This document shows, piece after piece, positions 1-24,762 of a stretch of DNA of 24,762 nt. The stretch lies in the IMG/VR virus record IMGVR_UViG_3300028920_000048; one strand, written 5' to 3'. A model generated the notes under the pieces. That model searched no databases, was not told where the DNA came from, and saw nothing but the letters and a program-made list of their open reading frames with translations. The translations under genes and the position numbers were made by a program. How positions within the stretch are numbered: the first letter of the stretch is position 1; each line of letters starts with the position of its first letter. The DNA is from a virus.

Positions 1-150
1 CTTTCTGAATCAAAACAGTCTCAAAACCTCTTCCTTCAAGGTTCAGCTTTGAGTTCTTTAACTCCTCCAACGTAACCGTAAAGTCTTGTCGTTCCAAAAA
101 CCCAAGTCTCTTAAGTAAGATTTTCCAGATTCTTCCAAGTTTTTATCTAG

Positions 151-1767
151 CTACTTTACCTCCTTCCCATTCTCAAGCATTGGCATAGTCATGCCCATAA
201 GGACACGCACGCCCTGTTCCACGTTCGCCGAGAACATCGCCTTCAGCATCGGAATCCCAAGCCTATCCGGCGTGCTCACCGGGAGACTCGTCACATCAAC
301 TGAAAGCTCACGCACGCTTTCAGTCTCCGCCGCCATAACAGGGTTAATCTGGTAGATCGGAGTCGTATTGCCAATTTTCCTGAGCAAATGAACCACCTCG
401 GCGAATCGACCCGCCGGAGCGTTCTCATAGCCATCCGAAATAACAAAGATCACGTCCGGCTCGGCTTCCACTGCGTCCAAAAGCGCCTCAACCACGGACG
501 AGTCACCTTCCGGGAAAATCAGCTTTCCGGTTTTGTCCTTCATCGAGCGACCGCTACTTTGAAAGACCACACACTCTACCGCCACATATCGGAGAACGTC
601 ACGCACCGCCAGCGCAACCGCCATCGGACGAAGCTTCTGCGTCTTGTGCCCGAACATGCTGCCCGAAGCGTCGACCACAACCGCAACTTTATCAAACTTC
701 AAAGGCAGCTTCTCTGCGATCTCCTTCGCCTTCTTATCGCAGGCATCGGCAATCTTCTTGGTCATGCCCTGCTCGTAGGCGTACACATACAGGTCCACAA
801 TCCTCTGCTTTGTCGGATCGAAAGCGACCTTCACGCCAGCCGCCTTTGCCTGCTTCTGGACCTGCATCTTCTTGCGCTCAGACATGCCACCACGCTTGGC
901 AAGCTCAAGCACGTCTGCCTTCGTTGCAGTATCCTTATGATACCGACCACGCAAACCCTCCAGAGTCTCAATCGGCAAACCCTTTCCAGCCGACAGATTG
1001 GTCTTTGCCTTGACGAACTGCTTCAGCTTTGAGTGCGTCAAGTTCTCTTCATCGCCAAAAATGAATCGCACACACTCGTGGATTGTCGCCAGATTACGCC
1101 TGTCCCGATCTACAAACCTGTCCAGCCTGAAGCGCAAAATGCGCTTCTCCTTGGATGTGAGTTCAGCATCCGGCTTCTTAAGCAACTCAAAGACCAGCGT
1201 ACTCGTCCTGAGACCCCAAGCGTGCCGAAACACATTACGCAGCTTCCGACGGTACTTGACACACCAAAACGGCAAACTCTCAGCGTTCAGGTAGTAGCCA
1301 AGAATAATACGCTCGGTTCTGCTATTATGAATCTGCCCCGTTCTAACTCCGTCCTTCTTAACACCACCAAACGTCTGAAAGAGTTTGAGAGCCCTCTGCG
1401 GTTCAACATTCTCAACGAACCACTTAATCATCTTGAACTCAAGCTCCGGCGTTACGATAGAACGGCTGTCATTCTTGATCGGATTGGCAAGCAAACCAGC
1501 AATCGCCACCTGCCGGGAATAGTCCGTCACTCCGGGAAGCATCAAAGTGGCAGCATAAACGCCACGATCCAGCTTCATCAGCTCCTTATGAGCTTTGACC
1601 ACGGCATCAGCCTGATCCTCAGCCGTATTGTAGAAGGTCGCACGTTTGGTCGCAGTACACACGGCGTCAAGAAAGCTACTAAAGCGCCGACTAATCTCTG
1701 CCTTCACATTTGTATTCAAAACCGACAAGTCAACACCGGTCAGGACACCCAATGCTTGCGTTCCCAT
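151..1767 (-). CDS. Ro60/TROVE-like RNA-binding protein with C-terminal vWA domain
   Basis: ~538 aa. Basic, helical-looking N-terminal ~355 aa, then a vWA domain with MIDAS motif VVVDASGSM and downstream VISDGYEN. Size and layout match Ro60/Rsr, and the gene lies directly downstream of Y-like RNAs. Start moved from 1773 to ATG 1767 because the SD AAAGGAG abuts the first ATG and is 6 nt from the second. The vWA call is firm; the TROVE call is inference. Confidence 0.75.
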   Translation of the reverse strand: MGTQALGVLTGVDLSVLNTNVKAEISRRFSSFLDAVCTATKRATFYNTAEDQADAVVKAHKELMKLDRGVYAATLMLPGVTDYSRQVAIAGLLANPIKNDSRSIVTPELEFKMIKWFVENVEPQRALKLFQTFGGVKKDGVRTGQIHNSRTERIILGYYLNAESLPFWCVKYRRKLRNVFRHAWGLRTSTLVFELLKKPDAELTSKEKRILRFRLDRFVDRDRRNLATIHECVRFIFGDEENLTHSKLKQFVKAKTNLSAGKGLPIETLEGLRGRYHKDTATKADVLELAKRGGMSERKKMQVQKQAKAAGVKVAFDPTKQRIVDLYVYAYEQGMTKKIADACDKKAKEIAEKLPLKFDKVAVVVDASGSMFGHKTQKLRPMAVALAVRDVLRYVAVECVVFQSSGRSMKDKTGKLIFPEGDSSVVEALLDAVEAEPDVIFVISDGYENAPAGRFAEVVHLLRKIGNTTPIYQINPVMAAETESVRELSVDVTSLPVSTPDRLGIPMLKAMFSANVEQGVRVLMGMTMPMLENGKEVK

Positions 1768-1795
1768 GTTCATCTCCTTTCATTTTCATCATGTC

Positions 1796-1822
1796 AAAAC
1801 TACCGCTTAATATGCGGCAGTA
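1796..1822 (-). terminator. Putative intrinsic terminator between the ncRNA array and the vWA gene
   Basis: Minus strand ACUGCCGC-AUAUUAA-GCGGUAGU followed by a short U run. Confidence 0.45.
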
Positions 1823-1833
1823 CAAAAAAAAAC

Positions 1834-1921
1834 CAGAGTATCACGCAGGTCGCTTTTGTGTGTTTGAAAGAACGGGATTTGAACCCGCAACCTTCGGCCT
1901 GTAGCAACTTGCAAGTCTCTG
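1834..1921 (-). ncRNA. Y-like RNA E: shared scaffold carrying a tRNA 3'-half mimic (T arm)
   Basis: CAGAG-ACU-UGCAA-GUUGCU-ACAG...AGCGAC-CUGCG-UGAUA-CUCUG, followed by G and U9. Insert GCCGAAGGUU-GCGGG-UUCAAAU-CCCGU-UCUUUCAAACA has a canonical T loop. Confidence 0.75.
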
Positions 1922-1942
1922 CCTATTTCCAGTTTCCGTCTT

Positions 1943-2027
1943 TCGTCCAACCCGCACCTGCGGGCAAAAGAATACCCATCGTCATCCGTCCAACCTCGTC
2001 CAACCCGAACGTTCGGGCGAAAGAACA
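1943..2027. repeat. Two 32-bp imperfect direct repeats, each with an internal palindrome
   Basis: 1943-1974 tcgtccaacccgcacctgcgggcaaaagaata and 1996-2027 tcgtccaacccgaacgttcgggcgaaagaaca; 27/32 identical, with one compensatory pair change in the hairpin. Confidence 0.8.
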
Positions 2028-2068
2028 CGAACCCCGTAGTTTTTTTGCAACATACATCATAAGCAAAC

Positions 2069-2155
2069 GACTGAAGAATAGTGCAGGTCGCTTTGAGAGT
2101 CGTCTAGGCCCCGAAAAACCTTTCAGAACACTGAAGCCACGTACAAGTCTTAGTC
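2069..2155 (-). ncRNA. Y-like RNA D: shared scaffold carrying an unassigned hairpin
   Basis: GACUAAG-ACU-UGUAC-GUGGCU-UCAGUG...AGCGAC-CUGCA-CUAUU-CUUCAGUC; insert hairpin GUUCUGAAA-GGUU-UUUCGGGGC. Confidence 0.7.
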
Positions 2156-2168
2156 CGTAATTTAAGTT

Positions 2169-2253
2169 GCGGGAGAATGTCGCAGGTCGCTTTTGTAGCT
2201 AATTAGTAGGTTAGCAACCTATTGGCACTGTAGCAACGTGCAAGTCTCACCGC
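2169..2253 (-). ncRNA. Y-like RNA C: shared scaffold carrying an anticodon-arm-like hairpin (GCU)
   Basis: GCGGUGAG-ACU-UGCAC-GUUGCU-ACAGUG...AGCGAC-CUGCG-ACAUU-CUCCCGC; insert UAGG-UUGCUAA-CCUA. Confidence 0.72.
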
Positions 2254-2263
2254 TGAATGTCAA

Positions 2264-2400
2264 GCCGGAGTAAGACGAGAGTCGTTTCACTTCTTTCTCG
2301 TTTTCAAGACGAGCGCCCTTCCTTTGGGCTATTCAAGCAAGATTGGAGCTTGAAGTGGGACTCGAACCCACAACACTGTAACGACGCCCTAGTCTCCGGC
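2264..2400 (-). ncRNA. Y-like RNA B: shared scaffold enclosing a complete circularly permuted tRNA (anticodon UGA)
   Basis: 7-bp terminal stem GCCGGAG/CUCCGGC. Inside, in order: T arm GUGGG-UUCGAGU-CCCAC, UUCAAGC-U-CCA, linker AUCUU, GCUUGAA, UA, D arm GCCC-AAAGGAA-GGGC, G, anticodon arm CUCGU-CUUGAAA-ACGAG. Confidence 0.85.
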
Positions 2401-2410
2401 GTAATTTTTG

Positions 2411-2530
2411 CCCGATGTCCAAGTCACCCTGAGATTCCTCGTGACTCACTCCGCCTAGCGAAGCAGAATTCTAACGGTGCCGCCCACAACTAGCTCAGGG
2501 ATACGGCGGGCTCTCTGCAAGGACAACGGG
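2411..2530 (-). ncRNA. Unassigned structured RNA within the array
   Basis: Ends pair (CCCGUUGUCC / GGACAUCGGG). Internal complementary segments CCCUGAG/CUCAGGG, GAGUCAC/GUGACUU and UUCUGCUU/AGGCGGAG. Lacks the shared scaffold. Confidence 0.45.
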
Positions 2531-2537
2531 ATTTCAT

Positions 2538-2670
2538 GTCAGAGTATAGTACCAGTCAAGTTCTAGTTGCCGTCCACACGGCACTACCCCCGATAGCGGG
2601 GGTAGCGGGAGTCGAACCCGCTTGTCACTACGGATTGCAGTAACACTGTATTGACGAGAAAGTCTCTGAC
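2538..2670 (-). ncRNA. Y-like RNA A: YrlA-like (T arm, closed acceptor stem, D arm) with an extra hairpin
   Basis: 7-bp terminal stem GUCAGAG/CUCUGAC and inner GUCAA/UUGAC. Hairpin UGUUACUGC-AAUCC-GUAGUGACA, T arm GCGGG-UUCGACU-CCCGC, closed acceptor UACCCCCG-CUAU-CGGGGGUA, D arm GCCG-UGUGGA-CGGC. Confidence 0.85.
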
Positions 2671-2692
2671 TTGATTTCGCTTGTCTCACTTC

Positions 2693-2732
2693 CAGTTTTG
2701 AAAGAGCAACGAACGAACCTTTTGATTCGTCC
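2693..2732 (-). promoter_or_regulatory. rRNA-leader-like antitermination site (boxB-like hairpin + boxA)
   Basis: GGACGAAUC-AAAA-GGUUCGUUC hairpin followed by GUUGCUCUUUCAAAACUG, resembling rrn boxA (UGCUCUUUAACA), just downstream of the promoter. Confidence 0.6.
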
Positions 2733-2748
2733 TCAGCGCAACTCCCTA

Positions 2749-2776
2749 ATTATAGCACTAATCTCAAAAATGTCAA
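2749..2776 (-). promoter_or_regulatory. Consensus sigma70-type promoter for the ncRNA array and vWA gene
   Basis: TTGACA (2776-2771), 16-nt spacer ending in TGc, TATAAT (2754-2749): perfect -35 and extended -10, with an AT-rich tract upstream. Confidence 0.9.
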
Positions 2777-2927
2777 GCACTTTCTTGAAAAAAGTTTGCG
2801 GACGGCTCTTACACCGCCCGCAAACCATAACCAGCACTGAGCTTACAACAAAACTATGGCGTCAAAGTCAGCGTGCCAGCCTCTTCGTCCCAGTCAACTT
2901 TTGACCAACCTGCTTTCTGATACTCCA

Positions 2928-3095
2928 TTATAATCTCATGACAAATCTTTCAGTGATTCTATATTCGTCTGGTGCTGTCTTAATCTGCAAATTCTCAAAA
3001 TCCACTTCAACACTATACAGCTTTCCGTCATCTCTAGGTATACAATTATCCGCCAGCCATCTATCAATAGCATCAATAACGGCAGTCTTAATAAT
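2928..3095 (-). pseudogene. 3' fragment of an unknown gene truncated at the IS right end
   Basis: Start-less open frame IIKTAVIDAIDRWLADNCIPRDDGKLYSVEVDFENLQIKTAPDEYRITERFVMRL* beginning at the inferred IS end; AT-rich. Confidence 0.4.
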
Positions 3096-3096
3096 A

Positions 3097-3311
3097 CCGT
3101 TCCTTCAAACTTAGACAAAACCGACATCTAAGCACAAAGGTTTGTATCGGGAACCGTAGGTACCCGAAAGAAACCGTCCGAGAATATTCAAGGCAGCATT
3201 GATGTCTGCATTGCCAGTTAATCCACAAACCTGACACTTGAACTCCTCACCATGACGATTACTCCTATTGGTGTGACCACAGTTGGAACACTTCTGACTT
3301 GTATAAGCTGG
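3097..3311 (-). mobile_element. tnpB: tnpB 3' remnant A with probable right end (IS607/IS1341-like)
   Basis: DPAYTSQKCSNCG...FKCQVCG...NADINAALNI (Zn ribbon + RuvC III), then hairpin GCTTAGA..TCTAAGT and ...GGAACGG, taken as the element end. Confidence 0.8.
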
Positions 3312-3640
3312 GTCAATTACCACGGAGACGAGCCCCGTGGCTTGCCTTTCAATTAAGAAGGCTTCAGGGCTGATTGACTCGGCAGCCCGTTGTCCCGAAG
3401 GACAATATAGCGGTTCCTGATGTTTATCGCCGCATTTACGTCACTATGGCACTCAAAACCACATTGGGAGCATCTAAATATATGACGGCTTCTCGCACCA
3501 ATAAGACCACATCGAGAGCACAATTGACTCGTCTGATAAGGACTCACTTCATCGACGGCAACACCTATCAGTTCAGTCCGGCTTTCAATACACTGCCGGA
3601 GCAAGTTGTACGGAAACCCAGACAGTCTTCTGTGCAATGC
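3312..3640 (-). mobile_element. tnpB: tnpB 3' remnant B with IS200/IS605-type right end, nested in remnant A
   Basis: VSPYQTSQLCSRCG...FRCSQCG...SDVNAAINI, then AAG-CCACGGGG-CTCG-TCTCCGTGG-TAATTGAC subterminal hairpin and end. The 5' part of the gene is missing. Confidence 0.8.
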
Positions 3641-3723
3641 TTATTCAGCAAGCACTCTTACGAGTTCTTGCCTCTTCTGGCGTGTAGCAAACTTCAGGCT
3701 ACATTTACTGGACCTTGTTATCT

Positions 3724-4089
3724 TCATGTTTCTCTCAAACATTCCAACTGATAATTCGTTAACCTAACCTGAAATCTTTCTTCTATAGCATCTATCAAAT
3801 CTATCTCATTCACTTCTCCACGGGCTATTTCTTTGAACCATGTTTCATCGAATTCGGTAACAAATTTTGCAATACCATGATGGTTTGTCTCAAGATTAGA
3901 TGCTTCGTTTTTCATATTTTTCTTTGCGTCACTAATCTTTTGTTTTCCATCACCGAACCTATACCACATTGCTTCTTGAGCTCTCTCTTTAGAGTTATAT
4001 CCACAACCCTGAGCATCATCTAATGTTTTTCCATTGTCATCAACAATGATGAATCTCACACAATTGGGTTTTGGTATTACCTTCGCCAT
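3724..4089 (-). CDS. Hypothetical protein (AT-rich, likely acquired)
   Basis: 121-aa ORF with AGGAGG/AAGGAG upstream of the ATG; visibly lower GC than the replication genes. Confidence 0.7.
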   Translation of the reverse strand: MAKVIPKPNCVRFIIVDDNGKTLDDAQGCGYNSKERAQEAMWYRFGDGKQKISDAKKNMKNEASNLETNHHGIAKFVTEFDETWFKEIARGEVNEIDLIDAIEERFQVRLTNYQLECLRET

Positions 4090-4270
4090 TCTCCTTCCTC
4101 CTGTTCTTAGCCGAGCGTCTTCCGTATAGCTTGCCAGAGAATGATGCCATCAACATCATGATGTCGTTGACAAACTCTTCTTCGCTGTCCTTGTCTGGCT
4201 TATCAACACACTCTATCACAACTCCATAGCTGTTGAAAAACTTCTCCAAAATGTTGAACTGAAACCGTGT
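4040..4270 (-). pseudogene. tnpA: IS607-family serine recombinase TnpA, C-terminal fragment
   Basis: TRFQFNILEKFFNSYGVVIE...EEEFVNDIMMLMASFSGKLYGRRS matches the IS607 TnpA C-terminal pattern; the HTH and catalytic Ser region are absent. Confidence 0.8.
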
Positions 4271-4350
4271 TCCTCAGTCAATCCAAATGCTTCATCCGGT
4301 CCAAGCGCCATCTCGCGCCCTCCTTCTACGGAAAAACGGAAACAGAAACA

Positions 4351-4890
4351 CTATACCGCTTCCATAACAGCATCCTTCACACCTTCTACATCATCTACAT
4401 TAACCAACACGAAATCCAATCCCCACATCTTCAACGAAGCAAATATAAGCTCATCCATGACAACAGCTTGATCCACCGACTCGTACCGACCACTCGCATC
4501 ATACGGGATACTGTCCTGTCTCTTCAGAATAACATTGAACGAAGGATAAGCCCTCTCGAACTCCCAAGCGATGTCCGCCAGACCAGCCCACTCTTCGAGA
4601 CCATGCTTCCTTGCATAACACACAACCAAGAAGATAGGCGAGTCCGTAACCAGTAATTCCTGCCCGCCGCACCCCAACACAAGACTCTCATTGCGTATCT
4701 GCTCGCCAAAAACAAAAACCTGATCAAAAGTTCCCACCGACCGACCTTCATACGCCCATTGCTTAACGAACTCGCAAACAAGTTCCACCTTGCGCCCCTG
4801 ACGCTTCAGCTCTGCATAAACTTCGGCTGCAATAGTTGACTTTCCTACGCCCGGCCCCCCAAACAAATTGATCCTACGAACCTCTGTCAA
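4351..4890 (-). CDS. P-loop NTPase/kinase, NadR/Ttd14 (AAA_28)-like
   Basis: INLFGGPGVGKST Walker A, LVCEFVK, VTDSP; SD AAGGAG before TTG. Confidence 0.8.
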   Translation of the reverse strand: MTEVRRINLFGGPGVGKSTIAAEVYAELKRQGRKVELVCEFVKQWAYEGRSVGTFDQVFVFGEQIRNESLVLGCGGQELLVTDSPIFLVVCYARKHGLEEWAGLADIAWEFERAYPSFNVILKRQDSIPYDASGRYESVDQAVVMDELIFASLKMWGLDFVLVNVDDVEGVKDAVMEAV

Positions 4891-4893
4891 GTC

Positions 4894-5298
4894 TCACTCC
4901 TTCCGAGTTAATCGTTCCTCGGCACCATTCTCGAAAAGAAAGACCACATTCGGCAACGACCGCAATGGCTCCAAACCGGGACTAATCACCTTCTCCCAAA
5001 TCTTGTACCGATTCGCCAAACCAGACCCTAGCTGTGAGATCAGATAGAGCTTATTTGGATCATCCTCGATCTCCTTTTGAAGTCTCCGCAACTCCGCCCT
5101 GAAAACGGACAAATAGCACTTCGGCCTGTAGAATGACCGATCCAAATTATTAGGAGCCTTCTTTGTGACAAACCCAAAGACATTTGGCTCATCCCGAAGT
5201 TCCGCAGCACCCTTTTTACCACGACCGAGCAAATTGTCTCCGAACACGAAAACACAGTCCGGTCTTGCCCTCAAAAACTCCCTTGTTACCCGAAACAT
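4894..5298 (-). CDS. Phage protein with macro-domain-like VFVFGDN...G..GAA motif
   Basis: VFVFGDNLLGRGKKGAA and SQLGSGLA resemble the glycine-rich loops of phage macro-like proteins. Confidence 0.55.
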   Translation of the reverse strand: MFRVTREFLRARPDCVFVFGDNLLGRGKKGAAELRDEPNVFGFVTKKAPNNLDRSFYRPKCYLSVFRAELRRLQKEIEDDPNKLYLISQLGSGLANRYKIWEKVISPGLEPLRSLPNVVFLFENGAEERLTRKE

Positions 5299-5308
5299 TT
5301 TTCATTCC

Positions 5309-5860
5309 TCACGACAAGTAAGCACGAATTGCCTGCAATAACTGATCATACCCGCCCTCGAAATTCATATAAGACATACCCCACGTATGCAAGATCGTTA
5401 ACTCCAAGCCATGAATAATCATCTGATACCACGGATTAAGCGTACGACGACGATTATCAAGCAATGGAGTGCGACCCCACGGACAGAGGATCAAATGCGT
5501 GTATTTCGCAGCCTCACGGCATTCACTCACATACTTCTCAACCTTCATCGGCTCAACATCATGCAACTCAGCAACGAAGTACGCAGCAAGATCGACCAAA
5601 GTTCTGTCTGTTACGAAGGAACCGGCACTTCTCTCAGCATCCAAAGTCCGATAAAAAATCTCTTCCTGACGACCTTCCTGAGCAAGAAACCTCTCAATTT
5701 GGACACCAGAGCCATAATCATAGCCATCTCTACGAAGAACATCAAGCGTAATCTCCTTGGCTTCCAAAAAGGCAACACCCAAGTCACTAGATAACCGAGA
5801 AGCCAGCGATGTTTTTCCAGTTCCAGCACTGCCAACAATGCCAACTCTAACTTCGGCCAT
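5309..5860 (-). CDS. Second P-loop NTPase/kinase, NadR/Ttd14 (AAA_28)-like
   Basis: GIVGSAGTGKTS, FVTDRTLVD; SD AAGGAG. Confidence 0.8.
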   Translation of the reverse strand: MAEVRVGIVGSAGTGKTSLASRLSSDLGVAFLEAKEITLDVLRRDGYDYGSGVQIERFLAQEGRQEEIFYRTLDAERSAGSFVTDRTLVDLAAYFVAELHDVEPMKVEKYVSECREAAKYTHLILCPWGRTPLLDNRRRTLNPWYQMIIHGLELTILHTWGMSYMNFEGGYDQLLQAIRAYLS

Positions 5861-5862
5861 GA

Positions 5863-6480
5863 CTACTCCTTACGCAAAAAAACAACCACGTCCGGCACGC
5901 TCCTGTACACTTCGCACACTTGGAAACCAGCATCCAAAAACAACTTAACCATCGCCCAGTCCACATGAACTTGCCTGGACGCGACGGAAACGCATCTCGT
6001 CACTAGACAAACGACTCCATTAGACTTCAAAGCATCCCAAGCGAACTTAGCCGTCTTCGCAAGTTGGTCCAGATATCCGTCGAAATCTGCCAACAGCGAA
6101 ATCTCACCATCCTCGAAGGACTCAGGAGCCGTTGTGAAGTACGGAGGATGGAAAACAACTCCATTGATGGGCTCTCCCGGACCTTGCTCAAGCGAGTTTG
6201 CCTTCACAACGCCATTGTGCTCCGCTGCAATATCATACGCAATAACACGACCACCTATCATGCGACAAGCGAAAATTGTTGGCGAAAGACGTGTATGACC
6301 AGCAAAAGGTTCCCAAACGACAAAATCTCCCAGCGGCTTCAAATACGCTTCAGCAAACAGTTTGACGATCTGCGGATTAAACTCGCCAACATTTAGATCG
6401 TAGCCGCCAGAATCAGGCACATCACCGGCGTCGTGCTTCATCTTTGTGAACCAAAATGGAACATCAAAGATGTCGACCAT
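5863..6480 (-). CDS. Putative amino (N6-A/N4-C) DNA methyltransferase
   Basis: Motif I-like VWEPFAG followed by motif IV-like FHPPY. Start placed at ATG 6480 (TAATG overlap, GGAGG SD) rather than 6534. Confidence 0.65.
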   Translation of the reverse strand: MVDIFDVPFWFTKMKHDAGDVPDSGGYDLNVGEFNPQIVKLFAEAYLKPLGDFVVWEPFAGHTRLSPTIFACRMIGGRVIAYDIAAEHNGVVKANSLEQGPGEPINGVVFHPPYFTTAPESFEDGEISLLADFDGYLDQLAKTAKFAWDALKSNGVVCLVTRCVSVASRQVHVDWAMVKLFLDAGFQVCEVYRSVPDVVVFLRKE

Positions 6481-7376
6481 TACACAAGCCTCCACAGGTC
6501 TTTCAGAAGCGAAACAAAGCTCTTCTCGATGCAAAGCTGTCTCAAAGCGTCCTCGTCCCCGGCTTCCCCGACAACACCCGGCAATTCCGGCACAATGTCC
6601 ATCTGCTTCAACGACCGTGCCAGATCAACCCGGTCCAGATGCTCCAAAAGCGCATCTTCGATCTTCCCACGTTTTTGCTTCGCCCTGACCGCCTCAATCA
6701 CAGCCTCAACAGAGCCATGCTGCTGGATATACTTGCAAGCAGTTTTCACGCCCCACTTCGGAACACCGTGGATGTTATCGCCACTGTCGCCTTCCAAAGC
6801 CCCGACATCAACCCACAGCCTCGGCTCAAAACCATACTCAGTCTCGAAATCATCCGCAGTGAATCTGGTCTTCTTGTCCGCTGCCGGATTGTATATCGTA
6901 ACGTTCGGTCGCAGGAGTTGATAAAAGTCCTTGTCCGACGTAATGACAACGACCGGTCGCAGAACGGCGTACTGGTGGACATAGGTGAAAATAATATCGT
7001 CAGCTTCAAACCCCTTCTTGTGGGACTGTACGACGTTTGTAAGGGGCAAGAAATCGTCTCGAAGCGTATCCATCTGCTCAAACATCAACTCGAACTCTGG
7101 CGGAGCCTCACGATCCTTCCTGTTCTGCTTGTAAGCCGAAGGAATGATACCAGCTTCGACACCAGCTTCTGACTCTCTTTTACGACGCTCAGAACCCCAG
7201 TCCCACGCCACAACGAAGTCTTCTTGCTTGTAGTCCTTCCTAAGAGCTATCAAACTCCTCAAAAAGCCGTACAACAAACCAACGTTCATCGCCTTGTGAC
7301 GAAGCTGCCTGTGAGTCCAAAACACCCTATAACTCAGATTGTTGCCGTCGATCAGAACCAAACCCTTCTCAGACAT
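6480..7376 (-). CDS. 5'-3' exonuclease / flap endonuclease (Pol I N-terminal-like)
   Basis: LIDGNN, YKQNR, FEADD, TSDKDFYQL, GDSGDNIHGVPKWGVKTA (H3TH); start at ATG 7376 with GGAGG SD. Confidence 0.92.
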   Translation of the reverse strand: MSEKGLVLIDGNNLSYRVFWTHRQLRHKAMNVGLLYGFLRSLIALRKDYKQEDFVVAWDWGSERRKRESEAGVEAGIIPSAYKQNRKDREAPPEFELMFEQMDTLRDDFLPLTNVVQSHKKGFEADDIIFTYVHQYAVLRPVVVITSDKDFYQLLRPNVTIYNPAADKKTRFTADDFETEYGFEPRLWVDVGALEGDSGDNIHGVPKWGVKTACKYIQQHGSVEAVIEAVRAKQKRGKIEDALLEHLDRVDLARSLKQMDIVPELPGVVGEAGDEDALRQLCIEKSFVSLLKDLWRLV

Positions 7377-9819
7377 CACTGACCTCCACATCGCAAGATT
7401 TTTCATCCTTTTCCGGTTTCTTCTTTACAGGATGCTTTGCTTCACCCAATCCAGAGTTGGTCTTCTTTTTCTTTTTACCACTGGACATCTTCACAGGCTT
7501 ACTCTGACCATCAAATTTCTTCAAAAACATCTGCTCGATTTCAGCCATAAACTTTGGGTCTTCCTTCATGCTCTCTATAGCATTGAGCCGTCCCTGCCCA
7601 AGCGAAGTCCCATCGTGCTTCTTGAACCACGAACCGGCTTTCCGAACAAATTTGAGATTCAACGCTTCGATGAACAACTCCGTTGGCCTGTCAAGACCAG
7701 ACCCAAATTTTAATATCACCTCACCCTTACGAAACGGTGGAGCAACTTTATTTTTCATACCACGAACTTGACACTTAATGCCAATAACCTTGGATTGGTC
7801 GCCATCATTATCCTTTTCTGAGCCTATACGTTTGATTTCCAACCTGATAGAAGAATAAAAACCCAAAGCACGACCACCCGGTGTCGTTGTCTTGTCGCCA
7901 AACATTACGCCGATCTTCTCCCGTATCTGATTCGTAAAAATCAGGGTCGAGTTTCTTCTCCCGGCATCACGTGTGAGCTGGCGCATTGCCTTGCTCATAA
8001 GCCTCGCCTGAGCACCCATAGAACCACCACCGCTCCCGAGACTGATCTCGTCGTCTTCCTCCCTCGGCACCAAAGCCGCAACAGAATCACAGACTACAAG
8101 ACCACAACCCTCTCGGACAAGTTGCTTGACGTTGTTCAACGCCTGTTCACCGCTTTCAGGCTGAACATGCAGGACAGGCTCAGGATCAAGCCCAAGCAAC
8201 TTGGCATAGTTCTCGTCGAAAGCAAACTCAGTGTCCACAAACGCTATCGGCTCATCCGAGTACTTCTTCTGAAACTCAGCCATAGCATGATAGCAGAGCG
8301 TCGTGTTGTGACTGATAAGCCCATTGGACCAAAAAGTATGATCAGGCTTTGTGAAATCAAAAGTCGGTACTGGATCAGTTGGTTTTTCCACCTTCTTCAC
8401 CACATCAGTACGCCAACCAGCACCATAAAACCTCCTCATGTAAAGGAGTATGGCCGACGCCGCCGGTCCAAATAGATAATTCTCAGAAACAGCGATCAAC
8501 TTTTGAAACTTCTGAGAGGTAAGCTCACATTTCCCAGCAGCGCAATCTCCAAGCAAACAACATAACGAGCGATCAGAATTTGCACAATCCGAAAGCAAAA
8601 CAGCCGCCATCCATGCAGAACTTTGCATATTGCTATGCGTCGTTTCATGAGATATCTCCGGCACCACCTTGTTCGGGAAAAAAGTCGATGGATAAACCAT
8701 AGCCTGCCACGCTGAAGCGTCAGCACCATCAAACGTCAAACGCCAATATATTTCATCATCAACGGGCTTAGGACACAACGCCCCAAATGCACCCAAATTC
8801 AAAGCCATAAGCTGAACTTGACAAAGCAATTCTCTCGATTTACTGGAAATCTCAATCCTTCGTCTATCTCCGCTCGAATCAACAGAGCCTTCGCACCCGT
8901 ATATGGTCCTTAAAAAAGCTGTTTGAACAAACAAAGGAGCCGTCCTGACGCAACGTGGGACAACCTTGCCGTCGGCCAACGATTGCGCCACACCATACCT
9001 ACCACAGAACTCATCAAAGAGATCAACACTATTGCAATGCAGTTCTATGGTCGTCCTATCCGGTTGATGGTATTCCAAAACATTATCGAAGCCAAACTTT
9101 AGTTTCATCAACCGACGAAACTCTGTCAACAAGCCAGCATTGGTATTACTAAAACCAATCCTGCCACGATGACCGATATAGCCCTCCGCTATGACAAGCC
9201 CAAGAAGCACGGCATCATCTTCATCACAGCCATTCTCTGGCGGGTCAAGCATCATCCCACCTTGAACGACAACACGATCACCACAAACCACATCCGAACA
9301 GTATTTCCACCCCACAAAACCTCGATCATCCATAACACGAATTGGATGACGATAAGTACCACCAAGCTTCAAACCTCGTGACGTTTCAATACGCACGACC
9401 TTACGTTTATTGTTCCACCAAAAATGGGTTGTATCCTCTAAAAATCCATCTTCAGAGACCAACGGATACGAATGTTCTACCACACGTGAAGTGCACGAAG
9501 CCAAATAACCCTCGCCACTGAAGACCTCATGAACGGTTTCAAGACCACGCCTGCCGTAAAGAAACGTATCAGCTTCAACACACTTCCCACCAGACTCGGC
9601 ACCGTAAATCTCGACGATTCTACCACGAGGCCATCCCCCTCCAAGCACCCAATCAAGCACAAGAGAACCGGAATGGAACCGTTCAATGTTCTTCGTCTCG
9701 CACTCCCCGAGCAACGAAATGGCGTCGTTGTGTTCCCCACCCCATTCGCTCTTGTTGATGTCCTCGCAAATCTTCTTCAAGCGTTCACGCATTTGGTCAT
9801 CCAATGCCCACCACCTCAA
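7369..9819 (-). CDS. recA: RecA/UvsX-like recombinase containing an intein
   Basis: GGGWPRGRIVEIYGAESGGK|intein|TT, DSVAALVP, QARLMSKAMR, NQIREKIGVMFG, KNKVAPPF. The true start may be a few codons downstream. Confidence 0.95.
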   Translation of the reverse strand: MRWWALDDQMRERLKKICEDINKSEWGGEHNDAISLLGECETKNIERFHSGSLVLDWVLGGGWPRGRIVEIYGAESGGKCVEADTFLYGRRGLETVHEVFSGEGYLASCTSRVVEHSYPLVSEDGFLEDTTHFWWNNKRKVVRIETSRGLKLGGTYRHPIRVMDDRGFVGWKYCSDVVCGDRVVVQGGMMLDPPENGCDEDDAVLLGLVIAEGYIGHRGRIGFSNTNAGLLTEFRRLMKLKFGFDNVLEYHQPDRTTIELHCNSVDLFDEFCGRYGVAQSLADGKVVPRCVRTAPLFVQTAFLRTIYGCEGSVDSSGDRRRIEISSKSRELLCQVQLMALNLGAFGALCPKPVDDEIYWRLTFDGADASAWQAMVYPSTFFPNKVVPEISHETTHSNMQSSAWMAAVLLSDCANSDRSLCCLLGDCAAGKCELTSQKFQKLIAVSENYLFGPAASAILLYMRRFYGAGWRTDVVKKVEKPTDPVPTFDFTKPDHTFWSNGLISHNTTLCYHAMAEFQKKYSDEPIAFVDTEFAFDENYAKLLGLDPEPVLHVQPESGEQALNNVKQLVREGCGLVVCDSVAALVPREEDDEISLGSGGGSMGAQARLMSKAMRQLTRDAGRRNSTLIFTNQIREKIGVMFGDKTTTPGGRALGFYSSIRLEIKRIGSEKDNDGDQSKVIGIKCQVRGMKNKVAPPFRKGEVILKFGSGLDRPTELFIEALNLKFVRKAGSWFKKHDGTSLGQGRLNAIESMKEDPKFMAEIEQMFLKKFDGQSKPVKMSSGKKKKKTNSGLGEAKHPVKKKPEKDEKSCDVEVSDV
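8305..9582 (-). mobile_element. Intein with LAGLIDADG endonuclease in the RecA P-loop (426 aa)
   Basis: Begins CVEADT, ends ISHN before Thr; block B TYRHPI; LLGLVIAEG and FLRTIYGCEG motifs. Confidence 0.93.
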
Positions 9820-9874
9820 AAAGAAAAGGTCAGTGGACCGCCAATTTCAAACCAACCATCGCAGCCCACTGACC
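9818..9874 (-). terminator. Intrinsic terminator after the ssDNA-binding protein gene
   Basis: GGUCAGUGGGCUGC / GCGGUCCACUGACC stem followed by UUUUCUUUUU. Confidence 0.75.
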
Positions 9875-9884
9875 ATTGTCATAA

Positions 9885-11144
9885 TCACTTCTTGCCCAGC
9901 TTCCTGTTTTTCCTTGTCAACTTCTTACACTCCTCAGCACGACCACAGTTCTTGCACGACTCATCATCTTCAAGATACTTACCCATACAACCGTACTCAG
10001 TATCCTCATAGTCTTCATCGTCATCGTCGTCTTCATCGTCTTCATCTTCATCCTGCGAACGACGAGACTTTGCCTTTTTCGACTTCTTGGAAGCAATCTT
10101 TTCTTCGTCTTCGTCTTCGGCTTCCTCTTCCGTCTCGTCTTCGTCTTCGGCTTCCTCTTCCGTCTCGTCTTCGTCTTCGGCTTCCTCTTCCGTCTCGTCT
10201 TCGTCTTCGGCTTCGTCTTCGGCTTCGTCTTCGTCTTCGTCTTCGTCTTCGTCTCCCTCGCCCTTGTCGTCCTTGGCAATACTGGCCGTTTTGACATCGG
10301 CGGGTGACTCTTCATCATCGGTAAGGTCCAGAAGCTCTCGCAGGTCATCGTGCATGTTATCAACCAAAGCCTGAACCTCAACCATCCGACCGCAGATACG
10401 CTTGACATCATGCAGTTCGTACTTTAGCTCTTCCTCCGTGAGCGGAGTCACTTTAACCTTCATATCGGCACCTTTGCCAGCTAAGACCAACTTCGTGCCA
10501 TACGTAGTCCGCCCGCCCTTCTGACTTTTGGTGACACAGAGGTCCACACCGCGCTCAGGATCAGTAATATCAAAGCCGCAATCGGCGAAAATCTTCTCGA
10601 TGTCATCGTAAGCCATCATGCCAAAAGTAGCAATCTTGTAGCCATCAACACGCTCTTCCGAGCCGTCTTCCTTTACCTCCGTAATGTGACAATCATCCCG
10701 GTCAATCACGTTCCACTTCACTGCCTCTCGTGGCCGTGTGACCTGACGAAGATTTTCAAAAAAGTCCTTCTCCTTGTCACTCAGATCAGCACTGCGATTC
10801 TGAAGAAAGTGATTGGCAAGCCTATTCAGGCGACAAATAGGACACGTCTTCTCCTCGGCAGGCTCTTCCTTTTCCAAGTCCCAATCCAGACAATTGATCA
10901 AAGCTGGCAACCTGTCGTCGCCAGAAAAGGCAGATTTGGGACACAGACCTCTGTTGCCACGGCGCTTGTCCGGCCTGATATAGTGAGTTCTTACAGGAAT
11001 AAATTCACCAACCAGACGCACATGATTATCACCGTCTTCCCAATCCAAGAAGAGGTTAGTAAAGCGCCGAACATCACCACCGCCACCAGTGTACCTCGTC
11101 CTTGTCTTCCCGAACTTTTTGACCTTGTCAAGCACACTACCCAT
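9885..11144 (-). CDS. gp32-like single-stranded DNA-binding protein with long acidic tail and C-terminal 4-Cys motif
   Basis: GDNHVRLV..THY, CPIC, NVIDR, DITDPERGVDL..K..GRTTY pattern; acidic tail; located between uvsY-like and recA genes. Confidence 0.75.
   Translation of the reverse strand: MGSVLDKVKKFGKTRTRYTGGGGDVRRFTNLFLDWEDGDNHVRLVGEFIPVRTHYIRPDKRRGNRGLCPKSAFSGDDRLPALINCLDWDLEKEEPAEEKTCPICRLNRLANHFLQNRSADLSDKEKDFFENLRQVTRPREAVKWNVIDRDDCHITEVKEDGSEERVDGYKIATFGMMAYDDIEKIFADCGFDITDPERGVDLCVTKSQKGGRTTYGTKLVLAGKGADMKVKVTPLTEEELKYELHDVKRICGRMVEVQALVDNMHDDLRELLDLTDDEESPADVKTASIAKDDKGEGDEDEDEDEDEAEDEAEDEDETEEEAEDEDETEEEAEDEDETEEEAEDEDEEKIASKKSKKAKSRRSQDEDEDDEDDDDDEDYEDTEYGCMGKYLEDDESCKNCGRAEECKKLTRKNRKLGKK
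10105..10254. repeat. Coding tandem repeat: 30-bp unit x ~3.6 plus TCGTCT hexamers
   Basis: Exact copies of tcgtcttcgtcttcggcttcctcttccgtc, encoding EDEDETEEEA. Confidence 0.95.
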
Positions 11145-11173
11145 TACACTTCTCTCCTTTCAAACCCTGAAAG

Positions 11174-11851
11174 CTATTCGTCGGAACCGCCGCTCACACG
11201 CTTGCGATACTCCAACAAACGATCATTGCTCTTTATCTTACTCTTCAATGCCTTCATATTTCTCATCCTATCCCCGGTCTGGCTCTTTTTTTTTCGGGAC
11301 TCCGACGCACCCCTCATCTGAGGCTCCTGACGAGTAGTAGAACCATCCTCTGTTTCATAACTGCTCTTGGTCATGTATTCCTCGTTTCGGACCTTGACGT
11401 GTTCCTGAATCGAGAAGCCCTTCTGACGCCAACCATCAAAATAACACTCAAGCGTATCAAATTGTTCCTGTAAAGCCCAAAGCTGCGCATCCCATTCCTC
11501 AACTTCCTCCTTGTTGTCCGCCTCCACCCGAGCCTCGATCTCTTGAATGGTAGGCTTTTTCGAGCCAGATTCCTTCTCGGCGTCCTTCGCCTCAAGATAC
11601 TTTTGCCTGCGCCACCTATCATGACGCCTTTGATGAGCCTGAAGATCACGCTTGGCACACCGTAACAAATAACCAAAATAAGCAATCGCAGCCGGTTGCA
11701 TGGCAATATGCTCATCAAGATCACCTTGCAACAAATCCAAAAACCGTCGATCAGCAGTCTCCAGAGGTATATCCATCAACTTCGCCTTCGATAAGCCCCG
11801 ACACGCTCTGTCAATATTATCCAACACCTTACGCTTCCTGTCAGTTTTCAC
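11174..11851 (-). CDS. UvsY-like recombination mediator (helical)
   Basis: LDEHIAMQPAAIAYFG...KPTIQEIEARV coiled-coil pattern, position upstream of SSB and recA; likely GTG start at 11851 with GGAG SD. Confidence 0.55.
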   Translation of the reverse strand: MKTDRKRKVLDNIDRACRGLSKAKLMDIPLETADRRFLDLLQGDLDEHIAMQPAAIAYFGYLLRCAKRDLQAHQRRHDRWRRQKYLEAKDAEKESGSKKPTIQEIEARVEADNKEEVEEWDAQLWALQEQFDTLECYFDGWRQKGFSIQEHVKVRNEEYMTKSSYETEDGSTTRQEPQMRGASESRKKKSQTGDRMRNMKALKSKIKSNDRLLEYRKRVSGGSDE

Positions 11852-12518
11852 TAGGTATCTCCGATTCAACGGACTTTACGATCTGACGCAACTCAGCAAA
11901 CGCCATCTTACCCTTACGGTACTTACTGTTCGCATCAAGCAACCTTTCGTTCAACGACGACAAATCATCATTAACGCCCGTCTGGCGCACCAACATACGA
12001 AGCGTCTCCAAAAGTGCCCTGGCGTCTGCTTCCTGCTTCTGCTCATCCCTGCGAGCCTTCAAAACATCCTTCATGTTAAACAGGAACTTTTCGACGAAAA
12101 CATCGTTACAAGCCAACGTAATCTGAGGTGGACAAAACTTCTTGTTGTTCTCCAAAAAATCCTCAAAGAACCACTCAAGGTACTCATCAACGGAACAATC
12201 CTCGGCAAACAATCTCTTGACAAGCTTGGTAATCTTTTTAATCTCTTCCGGTCTGATTCCCCTGTAATACTCGCTGTCGGTCAACTGAAGATATCTGCGC
12301 TTGAAGATCACAATGTACTGCTTCGTTGGGCTCCCGTTCTTAGCTCCAACAGGATCACGAACCGACACCAACCGATCCAGTGCGTCAAGCAACGCACTGA
12401 TATAGCCCATTAGCTCACAATTTTGCGCCAGATCGTAAAGATCAACCATCTCCAAAAACGTACGACGAAAACGGAGAATGTTGTCCTTCGGAACGGGATG
12501 TCTCTTTCTCACAAACAC
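11841..12518 (-). CDS. Hypothetical protein
   Basis: 225-aa ORF overlapping both neighbours in the operon. Confidence 0.75.
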   Translation of the reverse strand: MFVRKRHPVPKDNILRFRRTFLEMVDLYDLAQNCELMGYISALLDALDRLVSVRDPVGAKNGSPTKQYIVIFKRRYLQLTDSEYYRGIRPEEIKKITKLVKRLFAEDCSVDEYLEWFFEDFLENNKKFCPPQITLACNDVFVEKFLFNMKDVLKARRDEQKQEADARALLETLRMLVRQTGVNDDLSSLNERLLDANSKYRKGKMAFAELRQIVKSVESEIPSEN

Positions 12519-13540
12519 CCCCTGCCAATAGCATCGCTTTCATTGGCTTTCAATATCCCCAAAATACGATTTTTCATTTCTTCGGACTCACAATCCTCAG
12601 CCATCCTCTGAAGATCACCAACCGACCTCACCCCCATACTATACAGTTCACAAGCCATCGTTTTGCCAACACCATCAAGCCGACACAACGAAGCTGCAAA
12701 AATTGGACACGAGTATGCAACAGCCGTCTCCAAATCACTCAATTCAGACTCCAACTCCCAGTGCCGGTCATGCGACAAACCAAATAAGACATTGCTCAGC
12801 CGTCCAAAATCCGAACGCCTTGCATCAATCTCTGCCTTGGACCAGCCACAATTCGGACCACCAAGCATTCTCCACCACAGCAAGCACGAGTCAAGACAGC
12901 CAGAAAGACAGGATAGCCCTCTATCTTCAAGTTCGGATATGAAGTAATCAAACAGTTCCTTTTTCGACCAACGAGCCGGAGCATAACAATTCCTACCGCA
13001 AGGCACGCTCCCGATAGCCCACGCCAGTGCAATATTGTCATCCATGTAATCGAAAGCGTTCAATCTCTCGAAATTCTCAGTCCACATACTGACATCCTCG
13101 GGATCGTAGTAATACCGAGCTGCCAGACGACCAAGCGAAGTGCAAACAACCTTGTCATCATGCTTTTCAACAGCCCTGACAAACAAGAGCCACTTCATCA
13201 CCTCTTCACCGTCACAATCAGCGCCCTGTCTAGCCGCAAGAGACCTCGAAAACCACTCACAAATCTCCTCTTCCGACGTAACCAAACCCATTTCGATCTC
13301 GGCTAACACCGCAAATGCCACCGCCTTGGTCTCGCCCAAACTAGATTTGACCAACAATTTGGCATTTTCCATACCCACCGAAACACGATCATACTCAGCA
13401 TCAGAATCACAAACCACACGCACAACCACGTCGGAAGCATCAGCCTTTCTGCCTGCACGACCAGCCATTTGACGCAAATCGGGCAAAGACACACGATGAC
13501 CACCTCGTTTCGTTCCTGCAATGACCACAACATCAACCAT
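12509..13540 (-). CDS. Hel308/Ski2-like SF2 helicase, C-terminal part
   Basis: Motif VI QMAGRAGR, winged-helix-like WFSRSLA / TSLGRLAARYY, HhH LDGVGKTMACELYSMG; ATG 13540 overlaps the UDG stop. Confidence 0.85.
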   Translation of the reverse strand: MVDVVVIAGTKRGGHRVSLPDLRQMAGRAGRKADASDVVVRVVCDSDAEYDRVSVGMENAKLLVKSSLGETKAVAFAVLAEIEMGLVTSEEEICEWFSRSLAARQGADCDGEEVMKWLLFVRAVEKHDDKVVCTSLGRLAARYYYDPEDVSMWTENFERLNAFDYMDDNIALAWAIGSVPCGRNCYAPARWSKKELFDYFISELEDRGLSCLSGCLDSCLLWWRMLGGPNCGWSKAEIDARRSDFGRLSNVLFGLSHDRHWELESELSDLETAVAYSCPIFAASLCRLDGVGKTMACELYSMGVRSVGDLQRMAEDCESEEMKNRILGILKANESDAIGRGCL

Positions 13541-14114
13541 AGTCGATAAACTGGCGAATCTGTGCAACGCCAGCCTCGAAGCCATCAGCACGCTCTGGAT
13601 CAGCCATGTTCAGAGGACTCGGATGGTAAAGAGGTAGAACAGGACAATGAAGACTCACGGAAAACATCAACGCCCCTTGTTTGCCAGTAAGCCCATTCAT
13701 GCCCATAATACGCTTAAAAGCAAAAACCCCAAGCGTAACAATAAGCCGTGGCTGCATGATGTCGATTTCCTCGTCGAGATAATCAGCGCAGTTCTTTATC
13801 TCTTCTAACACCGGACTCCTGTTAAAAGGCGTATGACAGTGGACCGTATTGGTAATATAAAACTCCTCACGACCCACTGCCAGTATCCTCTGCACGACAG
13901 CATCGAAGTGTTTACCGGACGGACCAACAAACGGCTCACCAAGTTTAACTTCAACCGCGCCAGGATTCTGCCCGATCACCATAATCTTGGCTCTCAAACA
14001 CATGTTCGAGAACACATTCCCACAACTGCCATTGATCTTCTTTCCGCCAATGGAGCACCTCTGGCAAGACAAACACTTCCGACGCAATGCTTGCAATCGC
14101 TCGCCCTTGGTCAT
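13533..14114 (-). CDS. Uracil-DNA glycosylase, family 4 (Fe-S)
   Basis: CLSCQRC, IGQNPG..E, PFVGPSG, TNTVHC, YHPS. Confidence 0.92.
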   Translation of the reverse strand: MTKGERLQALRRKCLSCQRCSIGGKKINGSCGNVFSNMCLRAKIMVIGQNPGAVEVKLGEPFVGPSGKHFDAVVQRILAVGREEFYITNTVHCHTPFNRSPVLEEIKNCADYLDEEIDIMQPRLIVTLGVFAFKRIMGMNGLTGKQGALMFSVSLHCPVLPLYHPSPLNMADPERADGFEAGVAQIRQFIDYG

Positions 14115-15133
14115 CTTCCTCCCTTCGCATAGTGATCCGGGTCCGCCGACAGCTTCTGTCTAACCTCATGAAATATCGGCTGCAACGCCACACTGTCCAT
14201 TGCTCTGTCCTGCCACGACGATGACCTCATTTTCTCAATCTCGATAAGAAAACTCTCAGTAAAGCAACTACCGTAGATGTGCAACGAATCGCTTATATCC
14301 ACATAACGACCACAGAAAACATCGCACTCAAGCCTTTCAGACAACAAACCAGCAATCTTCTTCTGAAGACTAACCATAGCCCATGCGTTCATAAACCATG
14401 CCCGATAAAGGTCACGAGAACGCCAATGGGTATTCATCTCCAACACATAGCCTGTCCTGAACTCACTTTCACCACTCTCGACTTCTCTTTGCCGCTGCTC
14501 ACAACGACTCTGAATCTGACAGTACTGACAAGCTTTATCAGTCGCATTTTGAAAACCAAAACATGTCCCATCATGCCTCATGGTAGGAACCAATCTCATC
14601 CAAATCCGCTGCAAACACGGCGGGTCGTCAGTATTTGGATCACAAGTCGGCATCCATGTTATCGCTTGAGCACGCCTTGAATGCGGAGCAGTACTTAACT
14701 TGTCAACCAAATATTCGATTTGATCTAAGGGAAACAAAATAGGACACAATTCGACCCATTTCCCATCATCTCGAATGTGCATGGGCTGATAAGCTAAAAG
14801 CCGTTGATGATAAGTGTAGCTCCACTTGCCTTCCTCTGGCTTAATCCAGTGATCGTGAATGCCTTCCACGATCTCCTGCCGGTATACCTCAAGCTCCTCT
14901 ATGCCACAAGGGATGTTCTTGTGGATAGACGGCTCTATCAAAGGATCATCCACAACAATCATCACCGTTGCATCACGACTCGGTTCATCGGTTACTCTGT
15001 CATACTCGGTCTCCATCCGAGCCCCTTCATGCCACACCCTCAACACTGCCTTCTCCCATGCCTCCGGCAAAGCCTTCGCCCTTACCATGAAGCCCGGTAT
15101 CTCTTCGCTAACAACCGGCTTTCTATCAACCAT
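14111..15133 (-). CDS. thyA: Thymidylate synthase-family protein (ThyA-like) with inserted 4-Cys motif
   Basis: YTYHQRL, SRRAQAITW, PPCL, RSRDLYRAWFMN (Asn at the dUMP-specificity position), SLHIY. Confidence 0.85.
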   Translation of the reverse strand: MVDRKPVVSEEIPGFMVRAKALPEAWEKAVLRVWHEGARMETEYDRVTDEPSRDATVMIVVDDPLIEPSIHKNIPCGIEELEVYRQEIVEGIHDHWIKPEEGKWSYTYHQRLLAYQPMHIRDDGKWVELCPILFPLDQIEYLVDKLSTAPHSRRAQAITWMPTCDPNTDDPPCLQRIWMRLVPTMRHDGTCFGFQNATDKACQYCQIQSRCEQRQREVESGESEFRTGYVLEMNTHWRSRDLYRAWFMNAWAMVSLQKKIAGLLSERLECDVFCGRYVDISDSLHIYGSCFTESFLIEIEKMRSSSWQDRAMDSVALQPIFHEVRQKLSADPDHYAKGGR

Positions 15134-15145
15134 ATTGACATTTCC

Positions 15146-16072
15146 TCATCTAACCCCAAGATTAACACCACACGCCAACGTTGACGTGCTAACAAGTACT
15201 GTACGACCACTCTCATCGCGCTCAAAGACCGCCTCAATTTGCTGCCGCTTCGATCTGGACAAACCAGCATGATGAAACACAGCTCGACGACCATCTGCAC
15301 AAATCATGCGGCAAATCAAAGCCCCCAACTTCTTGCTATGTACAAACACAAGCATTCTGCGCCCAGAATACTGCCTTGATGCGGCTCTGACTTCTTTCGC
15401 AATCGCTTCAGTCCCATGACCTTCAGCTTGTTTGAACTCAAACCGTGTCTGTACCGGTTTCCAATCACTCACCGCGACCTTCGTAGGCTTACCGTTCAAC
15501 GACTTTAGCCAGATCGCCACTTGTTTAGCGTTTTCCAGTGTTGCAGACAACAAAACTATACGACACGAAGGACTCAAAGCAGTCAACCGCATCAAGGCAG
15601 TTTCCATGTGGCAACCACGTTCATCCCCAAGCAACTGGGACTCGTCGAAAACAGCACACCCAAGCAGCGAAAGCCAACCATAGTGCATGTCTGATCTCGT
15701 TCTGGCATCTAAGCACTCCAACGAACAAACTATTATGTCCGCTGCTTCGTACAAATCAGGATCGGAGGCAGCCATATCTCCGGTAACAAGGGCTCTCTTC
15801 AGCTTCGAGAACTCTGGCAATTCCGACCACGCTGCGTGCTTCTCTTCGGCGATGCTCTTAAACGGACTCACATACAAGCAAGACCGCTCCCACTCATGAT
15901 CTCCGAAGATTTGATAAGCCATAACGCACTCGGCAATGGCTGTCTTGCCCGCCGCCGTTGGGAAGCATACAACTAGGTTACAGTCTTCCACAGTAAGAGG
16001 CACAACGCCTGACTGTGCTGGATTGAACTCATCAAATGGGAAACTACACCAAGTAAATTCACTTGTGAGCAC
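15146..16072 (-). CDS. Hel308/Ski2-like SF2 helicase, N-terminal part (motifs Q to V)
   Basis: FNPAQ, PTAAGKT, DESQ, LSAT, FVHSK, FHHAGL, STSTLACGVNL, then stop. Confidence 0.88.
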   Translation of the reverse strand: MLTSEFTWCSFPFDEFNPAQSGVVPLTVEDCNLVVCFPTAAGKTAIAECVMAYQIFGDHEWERSCLYVSPFKSIAEEKHAAWSELPEFSKLKRALVTGDMAASDPDLYEAADIIVCSLECLDARTRSDMHYGWLSLLGCAVFDESQLLGDERGCHMETALMRLTALSPSCRIVLLSATLENAKQVAIWLKSLNGKPTKVAVSDWKPVQTRFEFKQAEGHGTEAIAKEVRAASRQYSGRRMLVFVHSKKLGALICRMICADGRRAVFHHAGLSRSKRQQIEAVFERDESGRTVLVSTSTLACGVNLGVR

Positions 16073-16073
16073 A

Positions 16074-16502
16074 TTATGCCCTCATCAACTTAGTTGCCCA
16101 TCGCTTAGCGTCCTTCACTGAGCCGATTTCGCCAAGCCTCTTCTGCTTGTTCCCAAGCTTCGCCATCACGACATTCGACTTCTTTGACACCATTATCTGA
16201 AGCATCTTATCGCCGGAAAACTGGTAAAACCTTACTTTGTCAGACTCTTGCGTCTTAACAAGCTCCCAACGCTTACCAATTTCGTCAATCAAAATCTCCC
16301 AAGGTTCTTTGGGTTCGTCGTTGACCGGACCAGGCTTTTGAGACTGAAATTCCTTCGTCCTCGCCTTGCACATTTCGGCAATCTGACATTCATCACGACA
16401 AGCAGGATGGTTCGGGTCATAATGACCGCAACAATCGCCTTCCGTAAGCTTCAACTTCCTGATGGCTTCCCTGACATCCTTTCTAACATCTTCGATAGAC
16501 AT
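16074..16502 (-). CDS. Hypothetical protein with N-terminal 4-Cys motif
   Basis: CCGHYDPNHPACRDECQIAEMC; SD GAGGTG. Confidence 0.8.
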   Translation of the reverse strand: MSIEDVRKDVREAIRKLKLTEGDCCGHYDPNHPACRDECQIAEMCKARTKEFQSQKPGPVNDEPKEPWEILIDEIGKRWELVKTQESDKVRFYQFSGDKMLQIMVSKKSNVVMAKLGNKQKRLGEIGSVKDAKRWATKLMRA

Positions 16503-16519
16503 GGCACCTCTCCACCAAG

Positions 16520-17254
16520 CTACTGGTTTACAATGAAAGTACGACCGACTACTGGACGAACATAACGATCCACGAACTTGTACACTTCTGAATAGGAACG
16601 ATTTGCCCTACGAGCAACCCCAGCCAGACTCAATCTGCCGGGACACGCCACACGACCCTCTTCATTCACAAACATCTCGCCAAGAATATCAACATGCTCA
16701 GGGTGATTCTCAAAAAGCTCAGCAACCAGACTCTCGAAATCCATACGAAAAGTAGTCGTGTCAACAGTATCAGGTGACACTCCCCGCATCATGGCTTTGC
16801 CAAAAATGTGGTTCTCTTTCCAGCGCTGAGAGTAGCCGTAATCTTGGTTGAGAACCGAACGACACACCCACCAAACCCAAGTGGAAACCTTGGACTTACT
16901 CGGATTGTAGGTCTTGATATAACGAAATATCTTAACCCAACAATCATTTACCAAGTCCTCAAAGTCATCACGACTCGTGGCATAGTATTTAGAAACCCTC
17001 TTCTTGATCAAGTTCACAATCAAGTCGTGAAAAATTGTCTTTTCCGCATCACTAGCCCAACCCTGCCCGATCCGAACAGCCAACCCTTCTTTTGTTACAG
17101 CCTTTCTAACAACAGGACATATCCGGGACGACCCATTCATGGTCCCCGCTTTGTGAACGACAACCGGTCGCTTGACACTACAGACAGGTAAACGAACGTC
17201 TCCCCAATTTACTAAAGTGGGCACACTGCCCTGAACAACCACATTCTCGTTCAT
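16520..17254 (-). CDS. Phage sigma-factor-like protein (sigma70 region 2 + HTH)
   Basis: DDFEDLVNDCWVKIFRYIKTYNPSKSKVSTWVWWVCRS region-2 pattern; C-terminal SLAGVARRANRSYSEV HTH. Confidence 0.75.
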   Translation of the reverse strand: MNENVVVQGSVPTLVNWGDVRLPVCSVKRPVVVHKAGTMNGSSRICPVVRKAVTKEGLAVRIGQGWASDAEKTIFHDLIVNLIKKRVSKYYATSRDDFEDLVNDCWVKIFRYIKTYNPSKSKVSTWVWWVCRSVLNQDYGYSQRWKENHIFGKAMMRGVSPDTVDTTTFRMDFESLVAELFENHPEHVDILGEMFVNEEGRVACPGRLSLAGVARRANRSYSEVYKFVDRYVRPVVGRTFIVNQ

Positions 17255-18306
17255 TTCTCCTCCGCTTGCTCAAACAAACGTTTGATGCGTGTCTTGTCCA
17301 AATTCTTAGGGTCCAAATCATCTGGAGTCTGAACAATAAAGGTAGAAAAAAACTGAACTAGCCTCTCTGCGATCTTCTCGGAAGCAGCCACACCGGCAGG
17401 GTCGCCGTCCATCATTACAAAGATGCGCTTTGGGGCACGCTCGGTCAACAATGCGAGCTGCTCATCGCTGAGCCCGCTGTGCAACAGTGCTAGAGCATAA
17501 AAACCCTCCTGCGTAAGCTTCATCTTGTCACGTGCACCTTCGACCAGAACCACCTCGTCAACCTTTTCGGGCAAGTCGTCAATCCCATACAGAAACCGAG
17601 TCATGCCCATATTCTTCGGATAGAGAACCTTCTTGTAGTCGTCTTCTCCAAGTCCGGGATGGCGCTTCACCCATTCTTTTGCCCCAAGAATGTCATTTGC
17701 AACGAAACCAACAATCTCAGCGTTCTGGAAAAAAGGAATGATGACCCTATCATTATAGAAGCCCCAAGTTCTCTGAAACACACAATGAGCCTTGACAGTC
17801 TCAGACGTGATGTTGGTTGGCGATTTGCCGGGAGGCTCCCAAAAGTATCTGAATCCAGAATCCAAAACAAATCCACGCTCCACCTCTCTCTCCATATTGT
17901 TGACAAGCCTAACCTTTGGCTTGCTATCCTTCAGTTTTGACTTGCCGTTACCACGAAGACCCTTAAGCTTGTACCGAAGCCTCCGGACAGCTAAAGCTCC
18001 AGCATCCCAATCGCTCCCTACTATGAACCTCGCAGCCTCGTCGTGCGAACACTCTAGTAAACGAGCCGCCGTGTAGACCAAGTTGCTCTTGCGGTCCTCA
18101 GTAAAGCAAATCGTTTGACCGGTTTCAGTGTAGATGTACCACTTAGGATGAGACGGCTCGCGGTCGACGTAGAGATGATGGTCTGGACAGTATGCAACAA
18201 GGCTTTCGCCCGACTGACGAACCACCGTCACTCCCAGCCTGTCGAGCACCTCTTCGAGATCAATCAACTCCATGAGCCAACTAATATCTCTGTACTTGTC
18301 TGACAT
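17251..18306 (-). CDS. DNA primase (DnaG-like, TOPRIM)
   Basis: N-terminal CPDH Zn-finger variant, DRVIIP, LVEGARD, MDGDPAG. Confidence 0.9.
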   Translation of the reverse strand: MSDKYRDISWLMELIDLEEVLDRLGVTVVRQSGESLVAYCPDHHLYVDREPSHPKWYIYTETGQTICFTEDRKSNLVYTAARLLECSHDEAARFIVGSDWDAGALAVRRLRYKLKGLRGNGKSKLKDSKPKVRLVNNMEREVERGFVLDSGFRYFWEPPGKSPTNITSETVKAHCVFQRTWGFYNDRVIIPFFQNAEIVGFVANDILGAKEWVKRHPGLGEDDYKKVLYPKNMGMTRFLYGIDDLPEKVDEVVLVEGARDKMKLTQEGFYALALLHSGLSDEQLALLTERAPKRIFVMMDGDPAGVAASEKIAERLVQFFSTFIVQTPDDLDPKNLDKTRIKRLFEQAEEK

Positions 18307-18323
18307 CGCAGTCTATTGATTTC

Positions 18324-19355
18324 TCAACTATCCAAACGCAGCACAGAGCCACGAAAATAACGTCTTCTGGTCTCAGCATCGAAACCAGTAAACTCACCCT
18401 TGCTGGAATCAAGAGCAAGGAAATCATAACACTGAGCAAGCTCCTGATCCATTGCCCTTGCATACGAAAGCAAACAAGCTTCTGCGGTCATCGGCTTTAT
18501 TCCATAGTGTGGAGAAGCCATTACGGCGTGTTCCAATCGCACCATAACTTCCCGACGTTCTGCATCCAATTCCCAAGCCGAACTGACGGCGGCAATCCGT
18601 TTCAACGTACAGCCACGAAGACCAATCAGAGACGCAGCATTTGTCTGAATCGTCCCACAGCCCTTAATCTCATAAGCATCCACAGCACCCACACCAAAAA
18701 GCAAAGCAGCGGCCCGAGCAATCGCGTGTTGTGAGACACTCAAACCAGCTGCATAATCCACATAGGTGTACGTGGAGACCGTACATGCCAACAACCCACC
18801 TTGGCAACCATAACGTACGCCCTCGCCAAGGGGACTGCTCAAAAACTGCGCCGTGAACCCGTCTGTGAAAACGCCAAACAACACCTTACTGATCATGTTG
18901 CCGACAACTTCCGGCGTCGTCTTAACGGCACGCAAATCTGCCAACGCAGCAAGAAAGTCCCTGCGGTCCTGCTCGTGAGTCTCGGAGAACCGAATGTAGT
19001 TACTCAAATCGGCTGGCTCATCAACCTGAACTATGCTATTCTGAGCGATAATAATCTGAGCCTGCCCCGCATACTCCTCGACATGCGCCGTCAACTTAAC
19101 CCAACTCTCGTCGGGAACTTCTTCCACACCCCAATACCGTGTAAGCGACCAACCAGACTTATCGGCCAACTCGAAGTCCATAAAGGTACGACCGTTCTTC
19201 GCCTGCCTCTTAAACGACCGTCGAACAAAGTAAGTTCCGCTAAATTTCTGTCCGATTTCTACATGATTGATCAGCACATGCTCGCTCTTACCTGCCTTCT
19301 TCGTCTTCGCCCTCTTCCCATACTTCGCCAGCAACCCTTCAGACACATTAGCCAT
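18324..19355 (-). CDS. YhaM-like OB-fold + degenerate HD-domain protein
   Basis: AKNGRTFMDFELADKSG...VEEYAGQAQII OB fold, GGLLACT, AALLFGVG, PMTAEA. Confidence 0.75.
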   Translation of the reverse strand: MANVSEGLLAKYGKRAKTKKAGKSEHVLINHVEIGQKFSGTYFVRRSFKRQAKNGRTFMDFELADKSGWSLTRYWGVEEVPDESWVKLTAHVEEYAGQAQIIIAQNSIVQVDEPADLSNYIRFSETHEQDRRDFLAALADLRAVKTTPEVVGNMISKVLFGVFTDGFTAQFLSSPLGEGVRYGCQGGLLACTVSTYTYVDYAAGLSVSQHAIARAAALLFGVGAVDAYEIKGCGTIQTNAASLIGLRGCTLKRIAAVSSAWELDAERREVMVRLEHAVMASPHYGIKPMTAEACLLSYARAMDQELAQCYDFLALDSSKGEFTGFDAETRRRYFRGSVLRLDS

Positions 19356-19384
19356 GACACACTCCTTTTCGAGTCATTAAGACC

Positions 19385-19413
19385 ATTATAACACAAACCA
19401 CGCCCAACTGCAA
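19385..19413 (-). promoter_or_regulatory. sigma70-type promoter upstream of the YhaM-like gene
   Basis: TTGCAG, 17-nt spacer ending in TGt, TATAAT, in the intergenic gap. Confidence 0.7.
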
Positions 19414-19441
19414 AAGAAAGCCCTATTAGACCATCAAAATC

Positions 19442-21019
19442 CTACATCTTGCGCTTCTTTTTGAAACGCTGAAGACCACTTACAATGGCTTTGTCCTCAG
19501 CCTCGTCCACCTTTGCCGACACATCCAACGCCTTCTCGTCTTCGTCCCCGGACTTGGACTCAAAATCGACCTTCGGCTCTGATTTTGTCACCATAGTCTT
19601 GGTGGATTTTTCACTTGGAACATCTTTGTCATCGTCCGGGTCTTTAATCCCCTTTTCCTCATCGCTCCCCTTTGGGATTTCCCTGACGAATCCACTTTTC
19701 ACCTCACGCAGCATTTTGAAACCAAATGGAGGACCATCACGGTTTTTAACTACGTTGGCCTTCCAGTAAATGTCTCGCTCGCCCTCTTCCCGATCATCCT
19801 GATAACTGACACGATGCAACTCCATAATACCCATAACGGTCTGAGCATCGTGAGATTTCTTTTTGCTACCATAAAGATCATACTTCTGAAACGTCTTATT
19901 TTTCGTCTGTTTTTCTTCCACAGCCGTCGCCGCCTGCGTCGGAATCACGATAGGACAATCAATACACTTGGACAACGCCCTGATGTCGGAAGAAATTCGA
20001 GCTTCCATACCCGTCTCAGTAAGCCGCACACCAGCAATCGGAGTCGGAGCAAACTTGTCCATGTAATCAATTACGATCACATCTGCGGACAACCCCATCT
20101 GAGTATGCTCGTAGAAAGCCCGCTCGACCTCACGAACGGTCGTATCCTGCGGTATTTCCTTAACATAGACACGACCGAACTCGCCGGACTTCATGCTTTC
20201 CATAACTTGACGCCAGTTCTCAATCTCTTCATCACTAAGCTTGCCGCGCTTGAAATCCAAGTAATTGAGCCGACTGTAAAGTGCATCAAACTTCGATGTC
20301 ACCTGAATCTCGTTTTCCTCGTTTGAGATATACAAAACGCTCTTACCGGTATGAATAATATTGTACGAAACCATTTTCACAAACGTAGACTTTCCAACAC
20401 CGGTCACCGCACCAATGACTGTAACCTCGGACTTGAACAAACCACCAGTATAGTAATCAAACGTACCAAACCCCGTCTGAACTCCCGCGTACTTGGCTGG
20501 ATTATTGCGCTTGTCAATTACAAGAGCAATCCGGTCCTCAAAAGTTTCAACCACATCAACAATCGGTCTGTCGTCCCCCTTAGAGCCAATATAGAGCGGT
20601 TCTGTTCTGATCCTTTGAAGCGCCACCGGAACCTCACCACGCTCCAAGTCATCAACCACATCCCCCATAACATCAGAGATTTCCCTGCCCACAGCCAGCT
20701 CTTCAAGCTCGGTAGCGATCATTTCGGGACTCTCAGGAACGTCCATTTTCTGAATGAGATTCCATTCAAGCTCCAAATCGTTCTTCTCTTCTGCAAGTCC
20801 CCGCTTCTGAAGCACAGCAAATAGTATACGACGAGTGAAAACCGACTTCGTTTTCTCATAGCACCTAACGATCAAATTAAGCAACTCACGACGCACAAAG
20901 CCAGTAAACCAACGACTCTGCACAACATGCACAAACCGCTGCAAGGTCATCTTGTCCCTTATCAGCAGCCTAAGCATCGCTCTTTCGAGATCACGACTTA
21001 TAAATCTGTCGACACTCAT
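19442..21019 (-). CDS. dnaB: DnaB-like replicative helicase
   Basis: GVQTGF..FD..TGG, GAVTGVGKS, SNE, VIDY, PTQ, KNRDG. Confidence 0.92.
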   Translation of the reverse strand: MSVDRFISRDLERAMLRLLIRDKMTLQRFVHVVQSRWFTGFVRRELLNLIVRCYEKTKSVFTRRILFAVLQKRGLAEEKNDLELEWNLIQKMDVPESPEMIATELEELAVGREISDVMGDVVDDLERGEVPVALQRIRTEPLYIGSKGDDRPIVDVVETFEDRIALVIDKRNNPAKYAGVQTGFGTFDYYTGGLFKSEVTVIGAVTGVGKSTFVKMVSYNIIHTGKSVLYISNEENEIQVTSKFDALYSRLNYLDFKRGKLSDEEIENWRQVMESMKSGEFGRVYVKEIPQDTTVREVERAFYEHTQMGLSADVIVIDYMDKFAPTPIAGVRLTETGMEARISSDIRALSKCIDCPIVIPTQAATAVEEKQTKNKTFQKYDLYGSKKKSHDAQTVMGIMELHRVSYQDDREEGERDIYWKANVVKNRDGPPFGFKMLREVKSGFVREIPKGSDEEKGIKDPDDDKDVPSEKSTKTMVTKSEPKVDFESKSGDEDEKALDVSAKVDEAEDKAIVSGLQRFKKKRKM

Positions 21020-24000
21020 AAAAGCTCCAAAAGCTCCTTACGGCTCAACTTTCGCACGAAACCAAGCCCCAAATCATCGTCACCAAGCACTTCAGCCGTA
21101 ACGGTCGACCTACCATATAATGCCGCTCGCACACGCTCTTCAACAGTATTACGACAAACAAAATTGATCACCGTAACACAGCCCTCTTGCTTGATCCGGT
21201 GGCACCTATCTTCCCGCTGCTTCATGACAAACGGCACCCAACGATCATCATAGTTCACTACGTAGTGGGCACCAATCAAATTGAGCCCCTCTGACATGGC
21301 ATCAGTACCCACAATAACGTCAATCTTCGGATCAGTATTGAAACGTTCAGCCATCGCAGGGCGCTTTTTCTTCGGTGTATTACCCCACATATAGAGACAA
21401 TTGATTCCCAGTTCTTTCAACTCACGCAAGATGATCTCAGCCATGTCAGAGAACTGACTAAAAACGACCACCTTCTGACAATCTTCATGCACAAGCTCTG
21501 TCATCACGTCCAAAAACACTTCCATCTTCGACGCTAACGGAAGGTCAAAGTCCAATATTTCAGGATGGTCACAAAACTGTTTACAACGCAACACAGCCGT
21601 CAAAGCAGCCGCCTCGCTCTCCTCGTCCACGTCAGCATCATAAAGCCCCTCCTTGATCTCCCCGTAAATCTCCATCTCTTTCGGACTGAGAATAATCTGG
21701 CGAGTCTGATAGACCTTATCCGGCAAATCAGGAAGCACTTTCTTCTTGAGCCGTCGAAGGAAAAAAAATCCGATCTTCTTCTTGACTCGCTTCAAGCCCT
21801 TATAGCGAATTGGCCTGCCAAAGTAATCAAAAACAGCGTGCCTCTCAAGGAAAGCAGTCTTGGTCCCGAGCAACCGAGGAACGACCCAATCCATGACAGA
21901 GTGTAAGTCCTCCAACCTTCCGTCCATCGGTGTACCGGTCAGCCCAATACGAAACTTGGACTTAATTCTCTTGACGTTCTTTGTTCGCTTCGCCTTATGA
22001 GACCTAATCGCATGAATTTCGTCGCAAATCATCATATCCCACACACGTTCACGTACGGGCTTGAGCAGTTTAGCTCTCTCCTCAGCCTTCTCAATCATTT
22101 CAACCTTCTTCTCAATGGTTGCCTCGTCGTCGTCCTTGTGGATTACACGCTCCTTCCCGCCAAAAAGGTCTTCCAGTAGCAACTCATAGTTCACAATATA
22201 GAAGAAAACGTCATCGGTAAGCCACTGTCCGACCCGCTTGTCTGGATCGCCCTTGGCGTCGATCACAACGTACGACTCATCAGTGAACTTCTCGATCTCC
22301 ACGGGCCAGTTCCACTTCAAGCTCGCCGGAGTCACGATCAGACAATGCTCCGACCCACATTCGTACTTCATGTAGCAAGCCGTCGCCAAAGCCTGAATGG
22401 TGTTATGTGTAACCATTAGATCAGTTAAGTAATTCGGCTCTCCATACATCTCGAAATCATAAAGCCATCCATCCCACTGACGATCCTCAGTTGATGAAAC
22501 TTGAAGCCAAAAGAAATCTGGACTAGCAAGCATCTCAAGTTTCGTCAAGAGAGCCCCGATGCGATCACCATGCACAGATAACGCTGTTCTGGAATTCTCA
22601 CGTCTTGCAGCCCATCGGCCTTTAAGCGACGACAATCCGTCCCGCAAATAACCACGAACAGTCTGAACAATCCGAAACACAACATCCCTTGACGGATTTT
22701 GTGGTTCAACAGCATCGCTCATGTAAACCCTAGAGCACATCCCCAAAGCACGAAAAGACAAACCTGTCAAGTCTTTAAGCTCGCATAACAAACTGCGGCA
22801 TGGCACACTCAGTCCTACATTGGCGTTAGCTATCCTCCCGCATAATTGATCCAACTTCCGGGTCTTTTCCGCATCGCCGAAACCAATAGCCTGACGAAAA
22901 ACTCTCGCAAACTGCCCACCTATGGTTAGTCGCCAATATTCCTGTACCCCCTTTCTCGTTTCAACAACTTTTGGTGAGATCAAGCCTAGAACACCGAACC
23001 TTCTAAGCATGAAATGAACTGCATCAACAACCTTTCTTGACTTCGACGAAAGCTCAAGATTGTCCTCGTTGCAGCAACCTTCTGCGTCCCAATAAGCCCG
23101 AAGAAATTCCCTTACGACATCCATTCTGGCATTCTGAATACGCAGCGGCACAACCTTATTAGCAGACCTCTCACCCCAACGATAGTCTGGAAACTCACTC
23201 TCGACCTTCATTTTGTACTTCCGACTACATAGGTACAAAACATGCACACTACGATCAGTACGCACCCCAGACACATCCGTATAGTCAAACCCAGCCGACA
23301 GAAACCACTCATGCAAGTCATCCAAGATACGTCTGTCTTTTTGTGTTATCGTGAGAGTGTTACCACTCGATCTTGGTTCATGTCCCTCTGCAATCTGCCA
23401 TGCAAGAAATCGTGCTAATCCCACATCAACATCCTCTGGCACTGGAACATCTATCCGGGCCGCAACTCGAACCCAATCCTCTCCCTCTACAAGATCGGCT
23501 GCCCGCTTCCAACCATCAAGTGTCCAAAAGCCATGACGAAGACCAACATCAGTATATGAACCGTCTTGAAGCATAACACGACGAATTGTTGACGCCTTCT
23601 CTCGATAAATGCTCTTCACCGATTGCCATACGACTCGATCCACAATGCTTGAAATAAGACGCAATGAACGCCCACTCTTCAAAGCGTACCACTCTCCTCC
23701 ATCGCTCTCCACTTTCAATGGCTTCGTTTGGAAATCTCTTTCAAAAACATCACCAATCGTACGCCTTCCCATCTCAGACATCACACTGGATTCAGACACC
23801 GAACACTTGCCCAGTCCCATCTCGTCCGCAATGAGAACGCCCGTCCCGTTCGTCACTGCAAACAAGACACCCCAACGCTGATAGTTGTAAAGACGCTCTC
23901 CTGATCCCTTGATGCCCGGTATGCGCAACTTGATCGGCTTGTTCTTCTTCGCATTCCTGACAATACACTCCAGTTTCTCTTCCAGCTCGATCTGCGCTAC

Positions 24001-24204
24001 AAGCTTGTCCTCCAGATCGGGCTCAACCAGAACGTAATCAGGACCGTCCAGCAAGGCGGATACATTCTCTACCGTGAACGGCATGTGCCAACAGTTCCGA
24101 TTCCAAGCAGCTCCCAAACTCTTCGGGAGCTGCTTGTCGCCACGCTGGCAACGGTAGACAATCTCCCCGTCGATGATTCTGAGGAAGTATTCATCATAAG
24201 ACAT
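21016..24204 (-). CDS. SNF2-family helicase/ATPase containing an intein
   Basis: LYNYQ, ADEMGLGK|intein|TIQAL, DEIH, LTGTP, VFSQF, EGLNL, QREDRCHRI. Confidence 0.93.
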   Translation of the reverse strand: MSYDEYFLRIIDGEIVYRCQRGDKQLPKSLGAAWNRNCWHMPFTVENVSALLDGPDYVLVEPDLEDKLVAQIELEEKLECIVRNAKKNKPIKLRIPGIKGSGERLYNYQRWGVLFAVTNGTGVLIADEMGLGKCSVSESSVMSEMGRRTIGDVFERDFQTKPLKVESDGGEWYALKSGRSLRLISSIVDRVVWQSVKSIYREKASTIRRVMLQDGSYTDVGLRHGFWTLDGWKRAADLVEGEDWVRVAARIDVPVPEDVDVGLARFLAWQIAEGHEPRSSGNTLTITQKDRRILDDLHEWFLSAGFDYTDVSGVRTDRSVHVLYLCSRKYKMKVESEFPDYRWGERSANKVVPLRIQNARMDVVREFLRAYWDAEGCCNEDNLELSSKSRKVVDAVHFMLRRFGVLGLISPKVVETRKGVQEYWRLTIGGQFARVFRQAIGFGDAEKTRKLDQLCGRIANANVGLSVPCRSLLCELKDLTGLSFRALGMCSRVYMSDAVEPQNPSRDVVFRIVQTVRGYLRDGLSSLKGRWAARRENSRTALSVHGDRIGALLTKLEMLASPDFFWLQVSSTEDRQWDGWLYDFEMYGEPNYLTDLMVTHNTIQALATACYMKYECGSEHCLIVTPASLKWNWPVEIEKFTDESYVVIDAKGDPDKRVGQWLTDDVFFYIVNYELLLEDLFGGKERVIHKDDDEATIEKKVEMIEKAEERAKLLKPVRERVWDMMICDEIHAIRSHKAKRTKNVKRIKSKFRIGLTGTPMDGRLEDLHSVMDWVVPRLLGTKTAFLERHAVFDYFGRPIRYKGLKRVKKKIGFFFLRRLKKKVLPDLPDKVYQTRQIILSPKEMEIYGEIKEGLYDADVDEESEAAALTAVLRCKQFCDHPEILDFDLPLASKMEVFLDVMTELVHEDCQKVVVFSQFSDMAEIILRELKELGINCLYMWGNTPKKKRPAMAERFNTDPKIDVIVGTDAMSEGLNLIGAHYVVNYDDRWVPFVMKQREDRCHRIKQEGCVTVINFVCRNTVEERVRAALYGRSTVTAEVLGDDDLGLGFVRKLSRKELLELL
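22402..23805 (-). mobile_element. Intein with LAGLIDADG endonuclease in SNF2 motif I (468 aa)
   Basis: Begins CSVSES, ends MVTHN before Thr; FLAWQIAEG and FLRAYWDAEG; block F LYDFEM. Confidence 0.93.
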
Positions 24205-24213
24205 ACGACAACC

Positions 24214-24702
24214 TCAAGTCACTGGCTGTTTGAGGTCAATCAGACCTTCAAGAACCGTTGCCTGCTTACCTGAAGCAACTTGTACGTGCATGTCAAAAAC
24301 GTATTGTTCATACACGTCAAGCGACGAGGTATCAGAAGGGATTAAATAGAAGAGCACCTCGCCTCTGTCGGCTGATCCTATCTGTCCCTGAGCTGGCACT
24401 GCCGTGGACTTCTGAACCAAAATCGGACCATCCTTCGTCCGCCTCATCGTAAATTTGCATGTCGCTCCGGTCAAGTCCACGATATTGTCGTCTTGATCAC
24501 GTACGTACAGACGAAGCGTTCTGTCGCTCCCTGCATACAACTCTACATTGTAATATGGCACCTGAGAAGCCCTCGACAATAGTCTATGTGGCAATCTTGA
24601 CATGTAACCAATGAAGGTCTGCCGCCAAACAAACTCACCATTCAACTCAAGCGGCTCAGAGTCCGCACCGTAGTCATAAAAAGCTTCCAGTCTTCCCGTC
24701 AT
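24214..24702 (-). CDS. BppU N-terminal-like virion structural protein
   Basis: YAGSDRTLRLYVRD...VDLTGATCKF...GEV...PSDT..L...YVFD pattern; SD GAGGAG. Confidence 0.6.
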   Translation of the reverse strand: MTGRLEAFYDYGADSEPLELNGEFVWRQTFIGYMSRLPHRLLSRASQVPYYNVELYAGSDRTLRLYVRDQDDNIVDLTGATCKFTMRRTKDGPILVQKSTAVPAQGQIGSADRGEVLFYLIPSDTSSLDVYEQYVFDMHVQVASGKQATVLEGLIDLKQPVT

Positions 24703-24762
24703 CGCAACCGCTCCTCTATCTTACGTCACTTGACCAACCGACAAACCACTCAAAAGCGGCTT

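What the first reader, a model, noticed from the sequence alone, without database searches (positions are those of the whole stretch)
2264..2400. Complete circularly permuted tRNA (anticodon UGA, internal CCA) with the scaffold stem in the variable-arm position
Seen: the order is T arm (2371-2355), acceptor 3' strand UUCAAGC + U + CCA (2354-2344), 5-nt linker, acceptor 5' strand GCUUGAA (perfect 7 bp), U8A9, 4-bp D arm with GG, G26, and a 5-bp anticodon arm with loop CU-UGA-AA. Known: in YrlA the Ro-binding stem replaces the anticodon arm, and tRNA-Ser has a long variable arm recognised by SerRS. Here the anticodon arm is kept and the scaffold sits where the variable arm would be. Inference: cutting the linker (RNase P plus 3' trimming) would give a two-piece tRNA with a free CCA, held together by the scaffold. 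It could be chargeable or act as a full-shape decoy. The discriminator is U rather than the usual Ser G73.
Basis: partly seen in the sequence, partly recalled or inferred. Interest (0 to 1): 0.88.

Follow-up and report, generated by a model that had tools for sequence, protein, structure and literature searches.

The report
Rotated whole-tRNA mimic beside Ro60-like gene
A large phage encodes a small RNA shaped like a complete tRNA written in rotated order and clamped by a protein-docking "handle"; the same design recurs in about 30 phage and metagenome sequences next to a hidden relative of the RNA-surveillance protein Ro60, and its anticodon changes freely, so it is most likely a tRNA look-alike rather than a working serine tRNA.

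Summary
Put back in normal order, the sequence is called tRNA-Ser(UGA) by ARAGORN. It is unit 2 of five same-handle RNAs upstream of a 540-aa gene whose predicted fold matches Ro60 (Z 19.3) but which Pfam misses. I found 31 distinct copies of the same wiring (handle, T arm, acceptor, D arm, anticodon arm, handle), none in the bacterial-genome loci searched. Twelve came from an RNA-only pattern that did not ask for the anticodon arm, CCA or protein. All seven acceptor and all five anticodon-stem pairs covary; 30 of 31 loops are 7 nt. CCA is kept in 20 of 23 long acceptor loops and 0 of 8 short ones. The anticodon is not kept: 17 triplets in 30, 10 starting with A, and this copy's acceptor end is Gly/Thr/Cys-like. 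Verdict: an undescribed variant of tRNA-like Y RNA that keeps its anticodon arm. Opening by RNase P is plausible (shown for M. smegmatis YrlA); serine charging is not supported. It fails YrlA membership. Nothing was tested at RNA level. This scan noted the same handle/Ro60-like system before on other DNA.

The parts
2264..2400 (-). Whole RNA unit B (137 nt): handle enclosing a rotated full tRNA cloverleaf
   Evidence: model R1 scores it 89 bits as a training member
2376..2400 (-). Handle, 5' side: outer stem strand 2400-2394, GAC-U motif, inner helix strand 2385-2380, conserved UACAG 2380-2376
   Evidence: shared by five window units (family D1) and by homologues
2355..2371 (-). T arm, 5 bp, canonical T loop
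   Evidence: 100% paired in 31 members
2332..2354 (-). Acceptor hairpin: 3' strand 2354-2348, U73, CCA 2346-2344, leader AUCUU, 5' strand 2338-2332; predicted RNase P cut between 2339 and 2338
   Evidence: all 7 pairs show double changes; the cut site is inference from PMC4201824
2314..2331 (-). U8-A9, 4-bp D arm with GG, G26
2297..2313 (-). Anticodon arm, 5 bp plus 7-nt loop; UGA at 2306-2304
2264..2296 (-). A-rich linker 2296-2287 and handle 3' side (inner strand 2286-2281, outer strand 2270-2264)
2538..2670 (-). Sister unit A: same handle, YrlA-type cargo (hairpin, T, acceptor, D-like arm); its apparent anticodon arm overlaps the handle and was excluded from the family count
2169..2253 (-). 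Sister unit C: same handle, short hairpin cargo
2069..2155 (-). Sister unit D: same handle, short hairpin cargo
1834..1921 (-). Sister unit E: same handle, T-arm-only cargo
2749..2776 (-). Sigma-70-type promoter, 12/12 match with extended -10, heading the array; an intrinsic terminator-like hairpin lies just upstream (2826-2793)
   Evidence: consensus match only
151..1773 (-). 540-aa divergent Ro60-fold protein (helical ring plus vWA domain), likely binding partner
   Evidence: AlphaFold pLDDT 93.8; Foldseek top 11 hits all Ro60/Rsr; VIA-align Z 19.3, rmsd 4.0 over 405 residues, 12% identity; no Pfam or PHROG hit

Best explanation
It is a non-coding partner RNA of the divergent Ro60-like ring protein encoded downstream. 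The two-helix handle docks on the protein, and the rotated cloverleaf is a full-shape tRNA mimic displayed as cargo. Steps: (1) the array is transcribed from the strong promoter and cut into units (inferred); (2) the handle binds the Ro60-fold protein (inferred from linkage and from Ro60/Y RNA biology); (3) the cargo folds as an L-shaped tRNA with elbow, acceptor arm and anticodon arm (secondary structure shown by covariation, tertiary inferred); (4) in the long-linker subtype, including this copy, host RNase P cuts at 2339/2338 and 3' exonucleases trim to the encoded CCA, giving a 57-nt plus 75-nt two-piece RNA held by the handle (inferred, about 55% given the rest); (5) it does not decode: it tethers or titrates host factors that read tRNA shape, most plausibly tRNA-directed nucleases or decay enzymes during infection (least certain step; the specific target is a guess at about 35%).
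For: 31 distinct members with the same wiring. 97.7% of cells paired, 16 of 20 pairs with changes on both sides, 0/500 shuffles as high, slid controls 26-46%. An RNA-only pattern that did not specify acceptor pairing, anticodon arm, CCA or protein gave 28 records (15 distinct) with a paired acceptor; all had a 5/5 anticodon stem, a 7-nt loop and no following T arm. 10 of the 12 new members lie 0.2-1.3 kb upstream of a gene of the same Ro-like family on the same strand; 28 of 30 overall are within 2.9 kb. The same handle also carries normal-order tRNA bodies, YrlA-type bodies and plain hairpins. Anticodon lability: 10/30 start with A versus 3/301 ordinary CCA-ended tRNAs of the same loci; in one close clade pairwise difference is 0.03 in the anticodon stem, 0.00 at 37-38, 0.33 at 34-36, 0.16 at CCA. 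Precedent for cleavage and CCA end: PMC4201824. Precedent for phage Ro60 binding upstream RNAs and host PNPase: PMC12135203.
Against: No transcript, end-mapping, binding or processing data. The handle lacks the YrlA Ro-binding motif, so binding rests on gene linkage and fold similarity at 12-14% identity. 19 of the 31 members were picked by a scan that required the stems, so part of the covariation is circular, and the 12 unbiased members are one related clade. 8 of 31 members have a short closed acceptor loop with no CCA, so opening is not universal. Salmonella YrlA was not cleaved by the anticodon nuclease studied in PMC7790460, though it has no anticodon loop.
Confidence: 0.72

Rival explanations
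1. Charged two-piece tRNA: after RNase P cutting and trimming, the RNA is aminoacylated and used, either by EF-Tu and the ribosome or as a tethered amino-acid donor. The first reader's version is serine via SerRS reading the scaffold as a long variable arm.
For: Perfect 7-bp acceptor with G1:C72, encoded CCA, canonical Ser(UGA) loop in this copy and in L029. CCA is conserved while the acceptor pairs turn over. Chen et al. 2014 raise aminoacylation as possible for cleaved M. smegmatis YrlA.
Against: Anticodon, discriminator (G10, U5, A4, C1 among CCA members) and acceptor pairs vary without matching each other. The other UGA member has C73. G71-C72-U73 is Gly/Thr/Cys-like and absent from 12 Ser tRNAs, 9 of which have G73. 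The handle hangs on flexible linkers and, if protein-bound, would be bulky on a ribosome (inference).
Confidence: 0.1
2. Permuted pre-tRNA gene in the algal/archaeal sense: the handle is excised, the ends are ligated at the variable loop into a circle, and RNase P and 3' trimming release an ordinary tRNA-Ser(UGA).
For: Joining the halves at the variable loop yields a valid tRNA by ARAGORN. Wang et al. 2018 raise such processing as a possibility for some YrlA RNAs.
Against: Known junctions lie in the D loop, anticodon loop, T stem or T loop and form a BHB motif (PMC3978253); here the junction is in the variable region with linkers of varying length and no conserved cut motif. The handle is kept on RNAs with no tRNA part. 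A third of the products would have A34 anticodons, and a 75-nt tRNA-Ser would lack the long arm (Ser tRNAs in these loci are 84-91 nt). The promoter is bacterial-type.
Confidence: 0.05
3. Shape-only stabiliser: the cloverleaf is a relic of a tandem tRNA pair captured in the handle. It is kept only because a tRNA fold, its modifications and a CCA end protect the Y-like RNA or guide cutting of the array; it baits nothing, and the anticodon drifts neutrally.
For: Free turnover of anticodon and acceptor sequence. Three of five window units have no full tRNA body. Protection by the tRNA fold and a dimeric-tRNA origin are proposed for YrlA. This shares steps 1-4 with the best explanation and differs only in step 5.
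Against: Loop length of 7 nt (30/31), purine 37 (30/30) and A38 (29/30) are held tightly, more than stability alone needs. Several different wirings are kept side by side in one array.
Confidence: 0.13

Closest known systems
YrlA, tRNA-like bacterial and phage Y RNA (Rfam RF02553; Chen et al. 2014, PMC4201824; Wang et al. 2018, 10.1101/312249)
   Same: Terminal stem enclosing T arm, closed acceptor and D arm in rotated order; encoded just upstream of a Ro60-fold gene on the same strand; M. smegmatis YrlA with a 7-bp acceptor is cut by RNase P and ends in CCA.
   Different: YrlA lacks the anticodon loop and its Ro-binding stem extends the anticodon stem; here a closed 5-bp/7-nt anticodon arm is kept and the handle joins at the variable region. 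No GNCGAAN0-1G motif. CCA is gene-encoded. Rfam score 29.6 against a cut-off of 69. The partner is not detected by Pfam TROVE.
Thermus phage phiLo Ro60 with Yrl1/Yrl2 (PMC12135203; PDB 9L5Y)
   Same: Phage-encoded Ro60 ring with several upstream RNAs sharing a terminal stem.
   Different: Yrl1/2 carry a CGAA motif and no tRNA body is described; 12% identity between the proteins.
Circularly permuted tRNA genes of algae and Thermofilum (Soma 2014, PMC3978253)
   Same: 3' part of a full tRNA precedes the 5' part, with an intervening sequence closing the acceptor.
   Different: Those have BHB junctions at 20/21, 37/38, 50/51 or 59/60 and are religated into working tRNAs; here the break is in the variable region, inside a retained handle, and anticodons are not decoding-like.
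Two-piece (permuted) tmRNA (Keiler et al. 2000, as summarised in PMC3978253 and PMC10085705)
   Same: Bacterial-type rotated gene processed into two unligated pieces with a tRNA-like acceptor end.
   Different: tmRNA has no anticodon arm and has a tag reading frame; this 137-nt RNA has no room for one and ARAGORN finds no tmRNA.

Membership tests
YrlA (RF02553) | Within about 4 kb of a Ro60 orthologue, same strand | tested here: met
   490 nt upstream of a Ro60-fold gene; 28/30 homologues likewise. Assignment is by predicted fold only; Pfam gives no hit.
YrlA (RF02553) | T arm, acceptor stem-loop, D arm in that order, with elbow residues | tested here: met
YrlA (RF02553) | GNCGAAN0-1G motif near the 5' end | tested here: not met
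   absent in this RNA and in 19 of the 20 sequences checked; replaced by RGAC...UACAG
YrlA (RF02553) | No anticodon loop; Ro-binding stem continues the anticodon stem | tested here: not met
   closed anticodon arm here and in 31 members; YrlA description
YrlA (RF02553) | Reaches the Rfam gathering score | tested here: not met
   29.6 bits over model positions 27-81 versus 69; no YrlA hit in six homologous loci
Y RNA (any) | Bound by a Ro60 protein through its terminal stem | not testable with these tools
   needs a binding assay
Permuted tRNA genes, types I-IV | Junction in D loop, anticodon loop, T stem or T loop, forming a BHB motif | tested here: not met
   junction is in the variable region with variable-length linkers
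Permuted tRNA genes, types I-IV | Religated to a canonical tRNA through a circular intermediate | not testable with these tools
tRNA-Ser (class II) | Ser anticodon in a canonical loop | tested here: met
   CU-UGA-AA in this copy, but only 2 of 30 family members have UGA
tRNA-Ser (class II) | Ser-type acceptor end (mostly C71-C72-G73) | tested here: not met
   G71-C72-U73 here; 0 of 12 Ser tRNAs in the fetched loci have it
tRNA-Ser (class II) | Long variable-arm helix stacked directly between anticodon and T arms | tested here: inconclusive
   handle is joined by 8- and 10-nt linkers, weakly paired here and mostly unpaired in relatives; 3D geometry untested
Two-piece tmRNA | Tag reading frame, no anticodon arm | tested here: not met
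   ARAGORN finds no tmRNA; Rfam tmRNA has no match at this locus

The most novel reading that the evidence does not exclude
The RNA is opened by RNase P into a CCA-ended two-piece tRNA that is aminoacylated while held on the Ro60-like ring, and its fast-changing anticodon loop is under diversifying selection as bait for host anticodon nucleases, making the array a phage-encoded, protein-tethered panel of tRNA decoys.
Probability: 0.1. Interest if true: 0.88.

Novelty: new variant of a known kind. Interest (0 to 1): 0.62.

Why it matters
What the tRNA-like domain of bacterial Y RNAs does is still open. Known YrlA RNAs lack an anticodon loop, which limits them to elbow and acceptor mimicry. This family keeps all four arms and often an encoded CCA, and sits in arrays where one handle carries tRNA bodies joined at the acceptor, the anticodon or the variable loop. 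That is a natural panel for asking which face of the tRNA must stay free and which host factor reads it. It also shows a Ro60 branch invisible to Pfam, a permutation point not listed among known permuted tRNA genes, and an annotation trap: rotated members are missed by tRNA finders, while their normal-order sisters are counted as real phage tRNAs.

Tried and rejected
ARAGORN on the native window found nothing. Sequence searches of the protein against PDB, Pfam and PHROGs gave no Ro60 hit; only the fold comparison did. A single-sequence viral scan found no relatives. BLASTN of the RNA against named phages gave only short T-arm matches; the protein matched one unannotated uncultured phage. Tandem tRNA pairs mimic this pattern; they were removed by testing for a following T arm and by ARAGORN. 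A second pattern built on this copy's acceptor end returned mostly tandem tRNAs and a few handle-less T-acceptor-D RNAs, no new members. Window unit A was first counted as a member, then dropped because its apparent anticodon arm uses bases needed for the handle. The covariance model found no full-type member in bacterial-genome loci; model scores of training members are circular. No whole genome is held. Burroughs and Aravind 2016 and 2023 and Sim et al. 2020 are not held, so a prior mention there cannot be excluded; ten literature searches found no description of this wiring.

Full report
Observation. The minimum-energy fold shows all four arms inside a terminal stem, z -3.7. Put back in normal order, it is called tRNA-Ser(tga) by ARAGORN, while the native order is invisible to it. 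Rfam gives only a partial YrlA match, 29.6 bits against a cut-off of 69. A relaxed version of the pattern arose once in 300 randomised windows, and the region is identical in an ENA assembly record.

Surroundings. The window carries a replication module (DnaB-like helicase, primase, RecA and SNF2 with inteins, 5'-3' exonuclease, UDG) and has no whole genome behind it, consistent with a large phage. The RNA is the second of five units between a perfect sigma-70 promoter at 2776-2749 and a 540-aa gene at 1773-151. All five share a two-helix handle, with GAC-U and UACAG on the 5' side, and differ in cargo. The protein has no Pfam, PHROG or PDB sequence hit but 235 relatives. Its model is confident (pLDDT 93.8); the top 11 Foldseek hits are all Ro60/Rsr, and VIA-align gives Z 19.3, rmsd 4.0 over 405 residues, well above vWA-only matches near Z 12. 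It is a divergent Ro60-fold protein. In homologous loci it is followed by an ARPP-1 gene; the window ends too soon to tell here.

Family. Scanning 180 loci fetched by the protein gave 18 further distinct non-tandem copies of the full rotated cloverleaf, all inside the same handle. Because that scan required the stems, I ran an independent test: a DNA pattern containing only the handle's TTACAG, the T loop and the D-stem start. Of 39 hits, 28 records (15 distinct) had a paired acceptor, and every one had a 5/5 anticodon stem, a 7-nt loop and no following T arm; one was truncated and ten were chance or tandem matches. Ten of the 12 new members lie just upstream of a gene of the same Ro-like family. 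These 12 are one related clade, so they are not 12 independent events. Across 31 members, 97.7% of cells pair and all acceptor and anticodon-stem pairs show double changes. A covariance model found no such member in the bacterial-genome loci, which carry the handle with YrlA-type or normal-order cargo.

What is and is not conserved. Kept: 7-nt loop (30/31), purine 37 (30/30), A38 (29/30), D and T elbow residues, and CCA at 74-76 in 20 of 23 members with an acceptor loop of 7 nt or more, against 0 of 8 with shorter loops. Not kept: the anticodon (17 triplets in 30; 10 begin with A, against 3 of 301 ordinary tRNAs of the same loci once ACG is set aside), U33 (24/30 against 281/301) and the discriminator. 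In the close clade the anticodon stem differs at 3% of sites, positions 34-36 at 33% and CCA at 16%. This copy's acceptor end, G71-C72-U73, occurs in 22 Gly, 10 Thr and 7 Cys tRNAs and no Ser tRNA of the same loci. The handle joins through flexible linkers and is found on RNAs without a tRNA body, so it is not a serine variable arm.

Mechanism. Best reading (0.72): a Y-like partner RNA whose handle docks on the Ro60-like ring and whose cargo is a whole-tRNA mimic. Shown: structure, conservation, linkage, fold of the partner. Inferred: expression, binding, and opening by RNase P at 2339/2338 with trimming to CCA, for which M. smegmatis YrlA is the precedent (PMC4201824). Guessed: that it tethers or titrates tRNA-directed nucleases or decay enzymes; phage phiLo Ro60 with its RNAs dampens host PNPase (PMC12135203), and a nuclease-inhibitor role was suggested for YrlA (PMC7790460). 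Rivals: shape-only stabiliser with a drifting anticodon (0.13), charged two-piece tRNA (0.10), religated permuted tRNA (0.05).

Comparison and novelty. It works like YrlA but is not a member: it lacks the GNCGAAN0-1G motif, keeps the anticodon loop that YrlA lacks (10.1101/312249) and falls far below the Rfam cut-off. It is not a type I-IV permuted tRNA gene, whose junctions lie elsewhere and form BHB motifs (PMC3978253). Ten literature searches found no description of this wiring, but three relevant papers were not available. Earlier unchecked notes of this scan describe the same handle, Ro60-like and ARPP module and rotated tRNA bodies on other DNA; they are not evidence, and I reached the reading before seeing them. 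Verdict: real, conserved, a new variant of a known kind; the serine and charging claims are weak. Interest 0.62.

Noticed in passing
L019:2527-2599, L021:2234-2309, L020:2851-2926, L023:741-816 and others: Normal-order tRNA bodies embedded in the same handle are called as real tRNAs by ARAGORN and Rfam; near-identical bodies carry different anticodons (Ala, Ser, Asp, Ile calls). Of 95 such searches have A34 and only 17 end in CCA (the handle filter was a loose pattern).
   Followed up: partly
L010, L025, L028, L029, L146, L160, L241, L243, directly after the Ro-like gene: An ARPP-1 family gene follows the Ro-like gene. PMC9503650 lists other ARPP neighbourhoods but not this one. The 150 nt after the gene in the window do not obviously start an ARPP protein.
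   Followed up: partly
window 2411-2530 (-): A 120-nt structured segment without the handle fills the gap between units A and B (MFE -42.8); no Rfam match.
   Followed up: no
window 1940-2030 (-): Two 33-nt direct repeats 53 nt apart, each a small hairpin region, between units D and E (family D4).
   Followed up: no
window 3100-3750 (-): Broken TnpB/Cas12f-like remnant with a zinc-finger hit at 3353-3637 just upstream of the RNA array.
   Followed up: no
window 7369-9819 and 21016-24204 (-): RecA and an SNF2 helicase each carry a LAGLIDADG intein.
   Followed up: no
L224, L231, L232, L237: T-acceptor(CCA)-D RNAs with a 7/7 acceptor, no anticodon arm, no UACAG handle and no Ro-like gene of this family in the held DNA.
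   Followed up: no
L033:3559, L034:3264-3750, L045:3520-3820, L051:3468-3690: Planctomycete genomes carry arrays of the same handle upstream of the Ro-like gene, often at the end of large tRNA arrays, but no unit with the full rotated cloverleaf was found there.
   Followed up: partly
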